Of a DNA stretch of 44,044 nt, positions 1-44,044 are shown one piece after another (position 1 is the first letter of the stretch; each line of letters begins with the position of its first letter). Both the position numbers and the translations under genes were made by a program. Source of the stretch: a virus. The DNA is taken from IMG/VR virus record IMGVR_UViG_3300029084_000003; one strand, given 5' to 3'. The notes under the pieces were generated by a model that worked only from the letters and a program-made list of their open reading frames with translations, searched no databases and had not been told where the DNA came from.

Positions 1-118
1 CATCCGCAAAGGTAAACTGGCGGGTAATAGTCGTCTCTCGTCCTTGATTGCCAACCCATGGGGACACTCGGAAAACAACTGAATTACCAAATTTCTGTAA
101 TTCCAACTGAATGAACTT
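1..118. repeat. Terminal duplication, identical to 43927..44044 (circular-contig overlap)
   Basis: Direct comparison: the first 118 nt (catccgcaaaggtaaactgg...atgaactt) recur exactly as the last 118 nt of the window. Confidence 0.95.
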
Positions 119-1579
119 GTCATTAGTGAAAATGCTGCGATCCAACTGTTCATTGACGACCAGTTGATCTTTGTAATAGCACATCCACCAAAGCTGATCG
201 GACAATGCGCTATTATCCTTCAGTATCATCTGAAAGATTGGCTTACCGTCACTTTCTAACGTTGTTTCGAGTGCACCTACCTGTGCTACACCAGTTTGAA
301 AGCGCGTCATGACATCCCAAGTCAGATTGCTCTTAAAGTCTCCATTATGCGTCTGGGCGAGATCGTGTTTGATTGAAGGCCCATTCCAATACAAATGAGT
401 ACCAGTAATACTGGGCCAATTAGGCTCAACCTTCCAGCCATCGTAGCTGTCCTGCGTCCAAATCGCATTGCCAATCTGTTCATTAGGCATACTAGGATCA
501 CCACCCCAATAGGGATTGTTTGTGGCGGCTTGATTATCCATATGTGAGCCTTGCACGGCTGCCAAATCAAGTGCTACTTCGCTTTCTTCGGTGGTGAAAC
601 CATCTATTTCTTGCGTGCCAAATTGGAGAATACCCGGGCGATCATTAACAATCCCAACCATGCCGTTATCCGCGTGCATAGTTGCCGTAATGATTGGCTC
701 AACAGGATAAGTGCCACCATTGTGAACCATGATTGTGTTTGCGTAGTATGCTGCGTCTGCTGGGTTAGGAGACCACGTGGAATAAGTGGTGCCTTCCTCT
801 AACTTGGCTTTGAGATATTGATAGGTGCCAACATCCGTTTTTTGGAAAGCCCACGCAAGTGTCACCTCAATCTGAGCTGCTCCAGTCGTCCCTGGATCGG
901 GCCAAGTGCAGACAATCGTGCTGCGCTGATTTGCTCCCATTTGTGTGGTCACAGGAAACCCAGCCAGTGATATCCGATTGCCATTAATATCATTCGCCCA
1001 AAGTTGGAAACTGACAGCAAAATCAGCCCGCCCAAGCAAGACCGTAGCTGCATACTTTTTCCCAACGGTAGGATTGTTGAACGATCCAAGCTTTTGAATA
1101 TTCCATCCCGACCCTGTGACTGATACTGGGTCGGCGCTTGTGCCTGCCATGAGATTCAGTGGGATATCCTTGTAAGGCATATTGTCAAACGTCTGTGTGG
1201 CTACCGAGTGGGCGATGCCATCGGGAACCAGAAAATTAATAGTACCAGTGCCAAGAAAATAAGCTCGGTCCATATCAATCTTACCGTCAACTTTTGCATA
1301 CCAAAATTCATCAGGGCGATCATCAATAATTAGCTTCTGAACACCAGAGCTATAAAGCAATGGCGCTAACTGTCGTTCAAATTCACGACGAGATAGCGCC
1401 ACAAAATCATAAGTTACTGGAATGATTCTAGACTTAAGACGACTATTGATAAGCATCTCACCATCGCTAATTCCAACAGAATGGGAAGTGTTTTCAATCT
1501 CTGATGTAATTCCCCTAGCAGCACTAAACTGCAGAACGGAACTCCCAATCTTACGTCCTCCAAATATCAAGTTCGCCAA
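1..1579 (-). CDS. Distal tail protein (Dit), 5' part. The ORF runs off the left edge and continues at 43926..43589 (about 638 aa in total), with a large internal insertion (evolved Dit)
   Basis: Manual translation: TTG at 1579 directly after the TMP stop, preceded by GGAAGGGGTG. The frame stays open to base 1 (MANLIFGGRKIGSS...FIQLELQKFGNSVVFRV) and joins in frame to the 43589..44032 ORF. The track missed it because no stop lies inside the window. Its position between TMP and Tal is the canonical Dit slot. Confidence 0.75.
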   Translation of the reverse strand, partial: MANLIFGGRKIGSSVLQFSAARGITSEIENTSHSVGISDGEMLINSRLKSRIIPVTYDFVALSRREFERQLAPLLYSSGVQKLIIDDRPDEFWYAKVDGKIDMDRAYFLGTGTINFLVPDGIAHSVATQTFDNMPYKDIPLNLMAGTSADPVSVTGSGWNIQKLGSFNNPTVGKKYAATVLLGRADFAVSFQLWANDINGNRISLAGFPVTTQMGANQRSTIVCTWPDPGTTGAAQIEVTLAWAFQKTDVGTYQYLKAKLEEGTTYSTWSPNPADAAYYANTIMVHNGGTYPVEPIITATMHADNGMVGIVNDRPGILQFGTQEIDGFTTEESEVALDLAAVQGSHMDNQAATNNPYWGGDPSMPNEQIGNAIWTQDSYDGWKVEPNWPSITGTHLYWNGPSIKHDLAQTHNGDFKSNLTWDVMTRFQTGVAQVGALETTLESDGKPIFQMILKDNSALSDQLWWMCYYKDQLVVNEQLDRSIFTNDKFIQLELQKFGNSVVFRVSPWVGNQGRETTITRQFTFAD

Positions 1580-4500
1580 TTAATAAACACCCCTTCCATG
1601 TCTTTCTCTGATTGTGTTTTGCTTATCCAGCTCATTAATTGTTGGGTACAACCATTTGCCAATTTCGCGGTTATTTTCCAGCACCACTTTGCCTTCAGTA
1701 CGTTGTGTATGATTAATCTGATAAATTGTTAATTCGATCAGTCTTGCAAGCAAATCCTCAACACGACTATTGCCACCACTATAAATGCTGGTAACAAAGG
1801 TTTGCGGATTCAATTGGTTTATTCTATTAGCAGCGCCTCCGAAGTCTGTGGTGCCGCCAGCAAAACGTGGAATCGAGTAGTTTCTTGCGGACTGCATGGC
1901 AGTTTCAATTTTTGTATGTCGAGGAAGTGGTAAGGTAACATTTCGCCCATATGCCACAAATTTTGCTCCATTTGGTAGTGTGACGACCTCTTGATAACGA
2001 GTGCCAGATGCGTCGTTAATAGTTGCTAATCCACCGGTAAAGTTTTGAGTGCCTCGTGCAAACTTGCCACTGTTCAAAAGTCGTTGTACAGCGGGATCAA
2101 TATCTGCACTAATCCTGAATGTTTTTGTGATGGTAGCATTGCCACCGAATGCAGCAACCGCATTAACACCAATTTGTGACGCTGATGAAACACCATCTGC
2201 GTTACCATTGAAAAACATCATAATCGGTACTTTGCTGTTAAACGATGTTATGCTACTTTTACCTGACTTAGATGCTCCATCAACGCTTCCCGAATTTCCT
2301 TGGAAGAAACGCATGAGAGGATTTGTAGCGTTGAAGCTGCCTATTTCTTCCTTTCCTTTTTCCGCATGATTTGTCACGCTGCTTGAATCGCCGGGAAACA
2401 GTTTTAATCCCGGCAATACCTCGTTATACTTAGCAATACTCGTTCCGCCTGAAGATGATTCATGTTTAACCTTACTTGCATCGGCAGGGAACAGTTTTAA
2501 TCCCGGTAGAACTTCGTTGTATTTCTGAATGCTCCCTTTGGCTTCTTCTGTTTTTCCAAGCACATCAGTATTATTTGCTTTTAGCCCTTTTTCGTTGGGG
2601 TTCTTAAACAAATTATATTGATCAATTGCAACTCCAGCTTTTTCCAATTTTGTACGAGCATCGGAATCGTTCATCAACAGACTTTTGGTAGAGTTTGGAA
2701 GGCTGTTCCAAAGACCGTATTTAACAACCATATCGGCTAAGTCGGATTTGCCTTTGGTCTGCATAATAGCAGTTTTTTCTTCTATTGATAGGCCATTCCA
2801 CTCTCCGGCTTTGATCATGGCCTGGACTAAGCCTGCAGAAGCCTTATCTTTAACGATTGCTTCTAGCTGGCCAAGAGTTAATCGATTCCAGTCATTTGCT
2901 TTATCAATAGCAGCTATCAAAGAGCTGGTATCGCCCTTTGCTACAGCCTTGATTTCTTTTGGTGTAAGTGTATTCCACAAATTTAGCTGATCAATAATAT
3001 CAGCGATGTCTTGCTTGCCAAAAGAAACTAGGGTTGCATATTTCTGCGTATTTGGAAGCTTGTTCCAAACTCCCATGTCAAAAATGATGTCTTCAAGATC
3101 TTTCTTGCCTTTAGCATTGACAATCGCTTCTTGAACTTTTAAGTCGAGCTTCTGCCACTCGCCGGTTTGCTGAAGTGAAGATACTAATGGCACTGTTGCT
3201 TTATCCTTAACAATGGCTTCTTGCTGTTTCAAGGTGAGATTGTTCCAGTCTCCACTCTTGACTAAAGCATTTACTAAAGGCGTGTAATCGCCCTTCACAA
3301 TTACTTGCTGATCCTTAAGCGACAGACTATTCCAGGAAACAAACTTATCCATAATATCAGCAAGTTGCTCGCGTCCCTGAGTACGGATAATTGCATTCTT
3401 TTCGGGAACGCTCAATTTCTGCCATTGTTCAGATGATGCCAGCGCTTCGACAATCATTTGCTTGGCATTTGATGTAATCTTGGCGTACTTGAGGTCAAAG
3501 ACAAGTTGCTTCCAACCTTTTTTAGTGCTGGCCGTATCTTTCAACACTTCAGGAAGATTTGTTTTAACTTTTCCTGTTTTGGTGTCAAATACAAGATTGT
3601 TCCAGTGGTCACCTGCCTGTTGCGCAGCTTTGCCAAATCCTTCAGTTGCGGCCGCAAAGTCGCGATTACTCTTGACGCCTTTCGCCATAGCATTTTCGTA
3701 ACTATTCATCGCAGACTCTGCTTGCGATGCTGTCAGATGAAAGTCAGTTTGCAGTTCCGCTAGCATTTCGGAGCGAGACGTTCCCTGTGCTTTCATGGCT
3801 TGGATAGCACCGGCATAGAGGCTCTTCATCTTATTCTGGTGATCGCGTTCTAAACCTTCTAAAGCAACGTGACGCATGGTCGCATCATTCTTGAATTCTT
3901 CATTAATTTTTGCTTGTTGCGACTTGTATGCACTGTTTTCTTTGTTAGCAGCGTTCCACATATCTTGATACTGCTCTAGGGCAGCACTCTTAGACATTCG
4001 TGTTCTCTCACCAAGGACAGCTTTGAGCACATTATTCTGTTGTGATCCAGAAATCTGTAGCGTCTTGACAGCCAGTGCGGCATTTTTACGACGGTAGTTA
4101 TCCAACAGTTGATACTGGTCAGCCGTCATCTGTGCTCCGCTCTTGTTAAACGATGCAGTAATGGCTTGGGCCTTTTTGTTGTTGCTTTCCATCTCTTTGA
4201 TTCGCTTAGCGTTAGCGGCTTTTTCCTTAGCGGCCTGCTTTTCAATGTTGTCTGCGGCTTCACCGCCGAGGCTTTTAGCCAATTTCTTTGCTGCTGTCTC
4301 AGACTGATCAGCGGCTTCTTTTGCGGCCTTCGTTAAATCATTGAACCCTTTAGAAATCGTCTTAGCATTCTGGGTGACTGTGTGGTTTGTATCATCAAAA
4401 GCACCAGAAATTTCCCCAGAGGCATCTTTCATTTTGGAAGCAGATCGGTCGGCATCGGCACCAATATCAGTACCCCATCGTGAAGTTCTGTCAGCAGACT

Positions 4501-6433
4501 CAAGAGCCTTTTTGCCCCACAATTCCCATATGGCTACACCGGCACCGACGACTGCTGTCACACCTAAAACAACTGGGACGATTGGTCCCAATGCCGCTAG
4601 CAAACCTGTTCCGCTCGCTGCGGCTCCGCCCATGGCCGCTCCCATTCCAGAAGCACCCTCTGCTGCCGCAGCCGCTGCAGGCGCAACCTTCAGTGCTTCA
4701 AAAGCTGTCTTACTAAACCCAGACTTGAGCACATCCATTGCAGTCCCGCCAATTTTTGCGGCTGTAGCGGCTCGTCCAATACCTCCCGTAACAGAAGCAA
4801 ATACAGTGGCACCGCCTTTAAGGATGTTGAGCATCCCGCCAAGAGAAGAACTTATAGGACCAATGACTGCTGCAAACAGTGCAAACTTAACGATTGACTG
4901 CTGAGTACCTGAGTCTAGCTTTCCGAACGCTTGCACCATTTGCGTTGCGGTTTTAATCATCGGTGTCAAAGCAGGTAGTAAGTTCTGGCCAATTTCGATG
5001 CCAAGGACTTGAATCGAGCTTTTGAGCTTGTTAAAGTTCGCAGCAGCGGTATTACCCATGGCATCAGATACTTTTTTAGTTGCCCCAGCAGCACTAGCAG
5101 TTTTATTAGTCAAATCAACCAGTGCAGAGCTACCTTGGTTCATTAATGCAAGCATAGCACGTCCACCACGCTCACCAAATGCAGCATTAACTGCGGCAAC
5201 CTTTTGAGCGTCAGACATACCTTTGGTTTTTTGTGTGACCTGATCGATGACTTCCGGCAAGCCAATCGTGCCTTTTTTGAAGGCTGCCACATTTACGCCG
5301 AGAGCAGACATAGGCGAATCGGCCTTTTCAGATGCACCAGCAAGCTTTTGCAACATCGCATTGAATGCTGTACCTGCCATTGATCCTTGCAGGCCTGCGT
5401 TCGATAGTAGGCCAATCGCTGCCACCGTTTCATTTAGCGAGATACCCGCCGCATTTGCTGATTGTCCAGTGTACTGCATGGCCTCGCCCATATCACCAAA
5501 GCCAGACTTGGTGGCATTAGCTGCATAAGTCATGGCATCGGTTACTTTTGACACATTACCCGCCTTGACATTGAACTGTGTCATCGTTGAGGTGACGACA
5601 TCCATTGTGGTGTTGAAGTCATCGCCAGAAGCGCGTGATGCGTCCAAGATTGCAGGCATCATTTTCATCGACTGATTAGCATCATAACCAGCACGAACTA
5701 AATCGGCCAATCCTTGGTTAATCTGAGTAGTCGAAATACCATATTGAACTGACCACTTTTTAGAAGCATCAGCCATTTGGTTAAGCTGCGCTTTGAACTT
5801 GCCAGTAACGGCTGCGCCATTTGTTAGCAGCGGGCCAATAGCATCAATCTGACTGTTGAAATCAATGGCTGACTTTGCAGCTGCTGCAAAGCCAACAGCT
5901 AATGGCGCAGTGACAGTTGCCGTCATTTTAGAGCCAAAACCTGTAAGCTTAGACCCGATTTTTCCTGTAGCAGTAGCAAATTTAGAGGCGCCGTTTGATA
6001 CTTTAGTCCAGCCGTCACTTTGCAGCGCAATCTCTTTGCGTAAGGCCGCCATTCGATTTTCATTTTGAGCAGCAGCGGCAGCAGTCCGATTATACTGTGA
6101 TGCAGCATTAGCTTGCAGCTTTGTAGCACGATTAATTTCTTCCTGCGATGCAGTCTCGCTTTTATTAAGTCTTTCAACCGCTTTCGAATTTTCATCATAC
6201 TGTTTTCGCTGTTTCTGAAGCTGAGCTTGGTAGTTCTTTGATTGGCGGCTCAATGTGTCATAGGTTGAACGCATGTTGTTGATAGACTTTTCAGAGCCCT
6301 TAAACGCAGCATCTTGAGCCCGCAACTCAGCGGCAGTTGCTTTAATTGAAGAATTCAAAACTCGCTGGCTTACTTGAAACGGATCAATGTTCAAACTTAC
6401 GGTAGCCGCAATTTGTCCGAGATTTCCTAACAT
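1580..6433 (-). CDS. Tail tape measure protein
   Basis: 1617 aa, coiled-coil N-terminus, Gly/Ala-rich hydrophobic segment, long internal repeats. Lies after the G/GT chaperones and before Dit. Confidence 0.9.
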   Translation of the reverse strand: MLGNLGQIAATVSLNIDPFQVSQRVLNSSIKATAAELRAQDAAFKGSEKSINNMRSTYDTLSRQSKNYQAQLQKQRKQYDENSKAVERLNKSETASQEEINRATKLQANAASQYNRTAAAAAQNENRMAALRKEIALQSDGWTKVSNGASKFATATGKIGSKLTGFGSKMTATVTAPLAVGFAAAAKSAIDFNSQIDAIGPLLTNGAAVTGKFKAQLNQMADASKKWSVQYGISTTQINQGLADLVRAGYDANQSMKMMPAILDASRASGDDFNTTMDVVTSTMTQFNVKAGNVSKVTDAMTYAANATKSGFGDMGEAMQYTGQSANAAGISLNETVAAIGLLSNAGLQGSMAGTAFNAMLQKLAGASEKADSPMSALGVNVAAFKKGTIGLPEVIDQVTQKTKGMSDAQKVAAVNAAFGERGGRAMLALMNQGSSALVDLTNKTASAAGATKKVSDAMGNTAAANFNKLKSSIQVLGIEIGQNLLPALTPMIKTATQMVQAFGKLDSGTQQSIVKFALFAAVIGPISSSLGGMLNILKGGATVFASVTGGIGRAATAAKIGGTAMDVLKSGFSKTAFEALKVAPAAAAAAEGASGMGAAMGGAAASGTGLLAALGPIVPVVLGVTAVVGAGVAIWELWGKKALESADRTSRWGTDIGADADRSASKMKDASGEISGAFDDTNHTVTQNAKTISKGFNDLTKAAKEAADQSETAAKKLAKSLGGEAADNIEKQAAKEKAANAKRIKEMESNNKKAQAITASFNKSGAQMTADQYQLLDNYRRKNAALAVKTLQISGSQQNNVLKAVLGERTRMSKSAALEQYQDMWNAANKENSAYKSQQAKINEEFKNDATMRHVALEGLERDHQNKMKSLYAGAIQAMKAQGTSRSEMLAELQTDFHLTASQAESAMNSYENAMAKGVKSNRDFAAATEGFGKAAQQAGDHWNNLVFDTKTGKVKTNLPEVLKDTASTKKGWKQLVFDLKYAKITSNAKQMIVEALASSEQWQKLSVPEKNAIIRTQGREQLADIMDKFVSWNSLSLKDQQVIVKGDYTPLVNALVKSGDWNNLTLKQQEAIVKDKATVPLVSSLQQTGEWQKLDLKVQEAIVNAKGKKDLEDIIFDMGVWNKLPNTQKYATLVSFGKQDIADIIDQLNLWNTLTPKEIKAVAKGDTSSLIAAIDKANDWNRLTLGQLEAIVKDKASAGLVQAMIKAGEWNGLSIEEKTAIMQTKGKSDLADMVVKYGLWNSLPNSTKSLLMNDSDARTKLEKAGVAIDQYNLFKNPNEKGLKANNTDVLGKTEEAKGSIQKYNEVLPGLKLFPADASKVKHESSSGGTSIAKYNEVLPGLKLFPGDSSSVTNHAEKGKEEIGSFNATNPLMRFFQGNSGSVDGASKSGKSSITSFNSKVPIMMFFNGNADGVSSASQIGVNAVAAFGGNATITKTFRISADIDPAVQRLLNSGKFARGTQNFTGGLATINDASGTRYQEVVTLPNGAKFVAYGRNVTLPLPRHTKIETAMQSARNYSIPRFAGGTTDFGGAANRINQLNPQTFVTSIYSGGNSRVEDLLARLIELTIYQINHTQRTEGKVVLENNREIGKWLYPTINELDKQNTIRERHGRGVY

Positions 6434-6454
6434 GTTTTACCTCCTTTCATAGAA

Positions 6455-6969
6455 CTAGAAAAGGAACGGAAAGGCCTTGTCGATCGTGGTCTCCCGTTCC
6501 TCGTAAATCTGGTTAAGCTTTTCAATATCGCGGAGCGTCATAGCATCAACGTCAGCTAATCGGTAGCCTTCAGAGAGCCTTGCTTTGTAGAAGTCGTCAA
6601 GGTTGCTAATGGCTTCTTTGACGTCCGCTTCGGTGATTTTTTTTCTGTGTCCTTCTTATCCTCTTCACCATCGCTTAGAGAATCGCCAATGGCATCATTG
6701 ATTGAATCCAACGATTTCAAAGAAATAGACGAGCCATCAATAACATCATCGGTAGTAAACTGGTTTTTCCAGAAATCAACCGCAAATTTGGCTAAGTTTT
6801 TCTCGTTCTCATCGTAATCATCGTTTGAAGGGCCATCTTTACGGTTTAGCATGCGCAATTGTTGTTGCTGTACTTTTAAGGCGTTCGTGGTATCACGTAA
6901 TGTTGGCTCTCCATTTCGTGTGAACACGCACGTTTCACCTTTGATATTTAGTTTAATTTGATATGCCAT
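6455..6969 (-). CDS. Tail assembly chaperone G-T fusion, made by -1 frameshift at the A-run 6637..6644
   Basis: After a -1 slip the frame reads KKITEADVKEAISNLDDFYKARLSEGYRLADVDAMTLRDIEKLNQIYEERETTIDKAFPFLF and stops at 6455. This matches the conserved gpG/gpGT arrangement of long-tailed phages. Confidence 0.6.
6556..6969 (-). CDS. Tail assembly chaperone (gpG-like)
   Basis: Start at MAYQIKLNIKGE (ATG 6969) with RBS AAAAGGAGA. Acidic small protein between the major tail protein and TMP. Contains the A8 slippery run near its 3' end. Confidence 0.7.
   Translation of the reverse strand: MAYQIKLNIKGETCVFTRNGEPTLRDTTNALKVQQQQLRMLNRKDGPSNDDYDENEKNLAKFAVDFWKNQFTTDDVIDGSSISLKSLDSINDAIGDSLSDGEEDKKDTEKKSPKRTSKKPLATLTTSTKQGSLKATD
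6637..6644 (-). promoter_or_regulatory. Slippery run A AAA AAA (G/GT -1 frameshift site)
   Basis: Eight consecutive A on the coding strand (GAA AAA AAA TCA). Confidence 0.6.
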
Positions 6970-7042
6970 GCTTAATCTCCTTTTTAGGTATAAGCCGCCC
7001 GCTGTTCGCGTATTGTGCATTTACAAGGCGACAAGTTTATTG

Positions 7043-7297
7043 CTAAGCCACAGTTACAGTTGCGGTGGCAGTTTTACCACCATCATCAGTTGTGGCTGTC
7101 ACAGTTGCAGATCCCACTTTCACACCGGTCACAGTTCCATCACTGGAAACAGTGGCAATGCTAGAATCTGATGTTTTGAAAGTAACTTGTTTATTTGCGG
7201 CATCAGCCGGATTAATTTGCACTTTCAGCGCTGTAGATGCGCCAACCGCAAGATTAATCGAACTGTTCTCAAAGCTGACACCGACTACGCTTTTGGG
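7043..7297 (-). CDS. Ig-like (Big_2-type) C-terminal extension of the major tail protein, reached by -1 frameshift
   Basis: The -1 frame after CCCAAAA reads PKSVVGVSFENSSINLAVGASTALKVQINPADAANKQVTFKTSDSSIATVSSDGTVTGVKVGSATVTATTDDGGKTATATVTVA*. It has no start codon of its own. Confidence 0.7.
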   Translation of the reverse strand, partial: PKSVVGVSFENSSINLAVGASTALKVQINPADAANKQVTFKTSDSSIATVSSDGTVTGVKVGSATVTATTDDGGKTATATVTVA

Positions 7298-7893
7298 GCA
7301 ATAGTCGCATCTTCAGCGGTCTTAGGGAATACATAGCCGTGGAAGGTATCGAAATCAAACCCATCGTTGTCTTCCCGACCAATCAACACAACATTACCAG
7401 TATCTTGGTCACCACGAGGAATAAATGAGCCTTCGATGCTGTCAGCGCTCGGATCTGGTGTGCCATCAACCGTCTTGGTATCAACGCCCGGAAGTGAGAA
7501 CATTCCCTTTAGCATACCAACCCAAACGTATTTACCATTTGAGAGCTTCGTACGGAACAAAGTTGCGGCGTAATTAGGGCTAAGGTTCTTTGGATATACT
7601 TCAACTCCATTAACAACCTTAATGCCAAATAAATCAGACTTCATCTGTGAATCCACATCGTACATTTCGATTGTTTCGGTTGCTTCTGTGATACCACCAG
7701 AAAGAATCAAGTACGGGCCATCATCAGCGGACAGCGTCTTTTGCTCTGTTTTAATATCCAATTTCACACTAGATAAGCCTTGAATCTTTCGTGTACTAGG
7801 TACAAAGTCGTCATCACCGACAACCCCGTATTCAAAGGCCGAAGCCCCAAATTTTGCTAACTTCTTATTAGTTGTAACAGCAGTATCTGCCAT
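7285..7893 (-). CDS. Major tail protein
   Basis: 202 aa, beta-rich. Sits between the tail-completion genes and the chaperones. Ends ...ATIAPKA with C CCA AAA GCG TAG. Confidence 0.8.
   Translation of the reverse strand: MADTAVTTNKKLAKFGASAFEYGVVGDDDFVPSTRKIQGLSSVKLDIKTEQKTLSADDGPYLILSGGITEATETIEMYDVDSQMKSDLFGIKVVNGVEVYPKNLSPNYAATLFRTKLSNGKYVWVGMLKGMFSLPGVDTKTVDGTPDPSADSIEGSFIPRGDQDTGNVVLIGREDNDGFDFDTFHGYVFPKTAEDATIAPKA
7291..7297 (-). promoter_or_regulatory. Slippery heptamer C CCA AAA (-1 PRF, tail gene)
   Basis: Plus strand ttttggg. It is the last Pro-Lys codons, one codon before the stop, and matches the capsid-gene site. Confidence 0.7.
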
Positions 7894-7926
7894 ATTTAAA
7901 ATCCTCCTTTAGGAAAATAAAAAGGG

Positions 7927-8313
7927 CTAGCCAATCGGCAGTCCTTGAAACTGAAAGTATCCTGTTGTCATACGGAGGGCTGGGGTATCACCATCAACGT
8001 AGGAGTTGCGATAATACCTTTCCCAGCCAGCCGCATGTAGTGCTTGATATATCTGTGTTTCAATTTTTTCTTGTTGATCCCAGTCCGTTTTGTCCACCCA
8101 AAAATCTACTTGTACTTTCGGATACTCTAGGATTCTAGAATCGTCAGCATAATCAGCAGTATCACCGGGCAAAGAAGTAATTCTCACCCATGGAGCTAAA
8201 CTTTCGGGAGTTACGCTTGTCTGGTTATTGAAGTCTGGGGTACCTATATATACCTTGTCAGCAATATCCAAATTGGCTGACAGGATGTCATAAACACGTT
8301 TTTCAGGTGCCAT
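7927..8313 (-). CDS. Tail completion/terminator-like protein
   Basis: 128 aa. Called by position in the head-tail joining cluster just upstream of the major tail protein. Confidence 0.5.
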   Translation of the reverse strand: MAPEKRVYDILSANLDIADKVYIGTPDFNNQTSVTPESLAPWVRITSLPGDTADYADDSRILEYPKVQVDFWVDKTDWDQQEKIETQIYQALHAAGWERYYRNSYVDGDTPALRMTTGYFQFQGLPIG

Positions 8314-8699
8314 TACATCCCGCCTTCCTTCAAGTGACTTAGGAAAGTAGCGATAACAACTGGCCGCATAACTTCTTGCGTTTCCTCAATGAAATGCTGC
8401 GGGTTTTGCAAAGAGGTTCCAGAGTTTGGAAAGTGAGCACGCCAGCCGGTATCTTTACCATATCCAACGTCTACTTCTGTTACACCACTCGTTTCACGGA
8501 CACTTGAAAGCTGAATATCATTTTTCAAATGCCCGCTCATATCAGTCTCGCCGTCCCATTCGGGCGTATTGCTCTTTAGCTTGTCGGCAAACTTTTGTGC
8601 GCCATCTCGGACAGCCGCTCGAGCTTCTTTTGCAACCCCAAATTGGAGTTTGTTAAGATTAGCGAGCAGTTCAGCATCCCCTGTGACTTTTACGCCCAT
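8313..8699 (-). CDS. HK97 gp10-like head-tail joining protein
   Basis: 128 aa starting MGVKVTGDAELLANLNKL...AKEARAAVRDGAQKFADKLKSNTP, typical of the HK97 gp10 family. ATGA-type overlaps with both neighbours. Confidence 0.65.
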   Translation of the reverse strand: MGVKVTGDAELLANLNKLQFGVAKEARAAVRDGAQKFADKLKSNTPEWDGETDMSGHLKNDIQLSSVRETSGVTEVDVGYGKDTGWRAHFPNSGTSLQNPQHFIEETQEVMRPVVIATFLSHLKEGGM

Positions 8700-9028
8700 C
8701 AGCTCACCGCCTTTGCCGTAATCGTTGTCAGATCGCGCCTCTCGTAATCAGGATCAAGCCCTGTGATTTGATATTCATTACCACGCCATTGAATTCTCCA
8801 AGTTGGTTGGATTTCCTCTGCGGTCAAAAATCGCACTAAAAAAGTCGGGCTGTCTTTGCGAGTGCCCAACTTCGTCTGTGGATCATTTGCTTCTCTGATT
8901 GGTACCTTAGGAACTTCAGCCCAAACCGTCATATGCTTAACAAGCACACCATCAACCGGAACTCCGTTAACCTTTTTTGACTCATAGCTGACGAACGCAA
9001 TTCTCTCAGTCATTCGATTAGTTCGCAT
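8699..9028 (-). CDS. Head closure / head-tail adaptor protein
   Basis: The track ORF was trimmed to MRTNRMTERIAFVSYE (ATG 9028) to remove the overlap with the upstream gene. Called by size and position. Confidence 0.55.
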   Translation of the reverse strand: MRTNRMTERIAFVSYESKKVNGVPVDGVLVKHMTVWAEVPKVPIREANDPQTKLGTRKDSPTFLVRFLTAEEIQPTWRIQWRGNEYQITGLDPDYERRDLTTITAKAVS

Positions 9029-9377
9029 CAGAATCACCATCCTCTTCCGGCAATTCTGAGCGAAGCTGATTGATGATATTTGTGGTTGATGTTTGCAACG
9101 GAAATCGCATGACTTCAGCACCCATACCTCGGTAGTCATAGTCTTCCTTCACTTGCTTCATAAGTGCTGTGAAAAAACGATCCCGAGTTTCTGGATTGCT
9201 TAGAAATTGTTCCGGATTTGATCCAAAACTAATAGCCGAACTGATTTCACCACAAGCGTCATGCACCAGTTGCATAATCATTGGGTCTTCGATTGTCTGA
9301 TCAACTTTCAAGTACATTTTCAGAACCTGAAACTGTTCATCAGTCAGTGGGCTTTTGTCAAGCGTAGTATCTGCCAA
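9018..9377 (-). CDS. gp6-like head-tail connector protein
   Basis: 119 aa, acidic. Reads LTDEQFQVLKMYLKVD...DPMIMQLVHDACGEI, typical of the phage gp6-like connector family. Confidence 0.65.
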   Translation of the reverse strand: MADTTLDKSPLTDEQFQVLKMYLKVDQTIEDPMIMQLVHDACGEISSAISFGSNPEQFLSNPETRDRFFTALMKQVKEDYDYRGMGAEVMRFPLQTSTTNIINQLRSELPEEDGDSDAN

Positions 9378-9387
9378 GAGTAATCAC

Positions 9388-9657
9388 CTACCCGGCGTTA
9401 ACAGTAACGGCAAGTGTTGAGCTGATGCCATTAGTGCTAAATGTGATTGTCGCTGTGCCCGCTGCCAGATTGGTAATAGTGTAAACACCATCGGACTTCT
9501 TAACAACCGTAGCGACGCTTTCATCGCTCGACACAGCTTCGACTGCTTGAGGAGCGCCATCAGGAGTGACTGTCACCGTGATATCTTTTGTGGCACCGAC
9601 ACCACCCGTGAACGTTTTCTGGCTCAAAGTCACTCCGTCAGGCGTTACGCTTTTGGG
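9388..9657 (-). CDS. Ig-like (Big_2-type) C-terminal extension of the major capsid protein, reached by -1 frameshift
   Basis: The -1 frame after CCCAAAA reads PKSVTPDGVTLSQKTFTGGVGATKDITVTVTPDG...TLAVTVNAG*. The 81-aa ORF in the track (9388..9633) is this frame. Confidence 0.7.
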   Translation of the reverse strand, partial: PKSVTPDGVTLSQKTFTGGVGATKDITVTVTPDGAPQAVEAVSSDESVATVVKKSDGVYTITNLAAGTATITFSTNGISSTLAVTVNAG

Positions 9658-10847
9658 GTATATGTGAGGAAGTACCCTGCTTTTTCGTCAGCAACAGATA
9701 CACCAAAGCGCATTCCTGCTTGCAAATATTGACCGTGAATCTGGTCATCCGTCCAACGCACCATGAAGTCTGCGCGGTTAGCAAACAGAATCGCCCGCTT
9801 GATGTCACCCAAAAAGGCGTGTGCTTCGCCTGCTGCACCCAAAGTATCATCAGATACAACAACAATCGGCATACCAAGAACGCTCTTGCCAGACGGGGTC
9901 AAGATACTGTCTTGCAACAAGTAACGGCCATTACCGTCTTTCACCGTATCCAAGAAGTTGTAAAAGCTCTGGGACGCGATGATTGCACGAGAGTACGCAG
10001 GGTCCAAATCCACGTTGTTGATATGCTTCAAATCATCAATGCTAGAGATCGTCTTGGCAGTGAAGCTTTTCAGCAGAGTTGCAACGGCACTGTTAGTCGT
10101 GTTGACCTTAATCTGTTGTGCGTTCTGGGCAATCAACCCAACCAAATCAATTGCGGAGTCGTCAATAGATTCCTGTGAAACTGGAAGAGCCTGACGATAC
10201 GTTTCAACAGACCAGTCGATCGATTTGAAGTCCGGTTTTGCCATTGCTGGGTTCTTTTCCAACTCGGCAACAGTAGCCATCTTGGTTGTAGCATTTGCAA
10301 CTGTTGGGTAAGTACCCTTTTGTGTGGAGGCTTGGAATACGTTCGTGAAAGGTTTCAGATCAACAACAGTCTGCAATTCACGTTGTGGGTTGTTGCTAAT
10401 GGTTTCCGGAATGGTCACGGCCGCGTCTGCTGCCTTAACACCTGCATTTACAGCATCACTGGCATCGGTAGGATCGGCACGAAAGATTGCAAATTCACCA
10501 GCTTCTGTCTTTTCAAAATTGACGCCATCAGTATTACGACCACGAGTATGCAAATAAGCATTCAGTGCATCGCGATAGCTATGCTCTTCCGGATGATTGG
10601 GCTTCTTCCCACTCGGCTGTTCATTGCCTTTCAACGCAGCCTCGTATAAGTCACGTTTTTCTTCAAGATCTTTGATCTCTTTGCCAGCTTTATCATACTT
10701 GGCACGAACGCCTTCTGCCTTCTTCAGGTTTTCCTCGGAATCTTCACCTTCAAGTAAAGAACGAAGTTCTGTCTTCATAGCTGGCAACGCTGAACGCTTT
10801 TCATCAAGTTGCTTTTTAACAGCAGCTAATTTTTCATCTAAAGTCAT
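9645..10847 (-). CDS. Major capsid protein (HK97 fold)
   Basis: 400 aa with an N-terminal coiled-coil delta-like region. Follows the prohead protease. Ends ...TYTPKA with C CCA AAA GCG TAA. Confidence 0.9.
   Translation of the reverse strand: MTLDEKLAAVKKQLDEKRSALPAMKTELRSLLEGEDSEENLKKAEGVRAKYDKAGKEIKDLEEKRDLYEAALKGNEQPSGKKPNHPEEHSYRDALNAYLHTRGRNTDGVNFEKTEAGEFAIFRADPTDASDAVNAGVKAADAAVTIPETISNNPQRELQTVVDLKPFTNVFQASTQKGTYPTVANATTKMATVAELEKNPAMAKPDFKSIDWSVETYRQALPVSQESIDDSAIDLVGLIAQNAQQIKVNTTNSAVATLLKSFTAKTISSIDDLKHINNVDLDPAYSRAIIASQSFYNFLDTVKDGNGRYLLQDSILTPSGKSVLGMPIVVVSDDTLGAAGEAHAFLGDIKRAILFANRADFMVRWTDDQIHGQYLQAGMRFGVSVADEKAGYFLTYTPKA
9651..9657 (-). promoter_or_regulatory. Slippery heptamer C CCA AAA (-1 PRF, capsid gene)
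   Basis: Plus strand ttttggg, one codon before the capsid stop. Same context (CCCAAAAGCGTA) as at the tail gene. Confidence 0.7.
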
Positions 10848-10888
10848 CTAGTGACCCTCCTTATTTTTTGTATAAAAATAGGCACCGA

Positions 10889-11527
10889 TTATTCGATGCC
10901 CTTGAGCAATTCCTCTTTATTCAGTTGATAAAGCATCTTGCGCCGCTTAAGTTCCCATTCTGGCGGCTGATCTAGCGCTTTTATCTGTTCCAACGATCGT
11001 GCTCCGACCTTTACCTCAGTGTCTGGATAAGCAGGTGTTGTCACCGGCGAAACATCAAACAGATGATCAATGTTGTTGATCGTGCGCTCGTATTTAACCC
11101 CTCGTTCGCTTGACTTTTGCCACTTTTGCGCGTCTTTGTCTGGTGCAATCGTGAATGCAAAGCTTGACTGGCTGATAATTCCCCGACGAACATTTTCTAA
11201 CAAATCACGCCCAAGCTGTGTATCTGGAGGTGTCAACGTATATTTGAGCCCCGTTTCATCAACCGTCAGCTCTAAATTGACTCCCGTGCGGCCTAACACT
11301 TGGTTCTGGTCATGATTAAATAGCGCAACAACGTTACTCATGTCCGCATTGTCCAGCGCGTGTGGGGCAATGCGTTCGCGGAAACTCAGCTCGCCACTGC
11401 CCATAATCTCGGATTGTCTGTCGAATTTAAGGGCATAGCCCTCAATAACGGCAGGGTGATTATCATCCCCATCACGAATTTGCATTGGTGTTGCCGTCAT
11501 TCGTAGTTCCTTTGCCATTAGCATCAC
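10889..11527 (-). CDS. Prohead protease (HK97 / S78 family)
   Basis: Reads AVIEGYALKFDRQSE...VALFNHDQNQVLGRT. Lies between portal and capsid. The exact start is uncertain (several Met at the N-terminus, overlaps the portal 3' end). Confidence 0.85.
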   Translation of the reverse strand: MMLMAKELRMTATPMQIRDGDDNHPAVIEGYALKFDRQSEIMGSGELSFRERIAPHALDNADMSNVVALFNHDQNQVLGRTGVNLELTVDETGLKYTLTPPDTQLGRDLLENVRRGIISQSSFAFTIAPDKDAQKWQKSSERGVKYERTINNIDHLFDVSPVTTPAYPDTEVKVGARSLEQIKALDQPPEWELKRRKMLYQLNKEELLKGIE

Positions 11528-12725
11528 CTCCCTTCAATTGCGATGCGTGTTCAGCTTGATAAGCTTCCTTTTGATCAAGGAACACTGTGTTAAGTGTCGA
11601 CTGAATACGATCCATGTTCTGGTCTTTTAACGGTTTCTTTCCAAGCTCCGCACGTCCCTCGTTTCCAGTCCACAGTCCGCCATTAACTGCTGTATTTACG
11701 TCAGCAATCGGCAATCCGTTTACTGATTTTGTGTCGAATCCTATGCAATATTGGTGCCGTTGCGTGTCATCAAGCAGCTTGAGTTCAAACTCACTTGTAA
11801 TCGGTTCAAAGTAAAACGGAAGATCATTGCGAATATAGTCATCAGCAAGCTGTTTAACAGATTGGTTAGGACTATTTTGGGCTAATCGATACGCTGGCAC
11901 CCGCAAAGCCTTCGCAATCTGCGCTGTTGAATAGTTATTGCTGTTAATCAGATTAAGAACGTTGGTATCAACTTCCAACGGCTGATAATCCATCGTTGCA
12001 TCAACCACAATTGGTGAACCTGCATCAGCACCTGCCTGTGCCCTTTCAAAATCTTCACGAATCTTTTGGCGTGCTTCGGCAGACAGGCGGCTCTCCTTTG
12101 CTTTGATAATTGAGCCTTTCAAGCCGCTCTTGAAGAACTTCTGTAACGTTGAAACGCCTGACTCCTGTAGTCCAATTTCATCACCAAGCGACAACAGCGG
12201 TGAGCGCCCCATGATTGTATCGTATGAGAAAAATTTCCAGTGAATCACATCTTCAAAGCTACAAATTTTTTGCATAGTAGAGTTATAAGGCGTGAATCGG
12301 TACACAATATTGTCCGGATCGCTTGTATCCACTTGTGTCTGTGAAGGAGCATAAAACTCAAGTAGTGCCGGTTCGCTGGTTATCGGATCGCGCACAATAC
12401 GCGAATAAGCATTGCCAGTCAAAATTGCATTGACCATCATGGAAAATTTCCACTGATAAGCCGACAATCGCTTATTCACTTTGGTGTTCATCAAGTAGTC
12501 GATGTTCGACAAGTCAATAACTTCATCAGTTTCACGATCAGTAATCACCAACGGAAATCGGCTAACATCACCTGCGACAATTGAGACAGCTGTCAGCACA
12601 TCAGAATTCCGTAATGCAGAAATCCCAAGGTATCCACCTCGAAATGATGGGATTACCCCAGAATCAAGCAAATGATCTGCCCAGTGAGGGTCCACTTCGG
12701 TTGCCAATCCTCGAAATAGCTTCAT
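11472..12725 (-). CDS. Portal protein (HK97 family)
   Basis: 417 aa, directly downstream of TerL and upstream of the protease. Confidence 0.85.
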   Translation of the reverse strand: MKLFRGLATEVDPHWADHLLDSGVIPSFRGGYLGISALRNSDVLTAVSIVAGDVSRFPLVITDRETDEVIDLSNIDYLMNTKVNKRLSAYQWKFSMMVNAILTGNAYSRIVRDPITSEPALLEFYAPSQTQVDTSDPDNIVYRFTPYNSTMQKICSFEDVIHWKFFSYDTIMGRSPLLSLGDEIGLQESGVSTLQKFFKSGLKGSIIKAKESRLSAEARQKIREDFERAQAGADAGSPIVVDATMDYQPLEVDTNVLNLINSNNYSTAQIAKALRVPAYRLAQNSPNQSVKQLADDYIRNDLPFYFEPITSEFELKLLDDTQRHQYCIGFDTKSVNGLPIADVNTAVNGGLWTGNEGRAELGKKPLKDQNMDRIQSTLNTVFLDQKEAYQAEHASQLKGGDANGKGTTNDGNTNANS

Positions 12726-12730
12726 TCATC

Positions 12731-12922
12731 TCACCTCCCTTCGTTATCAGGAAGCAGCAGAATAAAGGCGAGAACAAACAACAAGCCGCCGCAAACCATG
12801 AATCCAGTAGGTCTATTGATCAAAAAAGCCCCATATCCAGCTAAAATGAAGCCTAAAACAGTGGCAATTCCAGCCATATTTGCGCCAAGAATTCTAAAAA
12901 AGTTAGCTAGTTTTCCATTCAC
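12731..12922 (-). CDS. Small membrane protein
   Basis: 63 aa with two hydrophobic helices. Tightly packed between TerL and portal. Confidence 0.5.
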   Translation of the reverse strand: MNGKLANFFRILGANMAGIATVLGFILAGYGAFLINRPTGFMVCGGLLFVLAFILLLPDNEGR

Positions 12923-12933
12923 ATTCTCACCTC

Positions 12934-14646
12934 CTAAAAGCCAAAGTCGTCACTAAACACACGGTCGTCGTCCAAATAGTTGTCCAAGTCTTCCTTGAAC
13001 GCGATGGCATAAGCATCAAGCGTGGCATCAATCATGTCTATTTTGTTAGCATACTTATTCTTATTAATACGGACGCCGTTGTTGTCAGACATTAGAACCG
13101 CGTTCATTGCGGCGGCCTGCATAATGCGATTATCTGAATGCTTTATGCGACCGCCTATAACATCATCGCGGAACTGCTTGGTCGGCATTGACAGCGTTAG
13201 CGTCCCTTGTCGCACCTGTACCATCGGCCACTCAGGATGATTCTTCTCAATTGCCGTTAGCATTGGTCCAAATTGATAAGGGTCGTACATGATACCTTGA
13301 ACATCCAAGTCATTACGTTCAATGAAGTCTTCGAGCCATTCATATACCCGATCGTTGTCAATGATACCTGACTCTAAGCTGCTGATCTCGCCTTCACTGT
13401 GTTGTTCAGCAGCCAAGTAGTCAATCCGATCTGTCTTGATTTTGTTATCAATTCCGCCTTTAGAAGCGACAAATGCATAACCATCGAGCCACCACCAGCC
13501 TTCTTGCGGGATTAACCAAGTAATGGCAAAAAGGTCGCTTGTACGACCAACATCAATACCAATCCAAGCTCTTTTGCCGCGAATATCAGGCTTTTCACTC
13601 AATTCAGCATCCTTCCAAGCATCGAAGTCTAAATAACTATCTTCAGTCGCTTGCCGCCAAATGTTGAAATTCTTGACCAGTTTTGCATTTAAACTGCCAT
13701 CAGCATGTGCTTGAGATAGTTTTGTAGTCAAATAGTCGGTGATCTGATCATGCACAATATCAACGTCAAGTAGCGGATTCGATTTGATCCAAGAATTGGG
13801 GTCATCAACCTCTTGTACGTTGTCTTGTTCAGCAATAAATGCAAAATAGCGTTCTGCTGTTTCTTCACCGGACAACACCTTTTTGGCATATGGATAATTT
13901 TGTTGAAACATCGGCACGTTCATGTCAAATCCAGCCGTTGAAATGATGAACGTCAGATAACTAGGCAGTAACACCTGCCCTGAGGCAAGAGTTTCAATCA
14001 TATCTGTTGTTTTAGCGTTGGCATATTCGTCAACCACCGCAACATGGGGTTCATAGCCATCGACAAGTCCTGTATCACGAGAGAATGAGCGAATTGTTGA
14101 TCCGTCGTCTAAATTGACAAGTTCATCTCGCGTAATCTTAACCATTCGTTTGATACCAGGGTCTTTCCGCATGAGCGCACGTAGTCGGTCTTTAACCATT
14201 CCGAATACAATGCCGGCCTGCTTGCGATCATTAGCAGCGGTATATAATTGCCGTTTGTTGGCTGGATTCTTTCCGAACAGAAATTCATACAGAATGACTC
14301 CAGAAATCAAAAGCGACTTACCGTTTTTTCGTGCCATCGAAATGAACACATCGGTAAATCGCCTTATATTTGAATCATCTTTATCAACCCAGCCATATAT
14401 ACTGCCAATAATGAATTTTTGAAACGGTGCTAATGGTTGTGGTTTTCCACTTTTTGGTTCTGGCAGAATCTCCATAAATTTAACAGCTTTTCCCGCTAGA
14501 TTTGGATCATATCGCCATCGCCAATCTGTTCGTTTCAAGTCTTCTTGATGCCGTTTCACCGCGAGATTAACTGCCTTAGAAGTAATAAGACGACCGTCTA
14601 GCACACGTTTTATGAAATTAGGCATTGGATCCTTAAATTTTGACAA
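12934..14646 (-). CDS. Terminase large subunit
   Basis: 570 aa. Walker-like SMARKNGKS, VVDEYA, and a C-terminal nuclease region. Confidence 0.9.
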   Translation of the reverse strand: MSKFKDPMPNFIKRVLDGRLITSKAVNLAVKRHQEDLKRTDWRWRYDPNLAGKAVKFMEILPEPKSGKPQPLAPFQKFIIGSIYGWVDKDDSNIRRFTDVFISMARKNGKSLLISGVILYEFLFGKNPANKRQLYTAANDRKQAGIVFGMVKDRLRALMRKDPGIKRMVKITRDELVNLDDGSTIRSFSRDTGLVDGYEPHVAVVDEYANAKTTDMIETLASGQVLLPSYLTFIISTAGFDMNVPMFQQNYPYAKKVLSGEETAERYFAFIAEQDNVQEVDDPNSWIKSNPLLDVDIVHDQITDYLTTKLSQAHADGSLNAKLVKNFNIWRQATEDSYLDFDAWKDAELSEKPDIRGKRAWIGIDVGRTSDLFAITWLIPQEGWWWLDGYAFVASKGGIDNKIKTDRIDYLAAEQHSEGEISSLESGIIDNDRVYEWLEDFIERNDLDVQGIMYDPYQFGPMLTAIEKNHPEWPMVQVRQGTLTLSMPTKQFRDDVIGGRIKHSDNRIMQAAAMNAVLMSDNNGVRINKNKYANKIDMIDATLDAYAIAFKEDLDNYLDDDRVFSDDFGF

Positions 14647-14667
14647 TCAGCATCACCTCCATCACAG

Positions 14668-15123
14668 TCAGCCAAAAGTATCAATGATTGAATCGTTCTT
14701 CTGTGCTTCAGTCTTAGGCATATTCATTTGCATCCGACTGTTAACATTCAACCCTAGATCACTCGCGAGGCTCTTAATGCTTGCGGTGGCCTTATTCAAG
14801 GTGCTAATGTACGCATAATATTCATCTTGATCTCCATTCTTTAAAGTCAATTTCATGTTGACCGATGTGTTTTTGTAAACCGAATACCATGTACAATAGT
14901 TTTCCAACTCGGCGCGATCGAGATTTCTAAGTGGTAAGGTCCCCAAAGATTCAATGATTCGTTTATATTCTTGCTTGGCGACTGGGTCAAGATGATTAGG
15001 CGGTGTTACCTGAAGTTTTGGAATGCCATCTTTGGCCATTAATTCCGCATGTAGCTTGGCTTCTTGCCGTTCTTTGGTCAAATCACCCTTAGACATTTGC
15101 AACACTTTGTATTTTCCAGCCAT
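14668..15123 (-). CDS. Terminase small subunit (P27 family-like)
   Basis: About 151 aa from MAGKYKVLQMSKG. Reads LDRAELENYCTWYSVYK. Lies directly upstream of TerL. The GTG at 15135 overlaps the RBS and was rejected as the start. Confidence 0.75.
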   Translation of the reverse strand: MAGKYKVLQMSKGDLTKERQEAKLHAELMAKDGIPKLQVTPPNHLDPVAKQEYKRIIESLGTLPLRNLDRAELENYCTWYSVYKNTSVNMKLTLKNGDQDEYYAYISTLNKATASIKSLASDLGLNVNSRMQMNMPKTEAQKNDSIIDTFG

Positions 15124-15135
15124 TTCCCACTTCAC

Positions 15136-15318
15136 CTCCTAATATCTATATAAAATGGGCTGAGTTTACCCCTGCCGCCTTAAAAATCGTTACAATTTGG
15201 GGTGCAAAAAAGAGGCCGACCGTTCTTCCGCTTCGAGAAATGTAACCCCCGATAAAAATGGAGGGGGGTCTGGAGGATTTCAGCCCGTTTGTTCGCCCGA
15301 TAAATTTCTTTCAAAAAT
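15136..15318. other. Non-coding spacer between the HNH and TerS genes; possible cos / packaging-recognition region
   Basis: 183 bp without an ORF. Contains G/C tracts (cccctgccgcc; ggaggggggtctggagg) and an ACCCCC/GGGGGT hairpin. HNH-TerS-TerL synteny is typical of cos phages. The cleavage site itself is not identifiable by eye. Confidence 0.3.
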
Positions 15319-16128
15319 TCAATTTTTGTAATTTTTATTTTTTATTTTCTTGAATTTTGCAAATTTGTTTTCTGATTTCATTTCGTCAAGTTTGTTCATC
15401 ACTTTGATGAGTTGACTCACATCTCGACCTTGCTTAGACAGTCTCTGGATGCATGTGTCTCGGTCAGTGTCGATGAGTATGTGTTCGACATCTCGACTAG
15501 CAAGCAATGTGTCTAGCTTCTCATCTGGATATGTCATGACTAACCACACATGGTCGAAGGTCTGCTCTGCTTTAAGCTTCCGCAGTATCAGCTCATAGAT
15601 TAGCTGCACATAATCATTGGCGTCTATATTGCCCTGATGTAATGGCAGGCCTGTTAACGCCGCCATAAGATGGTCGTAATCATAGACGAGGTCATGCTGT
15701 CCTTGATGTCGCTTGACGTAAGTTGACTTACCACTTGCTGGATAGCCAACGATTACTGTAATCTTCATGGCTCGATGCTGTCCCTTCTTACGCTTGGTTG
15801 TCTCACGTCTCGTCTTCCAATAGTGGCAGTCCCTGCATAAAGCCTGCAGATTATCCGCTTTCGTGCGGTCTTCCCAGTCATCTTCGCTTGGAACAATATG
15901 ATCAACCAATGAGGCTTGCAGGCCACAGCGTTGGCATAAACTGTTGTCTCTAATCAATATCTGCTCACGCAGCTGCTTCCATTCATTACTGTGATAGAAC
16001 CTAAGGTAGTCCGACTGCTGCTCATTCCGCACACGGTTGTACTGCCTATCCGCCTCCGATCTAACACGAGCATTTGCATCAACCAATTGTGGTCTGCCAT
16101 TTATAAAGGCAAGCTTCTTACTTGGCAT
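15319..16128 (-). CDS. HNH endonuclease fused to a P-loop kinase-like NTPase domain
   Basis: N-terminal half: CQRCG...VDHIVP...NLQALCRDCHYWKT (HNH). C-terminal half: MKITVIVGYPASGKSTYV (Walker A) with a later DTDRD motif. Confidence 0.75.
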   Translation of the reverse strand: MPSKKLAFINGRPQLVDANARVRSEADRQYNRVRNEQQSDYLRFYHSNEWKQLREQILIRDNSLCQRCGLQASLVDHIVPSEDDWEDRTKADNLQALCRDCHYWKTRRETTKRKKGQHRAMKITVIVGYPASGKSTYVKRHQGQHDLVYDYDHLMAALTGLPLHQGNIDANDYVQLIYELILRKLKAEQTFDHVWLVMTYPDEKLDTLLASRDVEHILIDTDRDTCIQRLSKQGRDVSQLIKVMNKLDEMKSENKFAKFKKIKNKNYKN

Positions 16129-16164
16129 GGATATCTCCCGTATACGATGTGTTAGTCATGCCCA

Positions 16165-16329
16165 TCACCCCTCGTGTAATCTAATGATGATCCCAAATAA
16201 GATAAACAACGCCAACAAAGCAATCATCACTATTAGTGGCGCGAATACTAGCAGCCAACTCCATGCGATCAAGCCGAATAGCTTGGCCATCACGAATATT
16301 AGTGTAAGCAGTAATAAGAAATTGCACAT
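16165..16329 (-). CDS. Small hydrophobic membrane protein
   Basis: Trimmed to MCNFLLLLTLIFVMAKLF... with RBS GGAGG. Two predicted TM helices. Confidence 0.45.
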   Translation of the reverse strand: MCNFLLLLTLIFVMAKLFGLIAWSWLLVFAPLIVMIALLALFILFGIIIRLHEG

Positions 16330-16330
16330 G

Positions 16331-16654
16331 CTAAATTGCCTCCGTGTATTGTTTGATCTTGTCAACCTGCAAGTCGCACCATTCATCATGTGTGCCGTCT
16401 GCCTTGTAGACTTTTACGACTGGCATTGAACGATAGCCTAGCTTGAGGAACCGTTCGTAGTCGTCCGCGTCTGCTGTGATGGTTGACACCGGCATTACTT
16501 GTGACAGCTTGAATATTGTTCGCCGACACTTTTGGCAGTGTGGCTTTGTGTAGATGATTGCTTGCATGTGTTTTTCTTCTCTCGATAGTTTCTCAATGAT
16601 TGCTTGCTCTGTGTGGCTTACATATCCGTAACCGACTCGCTTCATACCTGACAT
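16331..16654 (-). CDS. Glutaredoxin-like NrdH-type redoxin
   Basis: IIYTKPHCQKCRRT (CxxC) in a thioredoxin-fold-sized protein. The true start may be the internal MQAIIYTK. Confidence 0.65.
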   Translation of the reverse strand: MSGMKRVGYGYVSHTEQAIIEKLSREEKHMQAIIYTKPHCQKCRRTIFKLSQVMPVSTITADADDYERFLKLGYRSMPVVKVYKADGTHDEWCDLQVDKIKQYTEAI

Positions 16655-16720
16655 AACTTACACCGCCAACTTGAATGTAGAGGCGAGCTTCCTAATGTCA
16701 CCGATCTGTTCATCTGTCCA

Positions 16721-16749
16721 TTGCATCTACTCGCCTCCTGAAATATAAT
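16721..16749 (+). promoter_or_regulatory. Near-consensus sigma-70 promoter on the plus strand (TTGCAT-17 nt-TATAAT)
   Basis: TTGCAT at 16721..16726, exact 17-nt spacer, TATAAT at 16744..16749. It points away from all neighbouring minus-strand genes. Confidence 0.5.
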
Positions 16750-16754
16750 GACCG

Positions 16755-16840
16755 TGAGCAGTTTGATGACGCTGCTCACATTCTCATGAAGAACTTCCCG
16801 AGTTTTTAAGCCCTCGGATTCGGCTCCGAAAGCTTTTTTG
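16755..16840 (+). ncRNA. Putative small RNA A
   Basis: The 5' hairpin GTGAGCAG/CTGCTCAC (16754..16779) starts at the predicted +1. Ends in short hairpins and a T6 run at 16833..16838. Confidence 0.3.
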
Positions 16841-16924
16841 TTGCTTAAAAAATTTCGATGAGTTAGAAATAAATTGTTCCCAACAGATACTCATTTTCAC
16901 TCCTCTGTAATACCCTATCCTTAG

Positions 16925-16953
16925 GCTCTCGGCCCCCAACCGAGGGCTATTTT
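16925..16953 (+). terminator. Plus-strand intrinsic terminator
   Basis: GCTCTCGG-cccccaa-CCGAGGGC followed by TATTTT. Confidence 0.5.
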
Positions 16954-16988
16954 AGTATCTTCTATCAGGAATGTGCTAATATATATGC

Positions 16989-17090
16989 GTGAGCAGTGTC
17001 CTTTCTCCTCCAAGTCAACCGCTGCTGCTCACACAAGTATTTCGTTTTTTCATTCTTTTGGCTCTTGGACTGGTCTCTGAGGGCTTTTTT
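16989..17090 (+). ncRNA. Putative small RNA B (paralogous 5' hairpin to RNA A)
   Basis: Extended -10 TGCTAATAT (16974..16982). The hairpin GTGAGCAG...CTGCTCAC begins at +1 and has a CU-rich loop CCTTTCTCCTCC. Terminator hairpin plus T6 at 17085..17090. Confidence 0.3.
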
Positions 17091-17091
17091 G

Positions 17092-17120
17092 TTGCACTTT
17101 GTATAAGCTTATATGATAAT
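17092..17120 (+). promoter_or_regulatory. Promoter of the CsbD-like gene (TTGCAC-17 nt-GATAAT)
   Basis: TTGCAC 17092..17097, 17-nt spacer, GATAAT 17115..17120. The RBS AAAGGAGG follows. Confidence 0.55.
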
Positions 17121-17144
17121 TGATGTTAAAAGGAGGTAATATCT

Positions 17145-17363
17145 ATGAGTTTAGATGGTAAAGTCGACAGCACCAAGGACAAGATCTCCGGTAAAGCTAA
17201 AGAAGTTGAAGGCAAAGTAACGGGTGATAAGGCTCGTGAAACACAGGGCAAAGCAGAAGGAATACTTGGCAAGGCCAAGGAAAAGCTTGATGATGCCAAA
17301 GATGCTGTTAAAGATACAGTAGATGATGTGAAAAACAAGCTCAGCACAGATAAGAAAGACTAA
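17145..17363 (+). CDS. CsbD-family general stress protein (moron)
   Basis: 72 aa: MSLDGKVDSTKDKISGKAKEVEGKVTGDKARETQGKAEGILGKAKEKLDDAKDAVKD. This is the typical CsbD repeat pattern. It has its own promoter, RBS and terminator, on the strand opposite the lytic genes. Confidence 0.8.
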   Translation: MSLDGKVDSTKDKISGKAKEVEGKVTGDKARETQGKAEGILGKAKEKLDDAKDAVKDTVDDVKNKLSTDKKD

Positions 17364-17370
17364 TTAACTG

Positions 17371-17393
17371 GCCGGCAAACTGCCGGCTTTTTT
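17371..17393 (+). terminator. Intrinsic terminator of the CsbD-like gene
   Basis: GCCGGCA-aac-TGCCGGC followed by TTTTTT. Confidence 0.8.
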
Positions 17394-17454
17394 GTCGCCT
17401 TTTTAAACCTGTACAAATCCGGTACAAGAGTTTTACAGGTTTGATAAACTCAAT

Positions 17455-17543
17455 TGTTATACTAGTCGTGCAAGGTCGGTCCGCCTTGCAATCACACTTA
17501 CCCCCATACACGCCTTCAGTTCTGGGGAGCTGGAGGCTTTTTT
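17455..17543 (+). ncRNA. Putative small RNA with its extended -10 promoter
   Basis: TGTTATACT at 17455..17463. Hairpin TGCAAGG/CCTTGCA begins at +1 (17469). C-rich single strand ACCCCCA. Terminator GCCTTCAG/CTGGAGGC plus T6 (17512..17543). Confidence 0.35.
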
Positions 17544-17687
17544 GTTGCACAAAAATAGCACCTCACCGTTTGGCGGAGTGCTTTAGTAAATAAAAAGATG
17601 CCAAAGCGTCAATGCCAAATAATATCAACTTTCCCACCCGAAATCTGTGGGCATTGATCCCCGGCCGAGTCTAAAAACTCGGGTAGT

Positions 17688-18335
17688 TCAATTACCAGAG
17701 GACCATTCTTTAAATCTTCCGTTGATTCCGTCTATCCTCGCCCCCATCTTATGTGTATTAACTGATTTTCCCGAATCGATTCCTGCCACATAATCTTGCA
17801 ATTTGCTTTGAGCTATAACTATGTCACTATATGTGCTAATCTCGATTTTGTTGGTAATCGATATCAACTCCTTAGTGACGGCATCTGGATTCACACCTGG
17901 AGGAGTCATAGTAAAGAACTTTGGCTCATTTTCCTCAGGCAAGTACTCACGTTGAATATAACCTGCGTCAGTTTGTCCAAATGCCAAAGCCATGATTTTG
18001 TTACCATTCACTCCGCAAATAACAACAATTTGATTTACACAATTTCCATCTATGTCTTTTGCTCCCTTTAACGTTTCCTTAACAAACTGTTGGATCACAT
18101 TTACGTAAAGTTGCCAGTTTAACTGAGCTCCGTTGCTTTGAACATGTAATCGCTTTATGAAGTCCTTTATTATGTCAGCAACTTGAGCGTTTCCTGTAGT
18201 TGCGATCAAAATGTTTGATTCGGCTAACATAAATTTTTTATAGTTTTCCCCAACCGTTTTTGTTCCTTGAGACATTCTTCCATCTGCCACAATTGAGCAA
18301 AAGTCTTTAGTCAAAAATCCAGAAATAAAGCTCAT
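17688..18335 (-). CDS. Proteasome beta-subunit / HslV-like Ntn hydrolase (Ser1 nucleophile predicted)
   Basis: After Met removal, SFISGFLTKDFCSIVADGRMSQGTKTVGENYKKFMLAESNILIATTGNAQVAD aligns without gaps to the proteasome beta / HslV N-terminus. Residue 1 is Ser/Thr, and Asp17, Arg19, Lys33 and Gly47 are all in register. A later ICG...G segment also matches. The GSG loop is not conserved. Confidence 0.6.
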   Translation of the reverse strand: MSFISGFLTKDFCSIVADGRMSQGTKTVGENYKKFMLAESNILIATTGNAQVADIIKDFIKRLHVQSNGAQLNWQLYVNVIQQFVKETLKGAKDIDGNCVNQIVVICGVNGNKIMALAFGQTDAGYIQREYLPEENEPKFFTMTPPGVNPDAVTKELISITNKIEISTYSDIVIAQSKLQDYVAGIDSGKSVNTHKMGARIDGINGRFKEWSSGN

Positions 18336-18340
18336 TCCTA

Positions 18341-18396
18341 ATCACCTCAAAAAAATAGTACTCCAGCGTGAACTGGAATACTACATTGAGGTGATA
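18341..18396 (-). terminator. Intrinsic terminator nested in an outer stem that pairs with the downstream SD
   Basis: Minus strand: ATCACCTCAA-TGTA-GTATTCCAG-TTCACG-CTGGAGTAC-TA-TTTTTTT-GAGGTGAT-TAGGA-ATG. Inner hairpin plus T7 forms the terminator. The outer arms 18387..18396 and 18341..18350 are complementary and cover the RBS GAGGTGAT of the 17688..18335 gene. Confidence 0.6.
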
Positions 18397-18627
18397 TCTA
18401 ATGTTTTTGGAGTGACAGGCTCCAAAGCGAGCGGACGGAGTTGCACCTTCCTGTTTCAGCATTGAGTAACCGGTATCAATGCCTTCCCTTGTCTGCTGAT
18501 CGCATAATTGATGGCCGAGACCTAAAATAGCGCCATCATGAGCACGTCTGCTGCTTTCCCCATATCCCGTATCCATATGGAGCATTTCTGCAGCGGAGGT
18601 TTTCGCCGCAGTTGAGTCAACTTTGTA

Positions 18628-18704
18628 TGCAACCGGCGGGATTTGAACCCGCGACACCGACGCACGCGCGAACTATAGTCGGTGAGCCGATCTCAATCGG
18701 TTGC
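18628..18704 (-). ncRNA. tRNA-like module 1 (7-bp acceptor, T arm, 16-nt anticodon-position loop)
   Basis: GCAACCG AT TGAG-ATCGG-CTCA CCGAC-[TATAGTTCGCGCGTGC]-GTCGG TGTC GCGGG-TTCAAAT-CCCGC CGGTTGC A. The loop carries the palindrome CGCGCG. Confidence 0.45.
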
Positions 18705-18847
18705 TCCTGTTTCTGCTATCCGAGGCGATGGTTTCTGAGCCCTCGGTTACGGTGGTTCCCACATTGTCTTGAAGTGCAAGGCATGTGACCACGCTTTATA
18801 CTCGCCCACTAGTCCGCGCTAGCAAGCACGCTGGGCTTTACCGGTAA

Positions 18848-18945
18848 TATCGCTGGTCGGGATTTGCACCCGACATGAGCCATTGCCAGCCCCTCTTAAG
18901 CATGCGCATGTACTGGTTGGCGTCTACCTATTCCGCCACAGCGAC
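18848..18945 (-). ncRNA. tRNA-like module 2 (class II-like, oversized anticodon region)
   Basis: GTCGCTG TG GCGG-AATAGGTAGA-CGCC ... CCAG-[23 nt including the palindrome CATGCGCATG]-CTGG ... TCGGG-TGCAAAT-CCCGA ... CAGCGAT A. The D arm resembles tRNA-Leu, but there is no 7-nt anticodon loop. Confidence 0.45.
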
Positions 18946-19255
18946 ACGACACGAATCCTAGATACCGCGCTAGGCCGCTAACGCACAGACAAGTCTCTGG
19001 TGGGACATAATAGCCGTGTCTTGCTACCGTTTTGTATTGCTCGCTCTCCCAGTGTCAGATGGGGTCATCGCAATCTGTGTCCGGTCGCTAAACTGGACAA
19101 AGAACTGTGCCACGACCTGCCGTGGCTGGTCCCGCTCAACCGGGCAGCTCAGCCTCTAAGGAGGCATATAAGTTCACCCTGCTACTCATCGTCATGGTAG
19201 GCGTATTGGTATGTAGTGACGGTAGCTACTCCGTCACAGACCTTCACGGGTGATA

Positions 19256-19320
19256 TGTGGCATGCGGGAATCGAACCCGCCTGACTATCTCAGCCAGTCC
19301 TCATTGCCACGCCTTGCCAC
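19256..19320 (-). ncRNA. tRNA-like module 3 (acceptor + T arm + one hairpin; not a canonical tRNA)
   Basis: Minus strand: GTGGCAA..CTGGCTGAGATAGTCAG GCGGG-TTCGATT-CCCGC ATGCCAC A. The T loop is canonical. There is no D arm, and the anticodon-like loop is non-canonical. Confidence 0.45.
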
Positions 19321-19422
19321 AGCTTTATCATCACTGAGGCTCGGAGGAAAAATGCGGTGTCTCAGGTTTCTCACCTTTGGCACAATACCATCATAAGGCG
19401 GAAAAGCGTGTTTTTTGTTGCA

Positions 19423-19866
19423 TCATTGTTGCACGGATGTTGCAACTAGTTTCACTAGCGGACATATTTCAGCAAAAGCATAGAGAGCTTCTTGTGTTTG
19501 TCGCCAAAGGGTCGTTCGGTCAACATGCAAGTGGTCGGCTAACTGAAGGCTGGATTTACGTGTCGTCTTTGGAGTCAGATAGCTCTCAACTAAAATGATC
19601 CGGTAGTTTTCATTCTCTAGAGATTCAATGGCACCTTCACAGCACGCTATATAGTACAGCTCGTCAGCGTGTGATACGAGTTTGTCCTCGGCTTTATTTC
19701 CATAGCTGGGTGACTTGGGCATGCCGTCCATCACGGGGCTTCTGAGCGCTATTTTGGTGCGTTGAGCGAGCCGCTTGTGATGCCAGTAGTTCCCCAAGAC
19801 CTCTTTGGCGTTTTCAATTGTTTTGTCATGATCAATTGGGCTAAAATATCTCGTTGCTCGCACCAC
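19423..19866 (-). CDS. ArpU-family late transcriptional regulator
   Basis: About 147 aa. Reads NAKEVLGNYWHHKRLA... with a C-terminal sigma-region-4-like SSLQLADHLHVDRTTLWRQTQEALYAFAE. Probable start is the GTG at 19866, 8 nt after AAGGAG. Confidence 0.7.
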   Translation of the reverse strand: MVRATRYFSPIDHDKTIENAKEVLGNYWHHKRLAQRTKIALRSPVMDGMPKSPSYGNKAEDKLVSHADELYYIACCEGAIESLENENYRIILVESYLTPKTTRKSSLQLADHLHVDRTTLWRQTQEALYAFAEICPLVKLVATSVQQ

Positions 19867-20030
19867 TGCGTCCACTCCTTATGGTATAATTAAATTTGTA
19901 AAAGTTTGGGGAAACGGCGTGCCGTAATGGTGCGCTTTTGTTTTTTGTGATATACTTACTGTTCAAATAATTCGATTTGATAGACTGAGTCGTCCTGTTA
20001 ATCCGGGGCGACTTTTGCTATACTACCTTT

Positions 20031-20121
20031 GGAGATGCTTTCTTATGCGTGTTAACCTTATAAGTTGGGGAACAATCTGATTCAAGCATCTCCCGCGCGT
20101 TGCTTATATGACGCGCTTTTT
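20031..20121 (+). ncRNA. Putative small RNA (array unit 2)
   Basis: The long hairpin GGAGATGCTT (20031..20040) / AAGCATCTCC (20084..20093) starts 7 nt after the -10. Followed by terminator GCGCGT/ACGCGC plus T5. Confidence 0.35.
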
Positions 20122-20135
20122 GGTATACTGTATAC

Positions 20136-20219
20136 GGAGGCCAAATCCTAATCTTTTATTTAATTCACTCTCAATCGTACGTCTGGCCTCCGGCGCGTCC
20201 TTCACCAGACGCGCTTTTT
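20136..20219 (+). ncRNA. Putative small RNA (array unit 3)
   Basis: The long hairpin GGAGGCCA (20136..20143) / TGGCCTCC (20184..20191) starts 7 nt after the -10. Followed by terminator GCGCGTC/GACGCGC plus T5. Same architecture as unit 2. Confidence 0.35.
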
Positions 20220-20227
20220 GTTTACAA

Positions 20228-20308
20228 TCATTTTCCTCTTTTCCAGTTAGCCCACATCCATATTGCAACACCCGCGATGAGCAATATAACGGCAATCATC
20301 TGTTTCAT
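20228..20308 (-). CDS. 26-aa hydrophobic peptide
   Basis: MKQMIAVILLIAGVAIWMWANWKRGK. ATGA overlap with the upstream 60-aa gene. Below the track threshold. Confidence 0.35.
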   Translation of the reverse strand: MKQMIAVILLIAGVAIWMWANWKRGK

Positions 20309-20487
20309 TTCTGCTTCTCTCTGATTGCATCCGAAATGTCCCAAAGTGCAAACAAGACTGCTATCAGTGTCAAACCAGTAAATGTTTTGTAAACTCCAAA
20401 ATTCATATATTTTGCAGGTAAAAATGAAGACGCCAGAGCTAACATGAAACCAATCCATGACATGAAACGGTAAGGCCTTATTTTCAT
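20305..20487 (-). CDS. Small membrane protein
   Basis: 60 aa, two TM helices. ATGA overlap with the YopX-like gene. Confidence 0.5.
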   Translation of the reverse strand: MKIRPYRFMSWIGFMLALASSFLPAKYMNFGVYKTFTGLTLIAVLFALWDISDAIREKQK

Positions 20488-20927
20488 CGCTTTCTCTCCA
20501 GTAGCTGTTTGTCTTCAAAGATGTTCCCGATGACCTCACACGTCTCAACGCCACTTTGGAAAATGGTTGCAAGTGCATTTGCGTCATAACTCCATGATGC
20601 CGGTATGCCTGCCAAATCAAATGCTGGGTATCCCTCATCGCCAAACCATTTTACAGTTGCTACATATGATTCACCGTCTTCTCCTGTGACTTTCAGAATA
20701 TCTGACTCGTAGATCTCTCGTCCGTTCTTGTCGTGCAGGCCGGTAAATTGTTCGATAATGTATTGCTCATTATCCAAGAATCCGGCAAAGCACTCTTCGT
20801 CATAAACAACATCCTCACCATCGTCATACTTAACACAGCCACTCAGCATGTCGTATGCTCTTTGTATGTCATACAAGTAACACTCATTTTCCTTATCCCA
20901 CGCTCTGAACTTAATCTCTCGTTTCAT
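20484..20927 (-). CDS. YopX-family protein
   Basis: MKREIKFRAWDKENECYLYD...EQFTGLHDKNGREIYESDIL...CEVIGNIFE is the characteristic YopX pattern. Start trimmed to the ATG after GGAGGCGGAG. Confidence 0.8.
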   Translation of the reverse strand: MKREIKFRAWDKENECYLYDIQRAYDMLSGCVKYDDGEDVVYDEECFAGFLDNEQYIIEQFTGLHDKNGREIYESDILKVTGEDGESYVATVKWFGDEGYPAFDLAGIPASWSYDANALATIFQSGVETCEVIGNIFEDKQLLERKR

Positions 20928-20962
20928 TTCTCCGCCTCCAATTTCACGATTTCGCCTGTTTC

Positions 20963-21298
20963 CTAAACGCGCCAGACACCTAGCACCCATGCACGGGCGA
21001 AGACTGAATCATTGCCATAATCGAAGCCCTTTCCCCAAAGCCATTCCGAGATACAACCAGCATTCTCAATCCCAGATGTCAGAGACATGTGCCCCCTGTT
21101 AGTCTTGATATATTTGCCCACCGCTTTCGGAATCACTGGCAGATCATCTGGCAAGGATGTGCCATATTCCTCCAGATAATTTGGCTCATCGCCACAGTAG
21201 TATGGGCTTCCGGTTTCGCTGGTATATGCGTCAGAAACCTCGGCGTAGCATTCTGCTAATTTCTCCAACACGTCCCGCTTCGTCTCATTGCCCGTCAT
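20963..21298 (-). CDS. Hypothetical protein, DUF1642-like (paralogue 2)
   Basis: 111 aa. Shares NETKRDVLE...LPDDLPVIPKAV...FARAW..G.W.V with the upstream gene. Confidence 0.45.
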   Translation of the reverse strand: MTGNETKRDVLEKLAECYAEVSDAYTSETGSPYYCGDEPNYLEEYGTSLPDDLPVIPKAVGKYIKTNRGHMSLTSGIENAGCISEWLWGKGFDYGNDSVFARAWVLGVWRV

Positions 21299-21629
21299 AT
21301 CCTGTCACCTCTCCAGTTTCCTCAACGATCCACAGCCCACGGCTCCATGCCTCTGCAAAAACACTTTCACTATTTTCAATATAATCAACTACTGAAAAGT
21401 CATCGCTGGTAGAGTCTACTGATTCAAGTTCATCACGTAAAGACAAGGAACCATAACTGCCTTTTATTTCCTCTGATACCGCTAACGGTATTGTGGGTAA
21501 ATCATCTGGCAACGCGGCGTCATAGCGTTGTATTGCCTCACTCAAGCATTCAGCCGTCAATGGGTCTTTAAGTGCCTTTATCATGTCAAGATAATACTCG
21601 AGCACGTCCCGCTTCGTCTCATTGCTCAT
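21285..21629 (-). CDS. Hypothetical protein, DUF1642-like (paralogue 1)
   Basis: 114 aa. Reads MSNETKRDVLE...LPDDLPTIPLAV...FAEAWSRGLWIVEE. Confidence 0.45.
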   Translation of the reverse strand: MSNETKRDVLEYYLDMIKALKDPLTAECLSEAIQRYDAALPDDLPTIPLAVSEEIKGSYGSLSLRDELESVDSTSDDFSVVDYIENSESVFAEAWSRGLWIVEETGEVTGYDGQ

Positions 21630-22125
21630 CGTCAGTCACCTCTTCTTTTTCGCAGTCCTGTAAGCCGTAATTCTCGATCTCTGATTCGGTGAACTTTCCA
21701 CGAAGTTCTTTATCCGCTGGGCAAATCGTCAACAAATCTGTATCGCCAGACTTGTAATACCAAGCCTCTTTGGTATGTGGCACCTTGACGTTGTATTTCT
21801 TCTCCTTTGCCACGGTGTAGCCGTTGACGTAAGCGTTCATCAGCAGCTCTTCGTCATCATCGCCATAGAAAGCAATGCTGCTTGCTGGGTACTTGCCGCT
21901 ATGTGCACGTTCAACGATTTCTGCTTGTTCTTTGGTTAGGACTACCTTTTCAGGCTCCTCAACGAACGTGACAATGTGACCGCCATACTTTTCCGCCCAT
22001 GCAAGCGCAATATCAATATTTCTTACAGCGGTTCCTACCGGACTGTTCCACCAAGGTGCCGTACGCTCAACGGTCAAGTATTCCCCATGATCGTTCTTAA
22101 TAAGGTATATTTTCTCTTCGCTCAT
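21619..22125 (-). CDS. Hypothetical early protein
   Basis: 168 aa. LLMNAYVNGYTVAKEKKYNVKVP resembles the C-terminal motif of DUF1642-type phage proteins. Confidence 0.35.
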   Translation of the reverse strand: MSEEKIYLIKNDHGEYLTVERTAPWWNSPVGTAVRNIDIALAWAEKYGGHIVTFVEEPEKVVLTKEQAEIVERAHSGKYPASSIAFYGDDDEELLMNAYVNGYTVAKEKKYNVKVPHTKEAWYYKSGDTDLLTICPADKELRGKFTESEIENYGLQDCEKEEVTDDEQ

Positions 22126-22307
22126 TTTTCGTCCTCTACTTTCTTGATAATCAGTGGTTCCGGAATATCGACCTTAATGTTGTCGCCACGGCTGTTGTGC
22201 GACTCCGTGTGCTTGGCCATGTTCTCGTTTATCCAGCGGATACACTGAGATTGATACTTGGCTCGGTAATACTCGGTTCCTGTGTTTAAACCTGCTACTG
22301 CGTACAT
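22122..22307 (-). CDS. Hypothetical protein
   Basis: 61 aa. Overlapping stop/start with its neighbours. Confidence 0.4.
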   Translation of the reverse strand: MYAVAGLNTGTEYYRAKYQSQCIRWINENMAKHTESHNSRGDNIKVDIPEPLIIKKVEDEK

Positions 22308-22321
22308 TTGTGTGCCTCATT

Positions 22322-22807
22322 TCACTCTTTATCACGATGATACTTTTCCAAAATTGGCTTGAAATATTTTTCTTCAGCATCGCGCCGTGCTTTAATGGCG
22401 TCCTCTTTCTTTGCGAATCCAGAGTCCAAAACAAGGACGCCCTTAAAATATAGACGCGCTATCCACAATTGCCTTGGCCCTTTCCAATAAACACCTTTTA
22501 CACTGCTTTTATTTGCTGATGATATTTTGTCGTTCAACGCTGATAATTTTGTATGTTCCTTTAAATCGTGGGTTCGACTCCACTTATGAGCTTTTTCCAG
22601 GTTCTCACGGGAAATACTGGCTTGGAGACAACCACAAGATTTGGTATATCCTGATTTTAGAGAGCCCGCTCGAACGAACACGGTATTTCCACAGTCACAT
22701 TTACACTCCCAAACACGATGTCCGTGATCCACATACCCAGCATCTTTGATTGCGACCAATCGGCCAAATCTCTGCCCAGTTAGATCAATTCTTGCCAACT
22801 CAATCAC
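22322..22807 (-). CDS. AP2-domain DNA-binding protein with an N-terminal Cys cluster
   Basis: CKCDCGN...SCGC followed by VKGVYWKGPRQLWIARLYFKGVLVLDSGFAKKEDAIKARRDAEEKY (AP2/integrase-type DNA-binding fold pattern). Confidence 0.55.
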   Translation of the reverse strand: MIELARIDLTGQRFGRLVAIKDAGYVDHGHRVWECKCDCGNTVFVRAGSLKSGYTKSCGCLQASISRENLEKAHKWSRTHDLKEHTKLSALNDKISSANKSSVKGVYWKGPRQLWIARLYFKGVLVLDSGFAKKEDAIKARRDAEEKYFKPILEKYHRDKE

Positions 22808-22813
22808 ACCTCC

Positions 22814-23215
22814 TTAATCGATCTCTTCTGCTTCAATCTCAACACGTGGTTGATCGCTGTACCATTTGCCAACATGGATTTCGACTATTTGGTTGTCGTC
22901 TTCCCATAAAATACCGGTAAGCGCATCTGATACAGACTTGTAGTAGTTGTCTACATCCGGCTTAACTGTTGGCCTAACTTTGCCTTCTTTTTTCTGCCTT
23001 ATTAAGGCTTTGCTGCCAGACTTTTGGAGCGGACGGTATATTTCCATTGCAACCCTTATTGGGCCGCTTAGAGGCTCAATATTTAGTTCTAAAGCCACGT
23101 TCTTAACGTGCTGCTTATAGTTTCTTGATTTATTCGGGTCGTAAGCATGACCCATTCGCGTGAACCTCGGCCGGCCTTGTGGCACTGGGTTGCCAGGTAT
23201 CGTTAGCCTTATCAC
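22814..23215 (-). CDS. RusA-family Holliday junction resolvase
   Basis: IPGNPVPQGRPRF...KPDVDNYYKSVSDALTGILWEDDNQIV matches the RusA signature. Confidence 0.85.
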   Translation of the reverse strand: MIRLTIPGNPVPQGRPRFTRMGHAYDPNKSRNYKQHVKNVALELNIEPLSGPIRVAMEIYRPLQKSGSKALIRQKKEGKVRPTVKPDVDNYYKSVSDALTGILWEDDNQIVEIHVGKWYSDQPRVEIEAEEID

Positions 23216-23256
23216 GCTGGCTTCACGTCCTTGTGCTCAATCATGCTTTTGCCTCC

Positions 23257-23601
23257 TCAAAATTTTTGTTCTGGTAAACTCACGTTTAGCTTTTGCAAGT
23301 ATCCTCGCCAAATGTCGTATGTGTTTTGACAATAAGCTCGCGTTACTGGATCAGTTTCTTTTGTCGGTAAATATGCACTAGTTTCCCCATAATATTCTGA
23401 CTCAGCCGTCTCTAACGCATTGACTAATGTCACGTATGCCCATTGGCACCAAAACTTCTTCATACCAGTATCGGCTTGTTGCGCCTTTTTTAGATATTCC
23501 GCGGCTTCATCAAGCTGCAGAATAACGAACAGCGAGTATTGATAATGTCCCTCCTGCATGTACTCATTGAACTCTTTAAGTGTCATAGTTGGATAAGCCA
23601 T
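23257..23601 (-). CDS. Hypothetical protein
   Basis: 114 aa from MAYPTMTLKEFNEY. The start lies 1 nt after the helicase stop (TGAAATG). Confidence 0.45.
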   Translation of the reverse strand: MAYPTMTLKEFNEYMQEGHYQYSLFVILQLDEAAEYLKKAQQADTGMKKFWCQWAYVTLVNALETAESEYYGETSAYLPTKETDPVTRAYCQNTYDIWRGYLQKLNVSLPEQKF

Positions 23602-23602
23602 T

Positions 23603-24865
23603 TCAATACGCCACCTTGAACTGCAACTTTGGTGCGAAAAAACGAAAATCAATGCTGCCAAGTGCTCCTTCACGATTTTTTGCAATTGTTAAAGTCACAG
23701 TACGGATATCTGATTTTTCGTTCTGCCGATCACTGTTCCAAAGGAATCCAACCGCATTGCTATCTTGTTCAATTGATCCCGACTCTCGTAAATCTGATAG
23801 TACCGGTTGCTTGTCCTGACGATTCTCAATACCTCGTGATAATTGACTAAGCAAAACAATCGGGATACCAAGCTCGTTGGTCAGCACTTTGAATTGACGG
23901 GTGATCTCTTCGATTTGCAGACGGCGATCGGATTGGCTACGAACACCAATCAGCCCAAGATAATCAACAATCGCAAGGTATCCTTTATCTGCATCAGCGG
24001 CTCGCTGCCGCATTGTTTTGACGATCTGCGGTAATTCCACCTGCTTGTCGTAAAGCTGCAAGTGATAGTCTTTAAGGACGTTTCCCGCCTTTTCAACCTC
24101 AACCTTCTCAGCATCGCTTAGACTTTTCTGTGGGTTGATGAATTTACCAGCACTGATGCCAGTCTTGCAGGCCAACAAGCGGTTGTAGTTTTCTGCATTT
24201 GACATTTCAAGCGAAAACATATCAACTGTCAATTCCGGTTGCTGTTTCAAAGCCTCAATGATGAGATTGACCGCGAATGCTGATTTACCGACACCAGGGC
24301 GCGCACCAATCGTCAACAAACGTCCCGGCATCAAGCCACCACCAAGAATATTGTTAAGAGTGAAGTACGTTTTAATCCCATTGTCAGTAGCACCGTGGAT
24401 CATTTTGTCCTCCATGTCCGCTGCCAAATCTGCAATGCTACTTTCAGTTACCGTCTGGCTTGCTGCAGTCGCATTCTGTGAAGCCTCCATCATTGCTGTC
24501 AGGTTGTCCTCACTTGGTTCTTCCGAGTACGCTTGTGCTGCTTTAATGAGCTGACTACGGAAATAGTCCCGCTTTAGCTTGCCAACCCACCAGTCAAAAC
24601 GTGAGGTGCCAAAATCACTGGTCATAATGTATTGCCAATCTGCTGCTGACATCACGCCTGGATGAGCTGTTGCAAAACCATCCTGCAATTCCAGCGTATC
24701 TACGTCACCTGGCAACTTGTTCATGTAGGCAACTACTGCAGCGTATTGCTGGCTGTTAAACCATTTAGGATCAATCCATTCAGACTTGATGAGTTCCGGC
24801 TTCGTATATAGTCCATACATGACATGTGGTTCAGGATTGCTAGGGTCATAAAGTTTTTTTGTCAA
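23603..24865 (-). CDS. Replicative DNA helicase (DnaB-like)
   Basis: 420 aa. Walker A GARPGVGKSAF, then IVDYLGLI and SQLSRG motifs. Confidence 0.85.
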   Translation of the reverse strand: MTKKLYDPSNPEPHVMYGLYTKPELIKSEWIDPKWFNSQQYAAVVAYMNKLPGDVDTLELQDGFATAHPGVMSAADWQYIMTSDFGTSRFDWWVGKLKRDYFRSQLIKAAQAYSEEPSEDNLTAMMEASQNATAASQTVTESSIADLAADMEDKMIHGATDNGIKTYFTLNNILGGGLMPGRLLTIGARPGVGKSAFAVNLIIEALKQQPELTVDMFSLEMSNAENYNRLLACKTGISAGKFINPQKSLSDAEKVEVEKAGNVLKDYHLQLYDKQVELPQIVKTMRQRAADADKGYLAIVDYLGLIGVRSQSDRRLQIEEITRQFKVLTNELGIPIVLLSQLSRGIENRQDKQPVLSDLRESGSIEQDSNAVGFLWNSDRQNEKSDIRTVTLTIAKNREGALGSIDFRFFAPKLQFKVAY

Positions 24866-25695
24866 GCTTGTTGCCTCCGTTCATCGTATTCAGCAATGTA
24901 ACGTTTAGCATCTTCTGGATCGATCGGAATACCCTGCGCTTTGATTTCCTCAAGCACGCGATCTAGGCTGTTGTAATCAAGGTACATAGCGATGGCTGTT
25001 TGTTGCGGGTCAAACTTCGGCTTTCGAGCTTCCTGCTCATCTCGTTCTTCCTTTACGACCTCAAGGTAATCGTTCCATGACTCTTGGTTGAAGAAAGTAC
25101 TACCGTCTTTGACAAACCGCTTCTCTGTGCCTTTGCTATTGATTAGCTGTCGATAAGCCACAATGCCATCCTGAATTTGTCTGTTGGTAGCAGGGTTCTT
25201 CTTTCTACTAATTACCCGTTTGTAAGCAGCTAACGCCGGCTTCTTGCCGATCTTCTTTGGATACAGTTTCCATAGCTTTTCAAAGTCACTCTCTAACGTG
25301 CTGGATGCACGTATGTTTTTATTAATACTTGTATTATTCTCTTGCCCGTTTTTGGGCATAGGGTATACCCGTTTTTGGCTATAGGTATTACCATTTTCGG
25401 ACATAGGGTCTGTACGAATTTTGATATACCTTTTTTCAATTTCTTTGGTACCGTCTTTGTATTTGACATGACGTTCAATATATCCGCTGTCTTCTAAAGC
25501 ACGTAGCCATCTTTGTATAGTGGTTTGACCTACCTCGTACAAAGTCATAAAGTACTGATCGCTCGCCCAACAAGAGCCGCTCTTACTGCTGAGTGCCGTG
25601 ATCTCGCTGTACAGAAGCTTTGCTCCTTGTGGTAGCTGTTTGTCATAGCGCACACCTGCTGGAATGATGGCATAGTAACTAGGGCTTTCATTCAT
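24862..25695 (-). CDS. Replication initiation / replisome organiser protein (wHTH N-terminus, DnaD-like C-terminus)
   Basis: Trimmed to MNESPSYYAIIPAGVRYDKQLPQGAKLLYSEITALS...IQRWLRALEDSGYI. Lies directly upstream of the helicase. Confidence 0.65.
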   Translation of the reverse strand: MNESPSYYAIIPAGVRYDKQLPQGAKLLYSEITALSSKSGSCWASDQYFMTLYEVGQTTIQRWLRALEDSGYIERHVKYKDGTKEIEKRYIKIRTDPMSENGNTYSQKRVYPMPKNGQENNTSINKNIRASSTLESDFEKLWKLYPKKIGKKPALAAYKRVISRKKNPATNRQIQDGIVAYRQLINSKGTEKRFVKDGSTFFNQESWNDYLEVVKEERDEQEARKPKFDPQQTAIAMYLDYNSLDRVLEEIKAQGIPIDPEDAKRYIAEYDERRQQA

Positions 25696-25711
25696 GATCG
25701 ACACCGCCTTC

Positions 25712-26269
25712 CTAGAATGGAAGATCATCATCACTGATATCGATTGGCTGACCGTTGTTGGCAAATGGATCGGCTGCATTGGTTTGGTTTGCTTGTGCTT
25801 GTGTACCGAAAGACGGATTAGAATTTGAAACAGATGCAGCTTTGCTATCTTTCCAGCGGTGCTGAATCTGCGGGAAATCCGTTGGCTCCCACTTCTTGAT
25901 ATGCGGATAGGTTTTACCGTTGTATTCTTCGTTTTTGACGGTAACTTTAACAGCATGGCCCGTGAAATCTGCAAGCATCGCCGCAAGATCAGCCCACTTC
26001 TTATGGTCTGGAATGCCAGCATTTTTGCCAATCATGAATAGGTATCCCATTGCATACTCTCCGGTGTCTTTCTTTGGATATTGGTTGTCGAAGATATGCT
26101 TGTTCTGATATTTCTGTGGAACGTCATTGCGTACAATTAGATCAAACTTGATAAACTCACGATCTTTGTAGTTGTCAAATCCAAAGCGGTTAATAACGCA
26201 TTCATATACACCATCTTGAATGTCGCCATTTCCTTCTGCTGCTTGTGAGTAGTCCATTGTGATAGCCAT
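25712..26269 (-). CDS. Single-stranded DNA-binding-like protein (DUF669-type) with an acidic SSB tail
   Basis: The C-terminus ...DISDDDLPF mimics the SSB protein-interaction tip. Lies next to the Sak4-like ATPase. Confidence 0.6.
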   Translation of the reverse strand: MAITMDYSQAAEGNGDIQDGVYECVINRFGFDNYKDREFIKFDLIVRNDVPQKYQNKHIFDNQYPKKDTGEYAMGYLFMIGKNAGIPDHKKWADLAAMLADFTGHAVKVTVKNEEYNGKTYPHIKKWEPTDFPQIQHRWKDSKAASVSNSNPSFGTQAQANQTNAADPFANNGQPIDISDDDLPF

Positions 26270-26272
26270 GTT

Positions 26273-26980
26273 TTAGTCCTCCTGTTTGACTGATTTTTCC
26301 TGATTTCCAAATTTGAATAGCTCGTTAATTGGCACCAACTTTCGATTGTCTAATCTGTTTTTAGCAAAGATTGCATCGGTTCCCTCAAGAATGACGCCAC
26401 GGCCATCAGTCTTGGGATTAACTACTACGCGTCCTACAACGTCCGTCAGTCCTAATAGTCCGTCACGTACGCTGTCACGAATTGCTGGTGCATACTGGCT
26501 GAATGATTGCCCAGTTTCGCTCGTAACATCTCGTGTGTTTTCCCAAGCAGTTACTAGCACGTTTACTGGTGCGTCCATGAAGATCATGGTCATGATGCGG
26601 GCAAAGTAATTTGTCCACCTTGAGTAATCCTGAAGCTCGTTGCCAATACCGTTTTTACTGTGCCTACCCATCTCAACAAACCAGTCTTTTTCGAACGCTG
26701 AAACGTTGTCGATCACCAGATTGTCATATCCGGAAACACGTTCAGCCAGATTTTTCAGAAATTCTTTCCATTCTTCGCTTGGCTTACTTCGGTCAAATGG
26801 TTGCACATCGATGTTCGGTGCACCAGATAGCACTTTTGAACTGTCATCCAGATCTAGCACGAGTGTTTTGCCATTAAGATTGCGGATAGCTGACGTCTTA
26901 CCGACACCAGGCTTTCCATAAATCAAAACTCGCCAGTTATTTGTTCGATCAATTGAAGATGCATGTTTAATTGGCTGCAT
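26273..26980 (-). CDS. Sak4-like RecA-fold ATPase (AAA_24-type recombination protein)
   Basis: Walker A YGKPGVGKTS and Walker B LVLDLDD. Size and synteny match. Confidence 0.7.
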   Translation of the reverse strand: MQPIKHASSIDRTNNWRVLIYGKPGVGKTSAIRNLNGKTLVLDLDDSSKVLSGAPNIDVQPFDRSKPSEEWKEFLKNLAERVSGYDNLVIDNVSAFEKDWFVEMGRHSKNGIGNELQDYSRWTNYFARIMTMIFMDAPVNVLVTAWENTRDVTSETGQSFSQYAPAIRDSVRDGLLGLTDVVGRVVVNPKTDGRGVILEGTDAIFAKNRLDNRKLVPINELFKFGNQEKSVKQED

Positions 26981-27466
26981 CTACCGCACCCCCAGTCCAA
27001 TGTTCTCAACCAGTCGCGCGTTTGGTACCTCGCGGCCAGCTTGTAACGCTTTCTTCAAGTCAGCTTTGTTTACCATCAACGTGGTCTTAATGAACTCTGG
27101 TGGCAACTTATTCGGGTCTTCTGGTGCTTCCACGCTCACTGTTCTGCGAGTGTAAATACTGAACAGTGGTGTATGAATGTGTTCACGACCAGTTTCAACC
27201 ATCGCTTGCGCCAATCGTGATTTGATTGTCGCAGCGTTTTTCTTGGCACTTGTCTTTCGTTCTTGCAAACGCCTGATTTCAGCGTCGATTTCTTTGATGT
27301 CTGCTTCGACTGATTTATAGACTTTGACATAGCCAACCGCCTTATCATCAAAGTCGCCCTCAACCATTTCCATCGTGTCAGCAATAGCTTCTGGATCAGC
27401 CTTGCCACTTTCTGCCAGTCGTTGCAAACTGGTCAATTTGTCTGTTAAGTCGTATAATACTGACAT
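26981..27466 (-). CDS. Siphovirus Gp157-family protein
   Basis: 161 aa, coiled-coil. First gene of the recombination module, as in Sfi21-like phages. Confidence 0.5.
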   Translation of the reverse strand: MSVLYDLTDKLTSLQRLAESGKADPEAIADTMEMVEGDFDDKAVGYVKVYKSVEADIKEIDAEIRRLQERKTSAKKNAATIKSRLAQAMVETGREHIHTPLFSIYTRRTVSVEAPEDPNKLPPEFIKTTLMVNKADLKKALQAGREVPNARLVENIGLGVR

Positions 27467-27484
27467 CTAATATTTTCCTTTCTA

Positions 27485-27688
27485 TCAGTCGTTGGTCTGG
27501 ACGCCAGCGGCTTTTTTCATGACTTGTTTGATAATGAATAGGATTGTGTCGGCGCCATCTTCCTGACCCATTGCGTATGTTTGCTTGGAGTCTGTATTGT
27601 CAGGACCATAATCATAAGCAACCTTGCGATATGCTGCGATCTGGCGGTTCGCTTCGGCTAAAATGTGCTCGTATACCTCATTAGTCAT
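27485..27688 (-). CDS. Hypothetical protein
   Basis: 67-aa ORF. Co-oriented and tightly spaced with its neighbours. Confidence 0.4.
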   Translation of the reverse strand: MTNEVYEHILAEANRQIAAYRKVAYDYGPDNTDSKQTYAMGQEDGADTILFIIKQVMKKAAGVQTND

Positions 27689-27692
27689 TAGG

Positions 27693-27845
27693 TCATCCCC
27701 TTAGTTTTGCTAGTCGTGCACGTAACTTCTCTTTCTCGGCAAGCAACATCTTTGCAATCGGTGTGTGGTTGCCGCGCATAATGTCTAACGTCAATTTGTT
27801 GTGTTCGTTCAGTAAATCACCAATGGTACGTTCTGCTTCATTCAA
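27693..27845 (-). CDS. Hypothetical 50-aa coiled-coil protein (TTG start)
   Basis: Manual translation: RBS GGAGGCAGTGGA, then TTG. Reads MNEAERTIGDLLNEHNKLTLDIMRGNHTPIAKMLLAEKEKLRARLAKLRG. Confidence 0.3.
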   Translation of the reverse strand: MNEAERTIGDLLNEHNKLTLDIMRGNHTPIAKMLLAEKEKLRARLAKLRG

Positions 27846-27930
27846 TCCACTGCCTCCAATTTCCGCTGTGGCCTAAGCAGTGACCAATGATCACGCCGAA
27901 GGCACCACCAATTAGTAAATATTCAATCAT
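27838..27930 (-). CDS. 30-aa hydrophobic peptide
   Basis: MIEYLLIGGAFGVIIGHCLGHSGNWRQWIE. TAATG overlap with the upstream gene. Confidence 0.3.
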   Translation of the reverse strand: MIEYLLIGGAFGVIIGHCLGHSGNWRQWIE

Positions 27931-28286
27931 TATTTGCCCTTCTCTCTAAGTGACCTTGAAATCTCTGGGAACCATTTGTCTAAGAAGTCGAGCCATGGTT
28001 TCGGATGAAACAGATACCCCTTTTTTCCAGGCGGTGGATATGAAACCACGGTATCTTGCAAGAACTTGTGGAAGCGTGGGACGTTCAAGATATTGTTAAC
28101 TACCCACGTGTTGTTATGTCCTTCGACATAGCTTGTTGCGGTTGTGAGCGTCCACATACCTCGTGCTGCTAGCTTGCGTTTTAACTCTTGGTTCTCCTTG
28201 ATCATCTTTGTCAGTTCTTCTTCATCGACCGCTAAATACTTTTTGCTTGAAATCTGATCATCTTCAACAACCTGTAACAGTGGCAT
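27930..28286 (-). CDS. DUF771-like early protein (excisionase-like fold family)
   Basis: 118 aa. WTLTTATSYVEGHNNTWVVNNIL..PRFHKFLQDTVVSYPPPGKKGYLFHPKPWLDFLDKWF fits the DUF771 pattern common in LAB phages. Confidence 0.45.
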   Translation of the reverse strand: MPLLQVVEDDQISSKKYLAVDEEELTKMIKENQELKRKLAARGMWTLTTATSYVEGHNNTWVVNNILNVPRFHKFLQDTVVSYPPPGKKGYLFHPKPWLDFLDKWFPEISRSLREKGK

Positions 28287-28433
28287 GGCATTTCCTCCTT
28301 TCCTGTGATGGTGCGGAGTTTTTCACTTTTTTGTGATAAACCCATTTGTATAGTGACCGCCGTTTGGGGTTTTCGCCGAAAACGGCGAAAAGTCTTTACC
28401 TTCGATAAATCTATTGCATAGCGACTGATGTTC

Positions 28434-28529
28434 TCACATCCCGAAGTGCTGTAACGTCAAGGACAGTAGTGCAAGAAATATAGCGATGACTGCGAAAGTA
28501 CGTCCCAAGTCTTCGTCATTCACTTGCAT
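28434..28529 (-). CDS. 31-aa single-TM peptide
   Basis: RBS AGAAGGAA. Reads MQVNDEDLGRTFAVIAIFLALLSLTLQHFGM. Preceded by the 19-bp element shared with the Rha gene leader. Confidence 0.3.
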   Translation of the reverse strand: MQVNDEDLGRTFAVIAIFLALLSLTLQHFGM

Positions 28530-28579
28530 TTCCTTCTTTCTTTTGGCCTCCCGTTGGCAGATAATTTGGTGGGAAAGAG

Positions 28580-28945
28580 ATGATATATATGAATGATGAA
28601 TACGAACGTCTTACAAACGATGCAAAGTATTTGCTGTTACAGCTATCGTCAAAATACTTGGAAAGTGTTACTGATGGAAAATCAAAGAGTGATGCAACAA
28701 CAATGGGTTCTACACAGCAAGTCCGTGATGACGTTATGCCTCAGTGGTCCTTACCAGATGTTTCTTTTACGATGGCTGAGCTTCGAGACGCCGGTTTTAT
28801 GAAACTATGGCCGGGCGACGGTTGTTATTACAATTCGTTCATCACCACACAGGCTATTGCGTGGCGTGAACAAAAGTTTGGCAATGATGTCAAAAAGGTT
28901 CTTGATGCCATTGCTGGTGTCAAAAAACTAATCCCGTTCTTTTAG
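28580..28945 (+). CDS. Hypothetical protein, opposite strand inside the early region
   Basis: 121-aa ORF. Convergent with 28942..29145 and overlaps it by 4 nt. No recognisable motif. Confidence 0.45.
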   Translation: MIYMNDEYERLTNDAKYLLLQLSSKYLESVTDGKSKSDATTMGSTQQVRDDVMPQWSLPDVSFTMAELRDAGFMKLWPGDGCYYNSFITTQAIAWREQKFGNDVKKVLDAIAGVKKLIPFF

Positions 28946-29145
28946 CCGTATGGGATCCAGTCCTTAGCCGTGAGATCATCGCTGTATGGCATCCATTTTT
29001 GACTTGGATCTTGTCCTATTGATGTCATGAGGAACCCAGCATTTGTATTGGTCGGTATAAGAATCATCGGACGAGGAAACCACGTCTTACGAGTAATCCC
29101 TCTTTTTTGCGTCTCCGCTTTCTTAATCGCTTGGTTGATATACAT
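28942..29145 (-). CDS. DUF2829-like small protein (the family of the Thoeris anti-defence protein Tad2)
   Basis: INQAIKKAETQKRGITRKTW ... KWMPYSDDLTAKDWIPY matches the two conserved DUF2829 blocks (A..L..GK.I.RK.W and W.PSQ.D.LA.DW). Strong RBS AAGGAGAAG. Confidence 0.5.
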   Translation of the reverse strand: MYINQAIKKAETQKRGITRKTWFPRPMILIPTNTNAGFLMTSIGQDPSQKWMPYSDDLTAKDWIPYG

Positions 29146-29243
29146 TATTTTGTCTTCTCCTTATCATTTTGTTGGTAACGTCCTAGTGACGAAGGCTAAC
29201 GGCGTTGCTGCAATCAAGAACCTTAATCTGGAGAGTTTGGATT

Positions 29244-29393
29244 CTAACGCCCAGTGAGTGACAAAGCGGTTTTCAGAGCTGCTTCTTCTTGATCGAGCGA
29301 CAATTCGCTCATGCTAGCGATCAAGCTCAGTGCTATTTGTGCAAGCATCTCTTGTTCATAAGGTGCTTGCTTTTTTTCATTGCGTTCGTTCAT
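29244..29393 (-). CDS. Hypothetical 49-aa protein
   Basis: ATGA overlap with the Rha gene stop. Reads MNERNEKKQAPYEQEMLAQIALSLIASMSELSLDQEEAALKTALSLTGR. Confidence 0.35.
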   Translation of the reverse strand: MNERNEKKQAPYEQEMLAQIALSLIASMSELSLDQEEAALKTALSLTGR

Positions 29394-30115
29394 ACCGTCA
29401 TCCCCTTTTGTAGAAACTTGTTGATAAAATACTGCTGGCCTTTGCCAGTCACCTTTGGGGTCTTCTGAACTGTTACATGGCCGTCCGAGTGACTGATCGC
29501 CGTTTCCTTGACCTCGAACAAGCCTAGCTCCATCGCGCGTTGTGTCGGCGAGTTATAGTCGGCACCAATCCGTTTAATCAAATAGCCTTGCTCACGTAGC
29601 CAGGCGAACAACCGCTTGGCACCAATGTCAACTCCGTTCTGTTTGAGCACCTTGGCAAGATCACCGACCAAGATAGTTGTGTGACTTGTGGCTACCGCGT
29701 CTGCAAACAACGCTTTAGGCTTCATATCTTCAATCTGTTCAGCCTGACTAGCTGCCAGCTTCAATGCCTCGGCATAACTTCCCGGGATTGCATAACCCGT
29801 TCTGATCTGCGTTTCCATACTGTTAAAGGCTTGGATGTACTGAATCTTGAACTGAAGCGCACGCTTCCCAGTGAATCCAACAGCCAGCAATGTGAATCCG
29901 TCACGATTCATGTAGTACATTGGATTCGTTTTCCCATTAGAAGCGGTGTAACTACCATCAATAAAGTACTTTTTTAGTACAGCGTAATTTTCCGCGCTAC
30001 TCATCAAATCACGAATTGCCGCTAGTACATCTCTGTGGTTCTTTCCAAATGATTCAGCGACCTTAAGACTGGTGGTGACTGCCTGACGGTCGTGCATAAT
30101 TATTAATTCATTCAA
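29390..30115 (-). CDS. Rha-family regulator fused to a KilAC/ANT antirepressor domain
   Basis: N-terminus: DRQAVTTSLKVAESFGKNHRDVLAAIRDL (Rha). C-terminus: LFADAVATSHTTILVGDLAKVLKQNGVDIGAKRLFAWLREQGYL (KilAC). Confidence 0.75.
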   Translation of the reverse strand: MNELIIMHDRQAVTTSLKVAESFGKNHRDVLAAIRDLMSSAENYAVLKKYFIDGSYTASNGKTNPMYYMNRDGFTLLAVGFTGKRALQFKIQYIQAFNSMETQIRTGYAIPGSYAEALKLAASQAEQIEDMKPKALFADAVATSHTTILVGDLAKVLKQNGVDIGAKRLFAWLREQGYLIKRIGADYNSPTQRAMELGLFEVKETAISHSDGHVTVQKTPKVTGKGQQYFINKFLQKGMTV

Positions 30116-30216
30116 TGTGTTCCCTTCTTTCTTTTGGCCTCATTCATTAACGATGGCCATTTCACGTGCTTGACCTGAGGTACCGATTTGGTACTTCAGC
30201 TGGTCTTCTTCTTCAA

Positions 30217-30480
30217 CTATGAGACGGTAACAAAGTCTTGCTTGCCACCGGGGGTCATCAATTTGGTGACTCCTTTTTCAGTTGCGAGATTGGTCTCGCC
30301 TGATAAGCCCCCTAAGTTAAACTTAGTCACCTCATCGCCGTCTAATGATTTCAACGCTACCGTTGTGTTTGTTAGTTTCAGCGCATTCGTAATATCCGGT
30401 GCTGAAAACCAGATAATGCCGTTTGAGCTGACAGTCCGAATTTGGTTATCCTCGAACTGAAATAGTTGTAGTTCGTTCAT
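30217..30480 (-). CDS. BRO-N domain protein (short, possibly truncated antirepressor)
   Basis: LQLFQFEDNQIRTVSSNGIIWFSAPDITNALKL...PGGKQ is a BRO-N pattern. The ORF stops early, and a further coding-like stretch continues in another frame (30116..30216). Confidence 0.6.
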   Translation of the reverse strand: MNELQLFQFEDNQIRTVSSNGIIWFSAPDITNALKLTNTTVALKSLDGDEVTKFNLGGLSGETNLATEKGVTKLMTPGGKQDFVTVS

Positions 30481-30743
30481 ACCGTCTCCCCCTTTGTAAG
30501 CAAATATTTTTTGCCAACTACAAATGTTTCGTAGTCTTTGGGCAAAAAAATAATCGAATCAAATGGTAGTTTAACTAGCTTTGCAAACTCAAAAGCTTTA
30601 TCTGTTCGCAAAACTTTTCGATATTTCTCATAGTCAGCATAGGTTTTGGTGCTCATTCCCAGCGCTTCCGCTACTTCTTTCTGTGAAAAATGCAAGTTGT
30701 TTCGTGCTCCTTCAAGCGTAAAAGCTGGTTCAATTCCTGTCAT
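30477..30743 (-). CDS. cro: Cro-like HTH (XRE family) regulator
   Basis: MTGIEPAFTLEGARNNLHFSQKEVAEALGMSTKTYADYEK, with RBS AAGGAGG. Divergent from the cI-like gene. Confidence 0.7.
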   Translation of the reverse strand: MTGIEPAFTLEGARNNLHFSQKEVAEALGMSTKTYADYEKYRKVLRTDKAFEFAKLVKLPFDSIIFLPKDYETFVVGKKYLLTKGETV

Positions 30744-30891
30744 TTTCGTTCCTCCTTTCAACAAAACTAAATATACTACGAATAGTTAGTAGTTGCAATA
30801 GCTTTTTGCAAATAAATTGTATTTAGGTATGTACTTTTCTACGCAACAGGTGTACATTATAGCCAGCATAAATAGGAAATGAGGAAACGAA
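30744..30891. promoter_or_regulatory. Genetic switch: divergent promoter/operator region between cro and cI
   Basis: 148-bp AT-rich spacer. Leftward TTGCAA-17 nt-TATATT is readable on the minus strand (30798..30770). Repeated TTGCAA and GGT(A)TGTAC half-sites are present. Operators are not resolved. Confidence 0.5.
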
Positions 30892-31539
30892 ATGAATACT
30901 GGAGACACCATAAAAAAGCTAAGAAAAACCCGCGGGATGACGCAATCTGATTTGGCTAACAGATTGGGAGTTGCTCCGACCACTGTGTCTTCTTGGGAAC
31001 GTGGAGCTGCTTATCCATTAATGACTACTGCTAAATCCATAGCAGATATCTTCGGTGTTCCTGTTTCTGTGATTGCTGGAGAAAAAGAGATCTCAAATAT
31101 TGCTCCATCTATGCCTGTACACTCCTACAAATACTTAGATGCAGGGGTTTCATGTGGTGCCCCTGAATTGGTTGAAGCTTATACGAAAGACAACTTGGAA
31201 GAAATCCAATTATCAGATGCCATAATGGGACGCTACGCTGGTGATGATGACATTCTTATCATACATGCCAACGGCGAATCAATGAACAGAGTTTTCCCTG
31301 ATGGTGCGCTTCTCGCAGTAAAGCGGACAGATGATCTAAGCAATGGAGACATTGTCGTCTTCTCAATTGACAATGAAGATTTTTCTTGCAAACGTTACTA
31401 TAAAAACGATGAAGCTAAAGTAGTCTCTTTTCAGCCTGACAGTGATGATCCTCGTTTTGAACCATACGTTTATCGTTATGAAGATGCAGACAATGTCGCT
31501 ATATTTGGTAAGGTTGTCGTATACACAGTCGTTTTATAA
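30892..31539 (+). CDS. cI: CI-like repressor (HTH_XRE + S24 LexA-type autopeptidase)
   Basis: TIKKLRKTRGMTQSDLANRLGVAPTTVSSWERG (HTH). GESMNRVFPDG ... FSCKRY (Ser/Lys dyad region). Confidence 0.85.
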   Translation: MNTGDTIKKLRKTRGMTQSDLANRLGVAPTTVSSWERGAAYPLMTTAKSIADIFGVPVSVIAGEKEISNIAPSMPVHSYKYLDAGVSCGAPELVEAYTKDNLEEIQLSDAIMGRYAGDDDILIIHANGESMNRVFPDGALLAVKRTDDLSNGDIVVFSIDNEDFSCKRYYKNDEAKVVSFQPDSDDPRFEPYVYRYEDADNVAIFGKVVVYTVVL

Positions 31540-31600
31540 AAAATAATCTTACGTCCAAACCCTGATCGACGTTAAAAGCTGAATTTTTTGGAGAGGAATA

Positions 31601-32278
31601 ATGAAACTACTTATCTTAATTGCCTTTTTGGGATCGCTCCTATTGGCTGCAATATTTGGCACATTGTCTATAGTCCAACGAAAGGACTCGAGAAAACTAA
31701 AACGGAACCTTATTATTACCGCGTTGTCGGCAATAGCATTTATTGCAATCTTTTTTTGGATTGGCACCTATTCGGGAGAAAGCAACAGGTCAGCTGCATC
31801 TAGTTCGTATTCGAAAGCTGAGTCGTCAAAGGTCGAGTCGTCACAAGATGATGATGACAGTTACGAAGACACTGATAGCGATGACTCTGATGATGAAGAA
31901 TCATCAAGCACAGAAACATTCAACGCAGCTGACTACAACACTGGGATCACTTATGAACAATTGGCACGGACTCCAAACGACTACAAGGGCAAGAACATCA
32001 CTTTAACGGGCAAAGTTATTCAAGTCGTTGAGGGTGACGATGAAACTGATTTGCGTGTTGCAGTTGATGGTAATTATGACAATGTAATTATGGTCGGTTA
32101 TGATCCAGATATTATGAACGGATCTCGCATTCTAGAAAATGACAAGATCACCTTCTATGCTGAAAGCTTGGGTACCACCACTTACAAATCAACCATGGGT
32201 GGCAAAATCACAGTTCCATTGGCTTTGGCCAAAAAGATTGATGACGCCGGAACTGCTACCGACGACTATGGTGATTAG
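31601..32278 (+). CDS. Membrane-anchored protein with an acidic linker and a beta-rich ectodomain (possible superinfection exclusion)
   Basis: Two N-terminal TM helices, a Ser/Asp/Glu-rich linker and a C-terminal globular domain. Sits directly after cI on the lysogeny strand. Confidence 0.4.
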   Translation: MKLLILIAFLGSLLLAAIFGTLSIVQRKDSRKLKRNLIITALSAIAFIAIFFWIGTYSGESNRSAASSSYSKAESSKVESSQDDDDSYEDTDSDDSDDEESSSTETFNAADYNTGITYEQLARTPNDYKGKNITLTGKVIQVVEGDDETDLRVAVDGNYDNVIMVGYDPDIMNGSRILENDKITFYAESLGTTTYKSTMGGKITVPLALAKKIDDAGTATDDYGD

Positions 32279-32354
32279 TTCCTTCCCCCACGCAAGCGGC
32301 AGTATTAGATTAAAGCTGGAAAAATAAAAGTCCGCTCAAGAGAACAAATAAGAG

Positions 32355-33089
32355 ATGGTTAAAATTAATAATAGAATGATTCAGTCTACCATAAGTCCTT
32401 ACTGGTTAATCGCCACTGATGATGACACCCACACGCCTGAAGACTCGGCATATGTAATGAATGACTTACTGGCAGAATTTGCCAGCATGGTACCAGTTGA
32501 TCTAAATCGGAGAATGATCATATCCAATGACAATAATCGTCAATTTCCCATAACACTATTCAATCATGAAGCTATTGTACTCGCGACAAAGGGCAGCGCC
32601 TACTATTGTCAAAACGTGTATCAACTTTCGCATGAGTTGATACATTTTGCAGTTGAAGGCAACACTCCTGCTACATGGTTTGAAGAAACCATGTGTGAAT
32701 TGTCATCACACATATTTCTTAGGCGTCTTAAAAACTGTTGGAGCTTGGACAGCGACCGCAGGAAGAAGGCATATGCCAATCATTTCTTGGAATATAGTAA
32801 AAACGAGTTAAAAAAACGAAGACATGTGAGGACTACGGACTTGTCAAATAAAGGTTCCGACCTCAACGAGTATCTGAAGAAACAAAATGAAGATAGAGAG
32901 GTAAATCGTTATATTGCTTATAGACTACTTCACCTTGCGTCAACGCAGAAAGGCTTCTGGTCATTCGTACCTTACTTACGGGATATTCCTTATGATAATG
33001 GCCTGAACGAATACTTGAGCATTGTGAAGTCTAGAGCGGACTCACAATCTATTCAGACTTTGAATTTAATTGCTTCGCAGCTACTTTGA
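32355..33089 (+). CDS. Putative zinc metalloprotease (HExxH)
   Basis: QLSHELIHFAVEG (HExxH) followed by WFEETMCE (possible third ligand Glu). Confidence 0.4.
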   Translation: MVKINNRMIQSTISPYWLIATDDDTHTPEDSAYVMNDLLAEFASMVPVDLNRRMIISNDNNRQFPITLFNHEAIVLATKGSAYYCQNVYQLSHELIHFAVEGNTPATWFEETMCELSSHIFLRRLKNCWSLDSDRRKKAYANHFLEYSKNELKKRRHVRTTDLSNKGSDLNEYLKKQNEDREVNRYIAYRLLHLASTQKGFWSFVPYLRDIPYDNGLNEYLSIVKSRADSQSIQTLNLIASQLL

Positions 33090-33264
33090 TATCATTTTCA
33101 AAATCAAATGGAATCCCCGGAATTCCCTGGTCATCGCCACGCGCACTTGTGTCAATTCCAATCCGTTGTAGACCCCGATTCAGTATATCTAACTTCTGTG
33201 AAATTTCCTGAAGTTCAATAAGAATTTCATCACTTGCAAAATGTTTTCTCATAAAAATGTACAC
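33049..33264 (-). CDS. Hypothetical protein (antisense orientation in the lysogeny module)
   Basis: 71-aa ORF whose 3' end overlaps the end of the metalloprotease gene. Support is weak. Confidence 0.25.
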   Translation of the reverse strand: MYIFMRKHFASDEILIELQEISQKLDILNRGLQRIGIDTSARGDDQGIPGIPFDFENDIKVAAKQLNSKSE

Positions 33265-33466
33265 CCCTTAGTTTTGAAATGACATAAATTCACTTTAAGA
33301 AAATAAGCGTGAAATGTGTTCACGTTTATAATAGCACACAGTAAGAGCTTTAACCTTGACATTGCTACTATACAATTTTCCCGCCTTTCCCCCATGCAAG
33401 CGGCGTCTCCGTGCAAGCCGGAGAGTGGGGCTTGTATCGCATACCAAATAAAGGATGTGAGTCATC

Positions 33467-33574
33467 ATGCTAAAAAAGATAGTTGCCATCTTACTCATTG
33501 TTTTGTTGGCTGGCGCAACAACCGCTTGCGCTAGTGATCAAGACGATGATCAAGATGTCGAGCAGTTTAACTGA
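33467..33574 (+). CDS. 35-aa putative lipoprotein
   Basis: MLKKIVAILLIVLLAGATTAC|ASDQDDDQDVEQFN: signal peptide plus a lipobox-like TTAC. RBS AAAGGATG. Below the track threshold. Confidence 0.4.
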   Translation: MLKKIVAILLIVLLAGATTACASDQDDDQDVEQFN

Positions 33575-33622
33575 GCGTTGGCGGGATACAAAAGCTTGGT
33601 ATTTAAGATAGGAGACAGCAAA

Positions 33623-34003
33623 ATGGATCGGCCAATAATTAATGCCATCTACTTCACGGAGAAAGACAAATCCAAACCGATGATGGTGCTCCCGTTAGAT
33701 AGCACTAAACTTCACATCGATATTCACGTTCAAGTCATTAATTTCACTTTAGATAAGCATACGTTAACTTTGTCCGTAAGCGATCAGAACGGAAACGTTA
33801 TGCTCGAAGCTAGCCAGCAACCCATGGACGCCTCTTCATTGAAGGCAAGAGGAACATATGGCATTGTTGATGCAACTCTTTTCGTTGTATTTGACAAATT
33901 AGAGCTTAAGGGAGTGAATCGGCTAAGGTTTGATATATCCTTCGATAATGATGCTAAGGCTACTGCATATCTGTTTGTTTCACGAGGTGACAAGAATGAT
34001 TGA
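33623..34003 (+). CDS. Hypothetical protein
   Basis: Start at MDRPIINAIYF after RBS TAGGAGA. 126 aa, beta-rich. Confidence 0.45.
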   Translation: MDRPIINAIYFTEKDKSKPMMVLPLDSTKLHIDIHVQVINFTLDKHTLTLSVSDQNGNVMLEASQQPMDASSLKARGTYGIVDATLFVVFDKLELKGVNRLRFDISFDNDAKATAYLFVSRGDKND

Positions 34004-34148
34004 TGCCGGGATTAGCAAAGTTATCTTTAGAACTGATACAGAGATAAAACGATCCTCTTCTATAAGGGCATTCATCAAGGGATATAGGATTACTACGGCA
34101 ACGGGTAAAAGCAAAACAGAGTATAATAAAACCAAGGAGGCGGATAAC

Positions 34149-34406
34149 ATGACAAATGAAAATACCGTGACTCAAGATCAATTAAAGTTTGCAGAGCAAG
34201 ACGCTAATCACAAGCTTGATATTATCAACATAAAGATTGACGCACTAACAAAATCGGTTAATGCAATTTCAATCAAAGCTGACGGACTCGATGAACTAAA
34301 AACTACTACTGCTGTTTTATCTGAAAAAGAGTCGACAACACGGGCTTTGGCATGGGCCATTGTTGTTGCCATTGTTGGAGGCCTCATTAAGCTGATTCTT
34401 TTTTAG
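34149..34406 (+). CDS. Coiled-coil protein with a C-terminal TM anchor (XhlA-like architecture)
   Basis: RBS AAGGAGG. Reads MTNENTVTQDQLKFAEQDANHKLDIINIKIDALTKSV...ALAWAIVVAIVGGLIKLILF. Confidence 0.4.
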   Translation: MTNENTVTQDQLKFAEQDANHKLDIINIKIDALTKSVNAISIKADGLDELKTTTAVLSEKESTTRALAWAIVVAIVGGLIKLILF

Positions 34407-34503
34407 TCAAGGCAAGGTTCATTTCAGGCTCACAGCAACGTGGGCTTTTGTTTTCTCTAACTTATTTTTTCACAACTCATTCTCCTTATAGGAGGTATCA
34501 TCT

Positions 34504-34767
34504 ATGAAAACAATTACAGTAATCTCTTATAAGTTTGGCGAAAAAAGCTGGAAAAACTTCGAAGGAGAACCTATCAAAAAATATGAGCACTCAGTTCTCC
34601 TAGACATTTCAAACACCGAAGTCTTCAGTGATAAAGAAAAAGCAGAACTAAATTACAAGATCGTTGTCCCCTTTTCTAGAATTAGAGAGAAACGATTCAT
34701 CAAAGATATTCCACTCAGTAACGTAAACGAGGCGCTTAACAAGAAAAAAGCAAGTAGGAGAAAGTAA
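34504..34767 (+). CDS. Hypothetical protein
   Basis: 87 aa, RBS TAGGAGGT. Immediately upstream of int. Confidence 0.45.
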   Translation: MKTITVISYKFGEKSWKNFEGEPIKKYEHSVLLDISNTEVFSDKEKAELNYKIVVPFSRIREKRFIKDIPLSNVNEALNKKKASRRK

Positions 34768-34874
34768 CGACAAAAAGCGCCTACCCAAGCGAATGGGTAG
34801 ACGCCTAACAGAACGTGACTGCATGGTTAGGTGCAATAGCACCCGTCTGTATTGTAGCACAAGGAGGTGTAAAT

Positions 34875-36002
34875 GTGGCCAGTATTAGTAAGCGTGGCAA
34901 AAAATGGCAATATCGTGTCTCTTACAAGGATAATGATGGAACACGCAAGTATGTCAACAAGGGTGGCTTCCCCTCAAAAAAGGCTGCTGATATAGCGGCA
35001 ATCGAAGTCGAACGTCAGCATAATCGCGGTGCAAATTTGGATCTTAACAAGATAACGTTAATCGACTACTGGGACAAATGGATTGAGCTGTACAAATCTG
35101 GTAAGCATTCTCGTATCACCGAAGCCCGGTATAAAACAATTCGTAAACAGTTATTAGCCTACTGGGGCGAAAGCCGTGAACTAAAATCAATTTCAAAATC
35201 AGACTGGCAGGCATTTATCAATGAGTTTGGCAAAAAAAGGGCTAAAGATACAGTCAGCAAATTGAATGGCTATGTTCGCTCAATGGCTGATTCTGCCGTA
35301 GATGACCAAATAATATATACTAACTTCACTCATAACGTTGTCCTCACTGGTAATGAGGGCCAAGCAGGAATCATCAAATATTTGCAAGTAAAGGATTTGC
35401 GCAAGCTCGTCAATTACTGCCTAGAATTTGCAGACTACGAGCATATTGCTTACTACATCATCGCAACCGGGGCACTGACCGGAGCTAGGTATTCTGAAGT
35501 TCTTGGGCTCACGTGGGATCATGTTGATCTTAAAAAGCGCGTTGTACACATTACCAGAACGTGGGATCACAGATATGGGAGCGGCTTTGCTGCTACTAAG
35601 AACAAATCAAGTGTACGTGACATCGACATCACGAGAGAACTTGCAGACTTGCTTTTACGTCTCAAGAAAGAACAGCAAGAGGTCTACCTTGCTCAGGGAT
35701 ATCGTGATAGCAAACAACTATTATTTCGCAGCATACGGCATAACATGCTATCAAGCACGGCAATTAATAAGGATCTAAGGACGATTCAGAAGACTCTCGA
35801 CATTTCCCCCGCGATTACTTTCCATGGGCTTAGACACACTCACGTTTCCTATTTGATTGCCAATCACGTTGACATTAACTATATTTCAAAAAGACTTGGG
35901 CATGCCAATACAATGATCACTCAAAAAGTCTACGCTCATCTTCTTGAAGATCAAAGAAAAGAGCAGGTATCCCAGACGCTACAAGCACTTTCTAGACTTT
36001 AG
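34875..36002 (+). CDS. int: Tyrosine integrase
   Basis: GTG start 7 nt after AAGGAGG. Reads ...TGARYSEVLGLTW...HGLRHTHVSYLI...RLGHANTMITQKVYAHL (R-H-R-Y catalytic motifs). Confidence 0.9.
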   Translation: MASISKRGKKWQYRVSYKDNDGTRKYVNKGGFPSKKAADIAAIEVERQHNRGANLDLNKITLIDYWDKWIELYKSGKHSRITEARYKTIRKQLLAYWGESRELKSISKSDWQAFINEFGKKRAKDTVSKLNGYVRSMADSAVDDQIIYTNFTHNVVLTGNEGQAGIIKYLQVKDLRKLVNYCLEFADYEHIAYYIIATGALTGARYSEVLGLTWDHVDLKKRVVHITRTWDHRYGSGFAATKNKSSVRDIDITRELADLLLRLKKEQQEVYLAQGYRDSKQLLFRSIRHNMLSSTAINKDLRTIQKTLDISPAITFHGLRHTHVSYLIANHVDINYISKRLGHANTMITQKVYAHLLEDQRKEQVSQTLQALSRL

Positions 36003-36334
36003 CTTGTGCACATTTTGTGCACCGGAGGAAAAAAACAACCGAAAATAAAAGGAAACAAAAATCCCGAAATGCCTTTATACCAGCATTCCGGGAAGCTATA
36101 GAAAGCATCTAGAAGCATAAAAACGGAGAGTAAGTGCGAAAATAAACGTATATACAATAGTATTAAACCACATTTTGTGCATATTTTGTGCACAAAAATA
36201 AGCCTCCCTGAGCAAGGGAGGCAGAACGACAAGGTATTACATGCTGACTAAAATATTTAGTTGCTTACGTATCTTATTTTACAGCATTGTGCCAGTGCTT
36301 CAAAGCAACAAAATTAGCCCTCCACACGCGCTAG
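36003..36334. other. Putative attP region with repeated ATTTTGTGCA(C) motifs
   Basis: Non-coding and located between int and the lysis module in the circular form. The motif occurs at 36012..36021, 36172..36181 and 36184..36193. There is a 14-bp palindrome TTTTGTGCACAAAA at 36184..36197 and a hairpin at 36062..36093. Confidence 0.45.
36191..36222 (-). terminator. Intrinsic terminator (minus strand)
   Basis: GCCTCCCT-tgctc-AGGGAGGC followed by TTATTTTTG on the minus strand. Confidence 0.6.
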
Positions 36335-36372
36335 TGAAGTGCAACAAAAAAGTTAGACAGTTTGAAATTTAG

Positions 36373-37272
36373 TTACACAGCGGCTTGATTCCGGTATTCA
36401 ATCGGGGTCAGGCCATTTTTATTGAGTGAAATACGGTCATGATTAAACCACGTGACGTAACGATTTACGATTTGCTTCAGTTCCTCAAGATCCTTAATTG
36501 GTTGCCGATTGAGCCGTTCTCGTTTGAGTAGGTTGAAGAAACTTTCCATTGGTGCGTTATCATGGCAATTACCTTTACGGGACATGCTGGGAATGATACC
36601 CATGGCGTGCACCCGAGACTGGTATTCACGGGTTTGGTATTGCCATCCTTGGTCAGAATGCACGATGGGTGTGACGCCAGTGGGAAGCTTCTTAGCCAAA
36701 TCGTCAAGCGTCAGGTGGAGTTGCTCTTTGTTCGCAGAGTTGCGCACAATGACTGTAATAACCTCTCGACTGGCCTCGTCAATAATTGCCGAGATATAGC
36801 CCCAGCTGTTGTCAAGCAGTCTGACTTGCGTTATGTCGGTGTGCAGGACAGTGAATGGTTCTTCGGCATCGAATTGTTGGTGTAACAGGTTGTCGTTCAC
36901 GGTGCCTACTTTTCCCTTGTAGGAGTGATAACCGCTAGTATGGCGAGAATACAGTGTGACACTAAGATTCAATTGCCCCATTAACCGTAGAATTGTATTG
37001 GGCGAACACTTAAAGCAGGCTTTTCGCGCCATGATATGAATACGGCGATAGCCATAGGTTTCATACGAGTCATGGAAGGTCTTCTTGATAAATACCTTCA
37101 AGGCAGCATATTTATCCGGCTTATTCTTGCGGTGCAAACGGTCATAGAAAGTAGCCCGAGGCAACTGTGCCAATGCCAATAATTCCTTCAATGGATAGTC
37201 ATGCCGTAACGCGTCAACTACTGTTGCTTTTTGGGCGGCAGATTGTTCTTCGATACGGCCCCTAATTTTTTT
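36373..37272 (-). CDS. IS3-family transposase OrfB part (DDE integrase core), expressed as OrfAB by -1 frameshift
   Basis: The -1 frame from A AAA AAA reads KKIRGRIEEQSAAQKATVVDALRHDYPLKELLALAQLPR... and continues into the track ORF. Contains HTDITQ...HSDQGWQY...NAPMESFF (D,D,E regions). Confidence 0.85.
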   Translation of the reverse strand, partial: KKIRGRIEEQSAAQKATVVDALRHDYPLKELLALAQLPRATFYDRLHRKNKPDKYAALKVFIKKTFHDSYETYGYRRIHIMARKACFKCSPNTILRLMGQLNLSVTLYSRHTSGYHSYKGKVGTVNDNLLHQQFDAEEPFTVLHTDITQVRLLDNSWGYISAIIDEASREVITVIVRNSANKEQLHLTLDDLAKKLPTGVTPIVHSDQGWQYQTREYQSRVHAMGIIPSMSRKGNCHDNAPMESFFNLLKRERLNRQPIKDLEELKQIVNRYVTWFNHDRISLNKNGLTPIEYRNQAAV

Positions 37273-37754
37273 AAGAAGTCACGCTCCATTCGGGTATGGT
37301 ACAGTTCGCCGCGCAGTTTCAGGATCTCTTGCTGATAAGCTTCCTTCTCACTAAGCTCAAGCTTCTTAACTTGTTGGGGTTTCTTGTGTTTCACTGTAGA
37401 CCGCCTTCCTCGTGGTTTCGGACGCAGCCCAGCCACTCCCTCAGTCTTGAAGATCTTCGTCCAGACAGCCACCTGCGAGGCATTGATCCCGAAATGAGCA
37501 GCCGCAGATACCACACCCGCACCACTGGTTTGGTAATAGTCTACCACGGCCAGCTTCTGTTCCAGAGAATAAAATGTCTTCGTATGCTTTCGCTGAAGAG
37601 ATTCAAGTCCATGGACTTGGGCTTGCTTAACCCACTCTCGGACTGGTTTCGGTGACGGGATACTGTATTTAGTGCAAAGGCTTTTATAGGAGAGCCGTCC
37701 AGAAAGATACTCTTGTACAACCTTTGCCTTGAACTCACTTGAATATTTAGTCAT
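37218..37754 (-). CDS. IS3-family transposase OrfA (HTH)
   Basis: MTKYSSEFKAKVVQEYLSGRLSYKSLCTKYSIPSPKPVREWV..., a leucine-zipper-like C-terminus, and the slippery run near the 3' end. Confidence 0.85.
   Translation of the reverse strand: MTKYSSEFKAKVVQEYLSGRLSYKSLCTKYSIPSPKPVREWVKQAQVHGLESLQRKHTKTFYSLEQKLAVVDYYQTSGAGVVSAAAHFGINASQVAVWTKIFKTEGVAGLRPKPRGRRSTVKHKKPQQVKKLELSEKEAYQQEILKLRGELYHTRMERDFLKKLGAVSKNNLPPKKQQ
37266..37272 (-). promoter_or_regulatory. IS3 programmed -1 frameshift heptamer A AAA AAA
   Basis: TTA AAA AAA TTA in the orfA frame. The orfB frame is -1 relative to orfA (checked by coordinate arithmetic). Confidence 0.75.
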
Positions 37755-37862
37755 AAAAATGCCCCACAATCGTTAGAGTATCTGTCTAACAATTATGGGG
37801 CACTTCATAGCGAGCAGAGGGCCTTTTTGCGTGTTTAATTCAAACACGCATTTGGGACTAAT

Positions 37863-38066
37863 CTAATCAATCATTGCAACGTCGCCCATGAATACAAGCG
37901 AATTGCTTATTGGATCGTAGGTCATATTGTATCCTTCTTCAACTGGTCTATCTTCAAGATTACCGCATACATGCACGGTCGCATTGGGAGGAAACTTTTT
38001 CAATAACTCAATGAGGTCAGATAGACTGTAAATGCCATCTTCTGGTAATAGTGTGTAATCATCCAT
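37863..38066 (-). CDS. Hypothetical protein downstream of the endolysin
   Basis: 67 aa, RBS CAGGAGGAA. Last gene before the terminator that the IS interrupts. Confidence 0.45.
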   Translation of the reverse strand: MDDYTLLPEDGIYSLSDLIELLKKFPPNATVHVCGNLEDRPVEEGYNMTYDPISNSLVFMGDVAMID

Positions 38067-38080
38067 TTCGATTCCTCCTG

Positions 38081-39379
38081 TTACCTGATGTATAGACTTT
38101 CGCCAGGGTAGATCAGGCTGTAGATTGACTTGCCGTTGTTAGCGGCTAACGTGTACATGCTAATGCCATACTTGCTGGCAATGCTCCAGAAGCTGTCACC
38201 ATATCGAACCGTGTAGTACGTGTGACTTGATACGGCCACTGAATAGCCACCAGAGACACGCAATACATCGCCTGGGTGAATCACACTGTAGATTGACTTA
38301 CCGTTGTTAGAAGCCAAAGTATACATGCTCATGCCATATTTGTAAGCAATCGACCACCAACTGTCACCAGACTGAACCGTGTAGGTAGAGCCATAGCTTA
38401 CTGATGACACGCTGGTCGTTGTCAGCAGCTCAACATTGCTTCGGTTGATCCAGCTCATGATGCCACCAAGCAATACGTTTGACCCAGATACTTGCTGAAC
38501 AGTGTACGTCTTGCCCTGAACCCAGCTAGGCATTGCGACACCATTAGCCCAACGGGTTGTGCCGAAGTTTACCTTAACACTATCACCAACTTTGATCTGG
38601 CTAAGCGTGGTATTGTTAGCTTTCTGGCCTGCTTTTGTCGCTGGTGTGCTCGTAGCAGGCTTAACATAAGTTTTACCACTACCTGTTGTCGTGCTACCGT
38701 TGTAGCCTGAATCAGTGATGCCGGTTAGATCAACGTTGCCATCAAGGCCGCCAGCGCGATAGGTGGAAGTGAACTGGAAGATACCTACATTGTCAAAACT
38801 CGGGAAGTAGCCATAATTCGGCACGGTAGTGACATTGTAATCAGGATATTCAGCAAGCCATAACTGATAGCGGCTGGCAATCTGTGACAAGTCAATGTGG
38901 CTCATCAAGAAGCTCTTATAGCCGTAAAGCATTGGTGTGTAACCAGCATCACGAACGTAGTCGAGCGCCCACAGCAAAGTTGCCGTGTTTGTTGACCCAG
39001 CTTCGTAGTCAAGCGCAACAATCGATCCTTTTGGCGTTTGAACTTCAGGCAAGAAATGATCTAGCACTTGCTTGGCCAAATTGGTGTTATCGATATTCTG
39101 CCACCAAATATAGGTGTGAGCCCGCTTGCCAGCGGCAATCAAGGATGCAACCTGTGTCTTGTACGTGGTTTGCTCATATGTGCCGTAGCCGCTATAGCCA
39201 CCGATTTGAGAGATGCCGAACTTGTCAGTGGAATAACCAAAGACACCGTTATCTCCTTGGTACCGGCTCCAGTCGACACCTTGGTCTCCCTTGGCCGCAT
39301 TGACCTGCGATGGCAGGGCAAAAGAAATAGCCGCCAAGAAGGCGACTACCAAGGTGATTAGTTTAGTTTTAAATTTCAT
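38081..39379 (-). CDS. Endolysin: signal peptide + GH25 muramidase + SH3b-like region + 2 LysM
   Basis: Start MKFKTKLITLVVAFLAAISFALPSQVNA|AKGD after AAGGAGG. GVDWSRYQG is the GH25 motif. Two C-terminal YTV..GDS.WSIA.KYG.SMYTLA.NNGKSIYS.I.PG..L LysM repeats. Confidence 0.85.
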   Translation of the reverse strand: MKFKTKLITLVVAFLAAISFALPSQVNAAKGDQGVDWSRYQGDNGVFGYSTDKFGISQIGGYSGYGTYEQTTYKTQVASLIAAGKRAHTYIWWQNIDNTNLAKQVLDHFLPEVQTPKGSIVALDYEAGSTNTATLLWALDYVRDAGYTPMLYGYKSFLMSHIDLSQIASRYQLWLAEYPDYNVTTVPNYGYFPSFDNVGIFQFTSTYRAGGLDGNVDLTGITDSGYNGSTTTGSGKTYVKPATSTPATKAGQKANNTTLSQIKVGDSVKVNFGTTRWANGVAMPSWVQGKTYTVQQVSGSNVLLGGIMSWINRSNVELLTTTSVSSVSYGSTYTVQSGDSWWSIAYKYGMSMYTLASNNGKSIYSVIHPGDVLRVSGGYSVAVSSHTYYTVRYGDSFWSIASKYGISMYTLAANNGKSIYSLIYPGESLYIR

Positions 39380-39389
39380 GGTGCCCTCC

Positions 39390-39803
39390 TTATTGCTGTG
39401 GAGCAACAGATGCCGGAGCTGACTCCGCCGGTGCTGAAGAAGACGTCTCTGGAACCACTTCACTAGCAGCAGTTACCTGGTCAGCCTCTTTATCCGCTTG
39501 CAGTGCCTTAATCTGATCCTCTAGCGCCTTGATCTTAGCTGCCTTGGTGGTAATGAGTGCCGGGTAAGCTAACGCCTGCTGACTATCACTAACGCCCTCC
39601 GTGGTTGGATCAACCGCTACCCCGACAATGGTCAATAATGCAAACACTGCATTGACCACTGCAGTGAGTTCTTTACCCAAACTAGCAAAGTCCCAGTTGT
39701 AACCGAAGACTGCCGCCACCGTTTGAATCACCAACAAAGAAGCTGGCACAATGGCCAGCCAGAATTTGACGCTTAATACTCGTACTTTCCAATTAATCTT
39801 CAT
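39390..39803 (-). CDS. Holin (phi LC3 / Phage_holin_1-like)
   Basis: MKINWKVRVLSVKFWLAIVPASLLVIQTVAAVFGY...VDPTTEGVSDSQQALAYP is the characteristic pattern. Ala/Ser/Pro-rich tail. Confidence 0.7.
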   Translation of the reverse strand: MKINWKVRVLSVKFWLAIVPASLLVIQTVAAVFGYNWDFASLGKELTAVVNAVFALLTIVGVAVDPTTEGVSDSQQALAYPALITTKAAKIKALEDQIKALQADKEADQVTAASEVVPETSSSAPAESAPASVAPQQ

Positions 39804-39817
39804 ACTGAACATTCCTT

Positions 39818-40183
39818 TCAGTTTTTAATCCGAAGTTGCAAAACTTTGTTATATAGCGCTTCGCCCGTTCCGTTACCGCCCAGTGCTTTGTAGCTGCGGA
39901 AAAGGTAATTAAGATCGTCCAAGTCGTCTGTGCTGATATACCCCACCTCGATATGATGGTTACACAGCATGTAAACCTCATGATGAAGCAAACCGACAAG
40001 GCCTGAATCAATTGCCTTTCCATGCTTTCGATGCATGCGCCATTGGCTTGCAAACCAACCAAACAAAGCTCCACCACCCAACTCCACAAACATATCTATC
40101 CAACTCTTGAAATCCACATCTTTATACTTCCTTCCATAAAAATAGCCGCTAGCTTTTGCTGGCGACTTGCTTAACAAGTTCAT
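39818..40183 (-). CDS. Lysis-cassette membrane protein (function unknown, start uncertain)
   Basis: One TM helix (FVELGGGALFGWFASQW). Overlaps the XkdX-like ORF by 35 nt, so the real start may be an internal GTG or ATG. Confidence 0.4.
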   Translation of the reverse strand: MNLLSKSPAKASGYFYGRKYKDVDFKSWIDMFVELGGGALFGWFASQWRMHRKHGKAIDSGLVGLLHHEVYMLCNHHIEVGYISTDDLDDLNYLFRSYKALGGNGTGEALYNKVLQLRIKN

Positions 40184-40292
40184 CTACTTCTGCTTGGCTA
40201 ATCCAGCCGACACTCACGAACAAGGCTAAGTCATCCTTGTTGTAGATTCCTTGCTGATAGTAACTGATAATCAATGGTTTATATGCGTTCAC
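40149..40292 (-). CDS. XkdX-like small protein
   Basis: Manual translation: GGAGGA-AAAATC-GTG. Reads MNAYKPLIISYYQQGIYNKDDLALFVSVGWISQAEVDELVKQVASKS, which fits the XkdX pattern Y..G.Y..DD...FV..G.I...E. Confidence 0.45.
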   Translation of the reverse strand: MNAYKPLIISYYQQGIYNKDDLALFVSVGWISQAEVDELVKQVASKS

Positions 40293-40618
40293 GATTTTTC
40301 CTCCTTGGTCAATGTTGCCACCTGCTTTATCAAAGCTGCGTTTGACATAGTTATACTAGCAACCATCTTCATAGTTTCAGCATTTGCTAAGTCAGCTTCA
40401 GATGGCTCAGGTTTAGGTCTGTCAGCGTCTGGATCATAGCCAGCATCAGGAACGACTTGGCCGTCAATAATGCTGGAGTGGTTCTCATACAAGCCAACAG
40501 CATCGTCAACCTCAATAACCTCGAATCCTTCATCGGTTGGCCCTACTGGTCTGCTTTCATCAGCGTTTGCCCAATGAAGCAGACGGTTATTGCTATCCGT
40601 CCACACTTTGATTTTCAT
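40289..40618 (-). CDS. Hypothetical protein after the tail tip gene (XkdW-like position)
   Basis: 109 aa. Lies between Tal and the XkdX-like ORF. Confidence 0.4.
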   Translation of the reverse strand: MKIKVWTDSNNRLLHWANADESRPVGPTDEGFEVIEVDDAVGLYENHSSIIDGQVVPDAGYDPDADRPKPEPSEADLANAETMKMVASITMSNAALIKQVATLTKEEKS

Positions 40619-40633
40619 AATGTCATCTCCCAG

Positions 40634-43588
40634 TTACGCAAAATATGAATCACCCGTCGGATAATCGTCCTGAGTTAGATACGACACCGAGCCACCATAA
40701 CTACCAGAAGCTTTGGAAATGTTGCTATACCAGCCGACCGTTCCTCCGCTTGGCGTACTTGAATACATAGCGGTAGATTGTCCGGGATCTGAAAAGCTCA
40801 AGCAGCTTGCAACAATCTTGTTTGTCAAATAAGGCTTGTAACCGGGTCTAATATCTGCGAGCCTCAAGAAATTGTACTGATTAGCTATTGTGTGAATTTG
40901 AAAGTTGGCGGTCACCAAATTGCCACGTCTTGTGTAGTAAATATATGCCCAATCAATATCAATATTGCTTAGCGCGGTTGTATTGACGTAGAAAAATGTC
41001 ACGTTGTCTGTTGATTTGAATTCAGACTGAATATATTTTTTTGTAGCGGCACTGGGGTCGCTGATCAATGTTTGTAACTGAAGTGCACCACGTTGGAGTG
41101 CAACTGACGACACGCTCCCCTTTCGATCGGGTGTCGTGATGTAGTTGAACATTCCATTTGGGCTCAAAAGTGATTTGTAGTATTGACCGTTGGGATTACC
41201 ATTATTGTCTTCGATGTTGCCCAATATACTTAGACTTGCATCTTTGAGTTCAAGATTGCCAGAACTCTTGGCACCGTCAATCTGAACATGGCTGAATGGT
41301 GAATTAATGTCAGGCGAATTGATGGTTGAGGTATCAACCTCAATCGATTGCAGTTTTTTGATGCTAAGCACTGCCTGCTGAATGCTCTGGTCAACCCAAG
41401 TTGACCCATTGTAATACTGCAATGCTGTGGCATCGTTAAGTGTTGTCCCATGCCACCACAAATCGCCTTTCTTGGGACTAGCGGGCGTGCCCAACTGAAT
41501 GTATGTGTATGGCACATCCTTGCTTCCGGGAACGCCTTGCAGTCCTTGAGGCCCCTGTGGACCTTGAGGGCCTTGAGGACCAGTATCGCCCTTTGGCCCC
41601 TGCACTAGTTGCCAAGAATAAAGTGCCGGATTCGTGCTATCGGCCTGTGTAAAGTCTGTATAACTACCGATGTACTTGCGAGAACCCGGAGTATCCAGTG
41701 AGAAATTCGTTTTACCGTCACTACTGTCAGCATATGCAATATGGAAGTACGGTGTCTTGCCATCGGCACCCGCTTTGCCTGGCACCCCATCTTTACCATC
41801 AGCACCGTCCGCTCCCTTAATCAGTGACCAGCTATAGGCGCTTGGATTCGTGCTGTCACCAGATGTGAAGTCACTGTAGAAGCCAATGTACTTACGATTA
41901 GAAGCAGTAGTAGAGAAATCGGTGTTGCCATCTTGACTGTTTGCATAAGCAAAGTGAGCATAAGCGGTACGACCATCAGCACCTTTTGCACCGGGCAACC
42001 CTTGATCGCCTTTTGGACCCACGTCACCGTCTTCACCTTTAAAAAGTGCCCAATTGTAATCAGCCGGATTGGTGCTATCAGCAAGTGTGAAATCGCTGTA
42101 CGTACCAATATACTTTTTGCCATCACCACCGGATACCGTGAACCCACTTTGACCGCTTACATCATTCGCCCAAGCGGTGTGGAAATAGCTTGTACGGCCA
42201 TCAGCACCTTTTGCACCCGGAACACCGTCAGCACCATCCTTTCCCTGAATAAGCGCCCAATGGCCAGCGTAATCAGATGGATTGTCACTTGGAACGGATG
42301 TCTCATTTGACCAAACGATTGCCATATATTGCTTGCCCGTTGGGAAGGCACTCATATTGGTGCCTTTATCGTCATCGGCATAGCGGAGCCAAGGATAGTA
42401 TTGAACGGTTTTTGAGATATTCGACATCTGGTTGGCAAGCTCACTGAGGCGTTCGTCAAAGCTGACGGTCTCGTGCGCAAACTCACCCAAAGTAAGTTTG
42501 ACAGAATGGTTAGCACGGCTGCGCTGAATGCTCAACACTTTGGCAGACAGGAATAGCTGTTGATTCTCATCTGCAATGTGGACGGTTTGATTAAGCGGTA
42601 CGTATGGTGAATTAACTAGATCAATATCATACGTTTCGTTTGGATGATTGTATTTCTTCAAATCTGCCAAAGCCGCTTGCAAAAGTTCTGCCTGCGATTT
42701 TGAATCAAACGTTTTAACCCGATTCCAGTCAGACTGTGTTGGGTTAGGGTTGCTGTTGCTTAACAATCTTGAATATTTCTGCACAGCAATGGTATCGTGC
42801 AAGAACCCATACCGATCAAGCACAAACTGTCCCGTTGGATCAGTCCATTTGTAGCCGATCAAGTTGATTGGATCCTGATTAGTTGATCCATCCTTGCTTT
42901 CTGGCACCGCTCCATACGCCTTAATCGATGTTTCCATGTCATAGGTATCGAGGTGCGTGACGATATTGTTGATGTCCTTATTCATTTCAAAGGAAATCAA
43001 GCTGTCACCGGCCGTTTCATGCCGAATGTTAATGACACGCTTAACCAAGTTGGTTCCAACAAACTCAAAGCCAAAGCTAAGCACTGCGTCAAAGTCTTTT
43101 GCCACGGCAATAATGCGGGCCAGTGAAGTTGCTTCATCAGTCCACTCAAGCGTTCGGACATTGTCAGGAAATTCGTTGATGCCAATCTCCCAGCCAGAAT
43201 CATTTGTAAACCTTGTGATGTAGTCAGCGATGGTATATGGTTTGTCGGCCTTGAAGGCGCCAACGGTTTCATTAATCAAATCATTACCAGCATCGCTGGC
43301 AACAATTGAATGGATATGGCCTAGTGAATCATGCTCAACCGATTCAATCACCATTTGGTGGCCGTTGCCTTCTTCATCTTGATACATGATGAAGTTGGTT
43401 GCTTTAGCCATCTCATTGACTGCTTGTTCCTGATCAGTCGTGAAGTGAATATCAAGAGAAAGCTCGACCGCAGGACGATTGTCAACGCTTTGTGTTTCTA
43501 TATCGTTGTCAATTCGCCATTCGCCTTTGCCATCAGTCGACCCAACACCCAAAATGTTTGATTTTCGATCTGCAAAGTAATACTCCAT
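40634..43588 (-). CDS. Tail-associated protein / antireceptor (Tal) with four repeated modules and a collagen-like segment
   Basis: 984 aa. The N-terminal roughly 380 aa are gp27-like tail-tip type. Four repeats of about 55 aa (..F/Y.A.A......KYIG.YSDFT..DS.NP..Y.W.L..G) are separated by G-X-Y runs. GPKGDTGPQGPQGPQGPQGLQGVPG follows, then a C-terminal head domain. Confidence 0.8.
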   Translation of the reverse strand: MEYYFADRKSNILGVGSTDGKGEWRIDNDIETQSVDNRPAVELSLDIHFTTDQEQAVNEMAKATNFIMYQDEEGNGHQMVIESVEHDSLGHIHSIVASDAGNDLINETVGAFKADKPYTIADYITRFTNDSGWEIGINEFPDNVRTLEWTDEATSLARIIAVAKDFDAVLSFGFEFVGTNLVKRVINIRHETAGDSLISFEMNKDINNIVTHLDTYDMETSIKAYGAVPESKDGSTNQDPINLIGYKWTDPTGQFVLDRYGFLHDTIAVQKYSRLLSNSNPNPTQSDWNRVKTFDSKSQAELLQAALADLKKYNHPNETYDIDLVNSPYVPLNQTVHIADENQQLFLSAKVLSIQRSRANHSVKLTLGEFAHETVSFDERLSELANQMSNISKTVQYYPWLRYADDDKGTNMSAFPTGKQYMAIVWSNETSVPSDNPSDYAGHWALIQGKDGADGVPGAKGADGRTSYFHTAWANDVSGQSGFTVSGGDGKKYIGTYSDFTLADSTNPADYNWALFKGEDGDVGPKGDQGLPGAKGADGRTAYAHFAYANSQDGNTDFSTTASNRKYIGFYSDFTSGDSTNPSAYSWSLIKGADGADGKDGVPGKAGADGKTPYFHIAYADSSDGKTNFSLDTPGSRKYIGSYTDFTQADSTNPALYSWQLVQGPKGDTGPQGPQGPQGPQGLQGVPGSKDVPYTYIQLGTPASPKKGDLWWHGTTLNDATALQYYNGSTWVDQSIQQAVLSIKKLQSIEVDTSTINSPDINSPFSHVQIDGAKSSGNLELKDASLSILGNIEDNNGNPNGQYYKSLLSPNGMFNYITTPDRKGSVSSVALQRGALQLQTLISDPSAATKKYIQSEFKSTDNVTFFYVNTTALSNIDIDWAYIYYTRRGNLVTANFQIHTIANQYNFLRLADIRPGYKPYLTNKIVASCLSFSDPGQSTAMYSSTPSGGTVGWYSNISKASGSYGGSVSYLTQDDYPTGDSYFA

Positions 43589-44044
43589 TTATAGCCAGGC
43601 CTCCCTTATCTCGACTTCACACGCAAATGGTTGTGCCCAGCTCGAGGGCGTGATAGCAATCTTAGTATCACCGGGCGGCAGTTTGAATTGCTCCCATTGA
43701 TTACCTAGCGTGTGCATGGTTGGATCAAGAGAACCGTTCAAGTACGTCTTAGCGTTCGCCACATCAATCTTGAGAACATCGCCATCGCTGAAACGATTCT
43801 TGATATTCGTATACCAGCTAACGTTCTGCCATTTGACGGTGGACGCAATCAGATACATGGTCGATTCGCCCCACGTCTTGTCACGCATGAACCACGCGGA
43901 AAATTGCTTAGTCTCGACACTAGCAGCATCCGCAAAGGTAAACTGGCGGGTAATAGTCGTCTCTCGTCCTTGATTGCCAACCCATGGGGACACTCGGAAA
44001 ACAACTGAATTACCAAATTTCTGTAATTCCAACTGAATGAACTT
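43589..44044 (-). CDS. Distal tail protein (Dit), 3' part (continuation of 1..1579 across the junction)
   Basis: Same frame as the 1..1579 ORF. The Met of the track ORF at 44032 is an internal TTG. Stop lies at 43589, and the Tal start ATG follows at 43588. Confidence 0.75.
   Translation of the reverse strand, partial: KFIQLELQKFGNSVVFRVSPWVGNQGRETTITRQFTFADAASVETKQFSAWFMRDKTWGESTMYLIASTVKWQNVSWYTNIKNRFSDGDVLKIDVANAKTYLNGSLDPTMHTLGNQWEQFKLPPGDTKIAITPSSWAQPFACEVEIREAWL
43927..44044. repeat. Terminal duplication, identical to 1..118
   Basis: Same 118-nt string as the window start. Unique genome length is therefore 43,926 bp. Confidence 0.95.

What the first reader, a model, noticed from the sequence alone, without database searches (positions are those of the whole stretch)
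17688..18335. Orphan proteasome-beta / HslV-like Ntn hydrolase encoded directly downstream of the large RNA
After removal of the initiator Met, the 215-aa product aligns without gaps to the N-terminal catalytic half of proteasome beta subunits and HslV. Ser at position 1 replaces Thr1. Asp17, Arg19, Lys33 and Gly47 fall at exactly the canonical positions (SFISGFLTKDFCSIVADGRMSQGTKTVGENYKKFMLAESNILIATTGNAQVAD). A later ICG...G block also matches. The distal GSG loop is not conserved.

No HslU-like or other unfoldase partner is present in the genome. Proteasome-type peptidases are not standard siphophage cargo. The gene is the only protein-coding gene sandwiched between the candidate giant RNA and a plus-strand moron block, which suggests a functional unit (RNA plus peptidase) rather than a structural or replication role.
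Basis: partly seen in the sequence, partly recalled or inferred. Interest (0 to 1): 0.7.

Follow-up and report, generated by a model that had tools for sequence, protein, structure and literature searches.

The report
Orphan proteasome-like peptidase, swappable phage cargo
A temperate Lacticaseibacillus phage carries a stand-alone relative of the proteasome's catalytic subunit with serine as its cutting residue; it is not tied to the neighbouring RNA region but is one of at least nine interchangeable accessory genes, some of them known or candidate anti-phage genes, that sit behind the same ribosome-site-masking hairpin.

Summary
ORF 17688-18335 (-) encodes a 215-aa protein that starts Met-Ser. 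Ser2, Asp18, Lys34 and Gly48 match Thr1, Asp17, Lys33 and Gly47 of proteasome beta subunits.

- **Family conservation:** Asp18, Lys34 and Gly48 are invariant in 30 relatives; Ser2 is Ser in 29 and Thr in one.
- **Sequence:** a family profile hits only proteasome/HslV chains in the PDB (best E 1.4e-10).
- **Structure:** an AlphaFold model (pLDDT 93) matches 20S beta subunits (TM 0.61-0.68).

The "RNA plus peptidase unit" idea is not supported. The window is a temperate Lacticaseibacillus phage, 99.8% identical to R3.1 over the 3-kb stretch compared. The upstream 1.09-kb spacer is a mosaic of tRNA-like remnants. It shrinks to about 286 nt in other phages that carry the same gene. Only its last 60 nt are constant: a hairpin with a U-run whose outer stem pairs an anti-SD with the gene's ribosome-binding site.

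That junction precedes at least nine different cargo genes in related phages, including AbiN and PADLOC candidate PDC-M11A. Distant homologues sit beside lysis cassettes or after ArpU in other Bacilli prophages, always alone and never with an unfoldase.

Best reading: an exchangeable accessory Ser1 Ntn peptidase, possibly an inter-phage conflict effector. It belongs to the published class of orphan proteasome homologues (Fuchs et al. 2021). Its function is untested.

The parts
17688..18335 (-). CDS, 215 aa: proteasome-beta-fold N-terminal nucleophile (Ntn) hydrolase. Predicted catalytic residues are Ser2 (Ser1 after Met removal), Asp18 and Lys34, with oxyanion-hole Gly48. Family-specific invariant Q176 and a near-invariant S/T-V-N motif at 191-193.
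   Evidence: ORF; PHROG 13232 full-length match at 3.6e-150; Pfam PF00227 at 2e-4; family alignment; profile against PDB; AlphaFold2 pLDDT 93.4; Foldseek against PDB.
18336..18395 (-). Conserved 60-nt cassette junction ('module F'). Outer stem: 18395-18386 (AUCACCUCAA, an anti-SD that is the Watson-Crick complement of the SD and, from memory, resembles the 3' end of 16S rRNA) pairs with 18350-18341 (UUGAGGUGAU, the gene's SD). Inner 13-bp hairpin: 18384-18372 with 18367-18355, followed by a U-run, so it looks like a terminator. Then UAGGA and the ATG.
   Evidence: Terminator-like site. Fold gives dG -30.6 kcal/mol, z -6.7, 0 of 200 shuffles as good. The same element precedes different genes. 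Four inner-stem pairs show compensatory changes and 95.7% of cells are paired. The same architecture stands in front of the 37%-identical homologue in L007.
18396..19422 (-). Context, not part of the unit: a mosaic non-coding spacer between the ArpU-like gene and the junction. Module A (19422-19255) is shared by nearly all relatives compared. The middle ~860 nt is variable and dispensable. It holds tRNA-like elements at 18704-18625 and 19321-19256, plus a third T-arm-like motif near 18870.
   Evidence: Module map. No ARAGORN tRNA. No Rfam gathering-level hit. Weak tRNA/tmRNA-like hits. The equivalent position holds an annotated tRNA-Ile in iLp84 and a 41.5-bit tRNA in L007.
19423..19875 (-). 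Context: upstream gene, an ArpU-family late-transcription regulator by the annotation of orthologues. Three TGCAACA repeats with an 11-nt period span its stop codon (19444-19416).
   Evidence: Orthologous genes are annotated ArpU in BH1, iLp84 and T25 records. Pfam itself gave no hit. The repeats were read directly from the sequence.
17145..17363 (+). Context: a convergent CsbD-like moron with its own terminator at 17370-17388. It bounds the peptidase gene on its 3' side.
   Evidence: Pfam CsbD 1.3e-12; terminator scan. It is also present next to a different cargo gene in BH1.

Best explanation
**What it is.** The gene encodes a self-contained peptidase of the proteasome-beta (MEROPS T1-like) Ntn-hydrolase superfamily.

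**Inferred mechanism.**
- Host methionine aminopeptidase removes Met1. Ser at position 2 is a good MetAP substrate, and there is no propeptide.
- The free Ser1 amino group and hydroxyl then act as nucleophile and base.
- Asp17 and Lys33 form the charge relay, and the Gly47 amide forms the oxyanion hole.
- It works without any AAA+ unfoldase.

**Genomic status.** It is not a core phage function and not a partner of the upstream RNA. It is an exchangeable accessory (moron-type) gene. In Lacticaseibacillus phages it occupies a cargo slot downstream of the ArpU-like regulator and a variable tRNA / tRNA-remnant spacer.

The slot begins with an invariant 60-nt hairpin. That hairpin looks like an intrinsic terminator and also base-pairs an anti-SD with the cargo's ribosome-binding site. 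Read-through transcripts are therefore predicted to be translationally masked.

The same junction carries at least nine alternative cargo genes. These include the abortive-infection gene AbiN, the PADLOC candidate PDC-M11A and a weakly TIR-like protein.

**Most likely role (inferred, about 40%).** A stand-alone effector in phage-phage or phage-host conflict, such as prophage-encoded exclusion or abortive infection, acting by cleaving a specific cytoplasmic target.

**Shown here:** fold, catalytic-residue conservation, solitary status, slot exchangeability, hairpin conservation.
**Inferred:** Met removal, activity, oligomeric state, expression timing, biological role.
For: **Identity.**

**No partner.** None of seven homologue contexts examined has an AAA+ neighbour or a second proteasome-like gene. 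The window has its own S78 prohead protease and no unfoldase.

**Accessory status.**
- The gene is in only 6 of the 47 INPHARED records that share the spacer.
- The family is tiny: 32 clusters at E below 1e-3 among 1.84 billion representatives. Every member with a named source is from Bacilli.
- Its position differs between lineages:
  - after ArpU in Lacticaseibacillus phages, L007 and Lysinibacillus phage SDFMU_Pfc;
  - between tail genes and the holin or lysins in Bacillus gobiensis and Enterococcus prophages;
  - after the endolysin at the prophage end in Leuconostoc;
  - chromosomal between queA and obg in Lactococcus taiwanensis.

**Slot.** An identical junction precedes different genes.

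**IMG/VR census of the hairpin pattern.** 60 loci, 59 with a cargo ORF, in 9 cargo families:
- 286-aa unknown: 21
- Ntn hydrolase: 8
- 333-aa weakly TIR-like: 7
- 126-aa unknown: 7
- AbiN: 6
- PDC-M11A: 3
- 141-aa unknown: 3
- 221-aa protein with a hydrophobic N-terminal stretch: 2
- 89-aa unknown: 1

**Slot-mates with defence links.** AbiN at E 1.4e-33; PDC-M11A at E 1.2e-113; TIR effector at E 3.9e-4. AbiN is an experimentally described lactococcal phage-resistance gene (PMC13064643).

**Hairpin.**
Against: - No enzymatic or phenotypic data exist.
- PADLOC has no model matching the protein.
- The defence role rests only on guilt by position. Most cargo families in the slot have no known function, and the TIR hit is weak.
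- The gene is co-oriented with the lytic genes in every context, and no convincing promoter of its own was found. This fits a lytic-cycle function at least as well as lysogenic expression.
- The Ser129/Asp166/Ser169 network of canonical proteasomes is not conserved, so catalytic competence is not guaranteed.
- Proteasome-type active sites normally need ring assembly, which could not be modelled here.
- The hairpin census used an exact pattern, so the invariance of the stem bases is partly by construction.
Confidence: 0.55

Rival explanations
1. Lytic-cycle helper or counter-defence protease. The peptidase is made during lytic growth, as the first gene after the ArpU-dependent region or next to the lysis genes. 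It degrades a host protein such as an immunity factor, a stress protease substrate or a regulator, to the phage's benefit.
For: The gene is co-oriented with late or lytic genes in every context seen. It sits directly downstream of an ArpU-family late regulator in three independent lineages. No promoter of its own was detected. Patchy accessory distribution also fits anti-defence genes.
Against: The slot-mates include AbiN and a PADLOC defence candidate rather than known anti-defence genes. The strong terminator-like, SD-masking hairpin argues against simple high late expression. No target is known.
Confidence: 0.25
2. One reading: the large upstream non-coding RNA and the peptidase form one functional unit, for example an RNA scaffold, guide or regulator for the protease.
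For: The two are adjacent on the same strand in the window. A distant homologue (L007, 37% identity) also follows a spacer with a tRNA and the same hairpin.
Against: The spacer varies from about 286 to 1087 nt in front of 95-100% identical genes. The same spacer modules and junction precede at least eight other cargo families. Homologues in four other lineages lack any such RNA. The spacer is best read as tRNA genes or remnants. A terminator-like hairpin separates it from the gene.
Confidence: 0.04
3. Lysis-associated enzyme. The Ntn hydrolase acts with holin and endolysin, for example on peptidoglycan stem peptides, on a lysis regulator, or on an endolysin precursor.
For: In Leuconostoc, Enterococcus and Bacillus gobiensis prophages the homologue directly abuts the holin or endolysin genes.
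Against: In the window, L007 and SDFMU_Pfc it lies far from the lysis cassette; the window's lysin is at 38081-39463. The catalytic Ser must be residue 1, so there can be no signal peptide. The borders of lysis cassettes are classic moron insertion sites. The gene is absent from most related phages that lyse normally.
Confidence: 0.07
4. Not a hydrolase in vivo. It could be a connectase-like sequence-specific transpeptidase or ligase, or a catalytically weak binding protein that has kept the fold.
For: Connectase is a monomeric proteasome homologue that ligates rather than degrades (PMC7980362, listed; discussed in PMC8665760). The canonical Ser129/Asp166/Ser169 network is replaced by family-specific motifs, Q176 and S/T-V-N.
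Against: Connectase lacks helices H1/H2 and has a two-helix insertion. This model has both helix pairs and no such insertion. The nucleophile, Asp, Lys and Gly are strictly conserved, which argues for catalysis.
Confidence: 0.07

Closest known systems
20S proteasome beta subunit (Pfam PF00227, MEROPS family T1)
   Same: Same alpha-beta-beta-alpha Ntn fold (Foldseek TM 0.61-0.68, E about 1e-9). The nucleophile at residue 1, Asp17, Lys33 and Gly47 are in identical register. The strand ending in the conserved Gly (G108) is shared.
   Different: Ser replaces Thr as nucleophile in 29 of 30 family members. There is no propeptide (Met-Ser start) and no alpha subunit or second subunit gene. The Ser129/Asp166/Ser169 (GSG) network is not conserved. 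The protein scores just below Pfam's gathering cut-off. The gene is phage-borne and solitary.
HslV (ClpQ), the bacterial two-ring peptidase activated by HslU
   Same: Met-Thr/Ser start exposed by Met removal without a propeptide. The Asp-Gly and Lys positions align (hhalign columns 7-62 against 7-63). PHROG 1040 'peptidase HslV family' is a weak hit at E 0.02.
   Different: No HslU in the window or beside any homologue. The family profile scores 20S beta far better than HslV (1e-10 against about 4e-3). It is about 40 aa longer, with an extra C-terminal beta-hairpin. There is no NCBIfam HslV hit.
Orphan proteasome-like homologues catalogued by Fuchs, Alva and Lupas 2021 (PMC8665760): Firmicute clusters FC1-FC5 and the phage-associated PPH and AAH
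   Same: A small, phylum-restricted family with the Thr1/Ser1-Asp17-Lys33-Gly47 core, no AAA+ partner, no informative gene neighbourhood and unknown function. The members here are all Bacilli.
   Different: Membership in a specific cluster could not be tested because the representative sequences could not be retrieved. That paper does not flag FC1-FC5 as phage-borne, whereas seven of the eight contexts examined here (window included) are phage or prophage. PPH is about 140 aa and lacks helix H2; this protein is 215 aa with both H1 and H2.
Single-gene prophage or chromosomal abortive-infection genes such as lactococcal AbiN
   Same: It occupies exactly the same cassette position, behind the same 60-nt hairpin and RBS junction, as an AbiN homologue and as PDC-M11A in sister phages. 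It is a solitary gene with patchy distribution.
   Different: No sequence or fold relation to any known Abi or PADLOC model. No phenotype has been shown. AbiN itself is mechanistically uncharacterised.

Membership tests
Proteasome-like Ntn hydrolase superfamily (PF00227 / MEROPS T1) | Four-layer alpha-beta-beta-alpha Ntn fold superimposable on 20S beta | tested here: met
   AlphaFold2 pLDDT 93.4, pTM 0.89. The top 50 Foldseek PDB hits are 20S proteasome chains, nearly all beta subunits, at probability 1.00 and TM 0.60-0.68.
Proteasome-like Ntn hydrolase superfamily (PF00227 / MEROPS T1) | Thr/Ser nucleophile as the first residue of the mature chain | tested here: met
   Met-Ser start; Ser in 29 of 30 and Thr in 1 of 30 relatives, all aligned from residue 1. 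Actual removal of Met1 is not testable with these tools.
Proteasome-like Ntn hydrolase superfamily (PF00227 / MEROPS T1) | Asp/Glu17, Lys33 and Gly47 in register with the nucleophile | tested here: met
   D18, K34 and G48 are invariant in 30 of 30. The register offset is -1 against mature yeast beta1.
Proteasome-like Ntn hydrolase superfamily (PF00227 / MEROPS T1) | Score at or above Pfam's curated gathering threshold | tested here: not met
   The protein scores 21.4 bits against a 22.4 cut-off. Fifteen of 30 relatives match at E of 0.01 or better, best 1.1e-7. The family profile reaches 1.4e-10 against PDB beta subunits.
Proteasome-like Ntn hydrolase superfamily (PF00227 / MEROPS T1) | Ser129 / Asp166 / Ser169 (GSG loop) network supporting Thr1 | tested here: not met
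   Sequence alignments stop before this region. The family has LxP(P) at the loop before H3 and an S/T-V-N motif after H4.
Proteasome-like Ntn hydrolase superfamily (PF00227 / MEROPS T1) | Peptide-bond hydrolysis; ring assembly | not testable with these tools
   Needs biochemistry and a multimer model or structure.
HslV (ClpQ) | Cognate HslU AAA+ unfoldase encoded with it or in the genome | tested here: not met
   No AAA+ unfoldase among the window's large ORFs or next to any homologue.
HslV (ClpQ) | Match to HslV-specific family models | tested here: not met
   NCBIfam gave only a 12.8-bit archaeal beta-subunit hit. PHROG 'HslV family' scored E 0.02. PDB HslV chains score about 4e-3 against 1e-10 for 20S beta.
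Canonical 20S proteasome beta subunit | Partner alpha subunit and N-terminal propeptide | tested here: not met
   A single gene in every context. The chain starts Met-Ser with no propeptide.
Firmicute clusters FC1-FC5 of Fuchs et al. 2021 | Firmicutes-restricted proteasome-like homologue without an AAA+ partner | tested here: met
   Members come from Lacticaseibacillus, Leuconostoc, Enterococcus, Lactococcus, Lactiplantibacillus, Bacillus and Virgibacillus. No AAA+ neighbours were found.
Firmicute clusters FC1-FC5 of Fuchs et al. 2021 | Sequence clustering with a published representative (WP_075525441.1, WP_000217171.1, WP_098409529.1, WP_076223917.1, WP_106036939.1) | not testable with these tools
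   The accessions are listed. None appeared among the cluster members read, and the sequences cannot be fetched.
PPH (proteasome homologue of phages and their hosts) | About 140 residues, lacking helix H2, proteobacterial phages | tested here: not met
   The protein is 215 aa. Both H1 (50-66) and H2 (74-88) are predicted. The hosts are Firmicutes.
Anti-phage defence gene (single-gene Abi-like) | Located in a hotspot shared with known defence genes | tested here: met
   The same junction carries AbiN (E 1.4e-33), PDC-M11A (E 1.2e-113) and a weak TIR hit. Census.
Anti-phage defence gene (single-gene Abi-like) | Match to a known defence-protein model | tested here: not met
   PADLOC returned 0 families.
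Anti-phage defence gene (single-gene Abi-like) | Protects cells or populations from phage infection | not testable with these tools
   Needs plaque or efficiency-of-plating assays.

The most novel reading that the evidence does not exclude
A proteasome-fold Ser1 Ntn peptidase acts on its own, without rings of alpha subunits or an unfoldase, as a prophage-encoded anti-phage (exclusion or abortive-infection) effector. It is delivered in a 'locked' cassette whose conserved hairpin both terminates upstream tRNA-region transcription and masks the ribosome-binding site until some infection-linked event opens it. This would be the first proteasome-type protease assigned to phage-bacterium conflict, and the first function for any of the orphan Firmicute or phage proteasome homologues.
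Probability: 0.3. Interest if true: 0.7.

Novelty: new member of a known kind. Interest (0 to 1): 0.45.

Why it matters
Orphan proteasome homologues without unfoldase partners were catalogued in 2021, with no functional clue and no informative gene context. This family supplies a context. It is almost entirely phage-borne and moves between classic accessory-gene positions. In Lacticaseibacillus phages it is interchangeable with an AbiN homologue and a defence candidate behind one conserved regulatory hairpin.

That turns "function unknown" into a cheap, direct experiment. Express or delete one 648-bp gene, with a Ser2Ala control, in a well-studied dairy or probiotic host and challenge it with phages.

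The cassette junction itself (anti-SD, hairpin, SD) is a compact, reusable marker for mining further accessory or defence cargo in Lactobacillaceae phages. If the experiments are negative, the finding remains an ordinary moron of a known superfamily.

Tried and rejected
- **Single-sequence AlphaFold2:** unusable model, pLDDT 41. Replaced by the alignment-based model.
- **Word-indexed homologue search with the single protein:** found only near-identical sequences. The exhaustive HMMER search was needed.
- **The search for related loci with the family alignment:** The single-protein scan of genome representatives found only L. zeae.
- **Rfam at gathering thresholds:** nothing in the window, so the spacer is not GOLLD, ROOL or another curated large RNA. 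ARAGORN found no tRNA at default settings and only dubious intron-bearing calls when relaxed.
- **FC1-FC5 membership:** attempted through accession numbers of cluster members, with no match. Unresolved.
- **PDB sequence searches of two slot-mates** (333 aa and 286 aa): nothing found. Pfam gave nothing for six cargo families.
- **Prohead-maturation protease:** rejected because the phage has its own Peptidase_S78 at 10889-11527.
- **A promoter for the gene:** the consensus scan found none on the minus strand between 18336 and 19422. Manual inspection of the hairpin for an embedded promoter was unconvincing, so expression timing stays open.
- **Literature searches** for a described function of phage or Firmicute proteasome homologues, or a defence role: nothing beyond PMC8665760.
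Full report
**1. What the window is**

The stretch 17000-20000 is 99.8% identical to Lacticaseibacillus phage R3.1 (OP807344, Junavirus) and R29.1. In those records every gene of the region is annotated "hypothetical protein". The window has an integrase, a GH25-LysM endolysin, a DnaB-type helicase, an AAA_24 protein and an S78 prohead protease. It is therefore a temperate siphophage or prophage of the L. casei group.

**2. The observation**

The ORF 17688-18335 (-) exists as described: 215 aa, ATG start, GAGGTGA ribosome-binding site.

- It is a full-length member of PHROG 13232, function unknown (E 3.6e-150).
- On its own it scores just under Pfam's Proteasome threshold: 21.4 against 22.4 bits, E 2e-4.
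- It gives only weak single-sequence PDB hits.
- An exhaustive HMMER scan of 1.84 billion cluster representatives found 32 relatives at E below 1e-3. They are 184-221 aa and nearly all align from residue 1.
- The 30-sequence alignment has invariant M1, D18, K34, G48 and Q176. S2 is Ser in 29 and Thr in 1. G19, G108, V192 and N193 are near-invariant.
- A profile of this alignment hits 165 PDB sequences. The 60 listed are all proteasome beta/alpha or HslV chains, best 1.4e-10. The register is offset by -1 against mature yeast beta1, so S2, D18, K34 and G48 correspond to Thr1, Asp17, Lys33 and Gly47.
- Fifteen of the 30 members hit PF00227 individually.
- With the alignment, AlphaFold2 gives pLDDT 93.4 and pTM 0.89. 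The top 50 Foldseek PDB matches are 20S proteasome chains, nearly all beta subunits, at TM 0.60-0.68.

The observation and the fold assignment are confirmed. The GSG/Ser129 loop is indeed not conserved. The family instead has its own invariant Q176 in helix H4 and an S/T-V-N motif in the loop after H4.

**3. Is it tied to the upstream RNA?**

No.

The 1087-nt spacer (18336-19422) has no Rfam family at gathering level and no ARAGORN tRNA. It does contain tRNA-like T-arm and acceptor elements.

BLAST against related phages shows it is a mosaic. The first 168 nt after the upstream gene and the last 60 nt are shared by nearly all relatives compared. The middle ~860 nt comes and goes.

Among phages and IMG/VR prophages that carry the same peptidase gene at 95-100% identity, the spacer is about 286, 311, 513, 597 or 1087 nt. 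Conversely, 47 phage records share spacer modules but only 6 carry the gene.

At the equivalent place, iLp84 has an annotated tRNA-Ile. The distant phage contig L007 has a tRNA scoring 41.5 bits. The "giant RNA" is therefore best read as a phage tRNA-gene region with decayed copies, not a partner of the peptidase.

**4. The cassette junction**

The constant last 60 nt fold into a two-tier hairpin with dG -30.6 kcal/mol, z -6.7 and 0 of 200 shuffles as stable.

- The inner tier is a 13-bp stem followed by a U-run. The scan reports it as terminator-like.
- The outer tier is a 10-bp stem in which AUCACCUCAA pairs with UUGAGGUGAU, which is the gene's Shine-Dalgarno.

The same element, up to the ATG, precedes unrelated genes in iLp84, A2, BH1, P7.1 and R10.1/R23.9.

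Across 11 distinct variants, 95.7% of cells pair and four inner-stem pairs show compensatory double changes. Much of the stem was fixed by the search pattern, so its invariance is partly by construction. However, L007, which was found through its 37%-identical protein, has the same architecture with a compensated upper stem.

An exact-pattern scan of IMG/VR returned 60 loci, 59 with a cargo ORF. The ORF after the junction falls into nine families:

| Cargo family | Loci | Annotation |
|---|---|---|
| 286 aa | 21 | unknown |
| Ntn hydrolase | 8 | this finding |
| 333 aa | 7 | weak PADLOC TIR effector hit, E 3.9e-4 |
| 126 aa | 7 | unknown |
| 207 aa | 6 | PADLOC AbiN, E 1.4e-33 |
| 141 aa | 3 | unknown |
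| 355 aa | 3 | PADLOC PDC-M11A, E 1.2e-113 |
| 221 aa | 2 | hydrophobic N-terminal stretch (read by eye), otherwise unknown |
| 89 aa | 1 | unknown |

AbiN is an experimentally described lactococcal phage-resistance gene of unknown mechanism (PMC13064643). The peptidase is thus one of many mutually exclusive cargoes of a hotspot that demonstrably carries defence-type genes.

**5. Homologues elsewhere**

| Host or source | Position of the homologue |
|---|---|
| Leuconostoc prophages | directly after the endolysin, at the prophage end |
| Enterococcus casseliflavus prophage | between tail genes and the Amidase_2 lysins |
| Bacillus gobiensis prophage | between tail genes and holin plus Amidase_3 |
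| L007 phage contig | between the early genes and small terminase, behind a tRNA and the same hairpin |
| Lysinibacillus phage SDFMU_Pfc | first gene after an annotated ArpU regulator, with a 450-nt gap |
| Lactococcus taiwanensis | chromosomal, between queA and obg |

The gene is always single, co-oriented with late genes, and never beside an AAA+ protein or a second proteasome-like gene. All members with source names are Bacilli. Some databases already label fragments "20S proteasome alpha/beta subunit", "Ntn hydrolase family protein" or "Proteasome endopeptidase complex". Truncated 134-aa alleles are common.

**6. Mechanism**

Shown:
- the proteasome-beta fold;
- strict conservation of the nucleophile, Asp, Lys and oxyanion Gly;
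- absence of a propeptide;
- absence of partners;
- exchangeability of the gene;
- conservation of the masking hairpin.

Inferred from established knowledge of Ntn hydrolases and MetAP specificity: Met1 is removed to expose Ser1, which attacks peptide bonds with Lys33/Asp17 assistance.

Not known: oligomeric state, substrate and expression timing.

I commit to this reading: an accessory, self-sufficient Ser1 peptidase whose most likely role is as an effector in phage-phage or phage-host conflict. My estimates are about 40% for defence or exclusion, about 25% for a lytic-cycle helper or counter-defence role, and smaller shares for a lysis accessory or a connectase-like ligase.

**7. Comparison with the known**

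Fuchs, Alva and Lupas (2021, PMC8665760) catalogued many orphan proteasome-like families. These include five Firmicute clusters (FC1-FC5) and the phage-associated PPH and AAH. All have the Thr1/Ser1-Asp17-Lys33-Gly47 core, no AAA+ partner, no informative context and no known function.

This family fits that class. Whether it is one of FC1-FC5 could not be tested. It is not PPH, which is about 140 aa and lacks H2. It is not HslV, because there is no HslU and the profile is closer to 20S beta. It is not a canonical beta subunit, because there is no alpha subunit, no propeptide and no GSG network.

BFVD contains 29 viral proteins with this fold at E below 1e-3, all at 16% identity or less. Proteasome-like cargo in phages is therefore uncommon but not unprecedented.

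**8. Verdict**

Novelty: a new member of a known kind. The added value is the phage-borne, hotspot context and the conserved SD-masking cassette junction, which make a function directly testable.

Interest 0.45.

Noticed in passing
window 18336-18395 (-); also L007 7940-8000, L014, L015, L017-L020, L035-L094: A 60-nt two-tier hairpin (anti-SD, terminator-like stem with U-run, SD) is conserved as the junction in front of at least nine unrelated cargo genes in Lacticaseibacillus phages. It also stands in front of the 37%-identical homologue on a distant phage contig. It may act as both terminator and translational lock, and as the recombination point for cargo exchange.
   Followed up: partly
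window 18396-19422 (-): elements at 18704-18625, about 18880-18860 and 19321-19256: The 'giant RNA' spacer contains three T-arm/acceptor-like tRNA remnants. The one at 18704-18625 has a 7-bp acceptor stem and a T-arm but an oversized anticodon region. None passes ARAGORN or the Rfam tRNA threshold. Sister phages have real tRNAs at the same place: iLp84 tRNA-Ile and a 41.5-bit tRNA in L007. Part of the spacer also matches the tRNA region of the 140-kb myophage Lbab1.
   Followed up: partly
window 19416-19444 (-): Three TGCAACA direct repeats with an 11-nt period straddle the stop codon of the ArpU-like gene. They are followed about 25 nt later by TATGATGGTATTGT. This may be an activator-binding site with a late promoter. 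Lysinibacillus phage SDFMU_Pfc has four copies of CTGTACTCTAATTAGrGTACAC at the analogous place (L095 about 4690-4785).
   Followed up: no
window 17145-17363 (+), terminator 17370-17388: A CsbD-like general-stress-protein gene (Pfam CsbD 1.3e-12) lies on the opposite strand with its own terminator, a typical moron. It is also present in BH1 and C3.1. A CsbD gene also lies near the homologue in a Leuconostoc prophage (L004 8832-9026), which may be coincidence.
   Followed up: no
window about 17430-17545 (+): A short plus-strand unit: a promoter-like TTTACA-N17-TATACT (read by eye) followed by a strong terminator at 17512-17537 and no ORF. It may be a small RNA, convergent with the peptidase gene's 3' end.
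   Followed up: no
L018 (phage P7.1) 1331-2398; L074; L048: Sister phages carry a PADLOC PDC-M11A homologue (355 aa, E 1.2e-113) or an AbiN homologue (207 aa, E 1.4e-33) in the same slot. These are prophage-encoded defence candidates in L. casei-group phages that are annotated only as hypothetical.
   Followed up: partly
proteins P0002, P0052, P0053; cargo lengths: Truncated 134-aa alleles of the peptidase gene, identical for about 126 residues and then divergent, recur on dozens of contigs. This suggests frequent inactivation of the gene in prophages.
   Followed up: no
window 15319-16128 (-) and 16331-16654 (-): A fusion of an HNH endonuclease with an AAA_33 kinase-like domain (269 aa) lies just upstream of the terminase genes. 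A weakly glutaredoxin-like 107-aa ORF lies beside it.
   Followed up: no
proteins P0006 (2121 aa) and P0012 (1099 aa): Two very long metagenomic proteins match short pieces of the query many times: 15 and 5 stretches, for example query residues 3-35. They are probably repeat or assembly artefacts and were not examined.
   Followed up: no

Follow-up and report, generated by a model that had tools for sequence, protein, structure and literature searches.

A modular array of non-decoding tRNA-like elements downstream of arpU in a phage genome

Immediately downstream of the arpU gene in IMG/VR record IMGVR_UViG_3300029084_000003 (the window: the whole 44,044-nt stretch of DNA analysed here) lies ~1.07 kb of the minus strand, 18349-19422, that is a patchwork of four non-decoding tRNA-like elements, T1-T4, and hairpin spacers. 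From its anatomy, its mosaicism among related phages, the conservation of its structures and its promoter-like context, we infer how it might be transcribed, processed and used. In the reading that we favour, and to which we would give an even chance, the late transcript of a temperate Lacticaseibacillus phage depends on ArpU and begins with this stretch as a noncoding 5' leader, a modular array that is cut into small stable RNAs. ArpU would turn the array on late in infection. Host RNase P would recognise the acceptor/T-arm minihelices at their 5' ends, RNase Z would cut the 3' ends of the frames and the CCA-adding enzyme would complete them, these last two steps being expected because no frame encodes CCA. 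From the precursor the cuts would release stable RNAs shaped like tRNAs and small hairpin RNAs, the 63-nt C among them. Expression of the late genes would come from polymerase that reads through the terminator. In T2 and in the T3 family, constant frames would bear exchangeable internal inserts; modules would be swapped between phages, virulent herelleviruses included, by recombination that often occurs at the conserved frame ends. The processed RNAs would most likely have their role in phage-host conflict around tRNA-binding or tRNA-cleaving factors. If this is true, non-decoding tRNA look-alikes that head a late operon and carry exchangeable inserts are a new class of phage small RNAs.

Anatomy of the stretch

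The window was compared with related phages at 111 non-identical homologous loci, to which the counts below refer. Read in the direction of the predicted transcript, the array would run from the ArpU boxes and the -10 element through a short leader and T1-T4, interleaved with B, C, C', D and E1, to the terminator:

19444-19438, 19433-19427 and 19422-19416, minus strand: three TGCAACA direct repeats with an 11-nt period, read in the sequence; putative ArpU boxes
19382..19395, minus strand: -10-like element TATGATGGTATTGT (TATGAT at 19395-19390, extended -10-like TGgTATTGT at 19390-19382) of a putative ArpU-dependent late promoter
19323..19381, minus strand: leader, the rest of A1, between the putative transcription start and T1; 109 of 111 loci
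19255..19322, minus strand: T1, a tRNA-like element of ~66 nt without a D arm, found by the strict frame scan
19101..19254, minus strand: B, a 154-nt insert exactly between T1 and C; 17 of 111 loci
19038..19100, minus strand: C, 63 nt, near-invariant, with two predicted hairpins; universal
18948..19037, minus strand: C', optional, 90 nt; 5 of 111 loci
18847..18945, minus strand: T2, a tRNA-Leu-like frame with a 7-bp acceptor, a class-II-type D arm GCGGAATAGGTAGACGC and a T arm
18709..18846, minus strand: D, an optional 138-nt hairpin module; 11 of 111 loci
18628..18704, minus strand: T3, a tRNA-like cloverleaf with acceptor GCAACCG/CGGTTGC, a short D arm and a canonical T arm
18509..18624, minus strand: E1, optional, 116 nt, with four hairpins; 6 of 111 loci
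18427..18504, minus strand: T4 (within E2), a fourth tRNA-like frame, without a D arm, with acceptor GCGATC/GCTCGC and hairpin GCATTGA/TCAATGC
18349..18426, minus strand: terminal hairpin (TTTGGAG/CTCCAAA, 18426-18406) and intrinsic terminator (13-bp stem at 18384-18355, T run to 18349)

Between the arpU stop at 19423 and the ATG of the next gene at 18335, all ORFs are of 66 aa or less, apart from one 116-aa GTG ORF (18307-18657) that crosses the terminator and extends into the next gene. This ORF had no match in Pfam or PHROG and sits on modules that are missing or different in relatives; it is discounted as a real gene, and the stretch is, as the preliminary description had it, without a credible ORF. 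A plus-strand ORF in module B was considered as a type I toxin, having a strong Shine-Dalgarno-like AAGGAGG and a hydrophobic stretch. That reading was dropped because it lacks a well-placed start codon and because three substitutions in relatives turn VLVC into VSGR. The strong intrinsic terminator said to end the stretch is indeed there, with its 13-bp stem and T run, and the latter adjoins the RBS of the next gene. The GC content likewise exceeds that of the flanks (0.53-0.55 over 18450-19349 versus 0.37-0.45 on both sides). The phage is not packed gene to gene everywhere else, as had been thought: a second ORF-poor stretch lies at 16655-17687.

The stretch had also been called hairpin-dense. 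The hairpins listed (GTGACGG/CCGTCAC, GCATTGA/TCAATGC, TTTGGAG/CTCCAAA and a composite one) can all be read in the sequence, as can the palindromes CGCGCG (18670-18665) and CATGCGCATG (18910-18901), but folding beyond that of shuffles is clear only for T1 and T3. Folding z-scores, calculated per module against shuffles of the same composition and with coding controls, were -3.25 for T1 and -2.40 for T3; those of the remaining modules, -1.7 to +0.4, resembled the coding controls. Since only T1 and T3 clearly beat composition-matched shuffles, the hairpin density is largely an effect of GC content.

The late-promoter-like region

Late promoters of the Ltr/ArpU type have been defined experimentally as a promoter that is preceded by at least three direct repeats of ~7 nt placed just beyond the activator gene (Quiles-Puchalt et al. 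2013, PMC3753634). The same layout is found here, with repeats distal to arpU and then a -10 motif; binding of ArpU to the putative boxes is predicted. The three TGCAACA repeats (19416..19444) lie on both sides of the arpU stop codon (19425-19423), and relatives have other sets in the same place: GCGAACT, GCGGACA, TGAGACC, GAGGACT or TGGGAA, with three copies of TTGGCGG in phiFL2A and phiEf11 and four of GGCGG in the L. reuteri phage LR1. The sequence of the repeat varies with the type of ArpU and the -10 motif stays constant, being unchanged in ~100 loci and present in LR1 as TATTATGGTATTGT. The last box is separated from the -10 motif by 20-21 nt in the window, LR1 and phiFL2A. A generic sigma-70 scan called no minus-strand promoter at 19380-19400; it misses the -10-like element because a -35 element is absent.

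Because the repeats and the -10 motif match the published ArpU/Ltr design, the late transcript probably has the array as its 5' leader. The likeness extends to three 7-nt repeats that lie just distal to the activator gene, are specific to the type of activator and stand upstream of the late promoter (PMC3753634). Staphylococcal leaders, in contrast, are short and have no RNA genes, and the TGCAACA boxes described here are predicted. The A1 leader is strongly conserved and has no clear structure (z = -0.88 for the whole of A1, 19323-19405).

The tRNA-like frames

Three T-arm modules had been reported on the transcribed strand and described as non-canonical, and all of this stands. The arms are GCGGG-TTCGATT-CCCGC at 19280-19264 (T1), TCGGG-TGCAAAT-CCCGA at 18873-18857 (T2, one base from the position first given) and GCGGG-TTCAAAT-CCCGC at 18652-18636 (T3). 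The missing D arm had been assigned to the third module; it is T1 that has none, and T3 has a short one. A strict frame scan (7-bp acceptor, 5-bp T stem and a T-loop of the form T-[TG]-C-[AG]-A-N-N) finds exactly T1, T2 and T3 in the stretch and nothing in 30 shuffles. A canonical tRNA would be a cloverleaf that has U33 in a 7-nt anticodon loop and scores above the threshold of the detector. ARAGORN at default settings calls no tRNA gene in the stretch, and hence none of the three bona fide tRNAs considered beforehand as an ordinary alternative, and RF00005 gave no match in it. With relaxed settings and introns allowed, ARAGORN calls T1-T3 with inconsistent identities, and T3 only with an 11-nt 'intron'. 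None of T1-T4 is able to decode, as they have G33, a 16-nt loop or a 45-nt insert instead of an anticodon arm. Among 111 unique frames, none encodes CCA and 106 have U right after the discriminator, a preference inflated by the many T1 copies that precede C; on account of these two features the frames appear suited to RNase Z, and cleavage followed by CCA addition is predicted.

The universal core amounts to ~214 nt and comprises the leader A1, T1 and C. T1 has a 7-bp acceptor, TGTGGCA/TGCCACA, and a canonical T arm, and does not encode CCA; the 7-nt loop of its hairpin has G at position 33 and hence is not an anticodon loop. It occurs in 100 of the 111 loci, in two unrelated sequence types that share one non-decoding architecture. 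In the T1 alignment 97.3% of cells are paired and six pairs show double-sided change. The preliminary description had set store by covariation among homologues, and in T1 it is present, with a score of 0.396 against 0.172 in shuffles and at most 0.06 in slid controls, the counts coming from few independent lineages with most sequences ~90% identical. Covariation over the core as a whole is weak at this level of identity. T1 matches tRNA-Sec weakly (25.5 bits, threshold 47), and the mascRNA-menRNA model also gave a weak match (17.9 bits, family threshold 42.5).

Module C is found in all 111 loci, for which it was the search motif, and also in Lbab1. A strict tRNA-like frame ends immediately before it in 82 loci and begins immediately after it in 47. 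C shows no double-sided covariation across the loci, and its folding z-score is -0.72; because it is invariant without covariation, it could act by its sequence or at the level of DNA.

Mosaicism among related phages

Every module outside the core is optional and assorts independently among the 111 loci. The complete layout of the window occurs in two of them, and full-length copies of the stretch are >99% identical. For R3.1, R9.1 and R29.1, the identity over this stretch is 99.6-99.7%. B folds as a three-way junction with three hairpins; it is cleanly missing from A2, iLp84, Lc-Nu and others and is ~97% identical in the herellevirus Lbab1, with two compensatory pair changes and stems depleted of variable columns. 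The hairpins of D have compensatory changes at pairs 14-46, 18-42, 68-84, 69-83 and 70-82. C' is common to Lrm1, Lc-Nu and Lbab1 (z = +0.43), and E1 is common to Lbab1 and Lb338-1 at 86% identity. E2 occurs in 23 of 111 loci. The window's copy of T4, with T arm GGAAGG-TGCAACT-CCGTCC, is degenerate, having one mismatch each in the acceptor and T stems; in their consensus fold, E2 homologues pair both stems perfectly (GCGAGC/GCUCGC and GGACGG/CCGUCC). The window's terminator module is shared by 37 of 111 loci, and a terminator-like site lies 3' of C in 106 of 111, versus 52 of 111 in a reverse-complement control.

Called tRNAs occupy the homologous slot in several relatives (tRNA-Met in Lrm1, tRNA-Ile in iLp84, tRNA-Leu in A2), and the Enterococcus ArpU phages phiFL2A and phiEf11 have tRNA-Arg and tRNA-Asn in the ArpU-terS intergenic region. 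Many of the tRNAs called at the locus have anticodon loops of 6 or 8 nt. Between siphoviruses and herelleviruses, modules are 86-97% identical. A scan of genome contigs with an 18-nt pattern (16 specified bases) gave one genuine match, L171 (Lacticaseibacillus chiayiensis), the rest being almost all chance matches in unrelated phyla.

The tRNA-like frames are thus real and selected for their shape, because acceptor/T-arm minihelices occur as three strict frames against none in shuffles, pairs in T1 covary, T1 exists in two sequence types, and compensatory changes are seen in D, B and a T2 insert.

Constant frames and exchangeable inserts

In T2, whose T-loop TGCAAAT has G at position 55, a 45-nt insert stands where the anticodon and variable arms would be; it contains the palindrome CATGCGCATG and also CTTAAGA, a remnant that looks like the anticodon loop of a Leu (UAA) tRNA. 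The frame (acceptor, D and T arms) is constant in 69 loci around ~10 unrelated insert types of 32-161 nt, and it folds with every one of them. It should be noted that the constancy of its 3' end is partly a matter of ascertainment, loci having been gathered with that 23-nt pattern; the 5' frame and the BLAST-derived set are independent of the pattern. Within one insert type the insert is conserved as well as the frame, and one T2 insert shows compensatory changes. Among inserts of the window's type, the palindrome AUGCGCAU is conserved apart from one G-U variant. No ribozyme or intron was found in the T2 inserts with Rfam. T3 has a 5-bp anticodon-type stem with a 16-nt loop that includes CGCGCG, and a weak tmRNA match (17.7 bits, threshold 47); its family keeps the acceptor GCAACYG/CRGTTGC around at least seven unrelated bodies.

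The earlier suggestion of a 'tRNA-scaffolded RNA' therefore holds for single modules, T2 being a constant frame with ~10 unrelated inserts, but not for the whole stretch, which is a mosaic. We propose tentatively, and regard it as doubtful, that tRNA scaffolds occur naturally in T2 and the T3 family, the frame being processed and stabilised by the host and the inserts (at least ~10 unrelated ones) acting as late effectors, for example as decoys or sponges, or as clients or partners of ROOL cages. The targets of such effectors would be, for example, host tRNA-targeting or RNA-guided defence, and the role of partner would apply in herelleviruses that share the modules. The self-complementary loop AUGCGCAU could let some T2-type RNAs pair with each other. 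An engineered 'tRNA scaffold' for expressing recombinant RNA was reportedly described by Ponchon and Dardel in 2007. T2 resembles such a scaffold in that its arms are constant, the place of the anticodon arm is taken by unrelated RNAs of 32-161 nt and the frame folds throughout; unlike it, the T2 locus is natural, and carriage of the insert as cargo and stabilisation by the frame are candidate roles.

Relation to ROOL and GOLLD

In Lactobacillales phages, ROOL and GOLLD are large loci for noncoding RNA with tRNAs beside them (PMC5737381, PMC12286853). GOLLD has a variable 5' part and embeds tRNAs, and both are found near tRNA islands (PMC12286853). The preliminary description had placed the stretch in this context and proposed that it might belong to one of the two classes. 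Membership of ROOL was judged by a score of at least 99.1 bits with RF03087, a 574-position covariance model, and that of GOLLD by a match to RF01998, notably in its universally conserved 3' domain. The Rfam search of the stretch gave no family at gathering score and neither ROOL nor GOLLD even at E<=10 (18200-19600, a 1.4-kb query, lax filters); as a positive control, the same tool scored ROOL at 201.5 and 213.5 bits in Lbab1 and Lb338-1. A BLAST search with the ROOL of these two phages found nothing in the window or in any arpU locus, and the proposed membership is not sustained. Across the window, 16 related loci and four loci with long T2 inserts, Rfam matches were confined to tRNA, herellevirus ROOL and weak tmRNA-like hits.

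The contextual part of the proposal fared better, although the link is indirect. Homologues of ROOL are confined to herellevirus-type loci and never appear downstream of arpU, but in the virulent phages Lbab1 and Lb338-1 genuine ROOL has copies of B, C, C', T2 and E1 (86-97% identity) directly on its 3' side; the copies in Lbab1 are not part of the ROOL match. Of the four herellevirus-type loci found, three have a tRNA-like frame ~20-64 nt after ROOL, and in the fourth, a fragmentary metagenome contig, the distance is greater. The stretch is thus like ROOL and GOLLD in being a large noncoding phage locus near tRNAs, with modules that directly follow ROOL (201-213 bits) in Lbab1 and Lb338-1, and unlike them in matching neither model and lacking a large conserved core. 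By analogy with MALAT1 and mascRNA, a frame next to ROOL suggests that the ROOL 3' end might be made by RNase P cleavage. The adjoining modules suggest which RNAs are co-expressed with ROOL, which bears on the role of the ROOL/GOLLD cages.

Alternative explanations

The preliminary description had favoured one integrated giant RNA. Such a single structured RNA of ~1 kb would be a divergent relative of ROOL or GOLLD or a new class, self-assembling through palindromic loops. A primary transcript of this length is plausible, one promoter-like element and one terminator bracketing the stretch; AUGCGCAU and CGCGCG are self-complementary and lie in exposed loops; a variable 5' part with embedded tRNAs and proximity to tRNA islands are features of GOLLD and of both classes, respectively (PMC12286853); and the modules are common to ROOL-flanking DNA. 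We nevertheless give this explanation very little credence. The stretch is a mosaic whose pieces are independent in relatives: 214 nt are universal, the layout recurs in two of 111 loci and the other modules are all dispensable. Long-range pairing is without support, full-length copies being >99% identical; neither model matched at E<=10; ROOL homologues are absent downstream of arpU and limited to herellevirus-type loci; and the modules shared with Lbab1 fall outside its ROOL match.

It is also conceivable that the stretch acts in cis on the late operon, a leader element, for which C is the best candidate, making RNA polymerase resistant to terminators, or processing altering the fate of the mRNA. 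C would then have a counterpart in the put RNAs of phage HK022 or in the leader that precedes lambda tR', and the tRNA-like pieces would be passengers or processing signals. Although C is universal, near-invariant and without covariation, as expected of a sequence-specific contact, and stands right after the ArpU boxes and -10 motif, it also occurs in Lbab1 inside a tRNA/ROOL island, far from any arpU. The layout of promoter, invariant C and terminator agrees with a put/EAR-type antiterminator, but there is no likeness to put/EAR sequences and no match to an Rfam model. The terminator-like site after C in 106 of 111 loci has to be set against the 52 of 111 in the reverse-complement control; in the window, the T run abuts the RBS and leaves no room for a further promoter. 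The tRNA shape of T1 and the exchangeable inserts of T2 are left unexplained, and we consider a cis-acting leader unlikely, although it is compatible with the processed array that we favour and may hold alongside it. The remaining alternative is a phage tRNA cluster in decay, which has lost decoding, whose spacers are junk and which persists as neutral DNA shuffled by recombination. True tRNAs fill the slot in some relatives, many of those called have 6- or 8-nt anticodon loops, T2 retains a Leu-type D arm and the CTTAAGA loop remnant, T4 is degenerate in the window and several spacers have no thermodynamic signal. Neutral decay is quite improbable, however, in view of T1, which 100 of 111 loci retain, with 97% of its cells paired and with compensatory changes, and which has the same non-decoding architecture in two unrelated sequences. 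Frames stay intact while their middle is replaced, the insert is conserved like the frame within one type, and double changes in the hairpins of D and B preserve their pairing. The modules that siphoviruses share with herelleviruses are 86-97% identical, and the GC content of the stretch is ~10 points above that of the genome.

Comparison with known systems

Several known systems come close to the array. Phage tRNA clusters, including those of phiFL2A and phiEf11, share its slot, which follows the late activator gene and precedes the packaging genes, on the same strand, and consist of tRNA-shaped genes without an encoded CCA; real tRNAs occur at the homologous position in relatives. The four elements of the window differ in being non-decoding and below tRNA thresholds, in having conserved hairpin modules between them and in including a frame with ~10 exchangeable inserts. 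The tRNA cluster of phage T4 also has co-transcribed stable RNAs, C and D, of unknown function. Among tRNA-like processing signals are mascRNA, at the 3' end of MALAT1, and the tRNA-miRNA (TMER) genes of murid herpesvirus 68. T1 and T4 are like these in size (~65-78 nt), in having an acceptor, a T arm and one hairpin without a proper D arm or a usable anticodon, and in being embedded in a longer transcript (here a predicted one) with hairpin RNAs directly after them. Unlike the present elements, mascRNA and TMER genes are eukaryotic and transcribed by Pol II or Pol III; processing here is predicted, and the 17.9 bits of the mascRNA-menRNA match are far below 42.5.

We found no description of these tRNA-like elements in the literature. 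Candidate antisense targets within the 44-kb window were nothing above chance (matches of up to 12 nt). An attP/integrase site was considered and rejected: the 15-nt similarity of the T2 D arm to 34791-34805 falls on a terminator-like hairpin before the integrase gene. For the candidate RNAs one can predict the precursor, the enzymes likely to process it and the ends to be expected. Experiments are feasible, as inducible Lacticaseibacillus prophages offer more than 100 natural variants, some of them in probiotic or dairy strains. In annotation, gaps of this kind are now left blank, given spurious ORFs or called as tRNAs with impossible anticodon loops.

Anatomy and mosaic layout of the array

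As had been proposed, there is no credible ORF in 18349-19422: between the stop codon (19425-19423) of the late-activator gene arpU and the ATG of the next gene at 18335 all ORFs are of 66 aa or fewer, apart from a 116-aa GTG ORF (18307-18657) that crosses the terminator, extends into the next gene, overlies modules missing from most relatives and has no Pfam or PHROG match. The stretch is GC-richer than its flanks (0.53-0.55 across 18450-19349 vs 0.37-0.45 either side) and closes with an intrinsic terminator, a 13-bp hairpin and T run on the minus strand (18384..18349). On direct reading of the minus strand, the three T-arm motifs, the palindromes and the hairpins of the preliminary description all lie, to within one base, where it had placed them. 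The tRNA-like frames are real: a strict scan for a 7-bp acceptor stem adjoining a 5-bp T stem with a T-loop returned exactly three (19321-19256, 18945-18849 and 18704-18629, minus strand), and none in 30 shuffles. A fourth, slightly degenerate frame (about 18504-18427) is seen in the consensus fold of homologues.

By BLAST against GenBank phages, the full stretch is 99.6-99.7% identical in Lacticaseibacillus phages R3.1 (classified in Junavirus), R9.1 and R29.1; partial, pieced matches occur in about 44 other Lacticaseibacillus phages, including A2, Lrm1, Lc-Nu, BH1, iLp84, PLE3, CL1/2 and J-1. The match starts directly after the arpU stop codon in all 11 of the partial-match loci that were examined, and module boundaries are sharp in pairwise mapping. 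IMG/VR loci retrieved with two exact motifs, combined with GenBank loci, gave 111 non-identical sequences.

Modules of the array: position and strand, identity, and number of the 111 loci containing each (boundaries by pairwise mapping to relatives)
19405-19323 (-), A1, leader; 109
19322-19255 (-), T1, tRNA-like; 100
19254-19101 (-), B; 17
19100-19038 (-), C; 111, by construction, C being a search motif
19037-18948 (-), C'; 5
18944-18847 (-), T2, tRNA-like; 26
18846-18709 (-), D; 11
18708-18625 (-), T3, tRNA-like; 4
18624-18509 (-), E1; 6
18508-18385 (-), E2, holding the tRNA-like T4; 23
18384-18349 (-), terminator module; 37

Across these loci the universal part is A1-T1-C only, about 214 conserved nt, and the complete layout of the window recurs in two. 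The modules thus assort as a mosaic, which a single integrated RNA fold would not tolerate, and this counts against the proposal of one integrated giant RNA. Thermodynamic support for the hairpins is narrower than the term 'hairpin-dense' implies: T1 (z = -3.25) and T3 (z = -2.40) fold better than shuffles, B is marginal (z = -1.72), and the other modules fold no differently from eight coding controls.

In phages JNU_P10 (related locus L007, 1487-2500) and R24.2 (L010, 1431-2456) arpU is followed by a gap of about 1 kb that carries another set of modules and has no Rfam match; some 170 nt beyond the first terminator-like site are common only to these two. The array modules also occur on three 35-43-kb Lacticaseibacillus paracasei 'plasmids' in PLSDB (NZ_CP094948.1, NZ_CP094960.1 and NZ_CP080340.1), which, by size and content, are probably circular phage genomes or phage-plasmids.

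tRNA-shaped elements and their inserts

T1 (about 66 nt) lacks a D stem but has a 7-bp acceptor stem, a canonical T arm and a hairpin; position 33 in the 7-nt loop of this hairpin is G, and the 'anticodon' positions vary. In some loci its slot holds an unrelated GAGGCCG...CGGCCTC sequence of the same architecture with a 5-nt loop. Among 21 distinct T1 sequences, 97.3% of cells are standard pairs and six pairs have changed on both sides; the covariation score, from a sample of few independent lineages, is 0.396 vs 0.172 in shuffles (0 of 500 reach 0.396), and sliding the partners by 1-3 columns lowers the score to 0.06 or less. T3 forms a full cloverleaf whose 'anticodon' loop has 16 nt; across its family at least seven unrelated bodies are enclosed by the same acceptor, GCAACYG/CRGTTGC, in which a C-G to U-A switch occurs. 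Most tRNAs called by ARAGORN at homologous loci have 6- or 8-nt anticodon loops, the only canonical-looking one being tRNA-Ile (UAU) of iLp84. The tRNA-like elements are thus selected for shape, not for decoding. CCA is encoded in none of 111 unique frames, and U directly follows the discriminator in 106, a count inflated by the T1-C junction. In Bacillus subtilis, RNase Z matures CCA-less precursors, and U-rich trailers favour this enzyme.

T2 has a constant 5' frame, ATCGCTG-TG-GCGGAATAGGTAGACGC (acceptor strand and class-II, Leu-type D arm), and a constant 3' frame, ATG-TCGGG-TGCAAAT-CCCGA-C-CAGCGAT-A. The latter was a search pattern, so that its constancy is partly ascertainment, from which the 5' frame and six BLAST-derived copies are free. 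Between the frames lie inserts of 32 to 161 nt, forming 10 clusters at 70% identity in 69 loci (16 of them metagenome contigs); two pairs of clusters are distantly related, leaving about eight truly unrelated types. The acceptor and T arms are kept in the minimum-free-energy fold of all 15 representatives, and an Rfam search of the long inserts gave no family. In one insert type a compensatory change from GACGC/GCGTC to GACAC/GTGTC is clean. The insert in the window still contains CTTAAGA, plausibly left over from a tRNA-Leu (UAA) anticodon loop, but without a stem. Within one type, conservation of the insert matches that of the 5' frame (nucleotide diversity 0.014-0.026 for insert, 0.018-0.058 for frame), and the flanks are unrelated; each variant therefore behaves as a conserved cassette moved between contexts and not as drifting junk. 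Of the suggested tRNA-scaffolded RNA, then, a single-module frame with exchangeable inserts survives in T2; one scaffolded giant RNA is not supported, given the mosaic.

Outside the frames, the D hairpins show several double-sided changes, and B shows two, with variable columns depleted in its stems. C is almost invariant and its changes are one-sided only, so its role may depend on sequence.

Known RNA families and the link to ROOL

Rfam 15 at gathering score gave no match anywhere in the window. With permissive filters, 18200-19600 matched neither ROOL (RF03087) nor GOLLD (RF01998) even at E<=10, contrary to the suggested membership, although the same tool scores ROOL at 201.5 bits in Lbab1 and 213.5 in Lb338-1, two virulent herelleviruses. 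T1 and T3 gave weak tRNA-clan matches in this region (tRNA-Sec, 25.5 bits, threshold 47; tmRNA, 17.7 bits), the rest being at chance level. ARAGORN found no tRNA in the stretch at default settings; with lowered thresholds and introns allowed, it called T1, T2 and T3 intron-containing tRNAs of inconsistent identity. On these results the array elements are not bona fide tRNAs, and they belong to no described RNA family.

ROOL homologues were found in four herellevirus-type loci only, never downstream of arpU:
L003 (Lbab1), 2163-3022
L006 (Lb338-1), 2365-3105
L023 (IMG/VR contig), 3147-4160
L277 (metagenome contig), 240-1090

Lbab1 has, in order, tRNA-Arg, ROOL (2324-2896), a tRNA-like element (2916-3022), B, C, C', further modules, a T2-type 3' end, E1 and an aberrant tRNA. 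T2 lies within about 64 nt after ROOL in Lb338-1 and L023, and further away in L277. The supposed ROOL context is thus genuine though indirect: the window has the companions of ROOL without ROOL itself. Siphovirus and herellevirus copies of the modules are 86-97% identical, a sign that phages sharing a host group have exchanged them recently.

In the herellevirus-type loci, bona fide ROOL lies about 88 nt after tRNA-Arg (CCU), and three of the four have a tRNA-like frame within about 20-64 nt after ROOL. RNase Z and RNase P, cutting at these flanking elements, might thus set the ends of ROOL, as in MALAT1/mascRNA.

Putative late promoter and its context

The gene upstream of the array encodes an ArpU-family late activator (phrog_248); downstream come the gene for a 215-aa Ntn-hydrolase-like protein, an HNH/P-loop gene, terS and terL. 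Quiles-Puchalt et al. (PMC3753634) showed that ArpU and its Ltr relatives recognise three direct repeats of 7 nt situated just beyond the activator gene itself, and that binding there switches on the late promoter of the same intergenic region. Three TGCAACA repeats, read directly with a period of exactly 11 nt, straddle the arpU stop codon:
19444-19438 (-), repeat
19433-19427 (-), repeat
19422-19416 (-), repeat

Relatives with other ArpU C-termini have GCGAACT, GCGGACA, TGAGACC, GAGGACT or TGGGAA at this position, and all the differing sets are followed by an invariant TATGATNGTATTGTGCC. Enterococcus phages phiFL2A and phiEf11 have three copies of TTGGCGG. Limosilactobacillus reuteri phage LR1 (L294, about 1915-1990) has four GGCGG-containing direct repeats and then TATTATGGTATTGT, the same -10 motif as in Lacticaseibacillus phages. 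In the window, LR1 and phiFL2A alike, 20-21 nt separate the last repeat from the -10 hexamer. Since repeats and invariant -10 motif match the published design, we infer that 19444-19382 holds putative ArpU boxes and a late promoter, from which the array would be transcribed first; a generic sigma-70 scan, for which a -35 element is required, made no call there.

In 106 of the 111 loci a terminator-like site lies downstream of C (52 on the reverse complement). In the window the T run touches the RBS of the next gene, so the late genes must be reached by read-through. The arpU-terS gap of phiFL2A (L292, 1897-2690; 795 nt) contains tRNA-Arg (ACG) at 2497-2571, and that of phiEf11 (464 nt) tRNA-Asn; the slot after arpU is thus a tRNA slot beyond Lacticaseibacillus phages. 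The rest of the gap in phiFL2A, an experimentally studied ArpU phage, amounts to about 700 nt, and LR1 has about 1.2 kb after its arpU homologue, unannotated in the record and without tRNA or Rfam match.

Possible function

We put at about an even chance that the array is transcribed late as a modular noncoding precursor, punctuated by tRNA-like elements at which it is processed, with exchangeable inserts carried in the frames of T2 and the T3 family. The products, stable RNAs of tRNA shape and small hairpin RNAs, would be made by RNase P, RNase Z and CCA-adding enzyme. The analysis establishes the anatomy of the array and its selection on shape; that it is transcribed, processed and functional is inferred. 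A strict frame ends directly before C in 82 of the 111 loci and starts directly after it in 47; cuts at these adjoining frames would free C as a discrete RNA of about 63 nt. A cis-acting leader that controls late-gene read-through, in which C would be a put-like element, is rather unlikely as the explanation, and would be compatible with such a precursor.

That the array is a decaying, functionless tRNA cluster is improbable, as covariation, cassette conservation and sharing across phage families all speak against it, and one giant self-assembling RNA is highly improbable given the mosaic layout and the want of a conserved large core. Already known are tRNA genes in the arpU-terS slot and tRNA islands beside ROOL and GOLLD; a literature search found no account of non-decoding tRNA-like elements arrayed at the start of a late transcript that depends on ArpU, or of many unrelated inserts housed in a natural tRNA-shaped frame.

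Neighbouring genes

The first gene after the array (17688-18335, minus strand) encodes a 215-aa protein of PHROG 13232 (unknown function), which matches the proteasome/Ntn-hydrolase fold weakly and below threshold (Pfam PF00227, 21.4 bits). Relatives have instead a 382-aa 'GcrA-like' protein or a methylase here, so that no protein partner is consistently linked to the array. Just upstream of terS, 15319-16128 (minus strand) encodes a 269-aa protein with HNH endonuclease and AAA_33 P-loop kinase-like domains (PHROG 4581); the kinase-like half belongs to a broad fold family that includes polynucleotide kinases, and might bear on RNA end chemistry. Another ORF-poor stretch, about 1 kb long (16655-17687), looks like a moron: its only convincing gene is a 72-aa lysine/aspartate-rich CsbD-like ORF on the opposite strand (17145-17363, plus), and a terminator-like hairpin lies at 17512-17537 on the plus strand.

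What the first reader, a model, noticed from the sequence alone, without database searches (positions are those of the whole stretch)
19882..20228. Tandem array of plus-strand promoter / hairpin / terminator units, antisense to the transcript entering the late activator gene
The 350-bp spacer upstream of arpU (in the lytic, minus-strand sense) carries four clean repeats of one architecture on the opposite strand. Each has an extended -10 box (TGGTATAAT 19882, TGATATACT 19948, TGCTATACT 20016, TGGTATACT 20121, and a fifth weaker TG-TTTACAAT at 20219). Each box is placed immediately after a GC-rich hairpin plus T-run, which would be the terminator of the preceding unit.

In units 2 and 3 a long hairpin begins exactly 7 nt after the -10 box, at the expected +1: GGAGATGCTT...AAGCATCTCC at 20031..20093 and GGAGGCCA...TGGCCTCC at 20136..20191. 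Each is followed by a second terminator hairpin. The sequences differ between units, but the layout is conserved, so this is not a simple DNA repeat.

The predicted products are four RNAs of about 50-95 nt made from the lysogeny strand. They would be fully complementary to any early lytic transcript reading into arpU. Possible roles are antisense or transcriptional-interference control of late-gene timing, silencing of leaky late expression in lysogens, or decoy/anti-defence RNAs.
Basis: partly seen in the sequence, partly recalled or inferred. Interest (0 to 1): 0.7.

Follow-up and report, generated by a model that had tools for sequence, protein, structure and literature searches.

The report
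Antisense small-RNA gene array guarding arpU
The 350-bp gap in front of this Lacticaseibacillus prophage's late-gene activator (arpU) holds four real, back-to-back small-RNA genes on the opposite strand; the unit next to arpU recurs in Enterococcus and Listeria phages, so it probably keeps the lysis-triggering activator off until the phage commits to lytic growth.

Summary
Window 19882-20220 (+) carries four units, each with an extended -10 promoter, a +1 six or seven nt downstream, a structured 45-95 nt RNA and an intrinsic terminator. All four point against the minus-strand early operon, whose last gene is arpU.

TGNTATAMT occurs five times on the + strand of the 44-kb window, four of them here, and never on the - strand. 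In 77 distinct related loci the array has 1-5 units and never an arpU-strand terminator. The big hairpins keep invariant GGAG/CUCC ends while inner pairs covary.

Published sRNA-seq of the lysogen L. casei BL23 lists homologous RNAs (86-98% identical). Their 5' ends map to window 19898 and 20031, and their 3' ends to the predicted terminators. That paper assigns no function.

The arpU-proximal unit is a cassette also found upstream of arpU-family genes in Enterococcus and Listeria phages. I found no description of it.

Function is inferred. It is most likely a cis-antisense and convergent-transcription gate on a lethal late activator. The main rival is that units 2-4 are trans-acting moron sRNAs. 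The fifth "box" at 20219 is not supported.

Verdict: a new variant of a known kind.

The parts
19423..19866 (-). arpU, an ArpU-family late-gene transcriptional activator. The maximal ORF runs to 19875; the likely start is GTG 19866, preceded by SD AAGGAG at 19875-19880.
   Evidence: TIGR01637 scores 47.9 bits against a cut-off of 43.1. phrog_248 'transcriptional activator' E 7e-42. Relatives annotate the 444-nt version.
19882..19890 (+). Unit 1 extended -10 promoter TGGTATAAT, 1 nt from the complement of arpU's SD.
   Evidence: BL23 Table S4 pairs TGGTATAAT/TGGTATGAT with a TSS 6-7 nt downstream.
19898..19946 (+). Unit 1 RNA, about 45-50 nt: an 18-nt G/U-rich leader, then terminator hairpin 19916-19936 and a T-run.
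   Evidence: sLCB1264.9- nt 1-45 is 97.8% identical to 19898-19942. It folds at -14.2 kcal/mol on + and -5.3 on -. Terminator scan. Present in nearly all related loci.
19948..19956 (+). Unit 2 extended -10 promoter TGATATACT.
19963..20016 (+). Unit 2 RNA, about 54 nt: small 5' hairpin 19963-19980, then terminator hairpin 19987-20014 and a T-run. The +1 is predicted only.
   Evidence: Fold -19.4 kcal/mol, z -3.9 on +, against -10.5 on -. sLCB573.6- covers 19917-20018 at 93% identity and ends at this terminator. Family of 9 variants in 22 loci.
20016..20024 (+). Unit 3 extended -10 promoter TGCTATACT.
20031..20121 (+). Unit 3 RNA, about 91 nt: 5'-terminal hairpin GGAGATGCTT...AAGCATCTCC (20031-20093), then terminator 20095-20116 and a T-run.
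   Evidence: The 5' end of sLCB573.5- is the first G of GGAGAUGCUU. One library ends about 92 nt later. Fold z -4.3.
20121..20129 (+). Unit 4 extended -10 promoter TGGTATACT.
20136..20220 (+). Unit 4 RNA, about 85 nt: 5'-terminal hairpin GGAGGCCA...TGGCCTCC (20136-20191, 40-nt A/U-rich loop), then terminator 20192-20215 and a T-run. The +1 is predicted only.
   Evidence: Fold z -5.5. Most common unit type in relatives. Covariation. sLCB573.2- is 89% identical over 20119-20219.
20231..20311 (-). Conserved 26-aa hydrophobic peptide gene (MKQMIAVILLIAGVAIWMWANWKRGK), the last early gene before the array. It is a neighbour, not shown to be part of the system.
   Evidence: phrog_27601 E 1.5e-13. 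Separated from the array by other genes in many relatives.

Best explanation
**What it is.** The spacer is a tandem array of four independent small-RNA genes on the lysogeny (+) strand. Each has a -35-independent extended -10 promoter for the host housekeeping sigma factor, a +1 six or seven nt downstream, and a short structured RNA ending in an intrinsic terminator. The terminator's T-run runs into the next promoter. The array fires head-on into the roughly 10-kb minus-strand early operon, whose last gene is arpU.

There are two tiers:
- **Unit 1.** Its promoter sits 1 nt from arpU's ribosome-binding site. It has a short leader and an immediate terminator. This cassette is also found upstream of arpU-family genes in Enterococcus and Listeria phages.
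- **Units 2-4.** These are accessory; relatives carry none to four units beyond unit 1 (1-5 in all). Units 3 and 4 belong to a 'GGAG-hairpin' family. The RNA starts with GGAG, which pairs with CUCC about 55 nt later. This closes a 40-nt A/U-rich loop, and a terminator follows directly.

**Most likely mechanism (inferred).** The array is a cis-acting gate on arpU.
- In lysogens the constitutive promoters occupy DNA at and upstream of the arpU RBS and collide with any RNA polymerase leaking down the early operon.
- The abundant antisense RNAs pair with the arpU leader by loop-loop contacts, because the sense RNA forms mirror-image hairpins.
- The sense transcript is therefore truncated or degraded before arpU is translated.
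- After induction, strong early transcription and replication overrun the antisense promoters and titrate the sRNAs. ArpU, and with it packaging and lysis genes, appears only above a threshold and with a delay.

**Shown versus inferred.** Shown: architecture, strand, conservation, covariation, expression of homologues, position. Inferred: any effect on arpU.
For: **Architecture and non-randomness.**

**Conservation in relatives.**
- 77 distinct related loci carry 1-5 units. None has a terminator on the arpU strand.
- Units fall into sequence families that share one layout.
- The -10-to-GGAG spacer is 6 nt in nearly all of 62 units.

**RNA-level selection.**
- Five stem pairs show compensatory changes. 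Observed covariation is 0.207 against 0.090 in shuffles, with 0 of 500 shuffles as high. Slid controls pair in at most 56% of cells against 89.6% observed.
- The plus strand folds better in 89 of 127 units, with 338 G-U pairs against 157.

**Expression.** BL23 sRNA-seq (PMC8220740) lists sLCB1264.9-, 1264.7-, 573.6-, 573.5- and 573.2- at 48-2331 CPM. They map to the window units at 86-98% identity. Their 5' ends fall at 19898 and 20031.

**Link to arpU.**
- The array always lies antisense and upstream of arpU-family genes, across three alleles that are only 21-31% identical. In a few phages a 117-aa gene is interposed.
- All inspected full-architecture hits from a pattern scan of IMG/VR sit in this context.
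- A unit-1-type cassette abuts arpU in 53 of 63 Lacticaseibacillus, 19 of 28 Enterococcus and 58 of 64 Listeria distinct upstream regions. At random positions the rate is 8 of 2557 (sequences).
- The Enterococcus versions have unrelated leaders and terminators but an invariant -10. Some form arrays of three units.

**Sense-strand evidence.**
- In PLE3 a sense RNA (sLCB1264+) starts inside the array. It ends in the complement of the unit-1 terminator, before the arpU RBS.
- The window has no minus-strand terminator between about 30.8 kb and arpU, so arpU is read through the array.

**Trans targets.** None better than shuffled controls within the 44-kb window.

**Rationale from the literature.**
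- ltr/arpU genes end the cI-controlled early operon, and constitutive expression would cause premature late expression (PMC3753634).
- Ectopic ArpU-like LlgA alone triggers late genes and lysis in a lysogen (PMC7397523).
Against: - No experiment links these RNAs to arpU.
- Units 2-4 are dispensable. Many relatives, including J-1 and PL-1, which I recall as virulent, keep only unit 1.
- Unit 1 RNA does not cover the arpU SD or start codon, so a simple translational block is unlikely.
- A purely cis antisense role does not explain why GGAG/CUCC is invariant.
- The same prophage has other lysogeny-strand sRNA genes and a CsbD moron far from arpU. Such cargo can therefore exist without an arpU link.
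- In BL23 the transcripts often read through unit terminators. For 'long-spacer' unit types the 5' end lies 21 nt upstream of the assumed +1.
- BL23 cells were pooled across growth phases, so some signal could come from spontaneously induced cells.
- The cassette is absent from Streptococcus phage Javan330 and from the RinA phage 80alpha.
- Host targets could not be searched.
Confidence: 0.55

Rival explanations
1. Units 2-4, and possibly unit 1, are sRNA 'morons'. These would be autonomous promoter-gene-terminator cassettes parked at the permissive early/late junction and expressed from the prophage. They would act in trans on host mRNAs, host proteins or competing phages (lysogenic conversion, sponge, decoy or anti-defence RNA). 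Being antisense to the arpU leader would then be incidental.
For: - Copy number varies from 1 to 5 units, and unit families are shuffled between phages.
- Many phages keep only unit 1.
- Homologues are expressed at high levels in a lysogen culture.
- The GGAG/CUCC ends are invariant and the loops partly conserved ((A)UGAUUNCAUU-like), which suggests a sequence-specific partner.
- The same prophage has a second island of three homologous-to-published sRNA genes, another promoter/hairpin/terminator unit and a CsbD moron on the same strand at 16756-17550.
- In Enterococcus phiFL2A the equivalent site holds an antisense-strand 63-aa gene with its own promoter and terminator.
Against: - Every inspected occurrence of GGAG-type units lies in the same position and orientation relative to an arpU-family module, although the flanking genes differ.
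- No target better than chance exists within the prophage.
- Loops differ strongly between families while stems, promoter and terminator persist. This fits an RNA whose target is its own complement.
- The unit-1 cassette is conserved across three genera at a fixed distance from the arpU SD.
Confidence: 0.27
2. The array is a passive insulator. The stacked terminators stop lysogeny-strand transcription, whether spurious or from the late/moron region, from running antisense into the early replication genes. The '-10 boxes' and small RNAs would be by-products with no function of their own.
For: - Four strong unidirectional terminators occur in series.
- BL23 transcripts partly read through single terminators, so stacking would improve efficiency.
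- Other plus-strand promoters lie at lower coordinates, on the far side of arpU: 16745-17470.
Against: - The transcripts being terminated start inside the array itself. Their 5' ends lie 6-7 nt after the boxes.
- The boxes are near-consensus, are kept at a fixed 6-nt distance from the hairpin, and are conserved.
- The non-terminator hairpins covary.
- A unit-1 cassette with its own promoter is conserved in three genera.
Confidence: 0.08
3. Unit 4, or the whole array, is the antitoxin RNA of a type I toxin-antitoxin pair. The toxin would be the adjacent 26-aa hydrophobic peptide (20231-20311, minus strand).
For: - The peptide is small, hydrophobic, has a basic tail, and is highly conserved.
- It is transcribed convergently with unit 4, whose terminator ends 11 nt from the peptide's stop codon.
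Against: - Unit 4 RNA does not overlap the ORF.
- In many relatives one or more genes (HTH or others) separate the peptide gene from the array, or the array is only unit 1.
- No complementarity beyond the cis overlap was found.
- The terminators are unidirectional.
Confidence: 0.04
4. The inverted repeats are DNA-level sites, for example protein-binding palindromes, recombination hot spots or packaging signals, rather than RNA genes.
For: - The GGAGGCC...GGCCTCC and GCGCGTC...GACGCGC palindromes read the same on both strands.
- The junction is a mosaic boundary between modules.
Against: - The T-runs lie on one strand only.
- G-U pairs make units 1 and 2 fold only as plus-strand RNA.
- Discrete RNAs with these ends are seen in BL23.
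Confidence: 0.03

Closest known systems
Phage P22 sar RNA (Psar/Pant, immI region)
   Same: A short (about 69 nt) antisense RNA made from a constitutive promoter that faces the promoter of a dangerous regulatory gene (ant). It ends at an intrinsic terminator and limits that gene's expression (my own knowledge of Liao/Wu/Susskind 1987; not re-read here). Unit 1 has the same size, the same geometry and a comparable target class.
   Different: sar covers the ant RBS, whereas unit 1 starts just upstream of the arpU SD and runs away from it. Here there is an array of up to five units, the target is the late activator, the hosts are Gram-positive, and there is no sequence relationship. A closer sar look-alike is the separate candidate at window 27430-27518.
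Lambda OOP RNA and the paQ antisense transcript
   Same: Both are cis-antisense RNAs from a temperate phage that lower expression of a decision gene. OOP acts on cII through RNase III. paQ is antisense to Q, the late-gene activator, which is the same functional target class as arpU (my own knowledge).
   Different: OOP and paQ are single transcripts that overlap coding sequence, and paQ depends on CII. Here the units look constitutive, are tandem, are complementary only to the 5' leader, and have 5'-terminal hairpins.
Convergent-transcription and countertranscript switches of Gram-positive plasmids (pCF10 prgQ/prgX Anti-Q; pIP501 RNAIII; pT181 RNAI)
   Same: A small, stable, hairpin-plus-terminator RNA is made convergently to a leader. 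It combines transcriptional interference with antisense pairing through loops, giving threshold or bistable behaviour (my own knowledge).
   Different: Those systems induce an attenuator terminator in the sense leader. No sense-strand terminator exists here. They also have one countertranscript, not an array.
Tandem multicopy sRNA loci (Listeria LhrC1-5, Vibrio Qrr1-5, streptococcal csRNAs)
   Same: Several sRNA genes lie head-to-tail, each with its own promoter and terminator. Their structure is related but their sequences have diverged. They carry C/U-rich anti-SD-like motifs (my own knowledge).
   Different: Those act in trans on many mRNAs through conserved seed loops and are chromosomal. 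Here the loops vary, the CCUCC is locked in a stem, the position is fixed relative to one phage gene, and no Rfam family matches.
Catalogue sRNAs sLCB573.2-/573.5-/573.6- and sLCB1264.7-/1264.9- of L. casei BL23 (Mickute et al. 2021, PMC8220740)
   Same: These are direct homologues of window units 1-4 (86-98% identity). They were detected by sRNA-seq, and promoters and terminators were predicted for them.
   Different: In the passages and tables I read, they appear as separate 'antisense' or 'intergenic' sRNAs without function. I found no mention there of the array, the hairpin family, the arpU context or the prophage role.
Phage morons (Hendrix-type autonomous cassettes)
   Same: A promoter-gene-terminator unit inserted between phage genes, variably present and expressed from the prophage. 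This fits units 2-4 and the second island at 16756-17550.
   Different: Morons usually encode proteins and sit in various places. These are non-coding and position-locked upstream of arpU.

Membership tests
Independent sRNA gene (promoter + discrete RNA + intrinsic terminator) | Sigma-A type promoter with the transcript start at the expected distance | tested here: met
   Extended -10 boxes. BL23 homologues start 6-7 nt after TGGTATAAT/TGGTATGAT (unit 1) and at the first G of GGAGAUGCUU (unit 3 type). Units 2 and 4 are predicted only. For 'long-spacer' relatives of unit 4 the observed 5' end lies 21 nt further upstream.
Independent sRNA gene (promoter + discrete RNA + intrinsic terminator) | G+C-rich hairpin followed by a U-tract on the transcribed strand, with RNA 3' ends there | tested here: met
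   Four plus-strand terminators and none on the minus strand. The published 3' ends of the homologues fall at these terminators.
Independent sRNA gene (promoter + discrete RNA + intrinsic terminator) | No conserved reading frame | tested here: met
   ORFs across the spacer are short and not conserved in frame or presence between variants. This was a manual check of start codons after GGAGG on both strands.
Structured RNA family (conserved secondary structure) | Base pairs maintained by compensatory substitutions | tested here: met
   Alignment A1 of 27 sequences: 5 of 10 pairs in helix 1 change on both sides, in 31 cells against 4.9 in shuffles (0 of 500 as high). Slid controls pair in at most 56% of cells against 89.6% observed.
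Cis-encoded antisense regulator of a phage regulatory gene (sar/OOP/paQ-like) | RNA transcribed opposite to, and overlapping, the target gene's transcript | tested here: inconclusive
   The opposite-strand orientation is shown. A sense transcript crossing the array is inferred from the absence of minus-strand terminators and strong promoters between 30.8 kb and arpU. It is also suggested by a sense RNA inside the PLE3 array. It was not measured for this phage.
Cis-encoded antisense regulator of a phage regulatory gene (sar/OOP/paQ-like) | Changes expression of the target (arpU) | not testable with these tools
   Needs -10 box mutants, reporters or Northern blots.
Cis-encoded antisense regulator of a phage regulatory gene (sar/OOP/paQ-like) | Conserved linkage to the target gene across relatives | tested here: met
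   The array or cassette lies upstream of three divergent arpU alleles and across three genera: 53/63, 19/28 and 58/64 regions, against 8/2557 random positions.
Any Rfam family | Covariance-model match at or above the gathering score | tested here: not met
   No hits at gathering score in the window. Only chance-level hits within the array at E up to 10 (rli28, E 9.7). None for the PLE3, Listeria or Enterococcus cassettes.
Type I toxin-antitoxin (antitoxin sRNA) | Antitoxin RNA overlaps or pairs with the toxin mRNA, and the pair is inherited together | tested here: not met
   Unit 4 does not overlap the peptide ORF. The peptide gene and the array are separated by other genes in many loci.
Moron (autonomous lysogen-expressed cassette) | Own promoter and terminator, variable presence between related phages, expressed from the prophage | tested here: met
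   Units 2-4 are present or absent among 77 loci. Homologues are expressed in BL23 cultures. This does not exclude a cis role.
Attenuation-type countertranscript (pIP501/pT181-like) | Sense leader contains a terminator that the antisense RNA induces | tested here: not met
   No arpU-strand hairpin plus U-tract in the spacer of the window or of any of 77 loci.

The most novel reading that the evidence does not exclude
ArpU-family late activators of temperate phages in at least three Firmicute genera (Lacticaseibacillus, Enterococcus, Listeria) would be guarded by a conserved RNA-level 'second lock'. This lock is a constitutive antisense promoter-terminator cassette abutting the arpU ribosome-binding site. 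In some lineages it has expanded into arrays of stable hairpin sRNAs. The lock would set the threshold and timing of late-gene expression. Because related phages share unit families, it could also act in trans from a prophage against superinfecting relatives, as an RNA-based layer of immunity with loop-encoded specificity. It could contribute to the unexplained post-transcriptional block of LlgA during Listeria 'active lysogeny'.
Probability: 0.3. Interest if true: 0.8.

Novelty: new variant of a known kind. Interest (0 to 1): 0.68.

Why it matters
ArpU/Ltr activators are the single switch that turns on packaging and lysis genes in many Gram-positive temperate phages. Expressing one ectopically is enough to lyse a lysogen (PMC7397523). 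How their expression is kept off in lysogens and delayed after induction is attributed only to cI control of the early operon (PMC3753634).

A conserved, constitutively transcribed antisense cassette or array placed exactly at this gene would be a previously unrecognised control layer. It is directly testable with a handful of -10 point mutations.

It bears on several questions:
- prophage stability in probiotic and dairy Lacticaseibacillus strains;
- transduction and lysis timing in Enterococcus;
- the unexplained block of late genes during Listeria active lysogeny.

The units are also compact, naturally insulated promoter/5'-hairpin/terminator modules, which could be useful for sRNA expression in lactic acid bacteria.

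Tried and rejected
- **Rfam.** The gathering-score scan of the whole window and E-value scans of the region and of relatives found no family. The weak rli28 and Ref1C hits are below threshold.
- **tRNA/tmRNA.** ARAGORN found none in the window.
- **Coding potential.** Annotated small ORFs in relatives (phiAT3 ORF45-47 and others) are inconsistent between variants, so I rejected them.
- **Trans targets.**
  - A duplex-energy scan timed out.
  - An exact-complement scan found nothing above shuffled controls.
- **Genome-contig scan for ArpU.** Only 3 loci were returned, so it was of little use.
- **Type I toxin-antitoxin idea for the neighbouring hydrophobic peptide.** Rejected because the linkage is not conserved.
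- **Attenuator model.** Rejected because no sense-strand terminators exist.
- **Sense-strand promoter for arpU inside the window array.** Only a weak TTGAGA-18-TAGGAT match was found. The TTGACG-17-GTGTAAATT sense promoter of PLE3 lies in a unit type that the window lacks.
- **RinA phage 80alpha and Streptococcus Javan330.** No cassette was found, so the feature is not universal among Ltr-type activators.
- **Literature.** Seven searches found no description of the array or cassette. The ArpU/Ltr paper, the LlgA paper and a Listeria prophage transcriptome paper do not mention it.
Full report
**Context.** The window is a Lacticaseibacillus temperate prophage of the A2/phiAT3/Lrm1 group. Over the arpU-array region (19400-20500), phages R3.1 and R29.1 are 99.8% and 99.7% identical.
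- Lytic genes run on the minus strand.
- The repressor-to-integrase module runs on the plus strand at 30.9-36.0 kb.
- The ORF at 19423-19875 (-) is an ArpU-family late activator. TIGR01637 scores 47.9 bits against a cut-off of 43.1, and phrog_248 gives E 7e-42.
- Its likely start is GTG 19866, after AAGGAG (19875-19880).
- I found no convincing minus-strand terminator or strong promoter between the switch region (about 30.8 kb) and arpU. arpU is therefore the distal gene of the early operon. This matches what is published for ltr genes (PMC3753634).

**Checking the observation.**
- Extended -10 boxes lie at 19882, 19948, 20016 and 20121.
- Plus-strand intrinsic terminators lie at 19916-36, 19987-20014, 20095-20116 and 20192-20215.
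- Two long hairpins start exactly 7 nt after their boxes: 20031-20093 and 20136-20191.
- TGNTATAMT occurs five times on the plus strand of the whole 44-kb window. Four of those are here and none is on the minus strand; about 2.4 per strand are expected.
- Units 1 and 2 fold well only as plus-strand RNA, because their stems use G-U pairs. Units 3 and 4 have z-scores of -4.3 and -5.5.
- The 'fifth box' at about 20220 has non-canonical TG spacing and no terminator after it. It coincides with the last codons of a conserved 26-aa peptide gene. I do not accept it.

**Relatives.** I collected the arpU-upstream region from 8 GenBank phages and 80 IMG/VR contigs, giving 77 distinct sequences.
- Every array has 1-5 plus-strand terminators, each paired with a TGnTATA(A/C)T box. 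No locus has a terminator on the arpU strand.
- Units cluster into families:
  - Unit 1 (short, next to arpU) is nearly universal.
  - Unit 2 forms its own family.
  - Window units 3 and 4, together with eight further sequence clusters, share one design. This is a -10 box, a 6-nt spacer, GGAG(G/A)xxx, a roughly 40-nt A/U-rich loop, xxxCUCC and then a terminator.
- In a 27-sequence alignment the four outer pairs (GGAG/CUCC) never vary. Five inner pairs change on both sides, in 31 cells against 4.9 in shuffles, with 0 of 500 shuffles as high. The slid-register controls collapse.
- Across 127 distinct units the plus strand folds better in 89. It uses 338 G-U pairs against 157.
- These sequences are related, so the numbers are supportive rather than formal probabilities.

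**Direct evidence for the RNAs.** A published sRNA-seq catalogue of the lysogen L. casei BL23 (Mickute et al. 2021, PMC8220740) lists sRNAs whose sequences and terminators match these units in two prophages. Mapped to the window:
- sLCB1264.9- nt 1-45 matches 19898-19942 at 97.8%. Its TSS lies 7 nt after TGGTATAAT.
- sLCB573.6- matches 19917-20018 at 93%.
- sLCB573.5- matches 20031-20219 at 86%. Its 5' end is the first G of GGAG, and one library ends about 92 nt later.
- sLCB573.2- matches 20119-20219 at 89%.
- Expression is 48-2331 CPM.

Caveats:
- Neighbouring units are often merged or read through.
- 'Long-spacer' unit types have 5' ends 21 nt upstream of the assumed +1.
- Cells were pooled over growth phases.
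- In the passages I read, the paper gives no function and does not mention the array or arpU.

The catalogue also contains a 163-nt sense-strand RNA (sLCB1264+). It starts inside the PLE3 array and ends in the complement of the unit-1 terminator, short of the arpU RBS.

**Link to arpU.**
- A pattern scan of IMG/VR for '-10 box + GGAGGC' returned 117 stretches. Of these, 66 had the full architecture, and all those inspected lie in the same place and orientation.
- The downstream gene can be any of three ArpU-family alleles that are only 21-31% identical. In a few phages a 117-aa gene comes first, followed by an arpU-like gene.
- The phages J-1 and PL-1, which I recall as virulent, keep unit 1 only.
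- The unit-1 design also occurs upstream of arpU genes in other genera. The design is an antisense extended -10 a few nt from the SD complement, a 20-40 nt leader and then a terminator.
  - Enterococcus: phiFL2A, phiEf11 and 80 IMG/VR loci. At least five unrelated leader/terminator versions share an invariant TGGTATAAT.
  - Listeria: A118-like phages.
- The cassette abuts arpU in 53 of 63, 19 of 28 and 58 of 64 distinct upstream regions. At random positions in the same loci the rate is 8 of 2557.
- Some Enterococcus phages have three such units in tandem, and phiFL2A has an antisense 63-aa gene there.
- The cassette is absent from Streptococcus Javan330 and staphylococcal 80alpha.

**Mechanism.** Shown:
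- autonomous, conserved, structured, lysogeny-strand sRNA genes;
- homologues that are expressed;
- a fixed position and orientation in front of arpU.

Inferred: they gate arpU. Convergent constitutive promoters, one overlapping the arpU RBS DNA, together with abundant antisense RNAs, would truncate or destroy weak sense transcripts in lysogens. The antisense loops are exact complements of mirror-image hairpins in the sense leader. After induction the same elements would impose a threshold and a delay.

The rationale comes from the literature:
- Ectopic ArpU-like LlgA alone triggers late genes and lysis (PMC7397523).
- Constitutive Ltr is expected to be deleterious (PMC3753634).

No trans target better than chance exists in the window.

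**The main rival.** Units 2-4 may be trans-acting sRNA morons. Several points favour this:
- They are dispensable in many relatives.
- GGAG/CUCC is invariant for no cis reason.
- The same prophage carries further lysogeny-strand units at 16756-17550. These include three homologues of published sRNAs (one verified by Northern blot) and a CsbD moron.

The type I antitoxin, attenuator, passive-insulator and DNA-site readings each fail specific tests.

**Comparison with known systems.**
- The arrangement works most like P22 sar, lambda OOP/paQ and the convergent-transcription/countertranscript switches of Gram-positive plasmids.
- Its layout resembles tandem sRNA loci such as LhrC1-5.
- It matches no Rfam family.
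- It lacks the sense-strand attenuator of the plasmid systems.
- Unit 1 does not cover the RBS as sar does.
- I found no paper describing the array or the cross-genus cassette.

**Verdict.** The feature is real, conserved, and expressed in homologues. I classify it as a new variant of a known kind (cis-antisense or convergent control of a phage decision gene). Its function has still to be demonstrated.

Noticed in passing
window 16756-17089 (+): Three more lysogeny-strand sRNA genes, each with its own promoter and terminator, lie inside the minus-strand lytic region. They are homologues of BL23 sLCB577.3- (16756-16839, 84%), sLCB577.2- (16876-16953, 87%; verified by Northern blot in the paper) and sLCB577.1- (16989-17089, 88%; about 10,000 CPM).
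   Followed up: partly
window 17105-17400 (+): A plus-strand moron: a 72-aa CsbD-like stress protein gene (17145-17363; PF05532, 47.9 bits against a cut-off of 40). It has its own promoter-like TATGATAAT and the terminator GGCCGGCAAACTGCCGGC plus a T-run.
   Followed up: partly
window 17455-17550 (+): This is the only other TGNTATACT in the window. TGTTATACT is followed by 6 nt, the 5' hairpin GCAAGGTCGGTCCGCCTTGC, about 22 nt of C/A-rich single strand and a terminator. The fold is -28.8 kcal/mol, z -2.6. It is another predicted sRNA of about 75 nt.
   Followed up: partly
window 18340-19420 (-), especially 19256-19383: The 1.1-kb ORF-free stretch downstream of arpU holds three tRNA-like pieces with T-arms GCGGGTTCGATTCCCGC, GTCGGGTGCAAATCCCGAC and GCGGGTTCAAATCCCGC. 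ARAGORN calls none of them, and there are only weak tmRNA/T-arm Rfam hits. The first is the 3' end of a 127-nt RNA seen in BL23 (sLCB574.1+/1265.4+, 97.7% identical). That RNA ends exactly at ...GCCACA, like an unprocessed tRNA 3' end, and has acceptor, anticodon-like and T arms but no D arm. PLE3 and iLp84, and Enterococcus relatives, have a bona fide tRNA at this position.
   Followed up: partly
window 27430-27518 (+): A -35/-10 promoter (TGGTCA-17-TATAAT, 10 of 12) lies inside the first codons of the Mu Gam-like gene (26981-27466, -). It is followed about 22 nt later by a terminator (27487-27512; fold z -3.6). The predicted RNA of about 50 nt would cover the Gam RBS and start codon, making it a P22-sar-like cis-antisense candidate. 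BL23 prophages have short antisense sRNAs in their early regions too (sLCB568-, Northern-verified; sLCB1258-).
   Followed up: partly
window 20231-20311 (-): A highly conserved 26-aa hydrophobic peptide gene (MKQMIAVILLIAGVAIWMWANWKRGK) is present in nearly all relatives whatever the neighbouring genes. Databases mis-name it 'tail length tape measure protein' or 'endonuclease' (phrog_27601). Its function is unknown.
   Followed up: partly
L213 about 1400-1480 (Listeria phage LM 4-11-1): In this variant the antisense TGATATAAT next to arpU faces a sense-strand TGATATAAT 12 nt away, forming the palindrome TGATATAATAAA-N9-TTTATTATATCA. The two would be face-to-face overlapping promoters that could not both be occupied at once.
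   Followed up: no
L003/L005/L007 and others; PLE3 L209 2240-2285: 'Long-spacer' units carry a conserved element of about 35 nt between the previous terminator and the -10 box. It contains the direct repeat GTGCGTT-N6-GTGCGTT. The BL23 RNA 5' ends fall inside it. It may be a regulator-binding site or an alternative promoter.
   Followed up: no
window 17688-18335 (-): A 215-aa ORF between the tRNA-like region and the moron island gives a weak, sub-threshold match to the proteasome/HslV-type fold (PF00227, E 2e-4, 21.4 bits against a cut-off of 22.4).
   Followed up: no
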